Positions 1 through 64,000 of a DNA stretch of 64,000 bases are shown in pieces; within the stretch, counting starts at the first letter, position 1; each line of letters begins with the position of its first letter. Location of the stretch: the sequence record OR544955, one strand, 5' to 3'. The notes under the pieces are model-generated. The model had not been told where the DNA came from. It saw only the letters and a list, made by a program, of their open reading frames with translations, and made no database searches. The DNA comes from Escherichia phage vB_EcoP_EP32B. The translations under genes were made by a program, and so were the position numbers.

Positions 1-1028
1 TCACCACTCAAAATTCCTGTAGGCAGCGTAAGATTAATAGTTCCGGTTGTAGCGTTATTTGTGCCAAAAATAAGAACTTCTTCATTTGGACGAATATTTG
101 AATCCGCACGGATAATACGAAGACGTGATTTCTGATCGCCTTCCCATATACGCCATAAACTATTTGAAGCATCAAAAACAAAAAACGCGTCAGAGTCATT
201 TCTGCCTTCGGCAATATGAGTCCCGACTTCACCAATAGACGTTGTATCATCAAATGTTTTAACAATTGTATGATACAGTGGGTTTAATCTATCTAAATCG
301 ACTAGGCTGATTATATCACCATTGTTAGCATTACGTGGAAGTGTAATGTTGATTGGTGCTGCACTAGTAAAACGACGAACGATAAAATCATTTGCTTGTG
401 CTTGATATGGTGTCGCAGGTGTAACAGTGATTGATTCTTTACCATAATCGGTAATATACATCTGCCACAAACGATTACTAAACACAAACAATAGTTGTGA
501 ACGTGGGCGTGTCATTAAAACTGTGCGAACTTGTTCACCTCTAAAGTTTAAAATACTCTGCACAGACGCGTTAATCTGTACTTTAACTGTCCCGGTTCTT
601 CCACCAATATCAGCCAAAACAACAGTATCACCATCAACCGGCGCATTTGGCAACGTGAAAACCATATCATTGCCGGCCCCAGTGTTAACCGAAATCGAAT
701 CACCTGAAGAAAGTTGATAAGTCCCAGAAGCGACAGTTATCCATTGTGCATCAGTACGAACTGCACGCCATTGTAAAAGGTTAAATGCCCCGGAAGGAGA
801 CACGATATCATTTATTGCTTGATATAAACGGTTGTCGTAAAGAACAACAAATCCTTTGTTATATCCGCGCGTAGAATCATATACTTGAACGGTGTTTTCT
901 TGTACCAGGAAGTCAACGTTTACGCCATCAGTACCTACTGTACGGTCGGCTAATGCTACGTTAACAATCTTGTCGCCACCGGCGTCCAGACCGTCTTCGG
1001 CTCTGAACTTACGTTTGATGTCGGCCAT
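1..1028 (-). CDS. 34: Long tail fiber proximal subunit gp34, N-terminal ~340 codons (gene continues beyond window start)
   Basis: Minus-strand frame open from ATG (rc of 1026-1028) to the window edge; translation begins MADIKRKFRAEDGLDAGGDK... and continues ...PATPYQAQANDFIVRRFTSA..., matching T4 gp34 N-terminus from memory. Missing from ORF track because no stop lies inside the window. Late promoter 30 nt upstream. Confidence 0.8.
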   Translation of the reverse strand, partial: MADIKRKFRAEDGLDAGGDKIVNVALADRTVGTDGVNVDFLVQENTVQVYDSTRGYNKGFVVLYDNRLYQAINDIVSPSGAFNLLQWRAVRTDAQWITVASGTYQLSSGDSISVNTGAGNDMVFTLPNAPVDGDTVVLADIGGRTGTVKVQINASVQSILNFRGEQVRTVLMTRPRSQLLFVFSNRLWQMYITDYGKESITVTPATPYQAQANDFIVRRFTSAAPINITLPRNANNGDIISLVDLDRLNPLYHTIVKTFDDTTSIGEVGTHIAEGRNDSDAFFVFDASNSLWRIWEGDQKSRLRIIRADSNIRPNEEVLIFGTNNATTGTINLTLPTGILSG

Positions 1029-1058
1029 TCGTTTTTCCTTTATTGTTTCAATAATACT

Positions 1059-1066
1059 TATTTATA
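1059..1066 (-). promoter_or_regulatory. Late promoter (TATAAATA) for gene 34
   Basis: Plus-strand TATTTATA = minus-strand TATAAATA, ~30 nt upstream of gene 34 ATG. Confidence 0.7.
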
Positions 1067-1069
1067 CCA

Positions 1070-1100
1070 GTTTACGCTTTCAAATGAGTATGTTACTATA
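1070..1100 (+). promoter_or_regulatory. T4-type early promoter upstream of rnh
   Basis: GTTTAC at 1070-1075 and TACTAT-type -10 about 18 nt downstream. Confidence 0.6.
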
Positions 1101-1131
1101 GTCAAGTTGACTAACTGAACAAGAGGTTCAT

Positions 1132-2049
1132 ATGGATTTAGAAATGATGTTGGATGAAGATTACAAAGAAGGTATTGCACTTGCCGACTTTAGTAACATT
1201 GCATTAGCAGCTGCATTAAACAACTTTGAAGACGGTGATAAAATTACTGTTCCGATGGTTCGTCATGTAATCTTGAATTCAATTCGTAAAAACGTAGTGA
1301 TGTTCCGTAAGCAAGGCTATACAAAATTTGTATTGTGTATGGATAATGCTACTTCAGGTTATTGGCGTCGTGACTTTGCTTACTATTACAAGAAAAATCG
1401 TAAAACCGATCGTGAAGCTTCAAAGTGGGATTGGGAAGGATATTTTACTGCTCTCCGTCAAGTTGTTGATGAGATTAAGAAATACATGCCATACGTTGTA
1501 ATGGATATTGACAAGTATGAAGCAGATGACCATATCGGTGTATTAACTAAATATTTGTCATTAGCTGGTCATAAGGTATGTATTGTTGCATCAGATGGTG
1601 ACTTTACACAATTACACAAATATCCTAACGTTAAACAGTGGTCGCCACCACAGAAAAAATGGGTTAAAATTAAGAACGGTTCTGCTGAAATTGATTGCAT
1701 GACTAAAATTCTTAAAGGTGACCGTAAAGACGGCGTTGCATCTGTTCGAGTTCGTGGCGACTTTTGGTTTACCAGAGTTGATGGTGAACGAACTCCGAGC
1801 ATGAAAACAACGATTATTGAAGCAATTGCCAATGACCGTTCTCAAGCTGAAGTATTATTAAGTGCAGAAGAATATAAACGGTATCAAGAAAATTTGGTTC
1901 TCATTGATTTTGATTATATCCCTGATAATATTGCTTCAACCATTATAGAGTATTATAACTCATATAAACCACAACCTAAAGGCAAGATTTATTCATACTT
2001 TGTAAAATCTGGTCTTTCTAAATTAACAAGTGTAATTAATGAATTCTGA
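1132..2049 (+). CDS. rnh: RNase H / 5'-3' exonuclease (FEN family)
   Basis: 305-aa ORF, same length as T4 RNase H; position between gene 34 and dsbA; early promoter and RBS upstream. Confidence 0.88.
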   Translation: MDLEMMLDEDYKEGIALADFSNIALAAALNNFEDGDKITVPMVRHVILNSIRKNVVMFRKQGYTKFVLCMDNATSGYWRRDFAYYYKKNRKTDREASKWDWEGYFTALRQVVDEIKKYMPYVVMDIDKYEADDHIGVLTKYLSLAGHKVCIVASDGDFTQLHKYPNVKQWSPPQKKWVKIKNGSAEIDCMTKILKGDRKDGVASVRVRGDFWFTRVDGERTPSMKTTIIEAIANDRSQAEVLLSAEEYKRYQENLVLIDFDYIPDNIASTIIEYYNSYKPQPKGKIYSYFVKSGLSKLTSVINEF

Positions 2050-2056
2050 GGTAAAC

Positions 2057-2326
2057 ATGGCTAAGAAAGAAGCAGTTGAATTTAATCAAGATGTGCATGG
2101 TGAAGAACTGGCTAAACTAGTCAAGGAAGCTTCCGATAACAAACTTAAAATTTCTGGTTATAATGAACTGATTAAAGACATTCGTACTCGTGCTAAAGAA
2201 GAGCTTGGCGTCGATGGAAAAATGTTTAATCGTTTGTTAGCTCTTTATCATAAAGACGCTCGTGACCAATTTGAAGCTGAAAATGAAGAGGTAGTCGAGC
2301 TTTATGACACAGTTTTCACTAAGTGA
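2057..2326 (+). CDS. dsbA: dsDNA-binding protein DsbA (late transcription enhancer)
   Basis: 89-aa product from ATG at 2057 (MAKKEAVEF...), GAGG RBS upstream; T4 DsbA is 89 aa; synteny rnh-dsbA-33. Confidence 0.75.
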   Translation: MAKKEAVEFNQDVHGEELAKLVKEASDNKLKISGYNELIKDIRTRAKEELGVDGKMFNRLLALYHKDARDQFEAENEEVVELYDTVFTK

Positions 2327-2642
2327 TATTAAACCGGTTGATGAGGCCGGTTTATCTGAACAAGAATTAGCAGTAAAACACGATAAAGATGATATCGCTA
2401 AATTGCTTGACCGTCAAGAAAACGGATTCATTATCGAATCCATGGTTGAACAATTTGGTATGTCTTATTTAGAAGCAACAACTGCTTTCTTGGAAGAAAA
2501 TTCTATTCCAGAAACACAATTTGCTAAATTTATTCCTACAGGAATTGTTGAAAAAATTACAAGCGAAGCAATTGACGAAAACATGCTTCGCCCATCAGTT
2601 GCTCGTGGTGAAAAAACTAATACGCTAGATTTCTTATTATGA
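2304..2642 (+). CDS. 33: Late transcription co-activator gp33
   Basis: 112 aa, identical length to T4 gp33; synteny dsbA-33-59. Confidence 0.8.
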   Translation: MTQFSLSDIKPVDEAGLSEQELAVKHDKDDIAKLLDRQENGFIIESMVEQFGMSYLEATTAFLEENSIPETQFAKFIPTGIVEKITSEAIDENMLRPSVARGEKTNTLDFLL

Positions 2643-3292
2643 TTAAAATACGCATGCCTCCTGATGGAGAACGTTATATTAACGGAAAATCGGTATACAA
2701 ACTATACTTGATGTGCAAACAACATTTTAATGGTCGGTATGACGTAATCAAATATAACTGGTGCATGCGTGTTTCGGATAATGCGTATCAAAAACGCCGA
2801 GATAAATATTTCTTTGAAAAACTAGCAGAGAAATATAAATTGAAGGAACTCACCTTGATATTCATAAGCAACTTAGTTGCTAACCAAGACGCATGGATTG
2901 GTGAGATATCAGACGCTGATGCATTAGTTTTCTATAGGGAATATATTGGACGTCTCAAACAAGCTAAAGAGTCGTTTGCTGAAGATGTACGTAACATCTA
3001 CTATTTCAGTAAGAAAGTTGAAGTTAGTGCGCTTCAAGAGATATTTGATTATAATAATAAAGTTCAGTCGAGCTACATATTTAAATTGCTACAAAGCAAT
3101 ATAATTTCGTTTGAAACTTTCTTATTGTTGGACTCATTTTTGAATATTATAGATAAGCACGACGAACTCACCGATAACTTAGTCTGGCAAAATTATTCTA
3201 CCAAATTAAAGGCATATCGAAAAATACTTCAAATCGATGGAAATGCTGCTAAGAAATTGTTCATAGAAACAATCAAATCATGTAAGTATTAA
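2639..3292 (+). CDS. 59: Helicase loader gp59
   Basis: 217 aa, identical length to T4 gp59; immediately upstream of gene 32. Confidence 0.85.
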   Translation: MIKIRMPPDGERYINGKSVYKLYLMCKQHFNGRYDVIKYNWCMRVSDNAYQKRRDKYFFEKLAEKYKLKELTLIFISNLVANQDAWIGEISDADALVFYREYIGRLKQAKESFAEDVRNIYYFSKKVEVSALQEIFDYNNKVQSSYIFKLLQSNIISFETFLLLDSFLNIIDKHDELTDNLVWQNYSTKLKAYRKILQIDGNAAKKLFIETIKSCKY

Positions 3293-3321
3293 GCTTTATT
3301 TTATCTGTGTTAGAATTACCG

Positions 3322-3329
3322 TATAAATA
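3322..3329 (+). promoter_or_regulatory. Late promoter (TATAAATA) upstream of gene 32
   Basis: Exact TATAAATA ~80 nt upstream of gene 32 start; T4 gene 32 is known to have late promoters. Confidence 0.6.
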
Positions 3330-3369
3330 AATCATACCAGCTACGAGGTATAAGTGTCGTAGCAACCAA

Positions 3370-3408
3370 CTGTAAATAAATTAAATAATCTAAATAAAGG
3401 TAAATATA
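3370..3408 (+). promoter_or_regulatory. A/U-rich leader resembling the gene 32 translational operator
   Basis: Leader ...AAATAAATTAAATAATCTAAATAAAGGTAAATATA-ATG: repeated UUAAA/UAAAU elements directly 5' of the start codon, as in the T4 gp32 autoregulatory site. Confidence 0.45.
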
Positions 3409-4029
3409 ATGTTTAAACGTAAATCTACTGCTGACCTCGCTGCTCAAATGGCTAAACTGAACGGTAACAAAGGTTTCTCTTCAGAAGATAAAGGCGAATG
3501 GAAGCTGAAACTCGACGCATCCGGTAATGGTCAAGCGGTAATTCGTTTCCTGCCGGCAAAAACAGATGACGCCATCTACACACGGCGATTATGACTCTTG
3601 TCCTGTATGTCAGTACATTAGTAAAAATGACCTGTACAATACCAACAAAAATGAATATTCTCAACTGAAACGTAAAACTTCTTATTGGGCTAATATTCTG
3701 GTTGTTAAAGACCCTCAAGCTCCAGATAACGAAGGTAAAGTATTCAAATACCGTTTTGGTAAAAAGATTTGGGACAAAATCAATGCAATGATTGCAGTTG
3801 ATACTGAAATGGGTGAAACTCCTGTTGATGTAACTTGGTTCTTGGTACTGCCGCTCTGGGCGGTGCAGCAGCTGCCGCAGCTTCTGTTGCAGATAAAGTT
3901 GCTTCTGACCTTGACGATTTTGATAAAGACATGGAAGCCTTTAGTTCTGCAAAAACTGAAGATGACTTCATGAGCTCTACCTCATCCTCTGATGATGGCG
4001 ACCTCGATGACCTGTTAGCTGGTCTATAA
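3409..4029 (+). pseudogene. 32: ssDNA-binding protein gene 32, interrupted by two frame-breaking lesions (about 621 bp versus ~906 bp expected)
   Basis: Frame 1 [36 protein letters not shown]...AVIRFLP matches T4 gp32 N-terminus then stops; frame 2 resumes at ...[21 protein letters not shown]...GETPVDVT (zinc-binding region); frame 1 again supplies the acidic C-terminus ...[12 protein letters not shown]. About 20 residues before THGDYD and most of the core after DVT are absent. Confidence 0.8.
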
Positions 4030-4035
4030 TAAATC

Positions 4036-4058
4036 GGGAGACTTCGGTCTCCCTTTTG
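4036..4058 (+). terminator. Intrinsic terminator after gene 32
   Basis: Perfect hairpin GGGAGAC-TTCG-GTCTCCC followed by TTTTG. Confidence 0.8.
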
Positions 4059-4084
4059 AGTATCTGTAAATTGCCAAAAAAGTT

Positions 4085-4114
4085 GTTTACTTCTTCCCTG
4101 GATGTATTAGTATA
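4085..4114 (+). promoter_or_regulatory. T4-type early promoter
   Basis: GTTTAC at 4085-4090, -10-like TATTAG/TAGTAT ~17 nt downstream. Confidence 0.5.
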
Positions 4115-4142
4115 GACATATCAACAACATGAGGAAATCAAA

Positions 4143-4535
4143 ATGGAAATCGGAAAATCTTATATCATTAACCCTTTATTTAAAGACGACTTTGTTCAAG
4201 AAGCACCACATAATAACGCTAAGATGTTAAAACTGATTGAACTCCATGGGCCTAGTTTTGTTGTAAACGGAATGGAACCTGATTATGATAGCGATACGTC
4301 AAACGTAGTAAGTGTAACTATGGAAGATGGTACTGTATGTTCTGCCGGTGGTGAAATTGAAACTTATTTTGAGATTTATCCTGACGAGTTCAAATACTTT
4401 ACTGAGGTAGATTTAGTAAAACCTCAACCTACTAACGAAGGTATAACTTTAGGTGTAACAAAAATCCATTGTATCGTAGATGAAACCAACGTCGACGAAA
4501 TCATCAAACTTTTGCAAAAAACTTTTAAAAAGTAG
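4143..4535 (+). CDS. Hypothetical early protein (frd.x position)
   Basis: 130-aa ORF on the sense strand of the early array; early promoter at 4085-4114. Confidence 0.5.
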   Translation: MEIGKSYIINPLFKDDFVQEAPHNNAKMLKLIELHGPSFVVNGMEPDYDSDTSNVVSVTMEDGTVCSAGGEIETYFEIYPDEFKYFTEVDLVKPQPTNEGITLGVTKIHCIVDETNVDEIIKLLQKTFKK

Positions 4536-4598
4536 TGTATAACAAGATAGGGCTATGTTATAGTAGTCCTATCAAATAAAAGTGAAGAGGAGAATAAA

Positions 4599-6196
<1,598 letters not shown>

Positions 6197-6451
6197 ATGA
6201 TTTTACGTTTTATTAATTCATATGGCACCACAATTTTTGAAATGAAAAATCCAAGTGAACTGGATATCCCTTCACCGAATAGTGAAATCACAGTTAAAGG
6301 TGAACGATTCATTTGCTATTCACACGAACGAATTTATGAATATCGTGAATTTTGTGGTGGTTACGGTATAGAAAAAGAACCGTTGGTTTATTTCGATATC
6401 ACAGTCTTGACACCTAAAGAATACGAAGAAATTATTGCTGAGGATAATTAA
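6197..6451 (+). CDS. Hypothetical early protein (nrdA.x position)
   Basis: 84-aa ORF between td and nrdA on the sense strand. Confidence 0.5.
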   Translation: MILRFINSYGTTIFEMKNPSELDIPSPNSEITVKGERFICYSHERIYEYREFCGGYGIEKEPLVYFDITVLTPKEYEEIIAEDN

Positions 6452-6538
6452 CGCTTCAGTTTAAAAGTGTATAATAAATTAACGGGATAAATACTATCCC
6501 GTTTGGAGTAATGTCTATCAACCTATACCGAGGACTAT

Positions 6539-8794
6539 ATGCAAGTAACTAAGAGCAGTGGTGTATCCCAAAATTTTGATGCACAGAAAATTATTCAAGT
6601 CTTAACTTGGCAATGTGAAGGAACACAAATTGACCCATATGAATTGTACGAAGAAATTAAGACCCATCTTGTCGATGGGATGAGCACCAAAGATATTCAG
6701 AAGATTTGTATTAAAGTTGCGGCTAACTCGATTTCTGTCGAAGAACCTGATTATCAGTATGTCGCCGCTAAAGGATTAATGTTTGCACTTCGTAAAGATG
6801 TATACGGACAGTTTGAACCACCTGCTTTTATCGACCATATTTCTTACTGTGTTAATGAAGGCAAATACGACCCCGAGCTGTTGTCTCAATATTCAGCAGA
6901 AGAAATCATTTATCTTGATTCTCGGATTAAACACGAACGAGATTTTGACCTGACTTATGCTGGTGCTATGCAGCTTAAAGAAAAATATCTAGTTAAAGAT
7001 AAAACAACTGGGAAGATTTATGAAACTCCACAGTTTGCTATCATGGCTATTGGCATGGCCTTACATCAAGACGAAACTCGTGACCGTTTGAAACATATTA
7101 TTCGTTTTTATGATGCCGTTTCTACTCATCAAGTTTCATTGCCTACCCCAATTATGGCAGGTGCTCGTACTCCGACTCGCCAGTTCTCTAGTTGTGTAGT
7201 TATTGAAGCCGGTGATTCGTTAAAATCTATTAACAAAACTTCAGCATCAATTATTGAATATATTTCTAAACGAGCTGGTATTGGTATCAACGTTGGTATG
7301 CTTCGTGCAGAAGGTTCTAAGATCGGTATGGGTGAAGTTCGACATACGGGTGTTATTCCATTCTGGAAACATTTCCAAACTGCAGTAAAATCTTGTTCTC
7401 AAGGTGGTATTCGTGGTGGTGCTGCTACAGCGTATTATCCGATGTGGCACTTAGAAGTAGAGAACCTATTAGTTCTGAAAAATAACAAAGGCGTGGATGA
7501 AAACCGTATTCGACATATGGACTACGGAATTCAGATTAATGACCTTATGATGGAACGCCTTGGTAAAAATGATTATATTACTTTATTTAGCCCTCACGAA
7601 ATGTCAGGCGAACTATACTACTCGTTCTTTGAAGATCAAGATAAATTCCGTGAGCTTTATGAGAAAGCTGAAAAAGACCCGACAATCAGAAAGAAAAGAA
7701 TCAAAGCACTAGAACTCTTTGAATTGTTCATGACTGAACGTTCTGGCACTGCTCGAATTTATCCACAATTCGTTGATAACACGAATAACTACACTCCGTT
7801 TATTCGTGAAAAAGCTCCAATTCGTCAGAGTAACTTATGTTGTGAAATCGCTATTCCGACTAATGATGTGAATGGCCCTGATGCTGAAATTGGTTTATGC
7901 ACATTATCTGCTTTTGTATTAGATAAATTTGATTGGCAAGACCAAGATAAAATTAATGAACTTGCTGAAGTACAAGTACGTGCACTTGATAACCTGTTAG
8001 ACTATCAAGATTATCCGGTTCCAGAAGCTTTAAAAGCCAAAAAGCGTCGAAACCTCGGTGTCGGTGTGACGAACTATGCCGCATGGTTAGCTTCTAACTT
8101 TGCTTCATATGAAGACGCTAACGATTTGACTCATGAATTGTTTGAGAGATTGCAATATGGCCTTATCAAAGCTTCAATCAAACTCGCCAAAGAAAAAGGA
8201 CCTTGCGAGTATTATTCAGACACTAAATGGTCTCGAGGCGAATTACCTATCGACTGGTACAATAAAAAGATTGACCAAATCGCAGCCCCGAACTACGTCT
8301 GTGACTGGGAAGAACTTCGAGCTGAACTCAAAGAACATGGAATTCGTAACTCAACATTGTCTGCACTTATGCCATGTGAATCAAGCAGCCAGGTTTCTAA
8401 CTCTACAAACGGGATTGAACCGCCGCGTGGTCCAGTAAGTATTAAAGAATCTAAAGAAGGCAACTTCCGTCAGGTTGTTCCTAATATAGAACATAACATG
8501 AGTCTTTACGACTACGCGTGGAAACTTGCTAAGAAAGGTAATAAACCTTATTTGACCCAAGTTGCTATCATGTTGAAATGGGTGTGCCAATCTGCTTCTG
8601 CTAATACTTACTATGACCCTGCGGTATTTGAGAAAGGTAAAGTACCAATGTCAGTAATGCTTGACGATCTACTTTACTTCTGGTACTTTGGTGGAAAAAA
8701 TCTCTACTATCATAACACTCGTGATGGGTCAGGTACAGATGACTATGAATTAGAAACACCTAAAGCTGAAGATTGTTCTGCTTGTAAGCTTTAA
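6539..8794 (+). CDS. nrdA: Ribonucleoside-diphosphate reductase large subunit
   Basis: 751 aa (T4 754); RNR active-site region ...RQSNLCCEIAIP... and C-terminal Cys pair (CSACKL). Confidence 0.93.
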   Translation: MQVTKSSGVSQNFDAQKIIQVLTWQCEGTQIDPYELYEEIKTHLVDGMSTKDIQKICIKVAANSISVEEPDYQYVAAKGLMFALRKDVYGQFEPPAFIDHISYCVNEGKYDPELLSQYSAEEIIYLDSRIKHERDFDLTYAGAMQLKEKYLVKDKTTGKIYETPQFAIMAIGMALHQDETRDRLKHIIRFYDAVSTHQVSLPTPIMAGARTPTRQFSSCVVIEAGDSLKSINKTSASIIEYISKRAGIGINVGMLRAEGSKIGMGEVRHTGVIPFWKHFQTAVKSCSQGGIRGGAATAYYPMWHLEVENLLVLKNNKGVDENRIRHMDYGIQINDLMMERLGKNDYITLFSPHEMSGELYYSFFEDQDKFRELYEKAEKDPTIRKKRIKALELFELFMTERSGTARIYPQFVDNTNNYTPFIREKAPIRQSNLCCEIAIPTNDVNGPDAEIGLCTLSAFVLDKFDWQDQDKINELAEVQVRALDNLLDYQDYPVPEALKAKKRRNLGVGVTNYAAWLASNFASYEDANDLTHELFERLQYGLIKASIKLAKEKGPCEYYSDTKWSRGELPIDWYNKKIDQIAAPNYVCDWEELRAELKEHGIRNSTLSALMPCESSSQVSNSTNGIEPPRGPVSIKESKEGNFRQVVPNIEHNMSLYDYAWKLAKKGNKPYLTQVAIMLKWVCQSASANTYYDPAVFEKGKVPMSVMLDDLLYFWYFGGKNLYYHNTRDGSGTDDYELETPKAEDCSACKL

Positions 8795-8847
8795 GACTTT
8801 TTATTATAATTTACTCATGGATGAGTTAAACTAAGTGAGAAAATATA

Positions 8848-9944
8848 ATGAGTACAGTTTTTAACACACAACAAGTCGATGTTTTGAATGAACCGATGTT
8901 CTTTGGTTCTGGTCTTGGTATTGCGCGTTATGATATTCAACGACATAAAGTTTTTGAAGAACTTATAGAAAAATCCTTGTCGTTTTTTTGGCGCCCAGAA
9001 GAGGTAAACTTGATGTTGGACTCTGCGCAGTTCAATAAGCTTCCTCAGTTCCAACAAGACATCTTTACAAACAATCTTAAGTATCAATCATTATTAGATT
9101 CTATCCAAGGCAGGGCCCCATCTGCGGTACTTATGGCACTGATTTCTGACCCTTCATTAGATACGTGGGTTGCAACATGGACATTCAGTGAAACTATTCA
9201 CTCTCGTTCGTATACTCATATTATGCGAAATCTTTATACCGATCCATCCAAAGTATTTGATGAGATTGTATTAGACGAAGCAATCATGAAACGAGCTGAA
9301 TCAATAGGTAAATATTACGATGATGTTCTAGACAAGACTCGTCGTTGGGAAAATGCAAGCGTGATTTAATGAAGTCTCTTTATCTCTGTTTGCATGTAAT
9401 TAACGCCTTGGAAGCTATTCGTTTTTACGTATCATTTGCATGTACTTTCAACTTCCATAAAAACATGGAAATTATGGAAGGTAATGCAAAGATTATGAAG
9501 TTCATTGCTCGTGACGAACAACTCCACCTCAAGGGTACTCAGTACATTATCCGTCAACTTCAATCTGGTACTGATGGTGATGAGTGGGTTCAAATTGCTA
9601 AAGAATGTGAACAGGAAGCAGTTGACATTTTTATGGAAGTAAATAGACAAGAGAAGGAATGGGCTGCACATCTCTTTAAAGACGGTACATGCCCGGGTAT
9701 CAATACACAGAGTATGTGTGCTTTTGTTGATTACTTGACTGTGTCTCGTATGAAACAGTGTGGTTTGCCATGTCCAATTACTGATGCTCCGACCAAGCAT
9801 CCGTATCCTTGGATTCGTGAATATCTGAACTCTGATTTAGTTCAAGCAGCTCCTCAGGAAGTTGAAATCAGTTCTTATCTTGTCGCACAAATTGATAATG
9901 ATGTAGACCAAAATGTAATCAATTCATACAAAAAATATTTCTAA
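8848..9944 (+). pseudogene. nrdB: Ribonucleotide reductase small subunit gene, intronless, frame-shifted near 9345-9370
   Basis: ORF 8848..9369 (173 aa, ...TWTFSETIHSRSYTHI...) and ORF 9345..9944 (LYLCLHVINALEAIRFYVSFAC...EGNAKIMKFIARDEQLHL...) together cover R2 iron-centre motifs but lie in different frames. Confidence 0.85.
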
Positions 9945-9948
9945 GGAC

Positions 9949-9970
9949 GGGACTTCGGTCCCACTTTATT
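9949..9970 (+). terminator. Intrinsic terminator after nrdB
   Basis: GGGAC-TTCG-GTCCC hairpin followed by T-rich run. Confidence 0.65.
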
Positions 9971-10381
9971 ATGAAAGATATTGCCGCCGAATATTCCTTT
10001 ATTAAATATACAGAATTGGAGCTATTAGAAGATGCAACAATTAAAACAGTTGATGTCCCTAATAAGAAAAATGTCATATACGCTATTGCTATAGATGACG
10101 AACTTGTGTATATTGGTAAAACCAAGAATTTAAAGAAACGCATTAACTATTATCGAACAGCCATAAATCGAAAAGACCAGACTTCAGATTCAAGAAAATC
10201 ACTTATGATTTTGGATGCCTTAATGCAAGGCAAAAAGGTTGAATTCTGGGCCCGCCAATGTTTTGACCTTTCAGTCACCAACGAACTTGGTTCAATGACC
10301 ATCGCAACAATGGACCTTGAAGAACCGCTTTTTATCAAAAAGTTCAACCCGCCTTGGAATATCCAACATAAGAAAAAGTAG
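9971..10381 (+). CDS. denA: Endonuclease II (GIY-YIG family)
   Basis: 136 aa, same as T4 EndoII; GIY-YIG-like motif VIYAIAIDDELVYIGKTKNLKKRINYY; synteny nrdB-denA-rnlA. Confidence 0.8.
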   Translation: MKDIAAEYSFIKYTELELLEDATIKTVDVPNKKNVIYAIAIDDELVYIGKTKNLKKRINYYRTAINRKDQTSDSRKSLMILDALMQGKKVEFWARQCFDLSVTNELGSMTIATMDLEEPLFIKKFNPPWNIQHKKK

Positions 10382-10410
10382 TTTACATACCACAAGGATT
10401 GTGGTACAAT
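10381..10410 (+). promoter_or_regulatory. T4-type early promoter upstream of rnlA
   Basis: GTTTAC 10381-10386, TGGTACAAT extended -10 at 10402-10410. Confidence 0.6.
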
Positions 10411-10427
10411 TTAAAAAAACTAACTGA

Positions 10428-11561
<1,134 letters not shown>

Positions 11562-11563
11562 TG

Positions 11564-11593
11564 GTTTACAAACACCAAGGATGGTGTTACTAT
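11564..11593 (+). promoter_or_regulatory. T4-type early promoter
   Basis: GTTTAC 11564-11569; TGTTACTAT -10. Confidence 0.55.
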
Positions 11594-11623
11594 GGTTTTT
11601 ATCAATAACACGAGGAGAAAATT

Positions 11624-12124
11624 ATGAATATGCAATTGATTACTAACGATATGGTTGTGGCAGCATTTGGTGATTCTACAGATGGAATCCGGGTCTTTAA
11701 GAAAGGCCGTGCAGTTGGTTATCTTACGGACCTACGTACTACACTAGCCAAAAATGCTAAAAAGAAGTTAAAGCAAAAGGAATATTCAACACGTTACACT
11801 GAAGAGAAACGCGAAGCGATGCCGGAAGCAGTTAATGCCATGGTAGAATTTCTTCAAAACAATTTGACTAAATATGACGCTAATGTGTTCATTAATATTA
11901 GTCAACCAAACGTACATATCGCAGGTATAAAATTCTACATTATTTGCGACCCTCTTACCGACAAATTCAACCGTCTCGGAATCTCAAGTCCATATCATAC
12001 AGCAGAAGAGTTGTGTGTATTGTTTGAATCATACAAAATCCAGTGCGATGGTTTGAAAACCGTTCTTATCAATGGATTATCCCGAGATGAAATCATTGGG
12101 ATTATTAAAACATGCTTAAAGTAA
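11624..12124 (+). CDS. Hypothetical early protein at the position and size of T4 Alc
   Basis: 166 aa (T4 Alc 167 aa) directly after rnlA; identification by synteny and size only. Confidence 0.45.
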   Translation: MNMQLITNDMVVAAFGDSTDGIRVFKKGRAVGYLTDLRTTLAKNAKKKLKQKEYSTRYTEEKREAMPEAVNAMVEFLQNNLTKYDANVFINISQPNVHIAGIKFYIICDPLTDKFNRLGISSPYHTAEELCVLFESYKIQCDGLKTVLINGLSRDEIIGIIKTCLK

Positions 12125-12158
12125 ATCCAACAATAAAGTCGATTCGCTGAATACTGAA

Positions 12159-12410
12159 TTGGCTTCTGTTAAAGAGACTGCTAAAAACAATGCTAAAGTA
12201 TTAGACGACTTCAAGGTTCAATATCAGTCAATCGAAGAAATGACTTATAAGAACCGTGTTTTAGTTGACCAACTTAAGGCCGAAAATGAAAAGCTCCGTC
12301 AGGATTCGAAGAAGAAGAACGTGGTGGCAAGTAAACCGGGATTGGTCGAAAAACAAATCAACAGGTCCTTCGATTCCTTTGCAGAAGACCTCAGGAAGCT
12401 CTCAGAATGA
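12159..12410 (+). CDS. Hypothetical protein (pseT.x region)
   Basis: 83-aa ORF, charged/coiled-coil-like; start codon uncertain. Confidence 0.4.
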   Translation: MASVKETAKNNAKVLDDFKVQYQSIEEMTYKNRVLVDQLKAENEKLRQDSKKKNVVASKPGLVEKQINRSFDSFAEDLRKLSE

Positions 12411-12697
12411 TTAAATTAATCGCAGTTGTATTATCTATTGGCATTTTGGCTGGATGTGCCCAGGATGTGCCCTTAAGCCCTAAAGAAACTTTACATCCGC
12501 CATGGCCTGAATCTATTGTTGAATATAACCAGAAATGGCAAGTAAAGGTTATTGATGGTAATCCGTGGGTTGGAATGCCATTTGAAGACTCTCAAGAATT
12601 TCGTATCTGGTTAAACGACGTAAAAAGATATGTACATGACCAGAAGACTATGTTATGTTATTATCGTAGTGGTTTAAAAGAGGAAAAATGCCAATGA
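12407..12697 (+). CDS. Putative lipoprotein (signal peptide with LAGC lipobox)
   Basis: N-terminus MIKLIAVVLSIGILAGCAQD: hydrophobic core followed by L-A-G-C. Confidence 0.5.
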   Translation: MIKLIAVVLSIGILAGCAQDVPLSPKETLHPPWPESIVEYNQKWQVKVIDGNPWVGMPFEDSQEFRIWLNDVKRYVHDQKTMLCYYRSGLKEEKCQ

Positions 12698-12912
12698 CTA
12701 AAGAACAGCATGAACACATTAAAGGGCTTATCTATGAATCTGAAATGGCGGCTATGATTTATGGGCGCCAGATTCAACGATTAGAATCTTTGCCTCCGAC
12801 TAATGACCGATTGTTAGTTCAGTCTCGTGCTAATCTGAAAAATGAATATCAGAATAAGTGGGCAGTAGCGACTAAAGCTCTTCACGAGTATATTGAATCT
12901 TTAGTAAAATAG
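12688..12912 (+). CDS. Hypothetical protein
   Basis: 74-aa ORF overlapping the previous stop; sense strand of early array. Confidence 0.45.
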   Translation: MPMTKEQHEHIKGLIYESEMAAMIYGRQIQRLESLPPTNDRLLVQSRANLKNEYQNKWAVATKALHEYIESLVK

Positions 12913-12941
12913 TTTACAAACTCTCAGGAGCAGAGTATAAT
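12912..12941 (+). promoter_or_regulatory. T4-type early promoter
   Basis: GTTTAC 12912-12917; TATAAT 12936-12941. Confidence 0.65.
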
Positions 12942-12969
12942 GCTCCTATGGATAATTGAGGAAATCTAA

Positions 12970-13270
12970 ATGAAAACATTACTAGAGAATTACATCAAAC
13001 GGTCTGATGAGTATATTGATATCTGTCGTGGAACGTCGTCACTTGTCAATTATGACAAAGATGCGGCAAAGGCACTAGATGAAGCAGGTAAAGCTCTTCG
13101 TAAAGCTGCTAAAGAAAAAGGGTTGGATTTGCAACAACTCAAAAGTCATATGATTAAATTTATTTCTTCAAACGTTAGAAGTACGTCAATTAATAAAAAC
13201 GTTGCTGAAATTAATAAAGACCGGCGCGAGCATAACATTCGTATTCTTGAAATTTTCTTAGGAATAAATA

Positions 13271-13293
<23 letters not shown>
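12970..13293 (+). CDS. Hypothetical protein
   Basis: 107-aa ORF downstream of early promoter 12912-12941. Confidence 0.5.
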
Positions 13294-14357
<1,064 letters not shown>

Positions 14358-14358
<1 letters not shown>

Positions 14359-14549
14359 TGAAACGATTATATGAAGTGATTGAGGTCATCGAACAGCATA
14401 AAGAATATTTGTTTGTAGTATGGCCTTTAGTAAATGGACGGTTCGGTATTGATGTGCTGGACTATGAACATGAAGAATGGTTGGACGGCGGTATATTTGA
14501 TAACGTCGACCAGGCAATTGAATGGTTAAATGAAAACTATGTACGATAA
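14358..14549 (+). CDS. Hypothetical protein (cd.x region)
   Basis: 63-aa ORF, start overlaps pseT stop. Confidence 0.45.
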
Positions 14550-14754
14550 ACATCATGAAATCGAAGATGAAGCATACAAAATGCTTCGTAAACTAGTGGG
14601 ACTTAATATGAGTCCTACATTAATCAACAAACTCGCAGGAATTCGTAATGATCTGAATACTCGTTACAAAGGCGAATATCATGTAGAGTTTGTTCCTGTA
14701 GGTGAACCGACCGAGCGATTTGTTGTTCGAGTTAAAGTAAATACTGTACACTGA
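14530..14754 (+). CDS. Hypothetical protein (cd.x region)
   Basis: 74-aa ORF in sense array. Confidence 0.45.
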   Translation: MKTMYDKHHEIEDEAYKMLRKLVGLNMSPTLINKLAGIRNDLNTRYKGEYHVEFVPVGEPTERFVVRVKVNTVH

Positions 14755-14761
14755 GGTAATT

Positions 14762-15037
14762 ATGTTCCCAACTTATTCTGAAATTGTAAAGGTAGTCTTC
14801 AGTCAGATTATTGCTAATAATATGTTTGAAGTGCTTGATAATGCAGCCGAACTCAGAGTTCATGCTCAACTAACTCATGTACTCAATGCTTTGCTCCCAG
14901 ACCAAGTAGATTCTATTGCTATTACTCTTCTCCCTGGGTCTGCACACGTCATCGTGGTATTTGATCTTGACGGCGATTTAGTTATCCAGTGCGATATCAA
15001 TTTCGGTACACAAAAAATTGAATGCAAAGCAATTTAA
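14762..15037 (+). CDS. Hypothetical protein (cd.x region)
   Basis: 91-aa ORF in sense array. Confidence 0.45.
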   Translation: MFPTYSEIVKVVFSQIIANNMFEVLDNAAELRVHAQLTHVLNALLPDQVDSIAITLLPGSAHVIVVFDLDGDLVIQCDINFGTQKIECKAI

Positions 15038-15039
15038 TG

Positions 15040-15069
15040 GTTTACAACATGGTAGAGTTGTGATACTAT
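15040..15069 (+). promoter_or_regulatory. T4-type early promoter
   Basis: GTTTAC 15040-15045; TGATACTAT -10. Confidence 0.6.
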
Positions 15070-15098
15070 AACTCTACCAACACAATGAGGAAACAGGA

Positions 15099-15335
15099 AT
15101 GCTAAGTGAAAACCCAATTACAGTGCACGAATTTCAGATTAAAGTAAAAGAATTTGCTCAAGCACTCATAAATAAAGTGTCTGAACGTTTCAAGGATGCA
15201 ACATTACGAGTTATTCAAGAATCTCCACGTTCTTTTCTCATAATTGTTAATCCTAAAGATGGCGACCAAATTACTAATCTTAAATTAGGCAGTGATGGTC
15301 TTGTTGAAGCAACTCGAGTATATGGAACACTATAA
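15099..15335 (+). CDS. Hypothetical protein (cd.x region)
   Basis: 78-aa ORF after early promoter 15040-15069 with GAGGA RBS. Confidence 0.5.
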   Translation: MLSENPITVHEFQIKVKEFAQALINKVSERFKDATLRVIQESPRSFLIIVNPKDGDQITNLKLGSDGLVEATRVYGTL

Positions 15336-15455
15336 TGAGAGCTATCTCATTACTATCGAGAATGGTCATAAATCTGAGCACTACCAACTTAGCCTGTCTA
15401 ATCCGGTTAAAGGTATTGTTGAATCAGAATCTGTTTATATCTCCTAAGGATTGTT

Positions 15456-16448
15456 ATGTTACCTGTCGTCGGAAAACTTATTTCTCCAAAAGAACTGGCT
15501 GAGATTATTCCTTTGTCGGAAGCTTACGCATCACAAGTGGCTTCTCATCGCGAACAAGTTAATTCGATTATGAACGGTGAAGACCCACGCAAACTTATTG
15601 TTGTAGGTCCTTGTTCAATTCATGACCCTATTGCTGCTGTTGAATACGGCAAACGTCTGGCTGAACTTCAAACTCGTCTTCCTAATGTTCTGTTAGTGAT
15701 GCGCGTTTATTTTGAAAAGCCTCGAACTACCGTAGGTTGGAAAGGTCTTGTAAATGATCCATATCTTGACGGAAGTTTTGATATGAACCACGGTCTTATA
15801 GTTGCACGAACATTGTGTCGTAAACTTCTACGTATGGGACTTCCATTAGCAACTGAAGTATTAGACCCATTCACGATTAAGTATCTTTCTGGTATTTTCT
15901 CATGGGTTGCTATTGGCGCCCGTACGACTGAAAGTCAGACACATCGTGAAATTGCTTCAGGTCTACCGATGTGCGTAGGCTTCAAGAACGCAACCAATGG
16001 TTCTATTAAAGTAGCTACAGACGCGATGTATAGTGCCGCCTGGCCTCATCGGTATATGGGTATGGACGTCGATGGTACTGTAGGCATTGTTGAAGCTGAA
16101 GGTAATCAGAATACGCATATCGTATTGCGTGGCGGGACCAACGGCCCGAACTATCATTCTTCTGATATTCAAGAAGCTTCTAACAAAGCAAGGGCAGTAG
16201 GTCTGAATCATTATGTAATGGTTGACTGTAGCCATGCAAACGCTGATGGACATTATAGCAATCAAATTGGTATTGGTAAAAATTTAGCAGCTAATGATTT
16301 GGTCAAAGGAATTATGATAGAATCATTCCTACATGAAGGAAATCAAAAAATTTCTGATAATATGTCCTATGGCGTTTCCATTACCGATGCGTGCATCAGT
16401 TGGGAACAAACTAAAGAGCTGTTAACTTATATTAATAAGGTTCAATAA
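15456..16448 (+). CDS. 3-deoxy-D-arabino-heptulosonate-7-phosphate (DAHP) synthase, class I (AroF/AroG-like)
   Basis: 330 aa with motifs VVGPCSIHD, MRVYFEKPRTTVGWKG, AIGARTTESQTHRE, PMCVGFKN, MVDCSHAN, IMIESFLHEGNQ, YGVSITDACISWE; colinear with E. coli AroF/AroG along the whole length. Confidence 0.9.
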   Translation: MLPVVGKLISPKELAEIIPLSEAYASQVASHREQVNSIMNGEDPRKLIVVGPCSIHDPIAAVEYGKRLAELQTRLPNVLLVMRVYFEKPRTTVGWKGLVNDPYLDGSFDMNHGLIVARTLCRKLLRMGLPLATEVLDPFTIKYLSGIFSWVAIGARTTESQTHREIASGLPMCVGFKNATNGSIKVATDAMYSAAWPHRYMGMDVDGTVGIVEAEGNQNTHIVLRGGTNGPNYHSSDIQEASNKARAVGLNHYVMVDCSHANADGHYSNQIGIGKNLAANDLVKGIMIESFLHEGNQKISDNMSYGVSITDACISWEQTKELLTYINKVQ

Positions 16449-17029
16449 TGAAAGCTAGCACATACCTTCAGATTGCATATCTGATTTCTCAAGAATCAAA
16501 ATGTTGTTCATGGAAAGTTGGCGCAGTCATTGAAAAAGATGGGCGCATTATCTCTACTGGGTATAACGGTAGCCCGGCCGGTGGTGTTAACTGTTGTGAA
16601 CATGCATCTGAAAATGGTTGGTTGAAGAATAAACCAATCCCAGTCATCGTTGCTGGGCATAAAGAAGGCACTACAGCATTTGGACGGGCCGATAATTTTG
16701 TTTTGGCTAAAGAACATCGGGCTGCTCATAGTGCATGGTCTGCCAATAACGAAATCCATGCGGAACTGAATGCAATTTTGTTTGCAGCTCGTAAAGGTAA
16801 TTCTATTGAAGGTGCTACGTTGTATACGACACTTTCTCCATGTCCTGATTGCACTAAAGCTATTACACAGTCAGGTATTAAAAAGGTTGTATATGCAGAA
16901 TTATATGACCGATCTCCTGAAAATTGGGCAGACATTCTTAAACAAGCTGGTATTGAAGTAATTCAGTACTCTCGTAATAATCTTCGTTCTCTGAATTGGG
17001 AACAAATCCGAAACTTTTGTGGTGAATAA
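16448..17029 (+). CDS. cd: dCMP deaminase
   Basis: 193 aa (same as T4 Cd); zinc-ligand motifs HAELNAI and SPCPDC; start overlaps DAHP synthase stop. Confidence 0.9.
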   Translation: MKASTYLQIAYLISQESKCCSWKVGAVIEKDGRIISTGYNGSPAGGVNCCEHASENGWLKNKPIPVIVAGHKEGTTAFGRADNFVLAKEHRAAHSAWSANNEIHAELNAILFAARKGNSIEGATLYTTLSPCPDCTKAITQSGIKKVVYAELYDRSPENWADILKQAGIEVIQYSRNNLRSLNWEQIRNFCGE

Positions 17030-17327
17030 TATGATTTTAACTGAACAAGAAACTATGGTTCTTCGTGAACGTATTAAAACTATTCTGTCTGTAGGCGTTC
17101 ATTGTGTTGTATTTGAAAAGGCTAACGGTGATGTTCGTACGATGTTTGCCTCCCGTGATGAACTTGAAGTCAAATACGAAAATAACAATCCGGCAACAGA
17201 AGTTCGTTATGAACCTCGTGAATCAGTTCGAGCATTCGATACCAAGTTAGGCCAGTGGCGTTCTTTCCGCCTTGATAAAGTAATTTCGGTTGATGGTACT
17301 CCGGTAGAACGTTTGCTTCTTATGTAA
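17019..17327 (+). CDS. Hypothetical protein (31.x position)
   Basis: 102-aa ORF between cd and gene 31. Confidence 0.45.
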   Translation: MVNNMILTEQETMVLRERIKTILSVGVHCVVFEKANGDVRTMFASRDELEVKYENNNPATEVRYEPRESVRAFDTKLGQWRSFRLDKVISVDGTPVERLLLM

Positions 17328-17356
17328 TATGCTTTACGAATAGTATGGTATTATTA
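17327..17356 (+). promoter_or_regulatory. MotA-dependent middle promoter upstream of gene 31
   Basis: MotA box ATATGCTTTAC (TGCTTTA at 17330-17336) 12 nt upstream of TATTAT -10. Confidence 0.55.
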
Positions 17357-17384
17357 ATCTATCGTCAAACAACAAGGAAATAAG

Positions 17385-17717
17385 ATGTCTGAAGTACAAC
17401 TCCCAATTCGTGCTGTTGGTGAATATGTTATTCTGGTTTCTGAACCCGCTCAAGCAGGTGATGAAGAAGTTACCGAATCAGGTCTTGTGATTGGTAAACG
17501 TGTTCAAGGTGAAGTTCCTGAACTATGTGTAGTTCATTCTGTAGGTCCTGATGTTCCTGAAGGTTTTGTTGAAGTCGGTGATTTGACTCCACTACCAGTT
17601 GGACAAATTCGAAATGTTCCACATCCATTTGTGGCTTTGGGACTTAAACAACCTAAAGAAATTAAACAGAAATTCGTAACATGCCACTATAAAGCTATTC
17701 CGTGTCTTTATAAGTGA
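17385..17717 (+). CDS. 31: Head-assembly co-chaperonin (GroES analogue) gp31
   Basis: 110 aa (T4 gp31 111 aa); N-terminus [21 protein letters not shown]; MotA-type middle promoter upstream. Confidence 0.85.
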
Positions 17718-17841
17718 TATAAATAACTATATGAAGAGAACACTCTTCTAAGCGGTAGCCTACAACTGAGAGACTTGTCGAAAGAAGGTGAAATTCAGAC
17801 GAACGTGGCTACTAAATATTATCTCGAATTGAGAATTTAAA

Positions 17842-18000
17842 ATGATTAAACAATTACAACACGCTCTTGAACTGCAACGAAACGCATGGAATAACGGTCA
17901 CGAAAACTACGGCGCGTCGATTGATGTTGAAGCCGAAGCTCTGGAAATCCTCTATCACGCGTCAGAAAAAGGTTATCTGTCTAAGTCGTGGTTGGCATGA
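17842..18000 (+). CDS. Small hypothetical protein (52 aa) at the position of rIII
   Basis: ATG at 17842, product MIKQLQHALELQRNAWNNGHENYGASIDVEAEALEILYHASEKGYLSKSWLA; below the 60-aa track cutoff; assignment by synteny only. Confidence 0.35.
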   Translation: MIKQLQHALELQRNAWNNGHENYGASIDVEAEALEILYHASEKGYLSKSWLA

Positions 18001-18111
18001 TGACGGGTTTATGGTTATCCTGTCGTTAAATATCCAAAACCTATGTTCCCCTTGAGGGCTTGAGCAGGCAATGTCAATAAGTCCTGCATTTTCATTTAAA
18101 GAGAATTTATA

Positions 18112-18291
18112 ATGGCAAAACAAGCTAAAGCAAAGAAAGCAGTTGAAAAGAAAGTTGATGGTACCTCTAAACGCGCTGGATACAAGCGTGGGTCGAACTC
18201 TCGTATTAATCAAACAGTTGAGAAGATCATGCGCAGAGCACGTGCAGTTCTTCGAGATGATGCTTCTCGTTTTGGAAAGGTTGTTGCATAA
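18112..18291 (+). CDS. Small basic hypothetical protein (59 aa)
   Basis: ATG at 18112, product MAKQAKAKKAVEKKVDGTSKRAGYKRGS...; followed by hairpin terminator 18297-18319; below track cutoff. Confidence 0.4.
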   Translation: MAKQAKAKKAVEKKVDGTSKRAGYKRGSNSRINQTVEKIMRRARAVLRDDASRFGKVVA

Positions 18292-18296
18292 TTTTA

Positions 18297-18319
18297 GGGA
18301 GACTTCGGTCTCCCTTTTG
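18297..18319 (+). terminator. Intrinsic terminator (identical copy of the gene 32 terminator)
   Basis: GGGAGACTTCGGTCTCCC + TTTTG, identical to 4036-4058. Confidence 0.8.
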
Positions 18320-18350
18320 TGCGTTTAGGGCAGAAAAAGTTTAAAAAGAT

Positions 18351-18380
18351 GTTTACTCTCCTGTAGGATGTGTTACTATA
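18351..18380 (+). promoter_or_regulatory. T4-type early promoter
   Basis: GTTTAC 18351-18356; TGTTACTATAGAC -10 region. Confidence 0.6.
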
Positions 18381-18420
18381 GACTTGTACCACCTAATCAA
18401 TAAAACAACCGGAGAACAAA

Positions 18421-18789
18421 ATGAAAATCAATCTGAACTCATACATCAAATGTAAAGACCATGATGGTTATAAAGCTATCGAAATTAAAGAATTCCAGTG
18501 GATGTTATACAAAGAGCAATTTGAGTTCGTAGGTTGTATGACCCCTGAAGGTCCTTCTGATGATTTCTCTTGGAAAATTGTGTTAGCAAACTTTTTCACA
18601 GGTGACACATACGAATTAAAAACTATTATTACCGGTAAAATTCGTTCAGAAACATATGTTGACGAAGAAACTGGTTACTCTGAAGATGTTACATGGTATC
18701 AAAATGGACGAATTACAGCAGATAACCTGATCGAAAAAATGAAAGCCAAAGGTGTTTTAAATTTAGACAATTGGATTAAAGTTGCATAA
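18421..18789 (+). CDS. Hypothetical protein (30.x cluster)
   Basis: 122-aa ORF with its own early promoter (18351-18380) and RBS GGAG. Confidence 0.55.
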   Translation: MKINLNSYIKCKDHDGYKAIEIKEFQWMLYKEQFEFVGCMTPEGPSDDFSWKIVLANFFTGDTYELKTIITGKIRSETYVDEETGYSEDVTWYQNGRITADNLIEKMKAKGVLNLDNWIKVA

Positions 18790-18793
18790 AACA

Positions 18794-18823
18794 GTTTACT
18801 TTGGTACAGGTTATGTTATTATA
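18794..18823 (+). promoter_or_regulatory. T4-type early promoter (near-duplicate of 18351)
   Basis: GTTTAC 18794-18799; TGTTATTATAGAC -10 region. Confidence 0.6.
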
Positions 18824-18863
18824 GACCTGTACCAACAAACAACTTAAACATCTGGAGAATAAA

Positions 18864-19229
18864 ATGAACTACACCAACTTCGAACGTAAATATGTTTCTA
18901 ACGGTATTGCTGGTTCTTCTGAAGTTATTTGCTTATGGAAACACGAAAACGGTACAGTTTGTGAAATCGAACAGTGCATGACTCCTAATTACGTTTATAT
19001 GCGATTTGAAAATGGTATCACGGTTTCAATCACGGTGGAAGGTTCAAATTTTAAAATTGCATTAGATGATGATTTCCGTCAGCGTGATTTAGGTACTCAT
19101 CCTTGCTGGAATGGTGTTAATCGTAAACTTCTGGTTAAAACTTGGATTCGTCATATCCTGAGCAACCGAGCTAAACCTGAACATCTCGAAGCAATCTTTG
19201 ATGTAGTTCTTAACGAATTTGATATCTAA
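18864..19229 (+). CDS. Hypothetical protein (30.x cluster)
   Basis: 121-aa ORF with near-duplicate promoter/leader (18794-18823). Confidence 0.55.
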   Translation: MNYTNFERKYVSNGIAGSSEVICLWKHENGTVCEIEQCMTPNYVYMRFENGITVSITVEGSNFKIALDDDFRQRDLGTHPCWNGVNRKLLVKTWIRHILSNRAKPEHLEAIFDVVLNEFDI

Positions 19230-19264
19230 ATTAATTGGGAGCTTCGGCTCCCACTGAGGAAATT

Positions 19265-19879
19265 ATGTTTAAAGTTAATACTTTTTATAAAATGAATTTT
19301 AAAAATGGGGATATTACTCCACGCCTTAAAAACATGTTCTCATATGACCTTATTGAGCCTTTTGAAGTTTTAGAAGTTACTGATGCCGGCTCAGTTTGTG
19401 AAATTAGAACTTCTGAAGGTAAAATTTATCAGGCCGGTGTTGGTAAATTCAGTAATTGTTTTACTTTAATATTCTCGACCGATTTAGATGAGCATTTTAT
19501 TGAATGTCCTAACCCTAAGGTCTATGAAGTTCCACAGCAAGAAACTAAGAAAAATGGCCCACACAAATATACGAAGGTTGAAACTCCTCACGGCGTGATG
19601 TGGCGTCATAACTCTCCTTTCGGAAGTAAAGGAACATTTGCTCAACCGTCTAAACCGTATGACGATGAAAAATATGTAGTAGTCCTTTTATCTGAACAGG
19701 GTACTCAAGACCGTGGATGTCAACGAAGTGGTTTACTAAGTGAACTTGAAGCTCATAACCAAGCACGTGAATTCGTTGAGAAAAATCCTGGTTCTGAAGC
19801 TCTAGTCATGAAAGCAATTACTCAATATATCACTGCTCAACCTGTTGTTCATCCGGTAGAAATTAATTTCATTAAGTAG
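19265..19879 (+). CDS. Hypothetical protein (30.x cluster)
   Basis: ATG at 19265 with GAGGA RBS (track ORF starts earlier in-frame at 19235); 204 aa. Confidence 0.5.
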   Translation: MFKVNTFYKMNFKNGDITPRLKNMFSYDLIEPFEVLEVTDAGSVCEIRTSEGKIYQAGVGKFSNCFTLIFSTDLDEHFIECPNPKVYEVPQQETKKNGPHKYTKVETPHGVMWRHNSPFGSKGTFAQPSKPYDDEKYVVVLLSEQGTQDRGCQRSGLLSELEAHNQAREFVEKNPGSEALVMKAITQYITAQPVVHPVEINFIK

Positions 19880-19909
19880 TTTACATCCAAGGACGGATTA
19901 GAGTATAAT
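19879..19909 (+). promoter_or_regulatory. T4-type early promoter
   Basis: GTTTAC 19879-19884; TATAAT 19904-19909. Confidence 0.6.
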
Positions 19910-19933
19910 GATTTCTTTAGTAAGTGGAAAAAT

Positions 19934-20131
19934 ATGAAATTTTTAATAGCACAAACAGTCCAATTAAAAGGTGTTGGAATTCCTGGGGTGATTTTTAAAG
20001 TTCTCCCTGAATTTAAAACCGCCGCTGGAATTATCAATGAAGCGTATGCTGTTCAATGGGTTGATTGGACTTCTGACATACGTATGGGTAAAGAGTTATC
20101 TCCTATTAAAGGGTTGAAACATGTTGAATAA
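19934..20131 (+). CDS. Hypothetical small protein
   Basis: 65-aa ORF after early promoter 19879-19909. Confidence 0.45.
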   Translation: MKFLIAQTVQLKGVGIPGVIFKVLPEFKTAAGIINEAYAVQWVDWTSDIRMGKELSPIKGLKHVE

Positions 20132-20294
20132 ATTAATCCAGAAATTGTTTGGTACGGAAATGATTGAAGTTACTTATCGTGTAACCGACGTTTTTCCTCG
20201 ATTAAACTACCTAAAAATGACAGAAATTTATCTATCGAAGACCGTATACCTGGATACGGACATTGGGCTGATGTTGAAATTATAAGTGTTAAAG

Positions 20295-20753
20295 ATGTCT
20301 GAATTAGAAATAAGAAGTAATTTCAAATGGCCGTCATGTGCATTAAGTAACTTTGCTCAATGGCCTTTTGTTATGGATGGTATTCAATTCGGAGGTCTTG
20401 AAGGATTTCTCCAAGGATGTAAGGTGAAAAATGTTGAACAACAAAGACGTATATTTGGGTTGTCTGGATTGGCTGCACAGCAAGCTGGAAGGTCTTACGC
20501 AAGAGCTCAGGACCGTGGGACTCTCTTCTGGTTAGGAGTTCCATTTTCAAGATACTCTGAAGCGTGGAAAGAATTATACACAAATGCATATTTTGAAGCC
20601 GCGATCCAAAACAAGGGGTTTCGCGATGCCTTACAAGCCTCTAAAGGAAAAATTTTGAAGCACAGCATGGCCAGCCACCTAACAAAAGATGATACAATAT
20701 TAACCGAAGCCGAATTTATTGACGTGTTAAACCTATTAAGAGACTCTTTATGA
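20295..20753 (+). CDS. YbiA/NADAR-like domain protein (putative N-glycosidase / ADP-ribose-processing enzyme)
   Basis: Motif ...SNFAQWPFVMDGIQFGGLEGFLQGCK... resembles the E. coli YbiA core (SNFAAWP..DG...E.YFQ..KF); ATG at 20295 taken as start. Confidence 0.55.
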   Translation: MSELEIRSNFKWPSCALSNFAQWPFVMDGIQFGGLEGFLQGCKVKNVEQQRRIFGLSGLAAQQAGRSYARAQDRGTLFWLGVPFSRYSEAWKELYTNAYFEAAIQNKGFRDALQASKGKILKHSMASHLTKDDTILTEAEFIDVLNLLRDSL

Positions 20754-21565
20754 AGCCTACTATTTTGACTGATATTGATGGTGTATGTTTAAGCTGGCAA
20801 TCTGGACTTCCTTATTTTGCCCAAAAATATAACCTTCCATTAGAACATATTTTAAAAATGATTCAGGACGAAAAATTTATTTCTCCTGGTAAACTGTTCA
20901 ATACCGACGATAACCTTGGTAAACAATTAATAGAAAAATATAATAGCTCTGATTTTATTCGTTACTTAGCGCCTTATTCTGATGCTCTTCGAGTTATCAA
21001 TAAACTAAAAGAAGACTATAATTTTGTAGCCGTGACGGCGCTAGGTGATTCAATTGATGCTCGATTGAATAGACAATTTAATTTGAATGCTTTGTTCCCA
21101 GGCGCTTTCTCTGAAGTAATGATGTGTGGTCATGATTCTTCAAAAGAACAATTATTTGAACTAGCTAAAACAAAATATAACGTGATTTGTTACGTTGACG
21201 ATTTAGCTCATCACTGTGACCATGCAGCAGAAATTCTTAATGTACCGATTTATTGGTTGGCTCGTGGTGAACGTGATGCCATTCCTCGTACTGCACAACG
21301 TGTACACACGTGGGATGATATTGAATCTCGTTTGGTTCCACCCGAGCATAATTCAGATTCAGATCGTGAAGACCTTTTAAAACGATTGGCGGATTTGCTT
21401 AAAGAATCTGGTGCAACAAGTCCAGGCGCATGGCCTAATCAAATTGGCGCTCCGTCGAATCCGTATACCTGGCGAACCCCAGGACCAACCGATATGCAGC
21501 CATGGTGGACGATTCAAAACTTTCCTTTAGATTCGTCCAAATGGACTTGGTCTATAAATTGTTAA
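20750..21565 (+). CDS. HAD-superfamily hydrolase (putative nucleotidase/phosphatase)
   Basis: N-terminal HAD motif I ILTDIDGV and downstream ICYVDDLAHH-type motif; 271 aa. Confidence 0.5.
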   Translation: MKPTILTDIDGVCLSWQSGLPYFAQKYNLPLEHILKMIQDEKFISPGKLFNTDDNLGKQLIEKYNSSDFIRYLAPYSDALRVINKLKEDYNFVAVTALGDSIDARLNRQFNLNALFPGAFSEVMMCGHDSSKEQLFELAKTKYNVICYVDDLAHHCDHAAEILNVPIYWLARGERDAIPRTAQRVHTWDDIESRLVPPEHNSDSDREDLLKRLADLLKESGATSPGAWPNQIGAPSNPYTWRTPGPTDMQPWWTIQNFPLDSSKWTWSINC

Positions 21566-21574
21566 GGGTTAATT

Positions 21575-21844
21575 ATGTTTGTAGTTCATGATATTACAGA
21601 TGGCAAAAATACCACACGTGACTACGGTCATGTTAACATGTTCTTTCGAGACTGGCCATTGTTTCGTTCAGTAAAAGACGCAGAAATATTTAAAGAGTGT
21701 GTTGAACAAGGGTTCATCTACATTTCAGAATACTATGTTGAAGGTCTCGGTAAATGGATTACCACTTATCAGAAAACGCTGAAATCGCTTCTAGATGAAG
21801 TGGCTTATAATAGAACCGTAACCAAAATCGAGGACATCAAATGA
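21575..21844 (+). CDS. Hypothetical protein (30.1 position)
   Basis: 89-aa ORF immediately upstream of ligase gene. Confidence 0.45.
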   Translation: MFVVHDITDGKNTTRDYGHVNMFFRDWPLFRSVKDAEIFKECVEQGFIYISEYYVEGLGKWITTYQKTLKSLLDEVAYNRTVTKIEDIK

Positions 21845-23261
21845 TTTTAGATATTTTAAACCAAATAGCTGCGATCGGTTCTACTAAAACAAAACAGGAA
21901 ATCCTTAAGAAAAATAAGGACAACAAATTACTTGAACGTGTATATCGTTTAACGTATGCACGTGGCATTCAGTATTATATTAAGAAATGGCCAGGACCAG
22001 GTGAAAGGTCTCAAGCGTATGGCCTTCTTGAATTAGATGACATGTTGGATTTTATTGAGTTCACATTGGCCACTCGTAAACTCACTGGTAATGCAGCAAT
22101 TAAAGAGCTCATGGGTTATATCGCTCTATCGCGAATAAGGTATGGCCTGGACTTATTCAATTGCAACCGCAGATGTTAGCATCTGCATATGACGAGAAAT
22201 TGATTACTAAAAATATTAAATGGCCTGCATTTGCTCAATTAAAGGCAGATGGTGCTCGTTGTTTCGCTGAAGTTCGTGATGACGGTGTTCAATTCTTTTC
22301 TCGTGCTGGTAATGAATACCATGGTCTTACCCTATTAGCAGATGAACTAATGGAAATGACTAAAGAAGCCCGTGAAAGACACCCTAATGGGGTTTTAATC
22401 GACGGTGAATTGGTTTATCATTCATTTGATATTAAAAAGGCTGTGAGCTCAGGAAATGACCTGTCGTTCTTATTTGGCGATAATGAAGAATCTGAAGAAG
22501 TACAAGTTGCAGACCGTAGTACTTCAAATGGTTTAGCAAATAAATCTCTTCAAGGGACTATTTCTCCTAAAGAAGCGGAAGGTATGGTTCTTCAAGCCTG
22601 GGACTATGTTCCTTTAGATGAAGTCTATTCTAACGGCAAAATTAAAGGTCAGAAATACGATGTTCGTTTTGCTGCTCTTGAAAATATGGCTGAAGGCTTT
22701 AAACGAATTGAACCTATCGAAAACCAGTTAGTTCGTAATCTTGATGAAGCTAAAGTGGTTTATAAAAAATATGTTGACCAAGGTCTTGAAGGTATTATCC
22801 TTAAAAACCGTGATTCATACTGGGAAAACAAACGCTCTAAGAACCTAATTAAATTTAAAGAAGTTATTGATATCGCTTTAGAAGTTGTAGGATACTATGA
22901 ACACTCTAAAGACCCTAACAAATTAGGTGGTGTCGAACTCGTATCACGTTGTCGTCGTATTACAACCGATTGTGGTTCAGGGTTTAAAGATACAACTCAT
23001 AAAACAGTTGACGGTGTAAAGGTTCTTATTCCTTTAGATGAGCGTCATGATTTAGACCGTGAACGATTAATGGCTGAAGCTCGTGAAGGTAAATTGATTG
23101 GACGTATTGCTGATTGCGAATGTAATGGTTGGGTTCATTCTAAAGGCCGTGAAGGTACTGTAGGTATTTTCCTTCCAATTATTAAAGGGTTCCGTTTTGA
23201 TAAAACAGAAGCGGATTCGTTTGAAGACGTATTTGGACCGTGGTCCCAGACAGGTTTATAA
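21841..23261 (+). pseudogene. 30: ATP-dependent DNA ligase gene 30, broken by a frameshifting deletion near 22115-22130
   Basis: ORF 21841..22179 = MILDILNQIAAIGSTKTKQEILKKNKDNKLLERVYRLTYARGIQYYIKKWP...LTGNAAIKELMGYI then out of frame; ORF 22161..23261 carries ...KVWPGLI...QPQMLASAYDEK...LKADGARCFAEV (adenylation KxDG) to the C-terminus. About 25 residues between GYI and ANKVWPG are missing. Confidence 0.85.
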
Positions 23262-23346
23262 TGAAAGCTTATTTAGAAACAGTAGTTGTGTACGAAAAAG
23301 GCCCTAATTTTGAAGTTTATCGTACTTTGCTCCCGATTGTGGATTA

Positions 23347-23368
23347 AGAGCCTTCGGGCTCTTTTTGG
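23347..23368 (+). terminator. Intrinsic terminator after DNA ligase gene
   Basis: AGAGCC-TTCG-GGCTCT hairpin followed by TTTTGG. Confidence 0.75.
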
Positions 23369-23386
23369 CATAAATATAAATTATTA
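23369..23386 (+). promoter_or_regulatory. Possible late promoter for alt
   Basis: CATAAATATAAATT contains 7/8 matches to TATAAATA ~20 nt upstream of alt; alt is a late, virion-packaged product in T4. Confidence 0.4.
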
Positions 23387-23402
23387 CTAAAAGGAAAACA
23401 CT

Positions 23403-25475
23403 ATGTCTGAACAATTAAATGAAGTGTTTGAATCTGAAGGCAGTCTTCCTGTCGTCAATTTGAACCCTAAAGCTAAAGTTCCACAAGTCTGGAAAATTGG
23501 TGATATCGATACAAATATTGTAGTTCGTTTATTCTCTTACCTTTCCGAAGGCGATGCTGTAAAACAAGTTAAACTTGGCGATAAATACGCTCATGTTGTT
23601 ATTATGAGTCTGTCTGAAAAGGGTAATCTCGCTGAATTGAAAAATGGCCTTGGTCCTGCTCCTATTGATGCAATCAACACCATTTTCAATACAGTATATG
23701 AACAGGTTAAAGCTCTTCGTATGGATGCAGTTCTGTTCCGATTCCCTACCAAGAAATTGAAAGGACGTGGTCAGCAGCTTCAAACTCTTCTTGCTCGTTT
23801 AGTTTCTACTAAAACCGGTGGTCGTTTTAAAGTATTGTCGGCAATGTATCAATTCACAGGTAAACACACCTATGTAATGATGGTTCGTAAAAATGCCAAC
23901 ATTGAAGATATTAAAGGCATCCCTAACATTAACACAGAGTTATACACGAAAGTAGATTCTGATGTTGGCGAAGTTTATGTGAGTAAAAAGACTGGCGAAA
24001 AGGTCACCAAAGAAACGGCTATCGCTGGTTCTATTGCTGCTGTAGAAGAAAAACGTAAAGATAAGCCTGTTATTGCTCGTACTAAAATTTCTCGTCGTGC
24101 TATTGCAGCAAGTCAATCTTTAGAAGCTGACCGCCAAGAAGGTGAGTTATTCCAGAAATACGAAAATTCTGCTAAAGAAGTTAGTGGCCCGGCTACAGCC
24201 GAATTACTTCCTGAAGCATATGAAATCGTACTAGCCCAGGCATCGTCTACAGCAAAAGGCACTCTAGTTGCTGATATCGAAAATAAGATTTATAATCGTA
24301 TTGATGAATCCTTTAGATTTGCTGATGAAGTTTCTTATGGTAGTGTTATTAAGCCAACTTTAGAAAAGTTTGCTAAGAAAATTAAAACTGAAAAAACAAC
24401 ATCTGTTAAAGCATTAGCTGCTTTTGTTGAAGCTGCAAACGAAATTGCAGACTCTATTAAAGACGAATGGTTTGAAGATTTTAGACGAGATAATTTCCAA
24501 CTGGCTGACGACGTTTTAGCTGAAGTATCTGAAAGAACTTGGAAACAACGTAAATCAGCGTTCTTGTCTAATGTGATGTATACTTATGCACGAGAATCGG
24601 CTAGAGGCACCTTTAATATAACAATGAATCGGGACCCTAAACAATACTCTGTTGCTGAAAAACGAGCTATTCGCGAATATGCCTCTTCTGCGTATACCGA
24701 TATCAATAATATGTTGTTAGGTCGTTATAAACCAGATTTTTACGATGTTGCAGATGAAGATGAAGTTAAACGCGCTATTGATGGTCTTGATTCGGCGTTT
24801 TTAAATGGAGACCGTTTACCTGAAGGACTAACGTTATATAGAGCTCAGTCTATCAGAATGCCTATTTACGAAGCAATGGTTAAAAATAAGGTATTCTATT
24901 TCAGAAACTATGTTTCTACTTCATTAGCTCCTATTATTTTTGGCGGGTTTAAAGAGAACGTTGCCCTTGGACTTGCTCCTGAAGAAGTTCGCAAAGAGCT
25001 TAACATTGACAATAATGACGAAGGTGTTACTATTTCTCCTAGTCAAGTAAGAACAGCTATGCATGCGCCAGAACAAATTCGTGTTAACGTTGGATGGGCT
25101 ATTGATGGCGCTCATAAAGTTAACGTGATTTATCCGGGGCAGTTGAGTAATCACCCTAATGAGCAAGAAATTATTTTGCCTAGAGGCATTCTCTTGCAGA
25201 TAAATAAAATTACAGATGCGTCATCTGACACCGGTGCAGGTTTAGAATCCAACCTTAAATTTATTCAAGCTGAAGTTATGTCCTCAGACCAGTTGGACGA
25301 AGCTGTCATTTACGATGGTGATGTTCTCATGGAAACAGGCGAGGTAGTTGCTATGACGGGTGAAATCGAATCAGATGAGCCGGTATCTTTTGCCTCATTT
25401 GTAGAAAAAACTAGTGCTCCTAAAGGATTGAAACTGTTAGCATCTTTGGTTCCGTTTAAATTTGTCCAAGGATAG
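23403..25475 (+). CDS. alt: Alt ADP-ribosyltransferase (virion-packaged)
   Basis: 690 aa (T4 Alt 682); position between ligase and gene 54; ART-type R...STS...E pattern in C-terminal half (...YVSTSLAP...). Confidence 0.75.
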   Translation: MSEQLNEVFESEGSLPVVNLNPKAKVPQVWKIGDIDTNIVVRLFSYLSEGDAVKQVKLGDKYAHVVIMSLSEKGNLAELKNGLGPAPIDAINTIFNTVYEQVKALRMDAVLFRFPTKKLKGRGQQLQTLLARLVSTKTGGRFKVLSAMYQFTGKHTYVMMVRKNANIEDIKGIPNINTELYTKVDSDVGEVYVSKKTGEKVTKETAIAGSIAAVEEKRKDKPVIARTKISRRAIAASQSLEADRQEGELFQKYENSAKEVSGPATAELLPEAYEIVLAQASSTAKGTLVADIENKIYNRIDESFRFADEVSYGSVIKPTLEKFAKKIKTEKTTSVKALAAFVEAANEIADSIKDEWFEDFRRDNFQLADDVLAEVSERTWKQRKSAFLSNVMYTYARESARGTFNITMNRDPKQYSVAEKRAIREYASSAYTDINNMLLGRYKPDFYDVADEDEVKRAIDGLDSAFLNGDRLPEGLTLYRAQSIRMPIYEAMVKNKVFYFRNYVSTSLAPIIFGGFKENVALGLAPEEVRKELNIDNNDEGVTISPSQVRTAMHAPEQIRVNVGWAIDGAHKVNVIYPGQLSNHPNEQEIILPRGILLQINKITDASSDTGAGLESNLKFIQAEVMSSDQLDEAVIYDGDVLMETGEVVAMTGEIESDEPVSFASFVEKTSAPKGLKLLASLVPFKFVQG

Positions 25476-25504
25476 TTTACAAACACATGGATGTGTGATA
25501 CTAT
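25475..25504 (+). promoter_or_regulatory. T4-type early promoter
   Basis: GTTTAC 25475-25480; TGATACTAT -10. Confidence 0.6.
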
Positions 25505-25533
25505 CATCCCATCAACAACATGAGGAAAACGTT

Positions 25534-25827
25534 ATGAAATCTATGCTTCGCTTTAATGGTCAAGAACTAGTAGTTGAAGATGCTATCCCAGCGGATGATG
25601 TTTTTAACGAAGCTGTGATTGACGAATTGAATCGAGTATTCCCAGGTGCATTCCATATTGCTATGGAACCTCTTAAAAACTTTCGTGACCCTGAGCACAC
25701 TGATCAAATTTTTATCGGTGTCGTGACAGGTCATTTAGAAACAGAGGTACCAATGGTCGTATTAGTTAAATACTCTAAAGATGATACTCCATTCCGAGCA
25801 CCAGCATTCCTTTCATTCCGTAAATAA
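25534..25827 (+). CDS. Hypothetical protein (alt-downstream ORF)
   Basis: ATG at 25534 with GAGGAAA RBS (track ORF 25462 begins earlier); early promoter 25475-25504; terminator follows. Confidence 0.5.
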   Translation: MKSMLRFNGQELVVEDAIPADDVFNEAVIDELNRVFPGAFHIAMEPLKNFRDPEHTDQIFIGVVTGHLETEVPMVVLVKYSKDDTPFRAPAFLSFRK

Positions 25828-25835
25828 ACCCCTAA

Positions 25836-25858
25836 AGGGAGACAACGTCTCCCTTTTT
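25836..25858. terminator. Bidirectional terminator between the alt-side plus genes and gene 54
   Basis: AAAGGGAGAC-AACG-TCTCCCTTTTT: hairpin flanked by A-run and T-run between convergent genes. Confidence 0.75.
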
Positions 25859-25862
25859 CTTC

Positions 25863-26825
25863 TTATAGACCTAAAACTCTTGATGCAGAATTCACCACAC
25901 CTGTCAATGTGTTTATATTAGACACACCACCAGCAGTCCCACCTAATCTAGAAAGTCTTGATACTGCACTTCCTAGTCCAGAATCATTCTGATTATTTCC
26001 AAACATTCCTGAAACACTACTAATAAGTCCTGATTCCAGCCATTCTAAAGCAGCCTGTCTATTTACAGCACCTGATTGCATAACGCGATAAGCAAATGTT
26101 ACATCAAAAACTGTTATCTGATTATCACCATCATACGTTAACTCAGGAGAAGAGACACTAACAGGAATACATCCTGTGAACATGACAGCGGTATGTGGTA
26201 AACCATTTCGTGCGTGTAAATTAACCTGAATATCTGCTTCGACGTCTTGTGGTAAAGCACGAAGACCTGTTACAGGGTCTTGGACTGAGTTTACCCAGTC
26301 TTGCATTGCTCTAAAGTTAGATGCTTCGGAATCCATTCTAAAGCTTATTACTAACGGGTCCATTTCACGACCGGTAATTCGGATGTTCGGGGAGTTATAG
26401 TTGAAATCCGTTTCATAAGATAATCGGTTCTCAGGCATTTTTACAGAATAAATCATTAAACCTGTATTATTATATGCCATATTGAAGAAGTCTATCAGAT
26501 AAGTTCCTACTGTGAACTCACCTAACAAGCTTTGTACCGTACGTTGACTCATTGCTCCAATCAGATATTTACTTGCACCCGATTTTCGAATTAATTTCTG
26601 TGTTCCTGCTGTAATCAGGGTTGTTACACCCTGATTGATATCACCTCGAGTTAATCCTAACCAATCTGAATCCAACCCTAAGTTATTATAAGCAAAACTA
26701 CCAATTGACGAAATTAGTGAAGATGATTTGGTCGATGGGGTAGTAGCAAATACACAACTAAACATATTGTTTCGTTGGAAATCCGCATTTATAGCGTGGT
26801 TATTAAATTCTTCTAAAGAGTACAT
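25863..26825 (-). CDS. 54: Baseplate tail-tube initiator gp54
   Basis: 320 aa, identical to T4 gp54 length; synteny 48-54-alt. Confidence 0.8.
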   Translation of the reverse strand: MYSLEEFNNHAINADFQRNNMFSCVFATTPSTKSSSLISSIGSFAYNNLGLDSDWLGLTRGDINQGVTTLITAGTQKLIRKSGASKYLIGAMSQRTVQSLLGEFTVGTYLIDFFNMAYNNTGLMIYSVKMPENRLSYETDFNYNSPNIRITGREMDPLVISFRMDSEASNFRAMQDWVNSVQDPVTGLRALPQDVEADIQVNLHARNGLPHTAVMFTGCIPVSVSSPELTYDGDNQITVFDVTFAYRVMQSGAVNRQAALEWLESGLISSVSGMFGNNQNDSGLGSAVSRLSRLGGTAGGVSNINTLTGVVNSASRVLGL

Positions 26826-27934
26826 TAGAAAGTCCCCGCATAAAGTGAAGAACGGTTTAATGTAATAATTTCTCGCATTGTTATCTCTAACGTAAATGTT
26901 GATGGTAAGTTAGGAGCAACAGCGAGACCATTAAATTGTCCATTTGGAGTTTTATCAAAACGTACGCTTTGAATTTGACATGGGCCAAATACGTCAGTTA
27001 ATCCATCAAATTTAGATGTATAACCAAAGTTTTTAACCATCCAAATTGTAGGGTTGCTTACAACTAATACGTTTGTTAATGACGCAGTAATCTTTTCAAA
27101 CAATGTCTTATTTTTTACTGCATCATCTGGCGTCATAGGCTCAATAAACGTTGAACGGTACCATTCGTCTAAATAACTTTTAATCTCTTGGGCATACTGT
27201 GATTTACCAGTCTCACCATAAGAGAAATAGTTAAAATACTGGTAAATGTTTATAATAGCCATAAGGTCTTCAGTCGAACGTGGAGTTAAATCCCATGTAA
27301 AGACTTTAGTACGGTTCTCAGCACCGCCATACATACTACGAGAAGTCGTATAAATCTGTTCGTTGTTATCAGCCATAAGCCCCTGAGTAATAGAATCTAA
27401 TGCACCAAAGACTGCAGTAGAAGCAATGTTACTTAAAACACCTGTAGCAGTACCTCCACCTTTAGTAATAAGGCTATCACCGATATCATTAAAACGATGT
27501 GAAGTTGTATCAACATCAGATTTGGAACGTGGCAAAAGTATATTAGCAACAGGAGTTTTGTTTATAGTAGACTTATTAGCTCCGGCAGGAAGCAATCCAT
27601 TTGAGAATTTAGTCACTGCATCTTTCACATTATCAGTTAAATCTGATATGATACCATTAGATGAAGTCCCGGCATACGCCGGACGTAAATTCCTGAGGGA
27701 TCCTGAATCGCGTGCAGACATATTGTACGCGGTAAATAATAATCCATTCTTATAAAGGTCTGTTACCTGGAAGTCTCCTGTGGAGTCATTTCCGGCTGCT
27801 CTTCCTGTAGGAAATTGAGCAACATAAGTTTTAGTAGTTGTTTCGGTTTTAGTGCTTTGCCCAGCACTTTCTGAGACTGGGATTGCTTTATTTAAATCCT
27901 TTGCATCTACTACTATTTCTTTTACACTAATCAT
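26825..27934 (-). CDS. 48: Baseplate tail-tube cap gp48
   Basis: 369 aa (T4 364); synteny 29-48-54. Confidence 0.8.
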   Translation of the reverse strand: MISVKEIVVDAKDLNKAIPVSESAGQSTKTETTTKTYVAQFPTGRAAGNDSTGDFQVTDLYKNGLLFTAYNMSARDSGSLRNLRPAYAGTSSNGIISDLTDNVKDAVTKFSNGLLPAGANKSTINKTPVANILLPRSKSDVDTTSHRFNDIGDSLITKGGGTATGVLSNIASTAVFGALDSITQGLMADNNEQIYTTSRSMYGGAENRTKVFTWDLTPRSTEDLMAIINIYQYFNYFSYGETGKSQYAQEIKSYLDEWYRSTFIEPMTPDDAVKNKTLFEKITASLTNVLVVSNPTIWMVKNFGYTSKFDGLTDVFGPCQIQSVRFDKTPNGQFNGLAVAPNLPSTFTLEITMREIITLNRSSLYAGTF

Positions 27935-27942
27935 AATAATCC

Positions 27943-29715
27943 TTAATTAACACCGGTGGCATGGAAAATTCCAGGAGCCGTTGTACTTGTTACAGGGGTC
28001 ATATTCTGGACTACGGTATTCTTTTTGACGACATTATTTGTGTTACTAATCGCCGCTACCGGTTGCTGTTGTTTAGATTCAGAAGCACGTCCTTTCTCTA
28101 TTGACTGAACTTGTTTTGCTTCCGGAGATTTAGTCGAAGATTCAGGCTTAACTGTTGTCTGAGCCTTTTTGGCTTCAGCCATTTTATTATTTAGCTTTTC
28201 AAATCTAGCATCTATTTCCTTTTTAACAACAGGAGTTTTATTAAGTTCAGGGTCTTTAATAAGTTTACTTAAATCAGCATAAGACTTCTCGACGTTTTTA
28301 GCATTTTCTGGATTAGTCATATCGATTTTATCGATATAATCCTCAAATCTAACCAGTGCCGCACGAGTTTCATTAGCTTTTATGTACGCCTCTTTACGCT
28401 CCTCTTCAGGTAACTCTTTTAATTTTGCTGATTCCGCAGCACGCTCATCGCTTGTACTAAACTCTTCTTTATTGTCATTACCACGAACCCAGTTAGTAAC
28501 GAATGTTTTGCCGCGTTGTAACATATCAAGACCTTTAGAAACGGTTCCTAATTCCCCATCGTCACGCTTCATTTGATATTTAGCGACTTTCTCTTGGTCT
28601 TCTTTCTTTAATTTGTTTCCAGTAGTTTCTTGGAATCCTTCCAAAGCACGTCCTTCTATTTCGTCCGCGGTATCGCCAAAACCTATAGCACGCAATATAG
28701 ACGCAGAGAGTTTAGCCATTCCTAATTGAATTAGTTCACCTAAGTTCATTAATGCTGTTCCTACACCTTTGACAATAGCAACGGTTAAACCACCCCAGTC
28801 TCCAGCTTCCCATAATTGTTTTATCGAGTCAACAGAGGTGAATATATCACTTAAGAATTTACCCCACTCTTTAGCTTCATCGGAGAATTTAGTAAAGTTT
28901 TCATCAAATAAATCCCAGGCAGAAGTGAACTTGTCTGTCCAATATTTGAAATGGACTATCAATAAATCAATACCAATAACAATACCAAGAATAAGTGCAG
29001 CCATTTTTGCTGCTTCAATAGCAGCCGTTATAGTGTATTTGAAAAGCATTCCAGCAATTCTGTCTGAAATTGATATTGATTTATTAAACCCGGTTTGAAC
29101 TGTTTTTGTGAGCATTGCAATTTTATCGCTCAATTTAAAGCTAATTCCGCCTTTAGAATCGGAAGTAGAATTAGCACTTTCTTGAACCGGGGCCGGGAAG
29201 AAATCTTCGTCTGGCTTATTATCAATCTTTTCAGGTGTAGGTAATGCTTTAAACAACTCGTCAGAAGTTTCATTCTCAACCACTTTAACAGGTATTGCGT
29301 TCTCAATTACTTCAAGAGAGGTGCCTCCTGTATTTTGAATAGCGGTAGATGTTTGTAATTTTTGCTCTAATAATGTAGCTAATCGGTCTAACTTAGAGCT
29401 TATTGCACTAGAAACTTCGTTTATACTTTTAGTGACTTCAGTTTGTTTTTCAATAACTTCTGCGATAAGCTCTGTGCCTTCAGCAGTATTATCTGTCGAA
29501 TTCTTTAAGTCTCCAATTGATTCAATAATTCCATTGCCTTTATCTTCTACACTTTGTGATGTGAGTTCAGACGCGGCTTGGACATCGTCTAGTTTTGATG
29601 AAATGTCATTCAATGCTTCTAATGAATCGGTAGCTGCTGTTGCAGCTACTTTTTGTGGTTTATTATCGGCAATGACCTTATTTCTACGCATGGATTTCAT
29701 TTCTTCAGGTTTCAT
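27943..29715 (-). CDS. 29: Baseplate hub / tail length determinator gp29
   Basis: 590 aa, identical to T4 gp29 length; synteny. Confidence 0.8.
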   Translation of the reverse strand: MKPEEMKSMRRNKVIADNKPQKVAATAATDSLEALNDISSKLDDVQAASELTSQSVEDKGNGIIESIGDLKNSTDNTAEGTELIAEVIEKQTEVTKSINEVSSAISSKLDRLATLLEQKLQTSTAIQNTGGTSLEVIENAIPVKVVENETSDELFKALPTPEKIDNKPDEDFFPAPVQESANSTSDSKGGISFKLSDKIAMLTKTVQTGFNKSISISDRIAGMLFKYTITAAIEAAKMAALILGIVIGIDLLIVHFKYWTDKFTSAWDLFDENFTKFSDEAKEWGKFLSDIFTSVDSIKQLWEAGDWGGLTVAIVKGVGTALMNLGELIQLGMAKLSASILRAIGFGDTADEIEGRALEGFQETTGNKLKKEDQEKVAKYQMKRDDGELGTVSKGLDMLQRGKTFVTNWVRGNDNKEEFSTSDERAAESAKLKELPEEERKEAYIKANETRAALVRFEDYIDKIDMTNPENAKNVEKSYADLSKLIKDPELNKTPVVKKEIDARFEKLNNKMAEAKKAQTTVKPESSTKSPEAKQVQSIEKGRASESKQQQPVAAISNTNNVVKKNTVVQNMTPVTSTTAPGIFHATGVN

Positions 29716-30245
29716 TCAAGCAATCCAATAATTTCTGCTATACCCTTAATAGGACCATTAGGGCCTGGAATAGCAATAGTTGTCGAAAGGTCTTCTGCCC
29801 ATTTGATTACAAAAGCAGGCATCTCAAGGAAAGAAATTTCTTTCTCTTCGTCATTAACTTTTATTAAGCAATTTGATAGCATTTCACTGATTGTAGCGAA
29901 TTGTTCAAATTTGCCTGGAGGTCTAAAATAAAAAGTATTGCCTTGGAATTGGAATTCTGTTCGTTGGCATACATAGACGTCATCTAGTTTATAAGTGAAT
30001 CCATCTTTTTCAACTTCAGACTTAAGTTTGTTATTAAATTCCAATATGTGTAGACATGCAAAATCAAAATCTGCGGGACTCATATTTTTACAAATAGAAT
30101 CAGCTAAGATTTTCATGTTTTCGTCAGGACCTTTAACGTCCTTTAAAAGATTATAATGTTTGAGCCCTAATTTAGGAATCATTACCTTTTTATTAGACTG
30201 TGGTAGAATTATTTTCTTTAGAGGTAGAATCAGATTTAAGTTCAT
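29712..30245 (-). CDS. 28: Baseplate hub distal subunit gp28
   Basis: 177 aa, identical to T4 gp28 length. Confidence 0.75.
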
Positions 30246-31365
30246 TTTTAACCTTAACTGGGTTAACAGGTTCTAACACCATTGAGTTGGTAAACATGTA
30301 CAGATGAGTTTGTGAGTTGTTATTTGATAACTCATGAATAACTTCATCTACGTAAAATTCGGATTTGAATTGGTTCTTTTGGTCAACAAATATAATTTTA
30401 GTAGCAGGCGTTATGTTAAAATTACCTGTAGTAGTACATTTAGCATATCCGTCATATTGAGCCATTGTCTGAAGACGACTTGCTTCTTCAAATCCATTAC
30501 GATAGGTCATTTCGGAATATCCACCGGATCTTGACACAACAATAGCATTATCACCATCACCTGTAACAATAACCGGAATAGATGTATCTAAAAATGAATG
30601 AGCGAATATCGTGGCGTTTTTAATAGGGTCTCTTGTAAATTGGTTAGCTTTAGTCATCCAGGTGAAATCCCATACTAATGGATACTCAAGCTCTTGAATA
30701 TACTGACCTACAGTATTTGGCTCACCTACAATCATCTTAATGCCTTCCTGACCAATAAGAGTATCGTAGTCAATCATGTTTACGCCTAAAATATCTTGCC
30801 ATACGAATACGAACTTATCACTCGCTGTAGCAAGTCCTAATTCTCTGACATATGCCAAATAATCATCAAATGTGCTTGTCCAAGGAATATCAGGAACATA
30901 AGCATTAATAGTGTTTATTGGCGGAGTAATTAACGTACGGTCTTTATATATGACACCTAACATTTCACGTATAGATTCTCCTGCGTCTGAGAAGAATGGT
31001 CGCCCAAATTTAAGGTTCTCTATAGAATGTATTGTTCCAAGCTCAATTGCAATAATATTGTCACCTTTTGAGTCCACAGACACAGAATAATGTCTACATC
31101 CGTAAATTCGAGTTCTAACTTGGAGAGGCGTGTTTGAATTTGAAACAGAGATTTGAACTATCTGTCTACCATCCATTTTAGTGTGGATGTTTTTAGTGTC
31201 ATAAAATTGAAGAATCCCTTCATTTCTTCCATATAGTGAATCTCGCATGGTTAAAGTTGTTATTGTTGCTGCGAGTTCAACATATCTATTTTCTTGCCAA
31301 GCAGAATAATCTTGGTATAATTTAACGCTTAAGTTAGGATATCCTGGACGTTGGAATACTGTCAT
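30193..31365 (-). CDS. 27: Baseplate hub subunit gp27
   Basis: 390 aa (T4 391). Confidence 0.8.
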
Positions 31366-32114
31366 TTTTTATGGTCCTTTTCTACTAATGTTAAAGCAAT
31401 ACCACGTTCAACAGGAATCATTTGCATAATAGAATCCAATGTGTATTGACTCTTTACTAGTGAATGGTTTATCTGATAGAATGTAAAAATCTCATCAGGG
31501 TTAACTAACAATTTAAAAACCTCTAAGATATCAGTATATGTTTTAACATGACGTTCACAACAACCTAATCTAAGGGTCAAATTAATAGGATTCATAGAAG
31601 CAATAACCTTCTCGAGCGAGTCAATGTCTATTGCTTCTATTACTTGGATTTGGTTCTCTTCAGTCAAATCATTCCATGGGTACCATTCATCATTATAATA
31701 TATTTCTTTTATGTTTTCACTTATCATTAATGCTTTATTGTCATAAAACTTTTCAGGGAAAGAAAAACGTATTTTTATACCAGCAACATCAAGTTCAGGT
31801 TCGACTAGTTCTTTTTGATATATCTCAAATGGTGCAGTTTTTTCTTTAGAGCATTTAGGGCAAGTGAAAATAACGGGAACTTTTGTTTTGCCTATAGAGC
31901 CTGCAAAAACTTGCAGGAATATAAATGGTTGCCATGTTTTAGGGTACTCGCCAAAATAATCATCAATCAGATCGGCAATTATTTCTTTTTGTTCTTGCGG
32001 CGAACGATGTTCGATATCATTTCTAACTAGTAAAAAGTCTCTATAATCCGCTACGGTGAACGGCTTGAAACGATGAACACCATCCGGTAATTTACAACGA
32101 ATTATATTAGCCAT
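31362..32114 (-). CDS. 51: Baseplate hub assembly catalyst gp51
   Basis: 250 aa (T4 249); late promoter 18 nt upstream. Confidence 0.75.
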
Positions 32115-32131
32115 AATTACTCCTTTTCTAT

Positions 32132-32143
32132 TATTTATAAATA
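32132..32143. promoter_or_regulatory. Divergent overlapping late promoters (gene 51 on minus, genes 26-25 on plus)
   Basis: Sequence TATTTATAAATA: plus-strand TATAAATA (32136-32143) 19 nt upstream of gene 26; minus-strand TATAAATA (rc of 32132-32139) 18 nt upstream of gene 51. Confidence 0.65.
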
Positions 32144-32161
32144 CACAATAAAGGAGTTAAC

Positions 32162-32788
32162 ATGTACAAATATACATTTACCGTACGTTTAGGCGATAAA
32201 GAAGTGAATTGTAGAGCTTTTACTTTAAAAGAATATTTAGGACTCATAGGTGCGCGGGCTACCGGTACTATTGAATCAGCAGTGAACAATATTATCACTA
32301 ATTGCTCTAATGCTAAAAACTTGACCAAACAAGAAGCCGAGCTATTGTTGGTAAATCTGTGGGCACATTCATTAGGTGAAGTGAATCAAGAACACACCTG
32401 GAATTGTTCCTGTGGGCATTCATTTCAAGTCTATATGAATTTATTGCACACTCAATTAGATGAACAGGCCGATCCATGGTATTCGTTCAGTGGTATTAAA
32501 ATTAAGTTCCGTCAACCTAAATTATTTGACGATAAAAATATCGCATTAATGATTGCTTCATGTATTGAGGCCGTTTTTGTCAATGGAGAGTCCATCCCTG
32601 TTGAAGATTTAACTGAAGCAGAAATAAATGACCTTTACGGCCTTATAACAGAAGATGACATGATCAATATTAAAAATCTTTTGGTATCGCCATCAATTTA
32701 TCTGGCAACCCCTATTAAATGTCCCAAATGTGGGGCGTCACACGTTCACACAATACGAGGCCTCAAAGAATTCTTTGAGTTACTATAA
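32162..32788 (+). CDS. 26: Baseplate hub subunit gp26
   Basis: 208 aa, identical to T4 gp26 length; divergent from gene 51. Confidence 0.75.
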   Translation: MYKYTFTVRLGDKEVNCRAFTLKEYLGLIGARATGTIESAVNNIITNCSNAKNLTKQEAELLLVNLWAHSLGEVNQEHTWNCSCGHSFQVYMNLLHTQLDEQADPWYSFSGIKIKFRQPKLFDDKNIALMIASCIEAVFVNGESIPVEDLTEAEINDLYGLITEDDMINIKNLLVSPSIYLATPIKCPKCGASHVHTIRGLKEFFELL

Positions 32789-33186
32789 TGTCTAATATCA
32801 ATAAACTTTATTCAGATATCGACCCAGAAATGCGTATGGATTGGAACAAGGACGTTGCTCGTTCTGTAGGACTTCGTTCTATTAAAAATAGTCTTCTTGG
32901 CATAGTGACAACTAGAAAAGGCTCACGCCCCTTCGACCCTGAATTTGGATGCGATTTGGTTGATGAACTTTTCGAGAACATGACACCACTTACAGCCGAT
33001 ACGATTGAGCGTAATATCCAGGCAGCCGTCCGTAACTATGAGCCGCGCATCGACAAACTTTCTGTAAGTGTAACGCCAGTATATGATGACTATACAGTTA
33101 TAGTAGAGATTAGATTTTCGGTCGTAGATAACCCTGATGATATCGAACAAATCAAACTTCAGTTAGCGTCAAGCAATAGAGTGTAA
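32788..33186 (+). CDS. 25: Baseplate wedge subunit gp25
   Basis: 132 aa, identical to T4 gp25; N-terminus MSNINKLYSDIDPEMRMDWNKD. Confidence 0.82.
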   Translation: MSNINKLYSDIDPEMRMDWNKDVARSVGLRSIKNSLLGIVTTRKGSRPFDPEFGCDLVDELFENMTPLTADTIERNIQAAVRNYEPRIDKLSVSVTPVYDDYTVIVEIRFSVVDNPDDIEQIKLQLASSNRV

Positions 33187-33266
33187 TGCTTCAAGGCAAC
33201 CTATGTATAATGGTTTTAGGTCCTTCCGATACAGCCGGGAGATTATTAGTTAAAAGAGAGAATATT

Positions 33267-33680
33267 ATGAAGCTGGAAGATTTACAGGAAGAGTTAGACA
33301 CAGACTTAGCTATTGATACGACAAAGTTGCAATATGAGACAGCGAATAATGTTAAGTTATACAGCAAATGGCTACGTAAGCACTCATTTATTCGTAAAGA
33401 AATGTTGCGTATAGAGACTCAGAAGAAAACTGCTCTAAAAGCGAGATTAGACTACTACTCGGGACGAGGTGACGGTGATGAATTCAGTATGGACCGATAC
33501 GAGAAATCTGAAATGAAAACTGTCCTGGCTGCTGATAAAGATGTGCTTAAAATAGAGACTACTTTACAATACTGGGGAATTTTACTTGAGTTCTGTAGTG
33601 GTGCACTTGATGCAGTTAAGTCTCGTAGTTTTGCACTTAAACATATCCAGGATATGCGAGAATTTGAAGCGGGGCAATAA
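33267..33680 (+). CDS. uvsY: Recombination mediator UvsY
   Basis: ATG at 33267 gives 137 aa (T4 UvsY 137 aa) beginning MKLEDLQEELDTD...; track ORF starts further upstream in-frame. Confidence 0.85.
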   Translation: MKLEDLQEELDTDLAIDTTKLQYETANNVKLYSKWLRKHSFIRKEMLRIETQKKTALKARLDYYSGRGDGDEFSMDRYEKSEMKTVLAADKDVLKIETTLQYWGILLEFCSGALDAVKSRSFALKHIQDMREFEAGQ

Positions 33681-33877
33681 TGCGTTATTCAATTGAAGAT
33701 GCCTTTAATAATGATGAAGAATTTGAAACAGAAATTAAATTCTTAATGGAAAAGTATCGTCTACGACGTCAGGATATTCGTATCCTGGCAGACCACCCGT
33801 GTGGTGAAGACGTCCTTTATATTAAAGGAAAATTTGCCGGTGCGAGTGGTATAAATAGATATGTAATTTCAACTTAG
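33680..33877 (+). CDS. Hypothetical protein (uvsY.-2 position)
   Basis: 65-aa ORF overlapping uvsY stop. Confidence 0.5.
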   Translation: MRYSIEDAFNNDEEFETEIKFLMEKYRLRRQDIRILADHPCGEDVLYIKGKFAGASGINRYVIST

Positions 33878-33886
33878 GAGGCAATC

Positions 33887-34054
33887 ATGTCAGATAAGAT
33901 TTGTGTTGTCTGTAAAACTCCAATCGATTCTGCATTGGTTGTTGAAACAGACAAAGGTCCAGCACATCCTGGTCCTTGTTATAATTATGTCCAACAATTG
34001 CCGGTTTCAGAAAGTTCAGAAGAGCAATTGAACGAAACCCAACTTTTACTATAG
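33887..34054 (+). CDS. Hypothetical small Cys-containing protein (55 aa; uvsY.-1 position)
   Basis: Strong RBS AGGAGG 7 nt upstream of ATG 33887; product MSDKICVVCKTPIDS...; below track cutoff; followed by bidirectional terminator. Confidence 0.5.
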   Translation: MSDKICVVCKTPIDSALVVETDKGPAHPGPCYNYVQQLPVSESSEEQLNETQLLL

Positions 34055-34074
34055 TGTTACCTTTTTTGCCTATG

Positions 34075-34112
34075 GTTTTTGGCCCTTCCAAAAAGGTCGG
34101 GCCTTTTTTTTT
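34075..34112. terminator. Bidirectional terminator between uvsY-side plus genes and uvsW.1/uvsW
   Basis: GC-rich stem (GGCCC...GGGCC) flanked by T6 upstream and T9 downstream, between convergent transcription units. Confidence 0.7.
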
Positions 34113-34114
34113 AA

Positions 34115-34345
34115 TTAGAAGTCTTCTTCCACATCCTCATCATCGCCTTCAAGTTCGGCACGCTTACCTGCTAAGGCATCCCTGACAGAAATATCATCTG
34201 TATCTTTTAATTCCGTTTCTTTTATACGTTTCTTATAATAAGCTTCCAATTCTTCAAGCCCTTCTAAGGTATGACAACTAGCAATTTTACCCATGAATTC
34301 GTCAATAGATGCTTCGTATAAAAATTGTTTAAATTCAAGTACCAT
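34115..34345 (-). CDS. Hypothetical acidic protein (uvsW.1 position)
   Basis: 76-aa ORF directly downstream of uvsW on the minus strand with RBS AGGAG. Confidence 0.55.
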   Translation of the reverse strand: MVLEFKQFLYEASIDEFMGKIASCHTLEGLEELEAYYKKRIKETELKDTDDISVRDALAGKRAELEGDDEDVEEDF

Positions 34346-34370
34346 TTTTATCTCCTAAGGGCCGAAGCCC

Positions 34371-35885
34371 TTATAAATTAATTGTTTTCATTACATAGTT
34401 AAATTTCTCATCAGCGTAACGTTGGATACGATCAATACCGTGTTTTAACAAGTAATTAAGATGAGTATACTTCTTTTTAGTATTTAATGATTTAGGTTTT
34501 ACACCTGCGTCATCTATGAGATCCCAAACTGTAGCAACAGCTTTAGAACCGTGCTTACGAAGCACACGACCTACGGTTTGAAGTACGATAATTTTTGATT
34601 TAACACCATGGGCAAAAATAACATGATGAAGATTCTTGACTGAAATACCAGTAGAGAATACTCCATATGATGCGACAATAATAATGCCTTTACCATTTTC
34701 TGCCATGACTTTAAGCGCATTACGTGTTTCAGTATCAACTTCACCTGATACGTAATAAACTTTTTCGTATCCAAGCTCTTTAATAGCTTCAAATATTTCT
34801 TTACCGTGTGTAACGTGTTTAAACATTACAAAGGCGTTCTCGTCTTTCTTAGCCAATTTGACTGAAAGTTGAGCAATCCACTTTGTACGACGTTTTAGTC
34901 CGGTAATAATTTTAACTTCTTCTTGGTATGTTTTACCTTTTAATTTAACGGCGAATTCGTCCGGATAACGAAGGAAAATACTATTAATCTTAAGCTCAGT
35001 TACCTGTCCGTCTTCCATTAATTTAGACGTGCTAACAGGACGGAAGATTTCGCCGAACATACCTACGTACTGCATTACATTGGCTTTTCCGTCTCTTAAT
35101 GAGCCGGATAAACCGAATTTAAACATGCAATTATTTAATCCTGAGATGATTGAAGAAATACTTTTGCCTGTTGCTAAGTGGCATTCATCATTCATCATCA
35201 TACCGAACTGAGAGAACCATTCTTTAGGCTGCTTAACTACCGTTTGCCATGTGCCAACAATAATTGGAGCGTCGTTTTTAGATTTGTCCGCTTTATCAGC
35301 ACCACCACCAATTTTCTTAATCATCGAATGACTAAACAAACGATAATCAACAAAATCGTTAGCCATCTGGGTTGTCAATGCTGTTGTAGGTACGATAATG
35401 AGAATTTTACCTTCATAGTTCTCTAGATAATACCGAGCTAAAAGTGCTTGGATTAGTGATTTACCTGCTGATGTCGGAAGGTTTAAAATTCGACGACGAT
35501 TAACTAGTCCTTCATATACTGCATCTTTTTGATACCAATGTGGTTCGATTTTGGCGTTGCCTGAATAAATTTCTTGTTTAGAAAGCCATGAGTCAAAATC
35601 TTCCCTGGTAAGGTCTTCAGTCTCAAAGATTTTAGGGTCAATCCATACAGAATAACTCATATTGTTACAGAACTTTTTTATTTGTCCTACAAGTCCATAT
35701 GGTAACAAACGATTGTAATCTAAAAGACGAATTCTACCATCCCATTGCCCATAGCGATATTTTGGGTTAAATTTATACCCGTCAGCTTCAAAGCTAAAAA
35801 AGTCACGAAGTTCGTAAAACGTACTTTCGTCGCATTCAATGCGAACGTGACTAAAATCATAAAAATGTACTTTAATGTCAGTCAT
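34371..35885 (-). CDS. uvsW: UvsW RNA-DNA and DNA-DNA helicase
   Basis: 504 aa; SF2 helicase motifs (LPTSAGKS Walker A-like; MMNDECH DExH box). Confidence 0.9.
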   Translation of the reverse strand: MTDIKVHFYDFSHVRIECDESTFYELRDFFSFEADGYKFNPKYRYGQWDGRIRLLDYNRLLPYGLVGQIKKFCNNMSYSVWIDPKIFETEDLTREDFDSWLSKQEIYSGNAKIEPHWYQKDAVYEGLVNRRRILNLPTSAGKSLIQALLARYYLENYEGKILIIVPTTALTTQMANDFVDYRLFSHSMIKKIGGGADKADKSKNDAPIIVGTWQTVVKQPKEWFSQFGMMMNDECHLATGKSISSIISGLNNCMFKFGLSGSLRDGKANVMQYVGMFGEIFRPVSTSKLMEDGQVTELKINSIFLRYPDEFAVKLKGKTYQEEVKIITGLKRRTKWIAQLSVKLAKKDENAFVMFKHVTHGKEIFEAIKELGYEKVYYVSGEVDTETRNALKVMAENGKGIIIVASYGVFSTGISVKNLHHVIFAHGVKSKIIVLQTVGRVLRKHGSKAVATVWDLIDDAGVKPKSLNTKKKYTHLNYLLKHGIDRIQRYADEKFNYVMKTINL

Positions 35886-35914
35886 GTCAAATTACCATGT
35901 AATAAATATAGTTA

Positions 35915-35922
35915 TATTTATA
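35915..35922 (-). promoter_or_regulatory. Late promoter for uvsW
   Basis: Plus TATTTATA = minus TATAAATA ~30 nt upstream of uvsW start. Confidence 0.6.
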
Positions 35923-35935
35923 ATGAGGAAATACC

Positions 35936-36604
35936 ATGATCGATAAAGACTATATTGAAGAGTTACGTGCTCTTTCTGATAAAAAGGAAGCCAAAGCTAA
36001 ACTGTTTGAATATGCGGAACAATTTGGTATTAGTGTTAAGAAAACAAAATCATTCGATAATATTGTTATTGATATCGAAGAAGCTCTTAACGCACTGGCT
36101 GATGAACCATTACCTGAAACTGATGGATTATCTATCACCGATTTAATTACTGCCGCAGATGATGTGGACAGTGTTAATTTCACCAACGAAGAAGTTAAAG
36201 AAGAAGCTATTCTGCTGTTTGATTCTCCAACAGAACAAGTTGAAGTATTAGAAGTTGTCGAACAAGAAATAGAATTCGACCATGATAAATTTGAAGAAGC
36301 AATTACTCAGGTTGTTGAATCTGAAAAAGAGCCTGAGCCAGAAGTAAATAAAGAAGTAAAATTTGTTCTGCCTGAAAATTTTAGTCCTACGCTTATTAAA
36401 TTAGGCAAAGGCCCAGGGTATGTTACTGTTCCTTGGTGGATTTATCAATGGATAGCCGAAACACCTGATTGGAAATCTCGCCCAACTAGTTTTGTACATG
36501 CTTCTGCTCACCAAACATTATTTAGCTTAATTTATTATATTAATCGCGATGGATCAGTTCTAATTCGCGAAACTCGTAATTCTTCTTTCGTAACATTAAA
36601 ATAA
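35936..36604 (+). CDS. Hypothetical acidic protein at the position of Inh (prohead protease inhibitor)
   Basis: 222 aa (T4 Inh 226) between uvsW and hoc; assignment by synteny and size only. Confidence 0.4.
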   Translation: MIDKDYIEELRALSDKKEAKAKLFEYAEQFGISVKKTKSFDNIVIDIEEALNALADEPLPETDGLSITDLITAADDVDSVNFTNEEVKEEAILLFDSPTEQVEVLEVVEQEIEFDHDKFEEAITQVVESEKEPEPEVNKEVKFVLPENFSPTLIKLGKGPGYVTVPWWIYQWIAETPDWKSRPTSFVHASAHQTLFSLIYYINRDGSVLIRETRNSSFVTLK

Positions 36605-36613
36605 GGATAACTT

Positions 36614-38029
36614 ATGGCCTTCACTGTCACGTTATCTCCTCTAACTCCTACAGGGGTTATTGGAGGTTCACAAACATTCACTGCTACACCCGCAGGTGAA
36701 GCTCCAGACGGTACTATTACATACGTCTGGACTGTAGATGATATAACACAGGGCTCTACAGCTGCTACAATGGATTATACTCTTGCTTCTCCAGCAGGAA
36801 CAAAAAAAATTAAAGTGGTTGCAACTAATACACTTTCCGAAGGAGATCCGGAAATAGCTGAAGCATCAACAACTATCACTGTTAATAAGAAAGAAAATAA
36901 TTCCACTATCACTGTTACTCCGGCTTCTCCAGCGGCAGTAGAAATTGGAACAGCAACAACATTCACTGCTAATGTAAACAATAAACCTACTGGTGCTGCT
37001 ATTGCTTATACATGGAAAGTTGACGGGGTCGCTGTCGACGGTCAAAAACAATCAACCTTTGAATATACACCAACATCTGAAGGAACTAAGTCTATAACTT
37101 GCTCTGCCACAGTGACTGCAACTGATTACGTTGATAAAACGGTAGAATCATCAGCGGTTTCTTTGACTGTAAATAAAAAGGCTAATTCTTCAACGCTAAA
37201 AATTACACCAGAGTCTCCGACTACAGTCTTTGGTGTTCCTATTACTTTAACTGCAAATGTCTCTAGTGCACCTTCAGGTGCTACTACATCATTCCAGTGG
37301 TCAATGGATGACAGTAATATTCCAGATGCAACTTCTGCTACGTATAAATTCACTCCAACCGAGGTCGGAAGTAAAACTCTTAAATGCACCGTATCTGTTT
37401 CTGCAACAAATTATGTTACAAAAGAAATTTCAGCAGAAGCAACAGTAGTAACTAATAATGCGACATTTAATAGTGCCACCATTTCTTTATCTCCGCCATC
37501 AGTTAATACTACTGTTGGTGAAACTGCAACTTTAACAGCATCTGTTACTGGTGCTCCGGGTGATACTAATATTGTGTATTCTTGGAAGAAAGACAACGTA
37601 GCAGAAAGTAATTCTACTAATACTTACAGTATTGATACCTCCTCGGCAGGTACTCATACAATTAAAGTTGAAGCAGTATTAACTAAAGATAATTATACTT
37701 CAAAGACAATTAGTTCAACCGCTGAAGTTGTTATTGCTGAACGGACTCCAATTGAACCAGAAGGTGAACTACCTTATGTTCATCCTCTTCCGCATCGTAC
37801 TTCAGCTTACATCTGGTGCGGATGGTGGGTTATGGATGAAATCCAAAAAATGACTGAAGAAGGTAAAGATTGGAAAATTGACGATCCAGATAGTAAGTAT
37901 TACTTGCATCGTTATACGCTTCAGAAGATGATGAAAGACTACCCAGAAGTTGATGTTCAAGAATCACGTAATGGATACATCGTCCATAAAACTGCTTTGG
38001 AAACTGGTATCATCTATACATATCCATAA
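36614..38029 (+). CDS. hoc: Hoc outer capsid protein with four tandem Ig-like domains plus C-terminal capsid-binding domain
   Basis: 471 aa; four ~93-aa repeats each starting near ...ITVTP/LKITP/ATISLSP and ending ...Y.WK.DD / ...TV.NKK; Trp-rich C-terminus (YIWCGWWVMDE). Confidence 0.8.
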   Translation: MAFTVTLSPLTPTGVIGGSQTFTATPAGEAPDGTITYVWTVDDITQGSTAATMDYTLASPAGTKKIKVVATNTLSEGDPEIAEASTTITVNKKENNSTITVTPASPAAVEIGTATTFTANVNNKPTGAAIAYTWKVDGVAVDGQKQSTFEYTPTSEGTKSITCSATVTATDYVDKTVESSAVSLTVNKKANSSTLKITPESPTTVFGVPITLTANVSSAPSGATTSFQWSMDDSNIPDATSATYKFTPTEVGSKTLKCTVSVSATNYVTKEISAEATVVTNNATFNSATISLSPPSVNTTVGETATLTASVTGAPGDTNIVYSWKKDNVAESNSTNTYSIDTSSAGTHTIKVEAVLTKDNYTSKTISSTAEVVIAERTPIEPEGELPYVHPLPHRTSAYIWCGWWVMDEIQKMTEEGKDWKIDDPDSKYYLHRYTLQKMMKDYPEVDVQESRNGYIVHKTALETGIIYTYP

Positions 38030-38041
38030 TCAAGGGGCTTC

Positions 38042-38066
38042 GGCCCCTTTCTTCGTTTTAAAGCAT
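38042..38066 (+). terminator. Intrinsic terminator after hoc
   Basis: GGGGC-TTCG-GCCCC hairpin followed by TTTCTT. Confidence 0.7.
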
Positions 38067-38126
38067 ACAAACACATCTTGAGATTGATGTATATAATGGC
38101 ACAAACCAAATAATACGGGGTTGATT

Positions 38127-38321
38127 ATGAGAGCTGAAGTTGAAGTTTATACACTACATGAGGCGGGATTTTCATTCGTAGAAATTGCTCAAAAAATCGG
38201 TTTACAGCCTAAAGAAGTTGGATTACTATGGACTAAAGCCGAGACAGCTCGGTCAAAGTTTAAAGCAAAAGAAAAAGTTGTATACCGTAAACGTCTGATT
38301 AACAAAAAGGTGAAGAAATGA
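38127..38321 (+). CDS. Hypothetical small protein with helix-turn-helix-like segment
   Basis: ATG at 38127 (MRAEVEVYTLHEAGFSFVEIAQKIGLQPKEV...); track ORF begins 6 nt earlier. Confidence 0.45.
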   Translation: MRAEVEVYTLHEAGFSFVEIAQKIGLQPKEVGLLWTKAETARSKFKAKEKVVYRKRLINKKVKK

Positions 38322-38569
38322 GTTTTGCACAGGAATTAAGAGAAAGGGCCCTGGCCACTAAAGCTAATTTGTTGAGTGATTTTATTACTAACTTCTCTGT
38401 GATGGCAGAGAAAGCCGCTGACAAAGGCCAGACACAATTTACATACTATCCATCAAAGAATGATTTAACTATCACCGAGCAAGTCGGGCAATGGCTTCGT
38501 GATAACGGCTTTCAGTACAAAATTAATCATGACCAGCGCGATGGTCATTGGATAGAAATCAAGTTCTAA
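38318..38569 (+). CDS. Hypothetical protein (24.x position)
   Basis: 83-aa ORF, start overlaps previous stop. Confidence 0.45.
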   Translation: MSFAQELRERALATKANLLSDFITNFSVMAEKAADKGQTQFTYYPSKNDLTITEQVGQWLRDNGFQYKINHDQRDGHWIEIKF

Positions 38570-38571
38570 TA

Positions 38572-38601
38572 TGCTTTACATTTTTTGATGGTATAATGAA
38601 T
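38572..38601 (+). promoter_or_regulatory. MotA-dependent middle promoter upstream of rnlB
   Basis: ATATGCTTTAC (TGCTTTA 38575-38581) 13 nt upstream of TATAAT 38595-38600. Confidence 0.55.
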
Positions 38602-38688
38602 CTAGGTTCTATCCATTCAAATTAAACATCTGGACGGAGACAGAGTCTCTGCTAATTATTTTGATATTATTATTTATAATGGTGATTT

Positions 38689-39687
38689 ATGTTTAAGAAA
38701 TACAGCAGTCTTGAAAACCACTACAACTCTAAGTTTATTGAAAAACTCTACACTAATGGTTTGACTACTGGTGTTTGGGTAGCACGTGAGAAAATCCATG
38801 GGACCAACTTTAGTTTAATTATTGAACGTGACAACGTCACATGCGCCAAGCGCACAGGCCCTATTCTTCCGGCAGAAGATTTTTATGGTTATGAAATCGT
38901 ACTCAAGAAGTATGATAAAGCTATTAAAGCCGTTCAGGAATTCATGTACACAGCTCGAGCTGTATCATATCAAGTATTTGGTGAATTCGCTGGTGGTGGA
39001 ATCCAGAAAGGTGTTGACTACGGTGAAAAAGATTTTTATGTGTTCGATATCCTTATCAATACAGAAAGTTGTGATAATACGTATTTGACCGATTATGAAA
39101 TGCAAGATTTCTGTAATGAATTCGGTTTTAAAATGGCACCAATGCTTGGTCGTGGCACATTTGATGCTCTTATCATGATTCCAAACGACCTTGATTCTGT
39201 CTTAGCCGCTTATAATGCTACAGCGTCAGAAGACCTTGTCGAAGCAAATAATTGCGTATTTGATGCTAATGTTATTGGTAATAATACTGCGGAAGGTTAT
39301 GTTCTGAAGCCCTGTTTCCCTAAATGGTTGCCAAACGGTACTCGTGTAGCTATTAAGTGCAAGAACTCTAAATTCAGTGAAAAGAAAAAGTCTGATAAGC
39401 CTATTAAAACTCAGGTTCCATTAACCGAAATTGACAAAAACTTACTTGATGTTCTAGCTTGTTATGTTACATTAAATCGTGTTAATAATGTGATTTCTAA
39501 GATTGGGACTGTAACGCCAAAAGATTTTGGCAAAGTGATGGGATTGACTGTTCAAGATATTCTGGAAGAAACTTCTCGTGAAGGTATTGTATTAACATCA
39601 TCTGATAATCCGAATCTTGTTAAGAAAGAATTAGTCCGAATGGTGCAAGATGTTCTGCGTCCTGCATGGATTGAATTAGTATCATAA
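38689..39687 (+). CDS. rnlB: RNA ligase 2
   Basis: 332 aa (T4 Rnl2 334); N-terminus [21 protein letters not shown] and nucleotidyl-transferase motif [11 protein letters not shown]. Confidence 0.88.
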
Positions 39688-39690
39688 CGA

Positions 39691-39717
39691 AAAAGGGACC
39701 GTAAGGTCCCTTTTTTT
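39691..39717. terminator. Bidirectional terminator between rnlB and gene 24
   Basis: AAAA-GGGACC-GTAA-GGTCCC-TTTTTTT between convergent genes; overlaps gene 24 stop. Confidence 0.8.
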
Positions 39718-40999
39718 ATTCATCAATGATAATTTTTGGTAGCTTAACACCGAGTAAAACAGACAAGTCTGAACGTCCTGCCATTTTATCCATGTCCCCG
39801 CCATCAATTATTCTCGCTTCTTTTTCATCTTTTGCTACTGTGTAAGGATTTGCTGATAAGGCATATCTAACCAATAATCCGATAGACGGTTGCAAGCTTT
39901 CTGGATCAACTACAACTTTAAATGCACCGACATGTTCCGGGTCATCTAAATCCACTCCTTCAGTATATGGAGCATAAAAGATGGACCCTACAATTTCTTT
40001 TTCGCCGAGATTTTCTACAACACCCACAATAACATAATCTAACGGGCTGTTGGTATCGCAGTAAAGAGGTAATCCATTTGCCAAGAATCCATAAGCATTT
40101 TGTGAAAGATACTTGTCATCTTCTGGCTTATGTTTTAACCAACCGGAAGCAGCAAGAATAGCAGCTGCACGAGCTGAGGCTACACAAAACGTTGCAGTAT
40201 AAGTTGTCTCTTTTTGGATGTGTGATACCATTTCACACACCATTCGATATAACGAACGACCTGCTTCTGGAGCGGATGCATAGCTCAAGTCAATAAATCC
40301 GGTGTCAGTAATTCCAGTAACTTTATAACGTTTCGATACAGTAATTAAAGACTGAAGAATATCTTTATTAATTTCATCTGCCATTTCAGTAGCAAGCAAA
40401 TCTTCTAAGAAGTTAGGGGCATCAAATCCATTCGCTTCCAAATCTTGCGCTAATTCAACCGTGAGGCCAGTTTTAAGTTTACGAGATTTGACTGAAGTTT
40501 GCCATTTATTAATCTGGAATCTTGCATCAGAAATTTCGCTATCAGAGCTTTCAAATTTGCTTGTTACCGCTGCATCTGAAAATAACCGTACCTTTAAATG
40601 AACGACCGCAATCTGAAGAGCTAATTCTAGATCACTTTCTTGAATATCTGCAAATGGTGTATCTTCTAACACTTTATAGACGATATTATTATATTTGAAA
40701 AAATCGCCTTTATTTAGTGTGACTTTTGATTCTTCTGTGAGTTCGGTAATTTTTTCTCGGTCTACATATCCAACTTCACCAGCATAAGTAGCACCGGTTT
40801 TAAATGTGAATTCGTTATCTGGGTTAAGATATTTGATACCATAAAAAGCAGCAACAGGTTGATTAGTTCTTTGTGTTGCTACAATGTCAGAATATATTAA
40901 TTTAGTCGTAGCGCGAGTCAAAGCAACGAGATTTGGGCGACCAATTGAGTTGCTAGTAGACGTTGTAGATTCACGCAATAATTTTTGGATTTTACTCAT
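39716..40999 (-). CDS. 24: Capsid vertex protein gp24
   Basis: 427 aa, identical to T4 gp24 length; late promoter 28 nt upstream; paralogous to gp23. Confidence 0.88.
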   Translation of the reverse strand: MSKIQKLLRESTTSTSNSIGRPNLVALTRATTKLIYSDIVATQRTNQPVAAFYGIKYLNPDNEFTFKTGATYAGEVGYVDREKITELTEESKVTLNKGDFFKYNNIVYKVLEDTPFADIQESDLELALQIAVVHLKVRLFSDAAVTSKFESSDSEISDARFQINKWQTSVKSRKLKTGLTVELAQDLEANGFDAPNFLEDLLATEMADEINKDILQSLITVSKRYKVTGITDTGFIDLSYASAPEAGRSLYRMVCEMVSHIQKETTYTATFCVASARAAAILAASGWLKHKPEDDKYLSQNAYGFLANGLPLYCDTNSPLDYVIVGVVENLGEKEIVGSIFYAPYTEGVDLDDPEHVGAFKVVVDPESLQPSIGLLVRYALSANPYTVAKDEKEARIIDGGDMDKMAGRSDLSVLLGVKLPKIIIDE

Positions 41000-41026
41000 T
41001 GCATTTTTTCCTTATGTGATATAGAT

Positions 41027-41034
41027 TATTTATA
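41027..41034 (-). promoter_or_regulatory. Late promoter for gene 24
   Basis: Minus-strand TATAAATA 28 nt upstream of gene 24 start. Confidence 0.65.
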
Positions 41035-41040
41035 AAGATT

Positions 41041-41070
41041 GTTTACAACGTATTTGGTATGTGATACTAT
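41041..41070 (+). promoter_or_regulatory. T4-type early promoter for ORF 41101..41370
   Basis: GTTTAC 41041-41046; TGATACTATAGAC -10 region (same module as 18351/18794). Confidence 0.55.
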
Positions 41071-41100
41071 AGACTTATCAACTACAGAGGAGTAAACAAA

Positions 41101-41370
41101 ATGACTAAAGCACGTTTCTTACGAGATACTTTAAAAGTTCTGGAAGCTGAAGCAGTTAAGTTAGTAGAAAAATATGGTGCAAAAGTTAATGGTAATGCCT
41201 TCAACAAAGTATGGATGAAAGTTGATTCTGAAGCTCGAGCTAAAGGTTATTGGGCCACTGATAAACTTGCATCATTCAAAAACAAAGACGGTTCTCCAGC
41301 ATATATCCAAGAAGGTATGCCTAATTGGCAAAATATTTTGAAAACTTACATCAAAATTGCACAGAAATAA
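41101..41370 (+). CDS. Hypothetical protein on the early-sense strand between genes 24 and 23
   Basis: 89-aa ORF with its own early-type promoter (41041-41070) and RBS GGAG. Confidence 0.5.
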   Translation: MTKARFLRDTLKVLEAEAVKLVEKYGAKVNGNAFNKVWMKVDSEARAKGYWATDKLASFKNKDGSPAYIQEGMPNWQNILKTYIKIAQK

Positions 41371-41398
41371 AACCAAAAATGGGAGACCGAAGTCTCCC
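41371..41398 (-). terminator. Intrinsic terminator after gene 23 (inverted copy of the gene 32 terminator hairpin)
   Basis: Minus strand reads GGGAGACTTCGGTCTCCC followed by ATTTTTGGTTTT. Confidence 0.8.
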
Positions 41399-41422
41399 AA
41401 AATAAGATTTAATCAATTAAGA

Positions 41423-42951
41423 TTAGATGCCTTTTACATATACACGGCGGAAGTAAGCGTTCTTACCAAGGCTGTTCAGGATAGACGGCATACCGGACTG
41501 GATGCGAGCACCTGGAGCCTGCAGGGAACTTTCAGCAAACGGGTTAACACCGATACCGTAACGAGTTTTGAAGCCCATTACCGGCTGGAAGTTCTTAGGA
41601 TCAGAACCACGCAGTGGGGTAAGTGCAACGTAAGGAGCATAGTAAATACCTGCATCCATTTCGTTAGCGCCTTTGTAACCAACGGTGAAGTAATCCTGTT
41701 TAGCATACTGGTCGATGTATACGCGGTATTTACCACCAAGTACACCGGCAAATACAGACTTAGTAGTGTCGGTATTAAAACCAGAAGCCAGACCCTGTGC
41801 AGCGTAAGAAATACCAGTATCAACTGAAGCCAGTACGTTAACTACGTTACGGGAAGCGATAATGAAGTTACCTTCACCACGACCGGTTTGACGAGCAATT
41901 TCAACTGCTTCTTTATCAATCTGGAACAACAGAGATTTAAAGCTTTCACCGGCCCAACGAGCACCACGGATATCAATCGGGTCCTGGAAGTCAAATACAC
42001 CAGCTTTAGAACCCGGAGTCAGGGTCATACCGGATTTACCAACCTGTGCTGAGTAGTTAATCCAATCAACAACTTCACGGTTGATTTCTAGCATAATTTC
42101 TGTAGCCAGAATACCACTCAGTTCAGCATCAGCATCCATACCGTGTACTGCACGGAGGTCTTGTGCTAATTCGATAGAGTAAGCAGCTTTCAGCTGGCGA
42201 GATTTAGCTTCGATAACTTGTTTATCGATACGGAAGCCCATTTCATTCCATGGGTTATCGGTAGAACCGTTGAAACCTTCCTGAAGTTCAGCGATAGAAG
42301 TAGCCATACCTTCAGCGATTTCTACCAGTGCACCAGCTTCCATTTGTTTCTTAACTTCGGCATCTAATTTAGCAGCATCGGTCGCATCGATTGTTACTTG
42401 AACAGAAGCTTGCAGATATACAGTACCAGTTTCCTGGAAGAAGTGAGTGCCAGAGCTGGGAATTTCTTAGCAGCACCCTGACCAGAGAACATCGCATCTG
42501 GGGCATACATCGGATGGAAAGCTTCTTTAGCGCCAGCAGCGATAGGGTCTTTACCATATACTGCACGGAGAGCAAATACCTGACCGGTCGGGCTGTTCAT
42601 AGGCTGAACACCACAAATATCAAAAGCGATCAGATTAGGAATAGCACGACGAACCATACCCATAACTGCTGGCCCAATTTGGGTTACTGCACCAGAGGTT
42701 TGACCTGCTGCGATGTTCTGAGCATTATAACCATGGTCACCACCAATTTCAGCTTCGGTCAAGAAAGAACCAAATGCCTGAGCGATTTTCTCGTCTTTAT
42801 ATTCAGGGGATACTTCGAAATCTTTTTCCTGGTTTTCGAAGATTTTAGCGATAATAGCCTGCTTGCTATTAGCGATTTCCGGCAGGCCTTCACCTTCCAG
42901 CAGTTCTTTCCATTTGTCTACGAGCTGAGCTTTAGTTTTGATAGTAGTCAT
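41423..42951 (-). pseudogene. 23: Major capsid protein gene 23, broken by a frameshifting deletion near 42447
   Basis: ORF 42394..42951 = MTTIKTKAQLVDKWKELLEGEGLPEIANSKQAIIAKIFENQEK...AAKKFPALA then out of frame; ORF 41423..42343 continues MEAGALVEIAEGMATSIAELQEGF...YFRRVYVKGI. Both match T4 gp23 nearly residue for residue; about 12 residues after FPALA are missing. Confidence 0.9.
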
Positions 42952-42968
42952 TTGTGTTAACCTTTAAA

Positions 42969-43781
42969 TTAGAAACGAGATGCGACTTTCGCATATAAAC
43001 TTACATTAGAATTCTGTTCTACCTGAGTTGTGGTAGTGTCAACTGCTTCGGCAACAAAATTAAGACCGGCAGCGTCATTGTCAACTGTATTTATACTTTC
43101 GGTAATAGCGGCTTCTTCTTTAGTAGAACCTTTAACCATTTCTACAATAGCAGTTAACTTAGTACCAAATGCGTCAGAATAATCCATACCTTCAACCAGG
43201 CCAATAACTTTTTCTTTCTGAGATTCAGTCAGGTCTTTTACGCTTTCATTAATAGCGGTTTCACGCTGAACGTAATTGATATATGCATCACGTTTGGTAA
43301 CTTCTTCGAACAAACGAGCGGTTTCTTCTTTATGTTCGGCCAGCTCTTCTTCCATTTCTGCTACAACATCTACAGATTCTTCTGGAACAACAACGTTATG
43401 TTCAACAAACAGTTCTTTCAGACCACCAAGCATGGATTCGAACAAATCAGCTTTAATGCCTTTATCAACTGCGATTTGGTTTTCTGCGAGCCATTCTTTT
43501 GCAAGATGGTCTAGGAATTTAGAAGCTTGTTCAGCCAATTTTTTATCAGCTTTCTCTTCAGCATCTTCTTTAGCCTTTTCAACTTCTTCTTCGGCCTTTT
43601 CGGCGATGGCTTTGATATGAGATTCAGCCAGTTTGACTGCTTCCTGCTTAACGGTGGCTTCGAATACAGTGCTGAAATTAGCTTTAACGTCCGGAGACAG
43701 TTCTACTGATTCGAAAACACTATTAAGAGCAACTGAAGTCTCGATGTTCTGAGCTTCTTTCAAAAGTTGTTCTTTGATCAT
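42969..43781 (-). CDS. 22: Prohead core scaffold protein gp22
   Basis: 270 aa (T4 269); Glu/Ala/Lys-rich coiled-coil composition; late promoter upstream. Confidence 0.85.
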   Translation of the reverse strand: MIKEQLLKEAQNIETSVALNSVFESVELSPDVKANFSTVFEATVKQEAVKLAESHIKAIAEKAEEEVEKAKEDAEEKADKKLAEQASKFLDHLAKEWLAENQIAVDKGIKADLFESMLGGLKELFVEHNVVVPEESVDVVAEMEEELAEHKEETARLFEEVTKRDAYINYVQRETAINESVKDLTESQKEKVIGLVEGMDYSDAFGTKLTAIVEMVKGSTKEEAAITESINTVDNDAAGLNFVAEAVDTTTTQVEQNSNVSLYAKVASRF

Positions 43782-43811
43782 TTTAGTGTCCTGTGGTTTA
43801 GATTACATTAT

Positions 43812-43819
43812 TATTTATA
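43812..43819 (-). promoter_or_regulatory. Late promoter for gene 22
   Basis: Minus-strand TATAAATA overlapping the 3' end of gene 21, ~31 nt upstream of gene 22. Confidence 0.65.
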
Positions 43820-44428
43820 ATGCTTTTAAACTCTCTGCGAGAGCTTTAAATGCTTCATCAGCACTGTTTTTGGTGATTTCCACCGAATTTTCTGATTCTG
43901 ATATTTGTTTAGGAGTAACCCAAGCATCTGGAGCAGAAGGTCCCCACACGGCATCTACGCCGACGGTTAATTTAAATCCTTCGTTCACGATACGGTACCC
44001 TTTATTGGTGTCGGTTAAAGAACCAAGACCACGAGAGGAAACACCTGGAATCCAACCAGCTCGTATATTAGCAGCTAATTTATCGCCGGGACCATGGTCG
44101 CCTTCAATAATTCTAGCGCGTCCATATACATCGTTTCCTTTCCACCACATATCTTCAATAATGATAGCGGCTTGCATAGGGTCAACATTTGCGCGAGGTG
44201 GATGATTTAATTCTCCAAGGGCTTGTTTGGTTGCGCTTTTTCCAAAACGCGTTTAGGATATAAACGTTTATTTCGGTTAACAACCTCTGCCTGAAGAAAA
44301 ATACCTTCTATATAAAGCCCTGGTTTTAAGCCAGAATCTTTTCCATCATGAGATTCCAACATTGGAACGCCATCAATAATCTCACCGGGTTGACCCCAAG
44401 TTTCAATAAGTAACTCGGGTTTATTCAT
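43815..44428 (-). pseudogene. 21: Prohead protease gene 21, broken by a frameshifting deletion near 44230-44236
   Basis: ORF 44207..44428 = [31 protein letters not shown]...RLYPKRVLEKA then out of frame; ORF 43815..44177 = MQAAIIIEDMWWKGNDVYGRARIIEGDHGPGDKLAANIRAGWIPGVSSRGLGS... Correct frame resumes at ...TKQALGELNHPPRANVDPMQA; about 10 residues missing. Confidence 0.85.
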
Positions 44429-44853
44429 TAGCTTAATCCTAATGCTTTACGACGTTTAAGAGCTTTTTTACGCTTACGCAAGCCTTTAACTTGGCCTGAA
44501 GGGTTAGCTTTTTTAGCTTTAACGACCTTACGAGCGATTTGTCTACGTTTTGCTTTAGAAAGACCAGTGGTTTGGAACGCATTACGTTCACGAGTTTTAC
44601 GGTCTTTAGTGCGGGTGACTTCACCACGAGAAGAAACATGTTTAACGATAAACTCGTTTAACTGTTCTTCATTAATAATGGAAGCCATTGCAACAGCTAA
44701 ATCCGTTTCAGTTTCAAGCATGTTCTCGATAATAGTATTTATATCGTCAATATCGAGAGCAGAAGACAATGCATCGATTCGGCCCTGTGCTTCAGGAATA
44801 AGTGCTTCGACATTTTCGAGTACCAATTCATAAGATTCAGGGATAAGATACAT
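44428..44853 (-). CDS. 68: Prohead core protein gp68
   Basis: 141 aa, identical to T4 gp68 length; synteny 67-68-21. Confidence 0.7.
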
Positions 44854-45083
44854 TATTCATCGTCCTCATCATCTTCGTCTTCGTCGTCATCGCCTTCATC
44901 AGCGTCGTCTTCCGAAGCTTTCTTTTCTTCTTCAGGTTCTTCGCCTTCAATCAAAAATTGAGAAGCGATTTCTGCTTTGCGTGCTTCAATCAAACGAACC
45001 GTTTTTTCTGCCATTGCACTTTCAAAAAACTTTCGAGTAGCAACGAGGTCGTTTGATTTAATAGCTTGAATTAAATCGTCCAT
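44853..45083 (-). CDS. 67: Prohead core protein gp67 (acidic C-terminal tail)
   Basis: 76 aa (T4 80); poly-Asp/Glu C-terminus; between portal and gp68. Confidence 0.7.
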
Positions 45084-46654
45084 TAAAAATCCTCTTGTTC
45101 TTGGTCGGGGTCTTGGAAACGAGCCTCTTTCGACTCTTCTTCAATTTGCTTAGCCTCTTGTTCAATTTCCTCGTCAGACATCTGAAGAATATCTTTCATA
45201 GCTGTTCTGTGAGAAATATATTTACCAATAAATGGTTCGGCCATCTGAAGCATATTAATGCGACGCTCCAGAATCTCAGCATCCTTTAATTCCGAGAAAT
45301 AACTATCCCGATGAAATTTTATCTTAATATTATTTATTTCATCATTCCACTCATCTTCTGTAATAATTCCTTTAAGAATTAAATTAGTTTTAAGAGGGTC
45401 TAGGAATATCTCTTCAAATTTATGTTGCAGCTCACGAATAAATTTACCAAATGATAATTCATCTCGTGTAATAGAAGTACCAGCATCAAACTGTATACCA
45501 CCTTGGTCACTTGGAATACGGGTAATAGGAATACGTAAAGCCATATAAAGCGCATTACGGAACCAACGTACATCTTCCATATTTCCGGTATTATCTGCAC
45601 CCGGTAATGTGTCAACTTCTGTTACTGCTTTACCATCACGTCGTTGTAACCAATAATCTTCGGTCATCGACATAATATGCTGCTGGTTTTTAATCTTGCC
45701 TGTAGTAGCATCATATGCAATACGGTTTTTCATCGTATTCATAACATGTTGCATATGTTCTGCTGCTTTTCTTGAAGGCATATTACCTGTATCAACGTAC
45801 CATACACGACGATCGGGAGCACGAGTAATACGATAAATTACGACAGCATCTTCAAGAAGTTTTAATTGGTTCGCTGGCTTAATAGCCCGATGCAAATAAC
45901 CGATGATATTTTTACCACAACAATCAACTAAACCAGAATGGGCATAAACAATCGCGGCTTTAGGGATTTTTATTTTTGTGCCCGCTTCATATATGCGACC
46001 ATCACAAGCATAAGATTCGTGTGATGTGTCATAAATGAAATATTCTTTATAACCCTTGACTATTTTAACACCAGCTTCAGTGGTTGTAATAACTTCACGG
46101 ACATATTGAACTTGACGTGGGTCTAAACGACGAAGCTCTTTAATACCTTCTTTAGGGCGTTTAGGGTCAATAATTTTATGGAAGAAAATTCGAGAATCCA
46201 CATACCAACGTCTAAAATGATCTGAACCTTTACGTTGGAAAGATAAATGATTTAACACTTCGTTAAATTCATCCAACATCATTGATTTGATATTTGGACT
46301 AAATTTTGTGTTGTCTAAATTTATAGAAACGACTTCTGTATCATCTTCATATACGATAGCATCCGAAACTATTTCAGAGACTGCATTATCCACTTCATAG
46401 TTCGTCATCAAATTTCGATACGTATCGATTAATTCACGCGTTGATTTGAGCCCTGGTTCTTGGCTACCGAACATTCTCTGAAACATAGCATTATATGTTT
46501 GCTGTGCTTCATTTTCAGATACTTCGTATTCTTTAGCGCCGTCGTCTAATTTTGGTGTGGTGATCGATTCTAAATTTTCTTTTTCTTGGTCTTTGTAATC
46601 ACGTTCGTCCATTTTTGCCCATGGAGCAAACAAACTTAAGATATTAAATTTCAT
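45083..46654 (-). CDS. 20: Portal vertex protein gp20
   Basis: 523 aa (T4 524); late promoter upstream. Confidence 0.9.
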
Positions 46655-46682
46655 TGTATTCTCCGAATGGGAATTATAGTTA

Positions 46683-46690
46683 TATTTATA
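46683..46690 (-). promoter_or_regulatory. Late promoter for gene 20
   Basis: Minus-strand TATAAATA ~29 nt upstream of portal gene start. Confidence 0.65.
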
Positions 46691-46738
46691 TGGACTTCTC
46701 CGTCATCACGGGAAGCTGGGGATTTCTCCCCAACCAGA

Positions 46739-47230
46739 TTATTCCCACCAATCAAGAGCAAGAGTTACTTCGAACGTTTCAATCTCGTTATTACTATCCC
46801 AATCAAGAGATACTTCACCAACGTTAGTAGGCCACAAGCCGACAATTTCAACTTCTTTAGTGACCGTTTTAGCATCACGAGCAAATTGACGAACGATAGC
46901 AGACTTTTTATATTCAGCAGGTTTACCACCGGTAATTTCATTACCTTGTCCTGCTGCAATACCTTGCCAATCAACAAATTTCTGACGAATGCTATGAGCA
47001 TCATCGTTCATTACTGTAATAGTCCAATCATCGAATGTACGATCACCGGCCACGTTAATTTTACGGTTCATATAAGAAACAGGAACCTTTTCAACAATCG
47101 CAGCAGGAAGAGCCGTAGCACGACACTGGAAGCTAAAGTTTTGCCCAAGATAAGAGATTTCTACTTCGAACAGGTTAGGGCGAGCGAAATCACCTGATTC
47201 GAAGGCACGAGTTACGTCATCTACAAACAT
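46739..47230 (-). CDS. 19: Tail tube protein gp19
   Basis: 163 aa, identical to T4 gp19. Confidence 0.9.
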   Translation of the reverse strand: MFVDDVTRAFESGDFARPNLFEVEISYLGQNFSFQCRATALPAAIVEKVPVSYMNRKINVAGDRTFDDWTITVMNDDAHSIRQKFVDWQGIAAGQGNEITGGKPAEYKKSAIVRQFARDAKTVTKEVEIVGLWPTNVGEVSLDWDSNNEIETFEVTLALDWWE

Positions 47231-47302
47231 ATTAGCCTCTGTAGTAATATGGGCTTAGGATTAACCTGATGCCCATAGAATTAATTTTTAAACGATATAG
47301 TA

Positions 47303-47310
47303 TATTTATA
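47303..47310 (-). promoter_or_regulatory. Late promoter for gene 19
   Basis: Minus-strand TATAAATA in the 18-19 intergenic region, flanked by stem-loops. Confidence 0.6.
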
Positions 47311-47342
47311 TGGGCTACCGAAATAGCCCATCAGGCGTCTTA

Positions 47343-49325
47343 TTAACCACCTACAGCACCAATCAGTTCGTCGAAATCGGCACCAGTTGCTGTTGCTACA
47401 AAGTTCAACGTAATATAATTTATCGAGCGGGCAGGTTGTAAGTAGAAAGTAGCTACAAATTCATTACGGTCGATAACTGCTGGGGTGTTATTGGTAGTAT
47501 CACAAACAACTTTAAAGTTATATACACCACCGAGAGCTTTAATACCCTGTAGATATTGAGAAGTCTCTGTACGGAAAGAAGAACGGGTAAATGCGTTGTT
47601 CAATTCAAACAGGCGATATTTGGATGCTGAACCAATGTTCGTTTTAACCATATTGAACAAACGACGAACGTTAATACGGTCAAATGGTGAAGGAACAGAA
47701 GTGGCAGTTTTATCACCGTACAGAACATATCCATCACCACCGGTACCAGTAACAGGGTTAATAGCTTCCTGATACAAACGATCACGCTGTGGTTGACGAG
47801 TTTCAATTGCAAGCTTAATAACGTTAAGAATTTGTCCACGATTATAACCAGCAGGAGACATCCAAGGCTGAGAAATATTGTCTGTGCGAGCACAAAGACC
47901 AGCAATATCAGCAGCTAATGGAACCCAACGATTCACGTCATTATATTTGTCATATTGATATTTATAGTTACCGTCAATAGCAGCATAAGTAGAACTTACA
48001 TTAAAGTTATTATCAGTGTAAGTTCCTGACGCAGTACGCCAATCAACCAGATTATCAACTGCACGATTAACAGGAATACCGACTATAGTTGCACGTGGCG
48101 GTGAGCAAAGAACCAAGCAATCTTGACGAGAATCACCAATTGCTACAACATGTTTCTGAACTGTAGAAGCAACTTCTAAAGATTCACCTGCACAAGAACC
48201 GGCAATAAACAACTGCGCATTAACAGATTCACGGTCAGCAAACAAATCCCAAGCTTCCATTAAATCACCAGCGTCAACCGTTTCATTAGATGATAAGCCA
48301 CCACCCAGTTTGATTACGCCAGAGAAACCTTTTGGCCAACCTTGTGCAGTAGCGAAAATATAATTGCTTGCGCCTTTAGCAAAGAAATCATCAATAAAGA
48401 TATTACTACCATAAATATCGCGTTCACCGCGTTTAGTAGAAAGAACTACGCTCTGAACTACAGCATCGTTACGACGAACGATAATTGCATATTGGTCATC
48501 AGTTTGTGGGCCATACCCAAAGATTGCTTTAGCAGTAGATGCGCGAGTACCACCATCAGGATAAATTTTTAACTGGGCTGAAGCACCTTTGTCGTAGTCT
48601 GCTTTAGATACGATTTCAATTTCGAGCTGGTCGCCAAGTTCACCAGGATAAAGAGCAACTACGCCTGGGACACCATATTTTTTAATAGATTCTTGGAAAG
48701 TTAGAGAAGTAATAGCTTCTTCAGAAGTTTCAACTTCAGTTAACAGAATACCCGAATCGGTTACGATAGAACCAATTGTAATAACGCCAGAGAGACCAGA
48801 AGAAGAACTGGCAACTTCGGCGGTCCAGTTAGAACCCAATGCCGGATATTCATTAATTTCTTTTGCACGAGCAATAATTTTACCGGTTGGGATATAAATG
48901 TTAAGAATTTTACCATCGACATCAACTGAAGTGACATAACCATCTGCTTCAACAGTTTCGGTCAAATACTTAACGATAATTTTATCACCAACTGCATAGT
49001 TACTACCAGCAGCAGAGATTGTGAATTCAATATTGCCTGCTACAGGAGATGAGTTCTTAGCAGTATCACGGTCAACTGCGCGTACAACACGAAGGTCATT
49101 ACCATATTGAAGGAAGTTCATAGCAGACATGAAATAATCTGCTGTATCCGTATTAGGAGTACCAAACATATCAACTAATGCAACTTCATCAGTGATTTGT
49201 TTAATCTGGAATGCAGGGCCCCATTGGAATTTTCCAGCCAGGGCAGCAGTACCAGTGGAGTTATTAACTACAGTACTCTGTACGGTAGTTTCTTTGAGCT
49301 CAACGCCCGGAGAGAGAAGTGCCAT
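47343..49325 (-). CDS. 18: Tail sheath protein gp18
   Basis: 660 aa (T4 659); late promoter overlapping gene 17 stop. Confidence 0.92.
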   Translation of the reverse strand: MALLSPGVELKETTVQSTVVNNSTGTAALAGKFQWGPAFQIKQITDEVALVDMFGTPNTDTADYFMSAMNFLQYGNDLRVVRAVDRDTAKNSSPVAGNIEFTISAAGSNYAVGDKIIVKYLTETVEADGYVTSVDVDGKILNIYIPTGKIIARAKEINEYPALGSNWTAEVASSSSGLSGVITIGSIVTDSGILLTEVETSEEAITSLTFQESIKKYGVPGVVALYPGELGDQLEIEIVSKADYDKGASAQLKIYPDGGTRASTAKAIFGYGPQTDDQYAIIVRRNDAVVQSVVLSTKRGERDIYGSNIFIDDFFAKGASNYIFATAQGWPKGFSGVIKLGGGLSSNETVDAGDLMEAWDLFADRESVNAQLFIAGSCAGESLEVASTVQKHVVAIGDSRQDCLVLCSPPRATIVGIPVNRAVDNLVDWRTASGTYTDNNFNVSSTYAAIDGNYKYQYDKYNDVNRWVPLAADIAGLCARTDNISQPWMSPAGYNRGQILNVIKLAIETRQPQRDRLYQEAINPVTGTGGDGYVLYGDKTATSVPSPFDRINVRRLFNMVKTNIGSASKYRLFELNNAFTRSSFRTETSQYLQGIKALGGVYNFKVVCDTTNNTPAVIDRNEFVATFYLQPARSINYITLNFVATATGADFDELIGAVGG

Positions 49326-49352
49326 TTTAATTCCTCTTAATTTGCTTTATTT

Positions 49353-51678
<2,326 letters not shown>

Positions 51679-52503
51679 TTATTGTTTTCTAGGACCAGGA
51701 GGGGTTGGTGGAGTCGGAATTGGAATATCATGAGTATAAGTTTGTTCAACTTCACCATTCCAATCTTGTACTTCAACGTCTCTCGGTTTAATTTCTGTAT
51801 CAACTGATTCAAAAACGCTTTCGGCTGTTTGAAGGTCTCGTTCATTAGCATGAAAATCAAGATAAGTCGTTTTAATAAGACCTTCTGCTGCGCCTACCGG
51901 AGGATACATCCATCCATTTACTTCAAATGTTAATGACCACTCTAAACGTCTACGGGATAAATTATCACCATCTATTTGTTCATCCATTGCCGCAGCCATC
52001 CATACGACCTTAATATCCCTTTCAAATGGAATATCCTGCCCATATTGCTCAATCATAGTCGTATTAAAATGCGGCTGAAAATATGGAATAATTTGCTCAA
52101 CGATTTGGAACATATCATCTTCATAACGAGTAAAGATGCTCAGTTCAAAAATCATTTTAATTGGTGATGGGTTGTATTGGTCTACAATATCCTTAGTCGA
52201 TTTACTCAAAAGAGAGTTATTCAATATATTCGTTTTAAACGTCGGGTTATAAACGAAATCCACCATTTGGAGATTTATACGTGGTAGAATAGTTTCGACT
52301 TTAGCCACATCTTCTTGTGAGTTTATAGAGGTCCATTTATTAAGTTTCATCATAAAGTGCTCTTTAGATGCATACGTAATAGGAACTCTAATTAATTTAT
52401 TGCCTGTAGACAATTGACGGTTAACTTGGATATTTGAAAACAAATCGCCCATCATTGTGATATATCGCCTGAACGACGAGTTGTAAAAATAACCAAACAT
52501 CAT
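51679..52503 (-). CDS. 15: Tail sheath stabiliser / tail completion gp15
   Basis: 274 aa (T4 272); synteny. Confidence 0.8.
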   Translation of the reverse strand: MMFGYFYNSSFRRYITMMGDLFSNIQVNRQLSTGNKLIRVPITYASKEHFMMKLNKWTSINSQEDVAKVETILPRINLQMVDFVYNPTFKTNILNNSLLSKSTKDIVDQYNPSPIKMIFELSIFTRYEDDMFQIVEQIIPYFQPHFNTTMIEQYGQDIPFERDIKVVWMAAAMDEQIDGDNLSRRRLEWSLTFEVNGWMYPPVGAAEGLIKTTYLDFHANERDLQTAESVFESVDTEIKPRDVEVQDWNGEVEQTYTHDIPIPTPPTPPGPRKQ

Positions 52504-52552
52504 TTCTCCTAACCGGCCTTTCGACCGGTGTTTGCTTTATCTTATCTATTTA

Positions 52553-53281
52553 TTAATTCATAAACCCATCGTCAAATGGTGAATTTTGTCTACCACGGTT
52601 GTTAACTACTACATACGGCTCAACGTATTCACTTGCCTCTGAATTGATTTGCTCAACTTCAGAATATTCATCGATATTAATGTCATGGATACCGTCAAGA
52701 TTTCTAACAGGGTTAAGTTCCAAGTCACTAAATTCAGGTATATTGATACCTTCATTTTTCTGAAGCACCGGATTGATTTCTTCGCCAGAGTAAATAAACT
52801 TGCCTGCAGTAATTTTACGAATCGCATTTTTACCTACTTGATAGAACGGGTCATATGGTTCAACCCAGTTAATCTCAAACAAACTGTTGTCCATTGGGAA
52901 GTATATCAAATCACCTTCCTTGGGCTCCTGATTGTTGACCTGGTGTTTGAAAAGACCTGGGTTAATAGATAATGTAACTTCGTCTTGAACTTGCATTCCG
53001 AAGTTGCTGAAGAACGATTTCGCTCCTTCATAACCTTCAAAAGAGTTCAGATATGCAGCAAATTTCCATGCTTTAGTAAATTTATTTTTAAGGTCCTCAC
53101 CAAAGATAAGGTCCACGGCAACATATTCACGTGGAACATAAAAACATTCAATACCGCGCATCTGTATGCTTTCTGCCACTAGAACATCGGCTAATGTCTG
53201 ACTATTCTCATAATTATTAAAATTAGAATACCCACCACGATTTTCTAGCTTGGCGAAAAGATTTTTATCATAAGTTGCCAT
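52553..53281 (-). CDS. 14: Head completion (neck) protein gp14
   Basis: 242 aa (T4 256); synteny 13-14-15. Confidence 0.75.
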
Positions 53282-53282
53282 A

Positions 53283-54209
53283 TTAACCTACCAAAATACC
53301 TGCAGGAGGGTCCAGTAAATATAACTCTTCTCGTAAAGCTTCTTTCTCTAAACGAGCTTCTTCAATTAATCGAACACCATCAACGGTGACGCCACCCGGT
53401 AACATCATACCTTGATGTTTAGCAAGAATTTGTCCATTAAGCTCTTTAGCTAATGCAGTTGCATAATCTTTAACCCAGCGGTTGTTATATGCGCCTTGTT
53501 TGGTTGCAGGATCTTCACCAACTCGTCGTCCGACCAAATTATGGTCTGGATTATCATAACGTTCAGAAATAGACCATGAATCACGAGGACCTACCTGACC
53601 GTACCCTACTGTATTTCCTACCATCTTATGGGTCTCGATATAAGAGCGAACATACGATTCAACGATAATGACATCTTTCTGTCTAAAGTTACCCATTACT
53701 TTTAATTGCTCGTTTGCAGAGTTAAACCAAAAATCCGGGATAGGAGCAATCATATCTTGAAGCATACCCATATAAGATACTAATTGAGAATAATACCCGA
53801 GATCAGCGCCAAAAGCGTTCGGACCATAGAATTTACCACAATTACTACCCATGCCACCTGAAACACCAGCCATTCCTAAAAGGAAATCAGTGAACCACGG
53901 ATAAGTTGCATTACCATCCATTGAAGTAATAGAGCCAACGTTTGTTCTTATAATTCTTGTTACAGCAAATACGTTAGAACCACGCATATCAAATACGCCG
54001 TGACGGTATTTTTCTTCGTCATCAACAAAAAATACATGGAAACCTTTATTCAACCCGTCAAAATGGTATTCGCCATAAAGTTCTAACGCTCGTGAAATAC
54101 AATCATAAATTTGGTCTGTAGTTAATTCAACATTTACAATAGGAGCGCCTAAACGACGTAATATTACGTCCTTTAATTCTTTAGGGTTTTGTGCATTATA
54201 ACCTGACAT
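53283..54209 (-). CDS. 13: Head completion (neck) protein gp13
   Basis: 308 aa (T4 309). Confidence 0.8.
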
Positions 54210-54221
54210 ATAAATCCTTTA

Positions 54222-54240
54222 GGGCCCGAAGGCCCTTTTC
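54222..54240. terminator. Stem-loop between wac and gene 13 (terminator-like)
   Basis: GGGCC-CGAA-GGCCC hairpin; T-run is on the plus side only, so it may terminate antisense transcription or act as an RNA stability element. Confidence 0.45.
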
Positions 54241-54241
54241 A

Positions 54242-55690
54242 TTAAGCTGTAGGAAGTTCAACCCATGCACCATCTTTGCGAACATAGAATTTACCGTCTG
54301 AAGGAGCATCTTCAATATATCCAGCGTCCTTAAGAGTTTGGATTTCAGCTTCTGCAGCGGCCAAATCAGTTTCAAGAGTAGCAATTCTAGAAGTTAAACC
54401 ATTAATTGTCGTATCATGACTTTTAACTGTAGGCAATATACCGCGTTCTTCAACAGTCGAACCATTTGGGTTGGTGCCATTTATAAGAGTATTTAATGTG
54501 TTTACAGAACCCTTAATTCCTGTGGAATTAGTCCCAACATCAGTTTGAATGTTCTGAATGTCATTACTCAGCCCACCGATAGTTCCTTCAAGCTCTCGAG
54601 TACGATAAAGCAAAGAGCCGTCTGGTTCCGGTTTCCCACCTGAAGCGTCAACACCAACTACGTTATTTAACCATGACACATTAAAACGCAATCCTGACGA
54701 AGAATCAGAGCCGACAACAGTATTCAATGCTCCGATAGCATCAGTATTGAGTTTAATACGTCCTTGGATTGTAGTAGGCAAATCATCGGCGCCAATGGCA
54801 GTTTCTACTGTAGTCAAACGAGGTTTAATACCACCAGATTGATTGAGCTCAAGATTAATGTCGTTTATTGCTGAACTATTCGCATTAGTTGTAGTAATAA
54901 TAGAAGTCGTATTAGGATACCCAATAGACTGTTTAATGCCATCCAAGTCAGCATTTTGACGCGACAAAGTTAAATCAATACCGGAAAGACGACTAAACAC
55001 TGGAGTAGTGAAAGAAGTGCGAGGCCCCATTTCTTCGCGCAAGTGTTCAACTTCAACAGTTAAAGAGCCGACGTCAGAATCAGCAAATTTAGTTTCCAAA
55101 TCGGTTAAACGAACACCGTGGTCAACAATTACGGAGCTATTAGTCATAATACGGCGTTTCATACCAGTGCTATCATTTCCTGGAGTAGGAACCCCATTAA
55201 TATCTTGACCGGTATATTGTCCTAATTCATTTTTAATCCAAAGCAGGTCGTTACGAACCGTTCTATAAACTGAATCTGTTTCCTGATTATAAACACCAAT
55301 ATCGTCAGTATTCGCATCAATATGTTCATTCAAATCATTCAATTCACTGGCATGGGTTTGAACTGTGACTTTAATGACATCGATATCTTGGGTGTTCTGG
55401 CCTATCTGTGCAAGAGCATCAACATCCCCAGAAACATCTAAAATACCTTGAATAGCTTTGATATCTTCATTGGCCGTATTCAAAGAAGATGCTATAGTTT
55501 TAATATTAACATCTAACGCTTCTACGTTACGTTGAACTTCAACAATAGGACGGTTCATTACACCTTCAGAACCGTATTTTGTGTCAGCACCTGTTATTTC
55601 TTCATCGTTTTTAATCCATTCAATACGACTCTGACCCGCGTCTGGTGGGCCGTCAACATATGGTAAATCTACCAGAGTTATATCAGTCAT
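54242..55690 (-). CDS. wac: Fibritin (whiskers)
   Basis: 482 aa (T4 487); coiled-coil heptads and C-terminal foldon ...GYIEDAPSDGKFYVRKDGAWVELPTA. Confidence 0.88.
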   Translation of the reverse strand: MTDITLVDLPYVDGPPDAGQSRIEWIKNDEEITGADTKYGSEGVMNRPIVEVQRNVEALDVNIKTIASSLNTANEDIKAIQGILDVSGDVDALAQIGQNTQDIDVIKVTVQTHASELNDLNEHIDANTDDIGVYNQETDSVYRTVRNDLLWIKNELGQYTGQDINGVPTPGNDSTGMKRRIMTNSSVIVDHGVRLTDLETKFADSDVGSLTVEVEHLREEMGPRTSFTTPVFSRLSGIDLTLSRQNADLDGIKQSIGYPNTTSIITTTNANSSAINDINLELNQSGGIKPRLTTVETAIGADDLPTTIQGRIKLNTDAIGALNTVVGSDSSSGLRFNVSWLNNVVGVDASGGKPEPDGSLLYRTRELEGTIGGLSNDIQNIQTDVGTNSTGIKGSVNTLNTLINGTNPNGSTVEERGILPTVKSHDTTINGLTSRIATLETDLAAAEAEIQTLKDAGYIEDAPSDGKFYVRKDGAWVELPTA

Positions 55691-57273
55691 TATTTTACCT
55701 TAATGATATAGTTTAAAGAAATATTCCATGGGCGAGTTTCATTTCCAATTAATTCTGGACGATTTAATGTATATTTGGAATTTCGTTGTGATGCCGGGTC
55801 AATTTCATATCCGTCATTGGTGAAGTATGAACGGTTATCCCAGTCAAGTCCTTTACGTGTACCAACAAAATTTGATCTACGGGTATTACCGAATGCTCCA
55901 GAATCATCATGTTCACCAAAACCGCCAGCATGCTTATGATATGACATCTGTTGTTTTTGCACTTCACCGACATATCCACCGGTACAACCTACACCTAATC
56001 TAGGCTTACCAAACTGGTCATTACCATTAACATTTGGATTTGTTAAGTGAGAACCACGACCTGAGCCGCGAACAAATAATCCACGCATATCGGGCAAGCC
56101 TGGGTTAGAAGAACTACCACCATATCGTGTCCCAATTCTGGAAGCATATACCGGACATTCTGAAGCAGAAACGGTCCCACCGTGACAGAAACGCCAGTCC
56201 GAACTCGGCAAACTATCTGCAGCCCACATTGTAATAGCGCCAACTGGAAGAATTCGGTCTAATTCATTTTGAGTCACAATACGATTGCCTTGAATATAAC
56301 CACCGGTCATATTGACATTACCCGTTATATTAGCACCACCAGAACCAACCGTCAACGTATTATTAATGCGAAGCGTGCCATTAATAGTTTGACCGCCTCG
56401 TTGGTGGATAACATCAGCATTCCAAGCAAGGGCAGAAGAACCATCACCACCTGATTGGCTACCCGCTTGTGTAGTTAAACGAACAACTCCACGTAAAGAA
56501 GTTGTAGCCCCACGCCCGTTTAATGTTGCGCCGGTCACTACAACTGAAGAGTTGTTACTATTTACTTCAGTCTGTGTCCCTAGTTTAACGACACCTTTAT
56601 TAGTTTCTGATGCTACTGAATTCATAAAGGTATAAGGTGAAATTGCATAGCCTTCACGCAGGGTGCCTTGTTGTGCTTGTGCAACTGTAGCTAAACGAAC
56701 AACACCTGTAATAGATTCGGTGGCGTCACTATTATTTGGAGCAATTTGTGAAATAAGTTTAATTGCTAATTGTTGTGTTTTTAACGGGGTCATTGCCGTT
56801 GTATCGTCAGAACCAGCTAATGCCGCAGCAGAAGTTGAAATTTTAATTACACCATTTGTTGCTTCTGTTGATACTTTTGTCTGGAATACATTGTCTATTT
56901 TTTGATTCAATTTAAGCGGAGTAATTGATGCATCGTCAATAGCTCCGGCTACTGCTTCATCTTCAGTAGCATAACGAGTTAAACCATATTGAGTTTCGGT
57001 TGCATTAGGATATTGTAGACGAGCATTCAGTGATGCCGGAGTAACAGCTTTACTATTATCTAATCCATCAATAACTTCTTGTGGAGTGGCTATTTGAATA
57101 ATTCCAGGTGTAGTAGTTGTTGCTTCCGGTACGCCATTAACACCTGAAGGAGAAATAGCAGCTAATGCGGCTTGGACATTAGTGACTGTATCTGGAAAAT
57201 TCGACCCAGTAGGGTCGAATTCAACGTAAATAGATTCATTTGAAACGTGTTGGTATGTATTGTTATTACTCAT
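55690..57273 (-). CDS. 12: Short tail fiber gp12
   Basis: 527 aa, identical to T4 gp12. Confidence 0.85.
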
Positions 57274-57947
57274 GAGGCTCTCACAAAGTGGTAGAAAACG
57301 GTAGGAGTATCATGGTTATCAAGAGTAACCGTTTGGGCACCTAATAAATTCCATGTTCCGTATCCGGATTTTGCTTCAGACAAAATTTCTTGCGAAATTG
57401 TTACACCAAACGAAGCATATGTTGGCAACACATGACGTTGGTTATCTAAATATGTCACCTGAAGTTTATTACCTTCGGATGGATGGTCTTTATAAGAAGA
57501 AATAGCGATTTGATTAGCAATGGCTTCTTGTAAAGCTATACGAACTTGTGCCGTTAATTCGTTATCAGTCATACCGATTGTTGCTTTAACAGCAAGTCCA
57601 AATACGTTAATAACGACTGGCGTTCCAGTGGTCAAAGTATCGTCGAGAACATCACCAGAAAAAGTCCAATAATCAACTTGTGCTGTACCTTCAGGCGATA
57701 CGCCTGAAGTGTTTGTGACAACAGTACCAATATCAGCTCGTGCCATATTATGGACATCATTTATTGCAGATTCTACGTTAGCATCATAAAAACCGCGAGC
57801 TAACTGAGAAATAGTCACGGAACCTACAGCTTGGTTGTTTAAAACATCAATTTGAGCTGGATTTTTTCTGTAATTCAAAAAATCAGCATGACGGGAAATA
57901 ACTCCCGCCTTTGTATTAAGTACAGTCATTATGCAATCCTTACCCAA
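57270..57947 (-). CDS. 11: Baseplate wedge / short tail fiber connector gp11
   Basis: 225 aa (T4 219); synteny. Confidence 0.8.
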
Positions 57948-59734
57948 CGGTATACAGTTATAGATGGCTGAATATTAGTTATAGAACGCGCTGGAACATG
58001 AGATCCATTAGTCTTTGCATGGTCTTCACGATATTTAGTGTAAATAGGACCTTCTTCATCCGGGTCATATTGGCAACCGCCTATAATTACTGTACCATTA
58101 TCATCAGAAATAAGAACCTTTTCATCGGTTTGTGTAGCTGGTAAATCAGCATTTTCTAATGTGATGGTTGTTACACCAACGGTACCACCTGCGGTATGAG
58201 TAGGGTTACCATTGACGTCAAGGTCATTATTATTTAATGCAAAATTAGGATCGGATGCGTCGTCATTCCAACCTGCTAATACTTTGCCTTGTCCCCAAAT
58301 TTTCCACAAACCAAAACCTAAATAAGTTGCCGGATTATTAGGGTTAACCGCATTTTCGTAAATAGTCCCGACAGGATAAATTGTATCAAATATTGCTGAG
58401 ATAGTCGAGAATTCACGTTCATACTTAGGAACAGGTTCTACATTAGGCCATCCAATTTTATCGAAATCGGTTAATGCAACGTCACCAGTAATTTCAATGT
58501 TAGACCCTTGAGAAACATATTTCTCATCAGCGACATCAAGGATTTCTTCCATTTCAAGAAGAGTTCCTAAATCGTTATTAAACCATGTGATGGTAATAAT
58601 GTCTTGGTCTTCAAATTGACGGTCAAACAGAATTGCGCTAGGGATATTATCAGTATATTCAATCGCATAATCTGTATACGATTGAGTCCACGTCCCACCG
58701 AGATTAGCGCATGACTCTTCAGAATCAGCATCCACACCTTCACAACGGAAAATAGGAGTTCCAACAGTACCAGCTAATTCTTGGAGAATACCATTGAAGC
58801 GAACTTCTAACGAATTAGGGTTAGGTGGTTCCGTAGGATTAATACCAAATGCTGTAAATGGAATAGACCGGAACGTACTCAAATCAGTGACGTAAATACT
58901 TCCGTCAATAGACTTTTTAGCAGTCAATTTACTATCTAAAATGCGAACTTGGCGACGAGTATATGAACTACGCCACTGAGAAACACCATCTAAGAATGTC
59001 TCAATTTGTACAGTGTCGCCAACATTACATGGTTGGCGTAATCTAATATTAAATCCATCAAGTGCAACCAGTTCACCAGGATTAGCGCCTGGAGAACCAA
59101 AATCACTGTTATCACTGAATACATCACCATAGTACAATTCGTTGCCACGATGTTTTACGCGAATGTTGTTAACGTTATAAGAGGTCCCGTTAAAAACATC
59201 CATGAAATCGGTCTGACCTTGGGTTTCAACCAGATATTCTCTACGAGCAACGTTACTAATGTCAGAGCTAACTATTTTGTCAATTTGTTTGTTCTTGATG
59301 TATTCCCAACGTCCAGGAGCACAATAAACTAATTCTAAATCAGAGAACTGAACGTTAATTTCCACCGGAGATGAAGAACCTTTAATCGTGTCTCCGTTTG
59401 CCGGAATTAAAGTAACAGGGTTAATGTTCCAAGTTGCAAATACGTCACGGGCACGAATAACTTTATTATAGTCTGCAATTGTCCCTTTAGGAAGATTTAC
59501 CGAAACTCGCCCAGAAGTAGTATTAATTGCATAAGATTTACCCCAAGCAGCCTTAAGATTAAGACCATCAGCCGCATCATAAGTCTTCCATGCACCAGCG
59601 GCATAAGGAACTTCACCATCACCTAATTCATAATAGATTTCGTCAAAGTTCTCATTTATTTTTTCACCACCTCGACGAAGGTAATCGCCTTGTCCGTCAT
59701 CAACGACGTTACCAATTTTAATATTTTGTTTCAT
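57929..59734 (-). CDS. 10: Baseplate wedge protein gp10
   Basis: 601 aa (T4 602). Confidence 0.82.
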
Positions 59735-60606
59735 TATTGAGCGACCCCAATTTTCTGAGTTGAGATAATTTTAACTGCCGAACGTAATCCAATAATATCG
59801 GATGTAATCGTCATAGTAGCAAAGTTGTTAATAATACTAAAGCTAATATTAGCAATCTCGTCGGTTTCATCTACATTACCAACTCGCATTACTGCAAATT
59901 CGGTAGAAAGAACTTCTGAGTTAATTGTATCTATTAGAATATTTATTTCACATGTTTTTATTTTTCTACCGTCAGCGGATTGACATGTAACAAGCAATTT
60001 AGCCATGTTATAATCTGTGCGATAAAACAGAGGAATAGAAACTGTGTTTCCTGTAAGACTCCAAGTCCCATCGACAGGAGATTCTTTCTGCCCAAACATG
60101 CTATCAGTAGAATAATTCCATACTGAAGTCGGCCCATTAATTTCAACACAACGAAGAACAACATGGGTATAAGGGGTGGAAATAACAAGATTATTAAGAA
60201 CACCTTTAATTGAACCATCAGTTACTTGGATACTTAAAGGATTGTTAACAGAAATAGACCCATTAGAGTTTATGAATTCTACAGAGTCACCTAATTCAGG
60301 ACGGTCAATAATAACAATCACACCACCATCAGAAGCATCAATATCATGCATAGTGCCTGGTTTAATAGGAGTTTGATAATCGACCGCCTTTCCTTTTTGA
60401 TAATAACCTGTGGCATGAATAGTTTGACCTGTAGGTCCGGTTCCATCTGCTACGGCCATTTTACGTTGATCGCCAAATGCATTGTAAATAGCGTTGATAT
60501 CGTCATTTATTTTATTACCACCGTCGAATAAGATATCACCTGTTGAGGCATTACCAATTTCGCCGGTATCGATTAATTGTTTAGGAGTTTGCTTAAAAAA
60601 TGCCAT
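59734..60606 (-). CDS. 9: Baseplate wedge / long tail fiber socket gp9
   Basis: 290 aa (T4 288); late promoter and terminator in the 8-9 intergenic region. Confidence 0.8.
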   Translation of the reverse strand: MAFFKQTPKQLIDTGEIGNASTGDILFDGGNKINDDINAIYNAFGDQRKMAVADGTGPTGQTIHATGYYQKGKAVDYQTPIKPGTMHDIDASDGGVIVIIDRPELGDSVEFINSNGSISVNNPLSIQVTDGSIKGVLNNLVISTPYTHVVLRCVEINGPTSVWNYSTDSMFGQKESPVDGTWSLTGNTVSIPLFYRTDYNMAKLLVTCQSADGRKIKTCEINILIDTINSEVLSTEFAVMRVGNVDETDEIANISFSIINNFATMTITSDIIGLRSAVKIISTQKIGVAQ

Positions 60607-60637
60607 AATTCTGCCTTTTGTTGTCCGATATTATATT

Positions 60638-60645
60638 CTATTTAT
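60638..60645 (-). promoter_or_regulatory. Late promoter for gene 9
   Basis: Minus-strand TATAAATA between terminator hairpin and gene 9 start. Confidence 0.65.
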
Positions 60646-60649
60646 AGAT

Positions 60650-60674
60650 ACAAAAATGGGAGCCCGAAGGCTCC
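60650..60674 (-). terminator. Intrinsic terminator after gene 8
   Basis: Minus strand reads GGGAGCC-TTCG-GGCTCCC followed by ATTTTTG, then the gene 9 late promoter. Confidence 0.75.
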
Positions 60675-60678
60675 CTAA

Positions 60679-61683
60679 TTAAAACATAAACAAAATGTTA
60701 ATTTCTTCTGTTTGGTCCATTGCCATAATAACAGGTGGTCGGTTTTCCATATAAATCATTTCACCAGAATGACGTTGCAGGTCTCTAGGGTCGTAATAAT
60801 CCTTTTCTGCTTTAACATTAGGGTCATTTGGATTTTTCTTAGCTTCTAATGGGTTTGCGATAATTGATATCTGTCTAAAACCCTTGTTACCTGGCAAAGC
60901 TGCCTCAGGGAAATAAACAGAATCAAAATATGCTTTAAACCGCATTGTATTAGCTTTAACACGATAAATCAAGCCGTAGTCGTCTTGTTGCCAAGTTAAG
61001 TTATTTTCATATCCCCAACGGGTGGGGTCTTCTTTAATTTCTTCCGGCCATGGAACTACAAGATATTCATTAGTGCAACGGTTAATTGACACATCGGCAG
61101 GAATCTCATAAAGATATTCCCAAATATATCCATCACCGGTTTCGATAACCCCATTAGCATCGCCTCTGCCTTCAGGAGGAGACATAGAACGAACAGACGG
61201 AGTCCATTTACCACCTAATTTAAGACATTCGTCTTTATTATCTAAAGATTCTATTGAACAGAGCCCTACGTCAGGGACGTCTAAACAACGGTAAATTAAC
61301 CAACCGGCTCCAACTTCTGTCGCGTTGTACGGAGCAGTATTACATGCGACTATATCGTTAATTCTAAACGTGTAAGGGTCTGGATATCGCACATCTCCCC
61401 AATCACGTCTAGGAATAACAGAATCTAACATTGAAGGTAAAACTTTAACGGTACCCATCATATGGGTCCACATATCAGTAACACCAAGAACAGAATCTGT
61501 AGGATAAGGTGGGGCGAAGCCCACCTCATTTTCATTTGACGCCCAAGGCTCTGAACGTCCAAACGTAATATAAATGGAGTTCTTATCATCTCCATCCCCA
61601 ACTGAATTATAAAAATTCAGCATTTTCTCTGTTCTAAATTTTGATGTAACTATTGCACGATAGATAACACTTGAATCATTCAT
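60679..61683 (-). CDS. 8: Baseplate wedge protein gp8
   Basis: 334 aa, identical to T4 gp8. Confidence 0.82.
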   Translation of the reverse strand: MNDSSVIYRAIVTSKFRTEKMLNFYNSVGDGDDKNSIYITFGRSEPWASNENEVGFAPPYPTDSVLGVTDMWTHMMGTVKVLPSMLDSVIPRRDWGDVRYPDPYTFRINDIVACNTAPYNATEVGAGWLIYRCLDVPDVGLCSIESLDNKDECLKLGGKWTPSVRSMSPPEGRGDANGVIETGDGYIWEYLYEIPADVSINRCTNEYLVVPWPEEIKEDPTRWGYENNLTWQQDDYGLIYRVKANTMRFKAYFDSVYFPEAALPGNKGFRQISIIANPLEAKKNPNDPNVKAEKDYYDPRDLQRHSGEMIYMENRPPVIMAMDQTEEINILFMF

Positions 61684-64000
61684 CTAATTTAACCTGTGGT
61701 GGATTCACGGGGTCTCTTGGATTTCCTACATTATCGATTAACCGCTGTTCAACCAAATCTCTAAATCTAGAGAATGTTGTTCCGGACGCATCAAATAATG
61801 GGCTCATCAGTTTACGTCGTTCCGATGGAAGTTGACCTTGAAATATGGAGTTATTGTTTTCAGCGTTATAATCTTCAGGTAATGGATAATCTTGACCGGC
61901 CATAGGGCCTATTTCATATATCGCTTTACCTGTAATAGGGTCAAACTCAACATTTCCTTGTGGGTCTAATTTAGCCACTCGGTCTGCATATTTAGTCGGT
62001 AATCCAGAATCCCACTTATAGTTTTTGTATTTATTAATAACGGTTTCAACATGTTTAAGTGTTAATCCGGTGTTAATAAACATTGTGAGAAGGGTAATTG
62101 CGATAAATCCAAATCCAACCGGATGAACAAAACGTAATACGTCTGATTTCCAACGAGATGATGGAAGTTTAGATTTAATCTTCATTACGTAGTATGCTCT
62201 ACCACGATTTATGTAATCGATGTTGTTCTGAGAAAGCTCTTTACCTTTAATACCACGAACAATTTCACCTTCAAAACCAGGGAGTCTTTCAGCTTTAACT
62301 TCTTGTCCTTGGATTAAACGACCTAAGAGGTTGTGAATTGTTACGGTCCATTGTAATTTACCTTTAGAGTAACTTCTCTCGATATACGTCACATTACAAC
62401 GTCCTGTCGCGGTGTATATGGTTTGTCCGACCAAATCTTCTGTCAACGAATCAGATTCAATGATGATATCATATTCGGTCCCGGAGCTAGATTCAATTTC
62501 AATTTCAACATCTTCGTTATAAAGCACTTTAAACAAGAATTTATATGATGCTTCAGTTCCTTTAGTTGAATAGAAGTCATAACTTCTTGATTCAAAGAAA
62601 CGAGACACTAAATCGCGTTTTTCGGCGTTTAAATAAATGTTTCGTTTATAAATCTCGGACCATAAATATTCCCACGCATGTTCTTCTCGCGGATATTGAT
62701 TTTTAATAAGATTCAAAAGGTTGTTATAATGGGTCCCATAACCGTCAGAAAGATACTGAATATAAGCCTCGCAGAACGCTTCAAAGTTTGTATTATCTAA
62801 AAGATAAGACTCCGGCATCATTGTAGTGAGCAATGGACGTAAATCTGGGTCTGCAATACCATTCTCTTCTACAGGAGTCCATGTGGTATCTTTTTCTTGG
62901 TTTTGTAACGATGCTGTTAAGAATATATTAGTAGGCTTCCAAATTATAGAAACATTATCTCTAACACGATAACTAAAATCATAATAAGAAATAATCTCAC
63001 CTGATGATTTATAGAAAATCATGCCGGATGCATATTTTTTAAATCCGGTGAAATCCACGTTAGGCATCACTATTGTACAGTCACCGTCCTTCCAATATTC
63101 ATGAACTTCACGGTCTGAAGAACTAAGTGGATGATTCTCAATAACCTTAGTGTAAAGTAAATCAGAATAAATTACAACAGCCTTGTCTGAGTTATTAATC
63201 CAACATCGAGTACCGGACTTTCTAGAATAACTAAAGAATGGCTCAGCATAGTATTCCATCGGTTGAGGAGTGAACGATTCCCATTGAGAGTCTTCAGTTG
63301 AAATAAATGCCATCATATGATAATGTTTATCAGCCAACCATTCGCGAGGATACTCATATTTAACAGCACCGATTAAACCGTACTTGATTTGTGTTTTTGG
63401 GTCATCAACAATATCCGATTCTAGAAATTTAAAATTACTAGATGAAATAGATAACTCAACACCATCAGTAGACATACTGGTGTACCCAGGTTCAATACGA
63501 CGGCGTTCTTCTTCAGTATTACCAAACACACGTTTAAATGTGCCAGCATCATGGTCTAGAACGTAAACGCCCTTATCAGCAGAATCAACAATAGGAGTAG
63601 TCCTCGGGTCATCGTTAAGATTAACAACTTCACCGATAATCAGTGCAAATATTTTACCACCGACAGAATCCATTTTATAGCAAACTGCCTTAGGGTTACC
63701 TGTGATGTTAAATGTTTCTTGTTCAAACAAACGTTCGGAATATGTCGGAGATAACGGGTCTGAATCAATAGGGGCATTACTAGTTTTGATAAAACGAACT
63801 TTATCTCGAGCAGCAACGTATACATAATCGTCGTTGCAAACGATAGCTTCTGCAATACGTGATACGTTAGCAGGTAATGATGCGTAGTTACCAAATATTT
63901 CTACATCAAATCCTAAATTTAATTGGTCGCCAATTTTAGCAAATGTTATATCTTGGGAACTAAATCTCACATCATCAGCAGACCAACGAATGTCTGTTGA
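61676..64000 (-). CDS. 7: Baseplate wedge protein gp7, C-terminal ~770 codons (gene starts beyond window end)
   Basis: Minus-strand frame open to the window end (no stop upstream of the track's internal start at 63970); size and position upstream of gene 8 fit T4 gp7 (1032 aa). Confidence 0.8.
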   Translation of the reverse strand, partial: STDIRWSADDVRFSSQDITFAKIGDQLNLGFDVEIFGNYASLPANVSRIAEAIVCNDDYVYVAARDKVRFIKTSNAPIDSDPLSPTYSERLFEQETFNITGNPKAVCYKMDSVGGKIFALIIGEVVNLNDDPRTTPIVDSADKGVYVLDHDAGTFKRVFGNTEEERRRIEPGYTSMSTDGVELSISSSNFKFLESDIVDDPKTQIKYGLIGAVKYEYPREWLADKHYHMMAFISTEDSQWESFTPQPMEYYAEPFFSYSRKSGTRCWINNSDKAVVIYSDLLYTKVIENHPLSSSDREVHEYWKDGDCTIVMPNVDFTGFKKYASGMIFYKSSGEIISYYDFSYRVRDNVSIIWKPTNIFLTASLQNQEKDTTWTPVEENGIADPDLRPLLTTMMPESYLLDNTNFEAFCEAYIQYLSDGYGTHYNNLLNLIKNQYPREEHAWEYLWSEIYKRNIYLNAEKRDLVSRFFESRSYDFYSTKGTEASYKFLFKVLYNEDVEIEIESSSGTEYDIIIESDSLTEDLVGQTIYTATGRCNVTYIERSYSKGKLQWTVTIHNLLGRLIQGQEVKAERLPGFEGEIVRGIKGKELSQNNIDYINRGRAYYVMKIKSKLPSSRWKSDVLRFVHPVGFGFIAITLLTMFINTGLTLKHVETVINKYKNYKWDSGLPTKYADRVAKLDPQGNVEFDPITGKAIYEIGPMAGQDYPLPEDYNAENNNSIFQGQLPSERRKLMSPLFDASGTTFSRFRDLVEQRLIDNVGNPRDPVNPPQVKLDE

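Follow-up and report, generated by a model that had tools for sequence, protein, structure and literature searches.

What is a small gene with early-type signals doing between two late capsid genes that are read in the opposite direction? This question is raised by an open reading frame (ORF) of 89 codons found between gene 24 and gene 23 in the 64-kb stretch of phage DNA that we analyzed, referred to below as the window. We characterized the signals around this ORF, its family and predicted product, and the contents of the corresponding slot in related phages, and we weighed several explanations for its presence there.

Layout of the cassette between genes 24 and 23

The region was found to be 99.3-99.8% identical to Mosigvirus genomes, including moskry, PhAPEC2, JS09, and HX01, and the window belongs to Mosigvirus, within the RB69/JS09/PhAPEC2 group. 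On the plus strand, between 41041 and 41403, a promoter, a GAGGAG site, the ORF, and a hairpin common with gene 23 follow one another in this order (Table 1). With both flanking genes on the minus strand, the cassette reads away from gene 24 and toward gene 23. In the annotations of SA79RD and PhAPEC2, the gene at the position corresponding to gene 24 is labelled head vertex protein gp24. This layout agrees in every element and position with a preliminary description made from the letters of the window, which had proposed an early-type unit antisense between late genes 24 and 23 and had noted that the 89-aa ORF ends just before the gene 23 hairpin; nine bases lie between the two.

Table 1. Features of the cassette and its flanks, in window coordinates.
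Feature	Position	Strand	Detail
Gene 24, capsid vertex protein, left flank	39716..40999	-	427-aa ORF
T4-type late promoter TATAAATA of gene 24	41027..41034	-	exact match
T4-type early promoter (predicted), GTTTAC-N15-TGaTACTAT	41041..41070	+	sequence
Parts of the predicted early promoter	-35 GTTTAC 41041-41046; extended -10 TG 41062-41063; -10 TACTAT 41065-41070	+	
Shine-Dalgarno GAGGAG	41087..41092	+	sequence; 8 nt ahead of ATG
89-aa ORF, phrog_6003 / RB69ORF188c/189c / JS98 orf173 family	41101..41370	+	ATG 41101, TAA 41368-41370
Hairpin TGGGAGAC-CGAA-GTCTCCCA	41380..41399		8-bp GC-rich stem, common to both converging units
Gene 23, major capsid protein, right flank	41423..42951	-	two ORFs, 41423..42343 and 42394..42951

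Eight matches to a strict pattern for T4 early promoters (GTTTAC-N14-16-TGNTANNAT) were counted across the 64 kb of the window, compared with 0.07 expected, and all of them lie on the plus strand. The site at 41041 is one of these eight, and the early promoter predicted at this position is judged to be more than a chance match. A loose generic sigma-70 scan gave no local enrichment (4 found, 4.2 expected). Transcription from the candidate promoter would start near 41077. It was noted that just 6 bp separate its -35 element from the gene 24 late promoter, so that the two promoters stand back to back, and no late promoter TATAAATA was found when the plus strand near the ORF was searched for one. 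The SA79RD record annotates the same early promoter, together with the late promoter and a bidirectional terminator. A second back-to-back pair was observed at window positions 1059-1099, with a late TATAAATA on the minus strand (1066-1059) and an early GTTTAC...TACTAT on the plus strand (1070-1099); here the gap is 3 bp, and the architecture is as at the 23-24 slot.

The promoter comparison took in five alleles of the ORF and four slots bearing an endonuclease gene similar to segD of T4. The late promoter was kept as TATTTATA (its reverse complement) in every slot compared. The -35 element and TGnTAnnAT were kept with a diverged spacer in JS98, in L024, L026, and L027, and upstream of the SegD-like genes. 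A GAGGAG or GGAG was found at the same place in all ORF alleles compared.

On the minus strand the hairpin carries a UUCG loop followed by a U-run at 41379-41369. The terminator scan matched on this strand only, and the hairpin is the predicted intrinsic terminator of gene 23. Its folding energy was -13.5 kcal/mol on the plus strand and -16.5 kcal/mol on the minus strand. The plus-strand hairpin is therefore stable but has no U-tract after it, which makes termination of the ORF transcript uncertain, and the unit may not be cleanly monocistronic. The hairpin was kept in all slots compared, including the empty ones, and a search of the slot for RNA families gave no Rfam match.

The cassette has already been described and is not new. 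More than 100 genomes carry the ORF under the label of hypothetical protein, and the PhAPEC2 record equates it with RB69ORF188c. For the RB69 slot, an early promoter (Pe:109605) and a late promoter (Pl:109573) were predicted in 2006, as was a terminator, '23-><-RB69ORF188c', by TransTerm (PMC1524935 supplement). No mention of the name RB69ORF188c was found in the papers that the literature search covered. The same gene, slot, orientation, promoter, and hairpin are thus found in the window as in RB69ORF188c/189c and JS98 orf173 (phrog_6003). In the RB69 study (Nolan et al. 2006, PMC1524935), 57 early promoters were predicted for this phage, and 13 of these precede novel ORFs. The window ORF belongs to exactly this class of novel small ORFs with early promoters of their own, except that it lies within the block of late capsid genes and not in an early-gene region.

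The gene family and its predicted product

On the comparative evidence, the ORF qualifies as a genuine protein-coding gene. Its dN/dS, computed on unsaturated pairs only, was 0.06-0.16, which reflects purifying selection, and the phrog_6003 profile was matched with E = 2.6e-45 (residues 1-89 against profile positions 1-90 of 90). Through tblastn the ORF was encountered in 240 phage records, approximately 119 at 90% identity or more and approximately 120 near 35%. The identity was 96-100% in the approximately 119 Mosigvirus records and about 35% in Dhakavirus (JS98 orf173). Alleles with 100, 69, 61, and about 35% identity all occupy the same slot in the same orientation in Mosigvirus, Dhakavirus, and metagenomic phages, and the three metagenomic alleles (69%, 61%, and about 35%) lie antisense between the gp24 and gp23 genes. 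This position between genes 24 and 23 was recorded in SA79RD, PhAPEC2, RB69, mogra, JS98, LF82-35, and the three metagenomic contigs. Alleles that have diverged down to about 35% identity in one slot indicate long residence and not a recent swap.

More distant members of the family, in ABPH49, L029, and L030, are located elsewhere than the 23-24 slot. One member from an rV5-like Acinetobacter phage sits in an array of small hypothetical genes, and another follows the tail genes of a siphovirus contig; such settings in unrelated phages are usual for mobile accessory genes. When 1.8 billion representatives were searched exhaustively with an HMM, only seven proteins were recovered, one of them the Cyt-b5 repeat protein P0013 considered below, and the family is therefore very narrow. 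A word-indexed search for a wider family returned eight proteins, and a scan of IMG/VR returned only six loci, all of the Dhakavirus type.

Not every copy is intact. In the RB69 reference (L034 5292-5532) the gene, which also has clustered substitutions, is split by a +1 and a -1 indel into ORF189c and ORF188c, while the mogra copy is broken by a 1-nt deletion (L005 1501-1769). Compared with the RB69 reference, the window carries an intact, endonuclease-free allele. The breaks in RB69 and mogra are either real pseudogenes or sequencing errors. Because the gene is broken in these two phages and absent from most genera examined, it appears to be dispensable. The ORF has a GC content of 34.4%, compared with 38.1% for the window and 37.5% for gene 24, and a GC3 of 0.23 compared with 0.25; a deviant base composition of the kind that would mark foreign origin was not seen in the ORF.

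The window protein is lysine-rich and hydrophilic (GRAVY -0.56), with a pI of 9.8, a net charge of +7.5, and no cysteine. The members of the family are 84-90 aa long, all hydrophilic and all devoid of cysteine, and all but one strongly basic (pI 9.5-9.8). The residues K3, F6, G31, N32, N35, and Q70 are invariant. Homology and structure prediction had been proposed as a check in the preliminary description, and an AlphaFold2 model was obtained from a six-sequence alignment (pLDDT 86.4). The modelled protein has helices at residues 3-25, 31-48, and 76-88 and a beta-hairpin at 56-70, and is thus predicted to form a three-helix bundle with the beta-hairpin inserted between helices 2 and 3. No informative relative was found by sequence or by fold. 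The Pfam search of the ORF returned only DUF4859, below its cut-off, the NCBIfam and PADLOC searches returned nothing meaningful, and the PDB sequence profile search returned nothing below E = 0.37. An early accessory role is all that we infer for the protein.

A cytochrome b5-like domain (PF00173) was considered and rejected, as no Pfam Cyt-b5 match was obtained and the likeness is a 30-residue local match confined to residues 40-70. It was observed that P0013, a metagenomic protein of 655 aa made up of Cyt-b5-like repeats, has repeat starts (W..EKLA.YNGKNGQPAYIAVNG) that resemble residues 40-70 of the 89-aa protein (W.TDKLASFKNKDGSPAYIQEG). This likeness probably reflects a common motif of the hairpin region and not homology.

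Occupants of the slot and the relationship to SegD

The preliminary description had suggested comparing the 24-23 region across T-even genomes. From this comparison, the slot was found to hold the ORF, a SegD-like gene, both, other genes, or nothing. An empty spacer of 83-90 bp was found in two Tequatroviruses (teqskov and vB_SsoM_113) and in representatives of Jiaodavirus, Karamvirus, Lasallevirus, and Gualtarvirus (the further phages examined being KP17, CW742, Acj61, and MP1). In these empty slots the late promoter is followed directly by the hairpin. The slot holds other, co-oriented genes in Krischvirus, Aeromonas phage 44RR2.8t.2, and Slopekvirus, and an antisense SegD-like gene without the ORF in one Winklervirus, one Moonvirus, and one Gelderlandvirus phage. 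It was also observed that Dhakavirus-type and Gelderlandvirus phages (L003, L024, L027, L033) have two tandem copies of gene 24 (24a, 24b), and that the cassette adjoins the copy proximal to gene 23.

Every examined slot that is occupied by the ORF or by a SegD-like gene carries TATTTATA followed by GTTTACA-N14-TGnTAnnAT, in T4 in an apparently weakened form. At the aligned place between segD and gene 24, T4 has ATTTACA-N14-TGaTATTAT (L020 2734-2823), and the alignment of this element to the window and JS98 gave z = 3.7-3.9 against shuffles. A 2010 review (PMC2988022) reports that no promoter had been found for segD, and that no other homing endonuclease gene of T4 lies antisense to the genes beside it. 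The aligned element suggests, as a lead, that T4 may keep a weakened copy of the early promoter of the slot. The segD ATG was observed 2 nt after a GGAG.

That segD occupies this slot in T4, as had been claimed in the preliminary description, was found to be correct, in the same orientation as the window ORF. The T4 cassette also has the hairpin in common with the window and a promoter-like element after the gene 24 late promoter. It differs in that its protein is unrelated and T4 has no copy of the ORF. The description had further held that the ORF is different from and unrelated to SegD, with a segD remnant as the finding that would overturn it, and BLASTP and hhalign were both in line with the lack of a relationship. 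BLASTP of the ORF against T4 SegD gave a single 17-residue match with E = 0.035 for a single comparison, which is not significant, and against the LF82-35 endonuclease it gave no alignment. No Pfam match to GIY-YIG was obtained for the ORF, and the model does not have the GIY-YIG alpha/beta fold.

The claim that the ORF replaces segD did not hold. In Mosigviruses of the LF82-35 type and in some Dhakaviruses both genes occur in tandem, with the ORF stop followed after 3 nt by the ATG of a SegD-like GIY-YIG endonuclease gene. This arrangement was encountered in LF82-35 and about 30 other Mosigvirus-type records, and also in the Dhakaviruses IME08 and IME341. In addition, segD of the T4 type was found at 95% identity or more in only 53 records, and the persistence in the slot of ORF alleles with approximately 35% identity points to long residence as opposed to recent replacement.

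In Escherichia phage LF82-35 (L021 2224-3156), which has a Mosigvirus backbone, the flanks are 94-96% identical to the window, and everything between the start of the Shine-Dalgarno site and the terminator has given way to an ORF allele of the Dhakavirus type (34% identity) and a SegD-like gene. This is the pattern expected from homing with co-conversion, judged from the aligned sequences. The LF82-35-type endonuclease was found at 95% identity or more in 31 records. In endonuclease-free Dhakavirus alleles, it was observed that the ORF stop is followed by TATAG-AAACAAG (JS98, L003 3265-3282, compared with L008 and L021), where TATAG equals the last 5 nt, stop included, of the SegD-like gene in endonuclease-bearing alleles. 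The TATAG may have been left behind when an endonuclease gene was lost, or it may have been there beforehand and been reused by the SegD-like gene.

A wider reading of these slots is tentative and, in our estimation, doubtful. It holds that the 23-24 slot is a conserved early-promoter landing pad across Tevenvirinae, whose payloads are swapped by SegD-family homing, and that T4 segD derives from an arrangement of ORF plus endonuclease in which the ORF was lost and the -35 element decayed from GTTTAC to ATTTAC. The 89-aa protein could then be tied to the endonuclease, for example through DNA binding at or near the homing site, or it could alternatively be an early counter-defence factor riding with the endonuclease.

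Role of the cassette and competing explanations

The explanation that we favor, at a probability of about 0.65, is that the cassette is an independent early transcription unit carrying a dispensable accessory gene, long resident in the 23-24 slot of Mosigvirus and Dhakavirus. Just after infection, the unmodified host sigma-70 RNA polymerase would recognise the early promoter at 41041-41070, back to back with what would be the gp55-dependent late promoter of gene 24, and a short plus-strand mRNA would be made from the predicted start near 41077. The GAGGAG site would direct translation of the lysine-rich, soluble protein of 89 residues. In the early phase, this protein would probably bind some macromolecule of the host or the phage, either nucleic acid or an acidic protein surface, and act stoichiometrically. 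The numerous small early ORFs of T-even phages have been proposed to work in this manner in host takeover or counter-defence. On reaching the gene 23 hairpin with no U-tract behind it, some transcripts may read through antisense to gene 23. The same slot also houses SegD-family genes, either alone or directly downstream of the ORF, and the window has the allele without an endonuclease.

The explanation that best survives beside this one, and which we nevertheless regard as unlikely, is that the ORF persists as part of a SegD-family homing locus. The ORF would be flanking cargo that is co-converted with the endonuclease and kept by linkage instead of benefit, and it may contain or border the cleavage site. 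The exchange of exactly the Shine-Dalgarno-to-terminator stretch between nearly identical flanks in LF82-35-type phages, the 31 records with that type of endonuclease, the antisense SegD-like genes in the same slot in four further genera, and the early promoter common to all these slots are consistent with such a locus. However, purifying selection was also seen in endonuclease-free lineages (dN/dS 0.08 for JS98 compared with L010), the ORF is intact in the approximately 119 Mosigvirus records that are free of the endonuclease, and homologues are present in unrelated phages with no endonuclease nearby.

Less probable again is that the RNA is the important product, with the ORF incidental. Read-through antisense to gene 23, or occlusion of the gene 24 late promoter, would modulate capsid expression. 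The absent U-tract on the plus strand, the 6 bp between the early -35 and the late TATAAATA, and the retention of the promoter even where the downstream gene differs would fit such a role. Against it stands the conservation at the level of the protein, which keeps its length of 84-90 aa and its core residues with a dN/dS well below 1, as well as the strong, conserved Shine-Dalgarno site. Furthermore, the slot is without an early promoter in two Tequatroviruses and in most genera examined, which make capsids all the same, and no Rfam family was matched.

A late head-assembly accessory protein is very improbable: the position between genes 23 and 24 is the one point in its favor, while the ORF is oriented opposite to the late genes, has an early-type promoter with no TATAAATA on its own strand, is absent from most of the T4-like genera examined that have the same capsid genes, and is broken in RB69, a viable laboratory phage. 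The common slot and orientation with T4 segD and the weak 17-residue match (E = 0.035) might suggest that the ORF descends from a SegD-type GIY-YIG homing endonuclease, either as a decayed remnant or as a domain that split off from one. This reading is effectively refuted by an hhalign profile-profile probability of 0.2%, the lack of any alignment to the LF82-35 endonuclease, and the presence of both genes intact side by side in the same genomes.

The accessory-gene explanation can be compared with the morons of lambdoid phages. As reportedly described by Hendrix and colleagues, morons are independent units of promoter, gene, and terminator, inserted between two genes that lie side by side in relatives. 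Like a moron, the window ORF appears to have its own promoter, would be transcribed independently of its neighbours, and sits between late genes that are adjacent in related phages. Unlike the morons, it belongs to a lytic phage with no prophage expression, apparently lacks a dedicated terminator on its own strand, and does not deviate in base composition, and its long residence across two genera differs from a sporadic moron insertion. The preliminary description had called the cassette a moron-like replacement; the insertion between otherwise adjacent genes is retained from that view, and the replacement of segD is discounted by the tandem occurrence of the two genes.

As it stands, the ORF is one more small early T-even gene with a proposed role, already present in databases, and if its protein does prove to be a host-takeover or anti-defence factor, one member would be added to a large pool. 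The slot itself may be of wider use, as a recurrent insertion site where a conserved early promoter would serve the ORF, a SegD-type endonuclease, or both. Comparing the slot across phages yields a concrete, testable account of why segD of T4 is oddly oriented and apparently lacks a promoter. The Mosigviruses with the ORF only and those with the ORF plus endonuclease, with their flanks 94-96% identical, provide a natural allele pair for the study of homing and co-conversion.

Several features of the window outside the cassette were also observed. Compared with SA79RD, gene 23 is missing 6 nt (at 42386) and 34 nt (at 42449), and gene 21 is missing 28 nt (at 44235). These deletions split both essential genes, 23 (major capsid) and 21 (prohead protease), into two ORFs each. 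Among the closest matches listed, the match falls into two pieces spanning 34-40 extra bases, which indicates records without these gene 23 deletions. An artefact of assembly could account for the deletions in genes 23 and 21, as could a genome that is defective or a sequence that was edited. Finally, the Hoc-like ORF at window positions 36614-38029 encodes 471 aa, whereas its counterpart in SA79RD has 1131 nt (376 codons). The DNA of the two phages aligns only from window position 37754 on, and the Ig-repeat part of the Hoc-like ORF therefore differs between them.

Follow-up and report, generated by a model that had tools for sequence, protein, structure and literature searches.

A frame-broken major capsid gene in a Mosigvirus genome record as a probable drop-out of a reference-guided consensus

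Does the gene for the major capsid protein of a T-even phage lie split across two reading frames because the phage is built that way, or because its sequence record is? The question is raised by gene 23 in the 64-kb stretch of phage DNA analysed here (the window), in which a single uninterrupted frame of ~520 codons, as expected of a functional capsid protein, is absent from the gene as written. The initial annotation had placed a break in the gp23 frame at about 42447. The break is indeed there, and base-level alignment against E. coli O157 typing phage 3 (TP3; KP869101 / NC_041863), the comparison genome used throughout for losses and substitutions, puts the junction at 42448/42449, so that the earlier position was off by one. 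At this junction 34 nt are missing. The absent block, TGCTAGCACACAAACCACAGTAGGTGATATCTAT on the TP3 coding strand (TP3 43735-43768), comprises the last base of the Ala168 codon followed by the 11 codons ASTQTTVGDIY, and the protein is thereby deprived of residues A169-Y179 in TP3 numbering, or 168-178 in T4 numbering. The annotated loss of about 12 codons and 1 nt was thus correct in its single nucleotide and is revised in its codon count to 11. The flanks of the junction, as read, are CCTGGAAGAAGTGAGT / GCCAGAGCTGGGAATT.

The coding content on either side of the junction is otherwise that of a regular gp23. The N-terminal ORF runs from 42951 to 42394 and encodes 185 aa. Its in-frame part, which aligns with TP3 43769-44271, ends ...GQGAAKKFPALA; the frame then shifts at the junction, and 17 out-of-frame residues (LTSSRKLVLYICKLLFK) lead to a stop 17 codons on. 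Read in the correct gp23 frame, the DNA of this out-of-frame extension encodes THFFQETGTVYLQASVQV. The rest of the protein (THFFQETGTVYLQ... to ...RRVYVKGI and stop) sits in another frame, from 42448 to 41423, which starts THFFQETGTVYLQASVQVTIDATDAAKLDAEVKKQMEAGALVEIAEG... and is open as far as the natural stop (Table 1). Both pieces match the Pfam profile Gp23 (PF07068, cut-off 24.4 bits): the N-terminal piece over profile positions 1-64 (E = 5.8e-19, 69.2 bits) and the C-terminal piece over positions 86-375 (E = 7.7e-99, 332 bits), with positions 65-85 covered by neither. The neighbourhood of head genes 21-22-23-24 is likewise kept, gp22 (42969-43781) and gp24 (39716-40999) both being encoded on the minus strand, and the gene order 20-67-68-21-22-23-24 matches that of RB69 and T4 in a window that is colinear with the TP3 and RB69 annotations. 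On sequence and synteny, gene 23 is assigned to the T4-type major capsid protein family as an ordinary member. Between genes 24 and 23, on the opposite (plus) strand, lies a conserved ORF of 89 aa (41101-41370), which the TP3 annotation calls hypothetical and for which relatives have no recorded Pfam hit.

Table 1. Coordinates of gene 23, its parts, and the other features affected by block losses in the window (a slash separates the two bases that flank a junction)
Feature	Position	Strand	Description
Gene 23, whole	41423-42951	-	Head-gene cluster, T-even phage
Gene 23, N-terminal part	42449..42951	-	Codons 1-167 and first two bases of codon 168, correct frame
Gene 23, junction	42448..42449	.	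34 nt missing relative to relatives; no microhomology at ends
Gene 23, out-of-frame read-through	42394..42448	-	A LTSSRKLVLYICKLLFK, then TAA
Gene 23, C-terminal part	41423..42448	-	T180 to I520 and stop (TP3 numbering), -1 relative to N-terminal part
Gene 32 (ssDNA-binding protein)	3409-4029	+	Losses of 68 nt at 3572/3573 and 214 nt at 3837/3838
Small ORFs upstream of frd	4761/4762		321-nt loss
td	5353-6196	+	17-nt loss near 5866, frameshifted
nrdB	8848-9944	+	79-nt net loss near 9357, frameshifted
pseT.3	12128/12129		58-nt loss
rIII 3' end	17951/17952		247-nt loss
30.4	20197/20198		34-nt loss
Gene 30 (DNA ligase)	21841-23261	+	73-nt loss at 22124/22125, frameshifted
alt.1	23289/23290		102-nt loss, in frame
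alt	~25448		15-nt loss, in frame
uvsY.-1	33840/33841		50-nt loss
Gene 21 (prohead protease)	43815-44428	-	Net 28-nt loss at ~44236-44250; ORFs of 73 and 120 aa
Gene 14	53224/53225		36-nt loss, in frame

Although the two halves had been described as near-identical to T4 gp23, a likeness that is sound in substance, the phage itself is a Mosigvirus of the RB69/TP3 group and not T4. Among public records, E. coli O157 typing phages 3, 6 and 13 come nearest to this RB69-group genome, at 99.3% identity in gene 23 and 98.4% across 24 kb. Colinearity with TP3 extends over all 64 kb, and base 1 of the window is also base 1 of TP3. This shared start is an arbitrary one, which precedes rnh and seems to fall within the region of tail-fibre gene 34; judged from the two sequences, the coincidence implies a source record either constructed on TP3 or rotated to it.

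None of the relatives shares the lesion. The same gene 23 flanks are separated by a 34-nt spacer in 14 of the 14 relatives compared, and in every one of the 10 contigs (NCBI, ENA, JGI and Logan) with an identical gp22, an intact 522-aa gp23 adjoins it. gp21 is likewise intact in all 10 of these contigs, each of which is only ~98% identical to the window. In the phage collection, an 80-nt query spanning the junction gave only two-piece matches whose pieces lie 34 nt further apart, and exact scans with a junction 32-mer found no match in IMG/VR viral contigs, species-representative genomes or JGI metagenomes. An exact look-up of the truncated gp23 product returned no record, and E. coli genomes and plasmids held no match that would suggest an integrated remnant. 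The contigs with identical gp22 vary in other ways. Their Hoc-like decoration protein (L007-L016, ~15800-17220) has 283, 376 or 471-472 aa, length differences whose sequences suggest a variable number of Ig-like domains. In L008 and L014 (12457-13386), ORFs of 219 and 88 aa between genes 23 and 24 replace the 89-aa ORF, and in L016 (17947-18678) inh and uvsW are separated by a GIY-YIG-like ORF; these optional ORFs are probably mobile homing-endonuclease cassettes.

The gene 23 break had also been taken as a single lesion, and in this respect the initial annotation does not hold: it is 1 of 15 block losses within the window, and the indels of block size are entirely one-sided. Relative to TP3, the blocks measure 15, 17, 28, 34, 34, 36, 50, 58, 68, 73, 78, 102, 214, 247 and 321 nt, and there are no gains longer than 1 nt, whereas in the same comparison the related genomes LNA2 and UGJNEcP1 show balanced gains and losses. 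Eight of the blocks fall in the stretch covered by LNA2, UGJNEcP1 and RB69 and are present in all three, their loss being private to the window. Only about one block in three has a length divisible by three. The genes broken by the losses are 32 (twice), td, nrdB, pseT.3, 30.4, 30 (ligase), uvsY.-1, 21 and 23; the 3' end of rIII is gone, as is the greater part of two small ORFs, and alt.1, alt and gene 14 are shorter but stay in frame. Gene 32 is out of frame between its two losses, the 214-nt block being a strongly divergent mosaic in LNA2 and UGJNEcP1, and the gene 21 lesion lies 1.3 kb from the gene 23 break. The remaining 70 annotated coding sequences are open and have the same length as in TP3.

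Taken literally, the sequence as given does contain a deletion, and a 34-nt deletion in real DNA could in principle have arisen in a defective genome, through a lethal mutation that a stock had recently acquired, or in a decaying phage remnant. Deletions of gene 23 can persist for a time in mixed populations, complemented by wild-type phage. This reading would nonetheless require frame-breaking losses in 32, 30, 21, td, nrdB and other genes on the same molecule. By established T4 genetics, a phage with genes 23, 21 and 32 all frameshifted cannot be viable. Moreover, the ends of the gene 23 gap lack the microhomology that would suggest slippage or recombination, the junction occurs in none of the four collections, and no E. 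coli genome or plasmid matches it. Across the window, the junctions of the block losses are clean and devoid of microhomology, save for an alignment ambiguity of 2-4 nt at two of them, and slippage or recombination between repeats was rejected on this ground.

The sequence between the losses speaks against a real deletion as well, since all other genes are under clear purifying selection. A total of 1,089 substitutions separate the window from TP3; 1,043 are in coding sequences, and 862 of these 1,043 occupy codon position 3. The changed codons comprise 861 synonymous and 154 non-synonymous ones (85% synonymous), and other Mosigviruses (LNA2, UGJNEcP1 or RB69) share 69% of the alleles that differ from TP3. 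Isolated indels of 1-2 nt are all intergenic, and there is neither a nonsense codon nor a 1-nt frameshift within a coding sequence. Because the substitutions, the alleles and the small indels all look natural, the block losses are best read as an overlay on an otherwise functional, selected genome, and not as decay. That all differences stem from synthetic noise or sequencing error was rejected, since the substitutions are overwhelmingly synonymous and common to relatives. Altogether, a deletion in real DNA of any of the three kinds considered is very unlikely.

A split frame could also, conceivably, be reunited during translation. Programmed -1 ribosomal frameshifting or translational bypassing would yield a gp23 minus 11 residues; the two frames overlap by ~70 nt around the junction, such that a -1 shift could join them, and T-even phages offer a precedent in the bypassing of T4 gene 60. 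Yet no in-frame slippery heptamer of the form X_XXY_YYZ occurs anywhere in the N-terminal ORF, an absence on which the recoding reading was rejected. The two-frame arrangement is not conserved either, all 14 relatives encoding the 11 residues in one frame, and the lesion is but one of 15 alike, most of which fall in genes that have no recoding precedent. Finally, the most abundant virion protein would be made to depend on an inefficient event. Recoding of this kind has only a vanishing chance of being the explanation.

What the lost blocks have in common is divergence among the relatives. At the block positions, LNA2 and UGJNEcP1 differ from TP3 by 31% and 37%, respectively, versus 2.7-3.0% genome-wide, and when the same blocks were placed at random, none of 20,000 permutations reached the observed divergence for these two genomes. 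Fourteen of the 15 blocks lie above background divergence. No significant enrichment appears when RB69 is taken by itself (1473 of 20,000 permutations), because RB69 has diverged everywhere. The 58-nt pseT.3 and 15-nt alt blocks show no notable divergence in the three relatives examined. In TP3-relative alignments, several block edges coincide with the first and last mismatch of a divergent patch, as exemplified by the 214-nt block of gene 32, the 321-nt block upstream of frd, and the 50-nt, 102-nt and 36-nt blocks of uvsY.-1, alt.1 and gene 14. As a minor by-product, the positions of the drop-outs show where Mosigvirus genomes are mosaic and hypervariable. The retained sequence presents the complementary picture. 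Against TP3 its substitution count peaks at 7 in any 30 nt and at 9 in any 50 nt, and no 50-nt window attains 10, whereas LNA2 and UGJNEcP1, of similar overall divergence from TP3, have 420-459 50-nt windows that carry 10 or more substitutions, their maxima being 17-21.

This placement is what separates the two technical routes by which the blocks could have gone missing. Some other technical artefact, in which random low-depth gaps left contigs that were then lined up along TP3 and abutted with no N between them, or in which blocks were excised in silico, would equally account for the one-sided losses, for clean junctions lacking microhomology and for the TP3 start coordinate. The block lengths (mean ~92, SD ~93, median 58) are moreover compatible with an exponential distribution of gap lengths. 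Random gaps or excision would not, however, favour divergent patches, as the permutation test shows the losses to do, nor would they strip every high-divergence stretch from the retained sequence. Random coverage gaps are disfavoured by that test, and the whole class of such artefacts is improbable, if less so than a deletion in real DNA. A biological reading would place the 34-nt loss, and possibly the other losses too, in real packaged DNA, as multiply deleted, complemented defective genomes, or would have the split gp23 undergo a recoding that has gone unrecognised. We consider this pair of readings, taken together, extremely unlikely; were the packaged-DNA reading true, deletions would arise at heteroduplex mosaic patches during mixed infection by divergent Mosigviruses.

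The gene 23 block conforms to the pattern, with one discrepancy in its width. Residues 170-174 of gp23 are polymorphic among relatives (STQTT, DTTTV, STQTK or STQTV), and the lost block covers this patch. A second variable patch, which includes a 2-codon indel, follows ~70 nt downstream, within window 42300-42448, and invariant sequence flanks both. The haplotype of the window changes across the junction: in the 150 nt to its left, the window is nearer to LNA2-type genomes (1 mismatch versus 3 to TP3), while in the 150 nt to its right it is identical to TP3 (0 mismatches versus 9-14). Such a switch fits the presence of a non-TP3 allele at the patch. The polymorphic patch, though, accounts for only ~15 of the 34 missing nt, and the 15 nt on one side of it (GTAGGTGATATCTAT) are invariant in all relatives compared. 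With invariant GTAGGTGATATCTAT inside the gap, a pure soft-clip drop-out should be narrower. Either the real allele would differ at GTAGGTGATATCTAT as well, or a depth threshold or the placement of the gap would have widened the drop-out. As to where these patches lie on the capsid, the passages searched in the T4 capsid structure paper PMC9546572 give no gp23 residue boundaries; a rough offset to gp24 would put them close to where the surface insertion domain begins.

Five features converge on a reference-guided consensus on TP3: the shared start, the restriction to losses, their placement on divergent patches, the ceiling on retained divergence and the natural polymorphism in between. Reads of a genuine, functional Mosigvirus would have been mapped, or its contigs aligned, to the TP3 record (KP869101 / NC_041863). 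Where mosaic patches of the real phage are locally very divergent, nothing would have mapped, and the unmapped reference positions would then have been deleted and their flanks joined, with neither N inserted nor a de novo assembly made in their place. Some consensus extractors do delete and join in this manner, for example under the CLC options 'remove regions with low coverage' and 'join after removal'. The polymorphic stretch of gp23 (residues ~169-179) would be one such patch, its removal leaving the 34-nt gap that shifts the frame. The gene 23 break is thus very probably a drop-out of read mapping or of a reference-guided consensus on TP3 with the ends joined, although the specific pipeline step is something that we infer from the sequence. 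That it is a technical artefact of some kind is close to certain. Of the two origins that the initial annotation had left side by side, a very recent or an artefactual lesion, strong support goes to the artefact and none to the recent biological lesion. The failure almost certainly belongs to the record and not to the phage, and is not a real feature; the gene 23 of the real phage is almost certainly intact, with ~520-522 codons and its own allele at the patch. The finding matters chiefly as a quality flag for the record. Taken at face value, the record presents a split capsid gene together with broken gp32, ligase, prohead protease, td and nrdB, and its annotation would suggest pseudogenes or recoding where none exist. 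More broadly, one-sided losses over reference-divergent patches, coupled with a capped local divergence, form a reusable signature by which reference-guided consensus genomes may be recognized in databases.

Comparison with known systems places the locus as follows. With TP3, the window shares 98.4% identity, full colinearity, the first base and, downstream of the junction, a TP3-specific gene 23 variant that is shorter by 2 codons; it is set apart from TP3 by 1089 natural-looking substitutions and by the lack of 15 TP3 blocks. With T4 gp23 (PF07068; structures 6UZC, 7VS5 and 5VF3), the resemblance is that of two halves that are both unmistakably gp23, and the TP3 orthologue aligns end to end with the T4 gp23 PDB chains (E = 0). 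Unlike T4-like gp23, the window lacks residues 169-179 and is frameshifted, a state seen in none of the relatives compared. T4 gene 60 also has an interrupted coding sequence in a T-even phage. There, however, a conserved, inserted gap of 50 nt is equipped with take-off and landing codons, whereas in gene 23 sequence is missing, no recoding signal accompanies it, and the arrangement is unique to this record. The closest likeness is to a reference-guided consensus from which low-coverage regions have been removed and the ends joined: the window shows only losses relative to the reference, situated at divergent patches, along with a capped retained divergence and the start coordinate of the reference. 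It departs from that model in that the gene 23 gap exceeds the polymorphic patch known from relatives, and in that here the consensus procedure is read back from the sequence alone.

Follow-up and report, generated by a model that had tools for sequence, protein, structure and literature searches.

The 28-nt gap that interrupts gene 21 in this phage sequence is in all likelihood a fault of the sequence record, with no biological origin. The window, i.e. the whole stretch of 64,000 nucleotides that was analysed, comes from a T4-type phage that resembles RB69 (genus Mosigvirus). The process that took 28 nt from gene 21 would also have taken 14 other stretches of 15–321 nt from the window, and most likely it acted while the sequence was produced or handled. 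A sequence-only reading had described gene 21 as frameshifted and had presented it as a lone lesion of possible biological interest. The frameshift stands for the gene as given, but the lesion is not alone, as it is one of 15 private deletions.

Interruption of gene 21

The head genes are clustered on the minus strand in the order 20, 67, 68, 21, 22, 23, and gene 21 lies between gene 68 (44428..44853) and gene 22 (42969..43781). The order of the cluster is the same in RB69 and in 10 other loci. Within the window, gene 21 had been reported as split into two minus-strand open reading frames (ORFs), and both are found where they had been placed. The parts of the interrupted gene are as follows.

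44207..44428, minus strand, N-terminal fragment ORF of gene 21, 73 aa, ending in RLYPKRVLEKAQPNKPLEN and a stop
44235..44236, minus strand, deletion junction; the 28 nt absent between these two bases correspond to NC_041863.1 45556-45583
43815..44235, minus strand, rest of gene 21 as read in the -1 frame (codons 75-213 and a stop at 43815-43817)
43815..44177, minus strand, C-terminal ORF as listed, 120 aa, beginning MQAAIIIEDMWW, with the first start codon at Met94 (44175-44177)

The N-terminal ORF consists of the native residues M1 to A65 (65 residues), followed by eight residues read out of frame (QPNKPLEN) up to a TAA stop codon at 44207-44209. The shift of -1 occurs directly after RLYPKRVLEKA, and the second frame, with the interval translated, reads ATKQALGELNHPPRANVDPMQAAIIIEDMWW. 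The change of frame had been located near 44230-44236; alignment puts it within that span, between 44235 and 44236, with an ambiguity of placement of 1 nt and a microhomology of 1 nt. The flanks of the deletion match the relatives exactly. On the coding strand, the missing 28 nt are CCGTAAGCGACTATATTAAAGAACAAGT, and they take in the final 2 nt of codon 65 at one end and the initial 2 nt of codon 74 at the other, so that residues 66–73 are lost together with parts of these two flanking codons (VSDYIKEQV). The earlier estimate, some 10 codons ± 1 nt, was close to the exact figure, which is 9 codons and 1 nt.

A single uninterrupted ORF of ~212 codons is not found in the window, where the gene is split between 44235 and 44236. 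When the 28 nt are re-inserted, an ORF of 213 codons results, and the protein it encodes shares 100% identity with the gp21 of RB69 and that of Escherichia coli O157 typing phage 3. The split is neither a matter of chance nor a quirk of ORF calling.

The gp21 protease

The gene 21 product is a protease needed for degradation of the scaffolding core and for cleavage of gp23 and gp24 (PMC9958956). It is the head-maturation protease and is essential, as the earlier description had it. The Pfam profile Peptidase_S77 (PF03420) is itself divided by the interruption: the N-terminal fragment matches profile positions 1-72 of 198 (E=8e-28) and the C-terminal fragment positions 100-197 of 198. The repaired protein matches positions 1-197 of 198 with E=3e-107, i.e. 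it has the whole domain. Both its sequence and its position mark gene 21 as a typical representative of the gp21/Peptidase_S77 family.

The repaired product also aligns with T4 gp21 (PDB 5JBL) with E=3e-125, and His85 and Ser140 are in place. The chain in 5JBL differs from the repaired protein by Ala at precisely residues 85 and 140, the catalytic His and Ser of T4 gp21. Codons for both residues are present in the window.

44202-44204, minus strand, codon of His85, downstream of the frame break
44037-44039, minus strand, codon of Ser140, downstream of the frame break

The two catalytic residues are not found in one polypeptide; the earliest start in the second ORF is Met94, which is past His85. 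As written, gene 21 can yield no product with both His85 and Ser140. Translational rescue was considered and rejected, as a slippery heptamer is lacking and the second frame has no start codon before His85.

Comparison with relatives

A 200-nt query across the junction is covered over at least 80% of its length by 151 phage records, and each of the best-matching records listed aligns in two pieces, with 228 nt for the 200 nt of the query. The 31-mer across the junction does not occur in the collections of viral, genome and metagenome contigs searched, including IMG/VR, GTDB genomes and JGI metagenomes, and a search of E. coli genomes and plasmids found nothing that matches the junction region of gene 21. 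At the protein level, no exact copy of the truncated gp21 ORF is on record. The same is true of the exact PseT protein of the window, and a scan of IMG/VR for relatives of PseT returned distant loci only.

A comparison of gene 21 with that of relatives had been suggested by the sequence-only reading, and the gene proves to be intact, with 213–215 codons, in every relative examined. Ten independent comparison loci were defined as contigs that encode an identical gp22 (from NCBI, ENA, JGI and Logan). All 10 encode a gp21 of 213–215 aa and a gp23 of 522 aa. The lesion is neither common to the relatives nor accompanied by relaxed constraint; it is private to the window.

Fifteen deletions in the window

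The best relative, used as the reference, is E. coli O157 typing phage 3 (NC_041863.1; about 98% identity). Positions 1-64000 of the window are collinear from end to end with positions 1-65384 of the reference, and of the 1384 nt by which the two differ in length, 1376 are explained by 15 deletions of 15–321 nt. By window position these are:

3573, 68 nt, in gene 32 (plus strand), single-stranded DNA-binding protein
3838, 214 nt, in gene 32 (plus strand); the gene 32 lesions span 3572..3838
4762, 321 nt
5866, 17 nt
9357, 79 nt
12129, 58 nt
17952, 247 nt
20198, 34 nt
22125 (22124..22125, plus strand), 73 nt, frameshifts gene 30 (DNA ligase)
23290, 102 nt
25448, 15 nt
33841, 50 nt
42449 (42448..42449, minus strand), 34 nt, frameshifts gene 23 (major capsid protein)
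44236, 28 nt, in gene 21
53225, 36 nt

By the annotation of the reference, eleven genes are frameshifted or truncated: 32, frd.1 together with its neighbour, td, nrdB, pseT.3 (spanin), rIII, 30.4, 30, uvsY.-1, 23 and 21. The deletions in alt.1, alt and gene 14 are in frame. In gene 32, the two deletions sum to 282 nt and the frame is regained after 265 nt, and gene 23 is split by its 34-nt deletion into minus-strand ORFs at 42394..42951 and 41423..42343.

The four deletions at 33–54 kb of the window are found at the same positions and with the same lengths against the 10 independent loci, with the provisos that in one locus the longest aligned piece does not reach site 53225 and that in another the alignment begins at 33841, that deletion being unscored. 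The 11 deletions at 3–26 kb are seen again in comparison with three further phages; where natural indels lie nearby, their lengths differ slightly. RB69 retains the stretches deleted at 3–26 kb, except for part of the 321-nt one. Judged against 4–12 genomes per site, and for gene 21 also against about 150 phage records, all 15 deletions are private to the window sequence.

Variation in other genes

A small ORF of 89 aa is present between genes 24 and 23 in the window (41101..41370, plus strand); some relatives (L006 and L012, ~12457-13386) have in its place two ORFs, of 219 and 88 aa, that are unrelated to it. The exchange looks like a natural cassette polymorphism, and a mobile endonuclease is possibly involved. 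In OZ035759.1 (locus L014, 17947-18678), an extra ORF of 243 aa with faint GIY-YIG/SegE-like Pfam matches lies upstream of uvsW; neither the window nor any of the remaining loci has it. The hoc gene varies in the number of Ig-like repeats: the window (36614..38029, plus strand) encodes a Hoc of 471 aa, and relatives have 283, 376 or 472 aa. A large protein collection has no exact match to the Hoc of the window.

Origin of the deletions

Two superimposed processes can be read from the alignment, ordinary evolution under purifying selection and a recent deletion process that is blind to selection. The small indels relative to the reference (n=8) comprise seven intergenic ones and one in-frame insertion of 3 nt in gene 32, and this intergenic or in-frame pattern sets them apart from the large deletions (Fisher P=3e-5). 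Only 4 of the 15 deletion lengths are divisible by three, where 5 are expected by chance. Insertions relative to the reference are of just 3 nt and 1 nt. Substitutions look natural, and those in the broken genes point to strong purifying selection: the broken genes have 147 synonymous and 20 non-synonymous differences and the remainder of the window 716 and 132; in gene 21 itself there are six synonymous differences and no non-synonymous ones. There are no nonsense mutations or frameshifts of 1–2 nt among the ~85 CDS of the window, no scrambled, inverted or inserted blocks were found elsewhere in it, and it has no N characters. Apart from the deletions, the genes look fully functional.

Genes 32, 30, 23 and 21 are indispensable in T4. 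Since all four are broken here, a genome of this kind could not be propagated, and the deletions are best taken as absent from the phage itself; a phage with these lesions should not be able to form plaques. Candidate causes include mis-joined contigs or wrongly closed gaps, a consensus from which uncovered or masked stretches were left out, and later editing. Base 1 of the window is also base 1 of NC_041863.1, an arbitrary base inside gene 34 (RB69 ~150.6 kb), and the shared start would fit assembly of the parent record against a reference or in a shared pipeline. Two more specific causes were tried. Mapping drop-out at divergent stretches is unsupported, as the mismatch rate at 20–200 nt around the gaps (1.6–2.2%) is that of the window overall (1.7%). 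Repeat-mediated deletion or collapse of an assembly graph is rejected, as microhomology at the junctions is at or below chance (mean 0.27 nt, vs 0.71 nt at random placement).

A real deletion mutant, in which the sequenced DNA truly lacks the 28 nt, is very improbable. Such DNA might come from a laboratory 21-minus mutant or from defective genomes carried by a helper, and the phage would be expected to stall at the stage of the uncleaved prohead. T4 gene 21 mutants are classical laboratory tools, and the deletion is clean, with flanks that are exact relative to those of the relatives. For degradation of the core and cleavage of gp23 and gp24, gp21 is required (PMC9958956). However, frameshifts are found also in genes 32, 30, 23, td, nrdB and others, and no stock could carry them all; moreover, the junction is in no other sequence of the collections searched. 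In T4, natural deletions usually form between direct repeats of short length, and the low microhomology at the junctions of the window speaks against an origin of this kind.

That the window represents a degenerating, non-replicating phage remnant whose genes are becoming pseudogenes is scarcely credible. Many genes are indeed broken simultaneously, but the count of nonsense mutations and 1–2 nt frameshifts in the ~85 CDS is zero. The broken genes are as constrained as the intact ones (147:20 vs 716:132), gene order and content are complete across the 64 kb, and no E. coli genome or plasmid has a match. Equally little credence can be given to a combined alternative, i.e. that the packaged DNA truly has the 28-nt deletion, and perhaps others, in mutually complementing or helper-dependent genomes, or that an unrecognised -1 shift at GGAAAAAGC gives a shortened gp21. 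Recoding on its own, a programmed -1 ribosomal frameshift near GGAAAAAGC that would produce a gp21 without residues 66–74, has a negligible probability: the second frame is indeed -1 relative to the first, and a run of five A lies within the 17-codon overlap (from the -1-frame stop to the 0-frame stop), but there is no canonical X_XXY_YYZ heptamer in the 0 frame from the upstream stop of the -1 frame to 44207, the gene is uninterrupted in every relative examined, 10 other genes are similarly broken with no common signal, and the product would lose nine residues that are near-identical between the window phage and T4.

With an artefact of the record as the preferred explanation, the break in gene 21 has no biological importance and would not count as a new feature. 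The other 'frameshifted genes' of the window (32, td, nrdB, pseT.3, rIII, 30.4, 30, uvsY.-1 and 23) would have the same trivial explanation. The window, and presumably the parent record, is unfit for gene calls, counts of pseudogenes or claims of essential-gene loss until it has been re-checked. It should be pointed out what a true lesion, which the context renders very unlikely, would mean: if a T4-type phage could form plaques without a working prohead protease, a step of head maturation that is regarded as firmly established would be overturned.

Comparison with known systems

The gp21 proteins of T4-type phages (MEROPS/Pfam Peptidase_S77; 5JBL; RB69 NP_861875) are like that of the window in gene position and, once repaired, in sequence. 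They differ in that their gene is uninterrupted, whereas the window copy is broken after codon 65. Natural T4 deletion mutants resemble the window in the loss of tens to hundreds of nucleotides; here, in contrast, there are no above-chance flanking repeats, essential genes are struck, and 15 events fall within 64 kb. Record-level deletion artefacts are the third system for comparison. The window differs from them in having neither runs of N nor raised divergence at the edges of the gaps. It is like them in its multiple clean gaps confined to one record, which are random with regard to frame and gene importance and lack microhomology, and also in an otherwise high-quality sequence with natural-looking substitutions.
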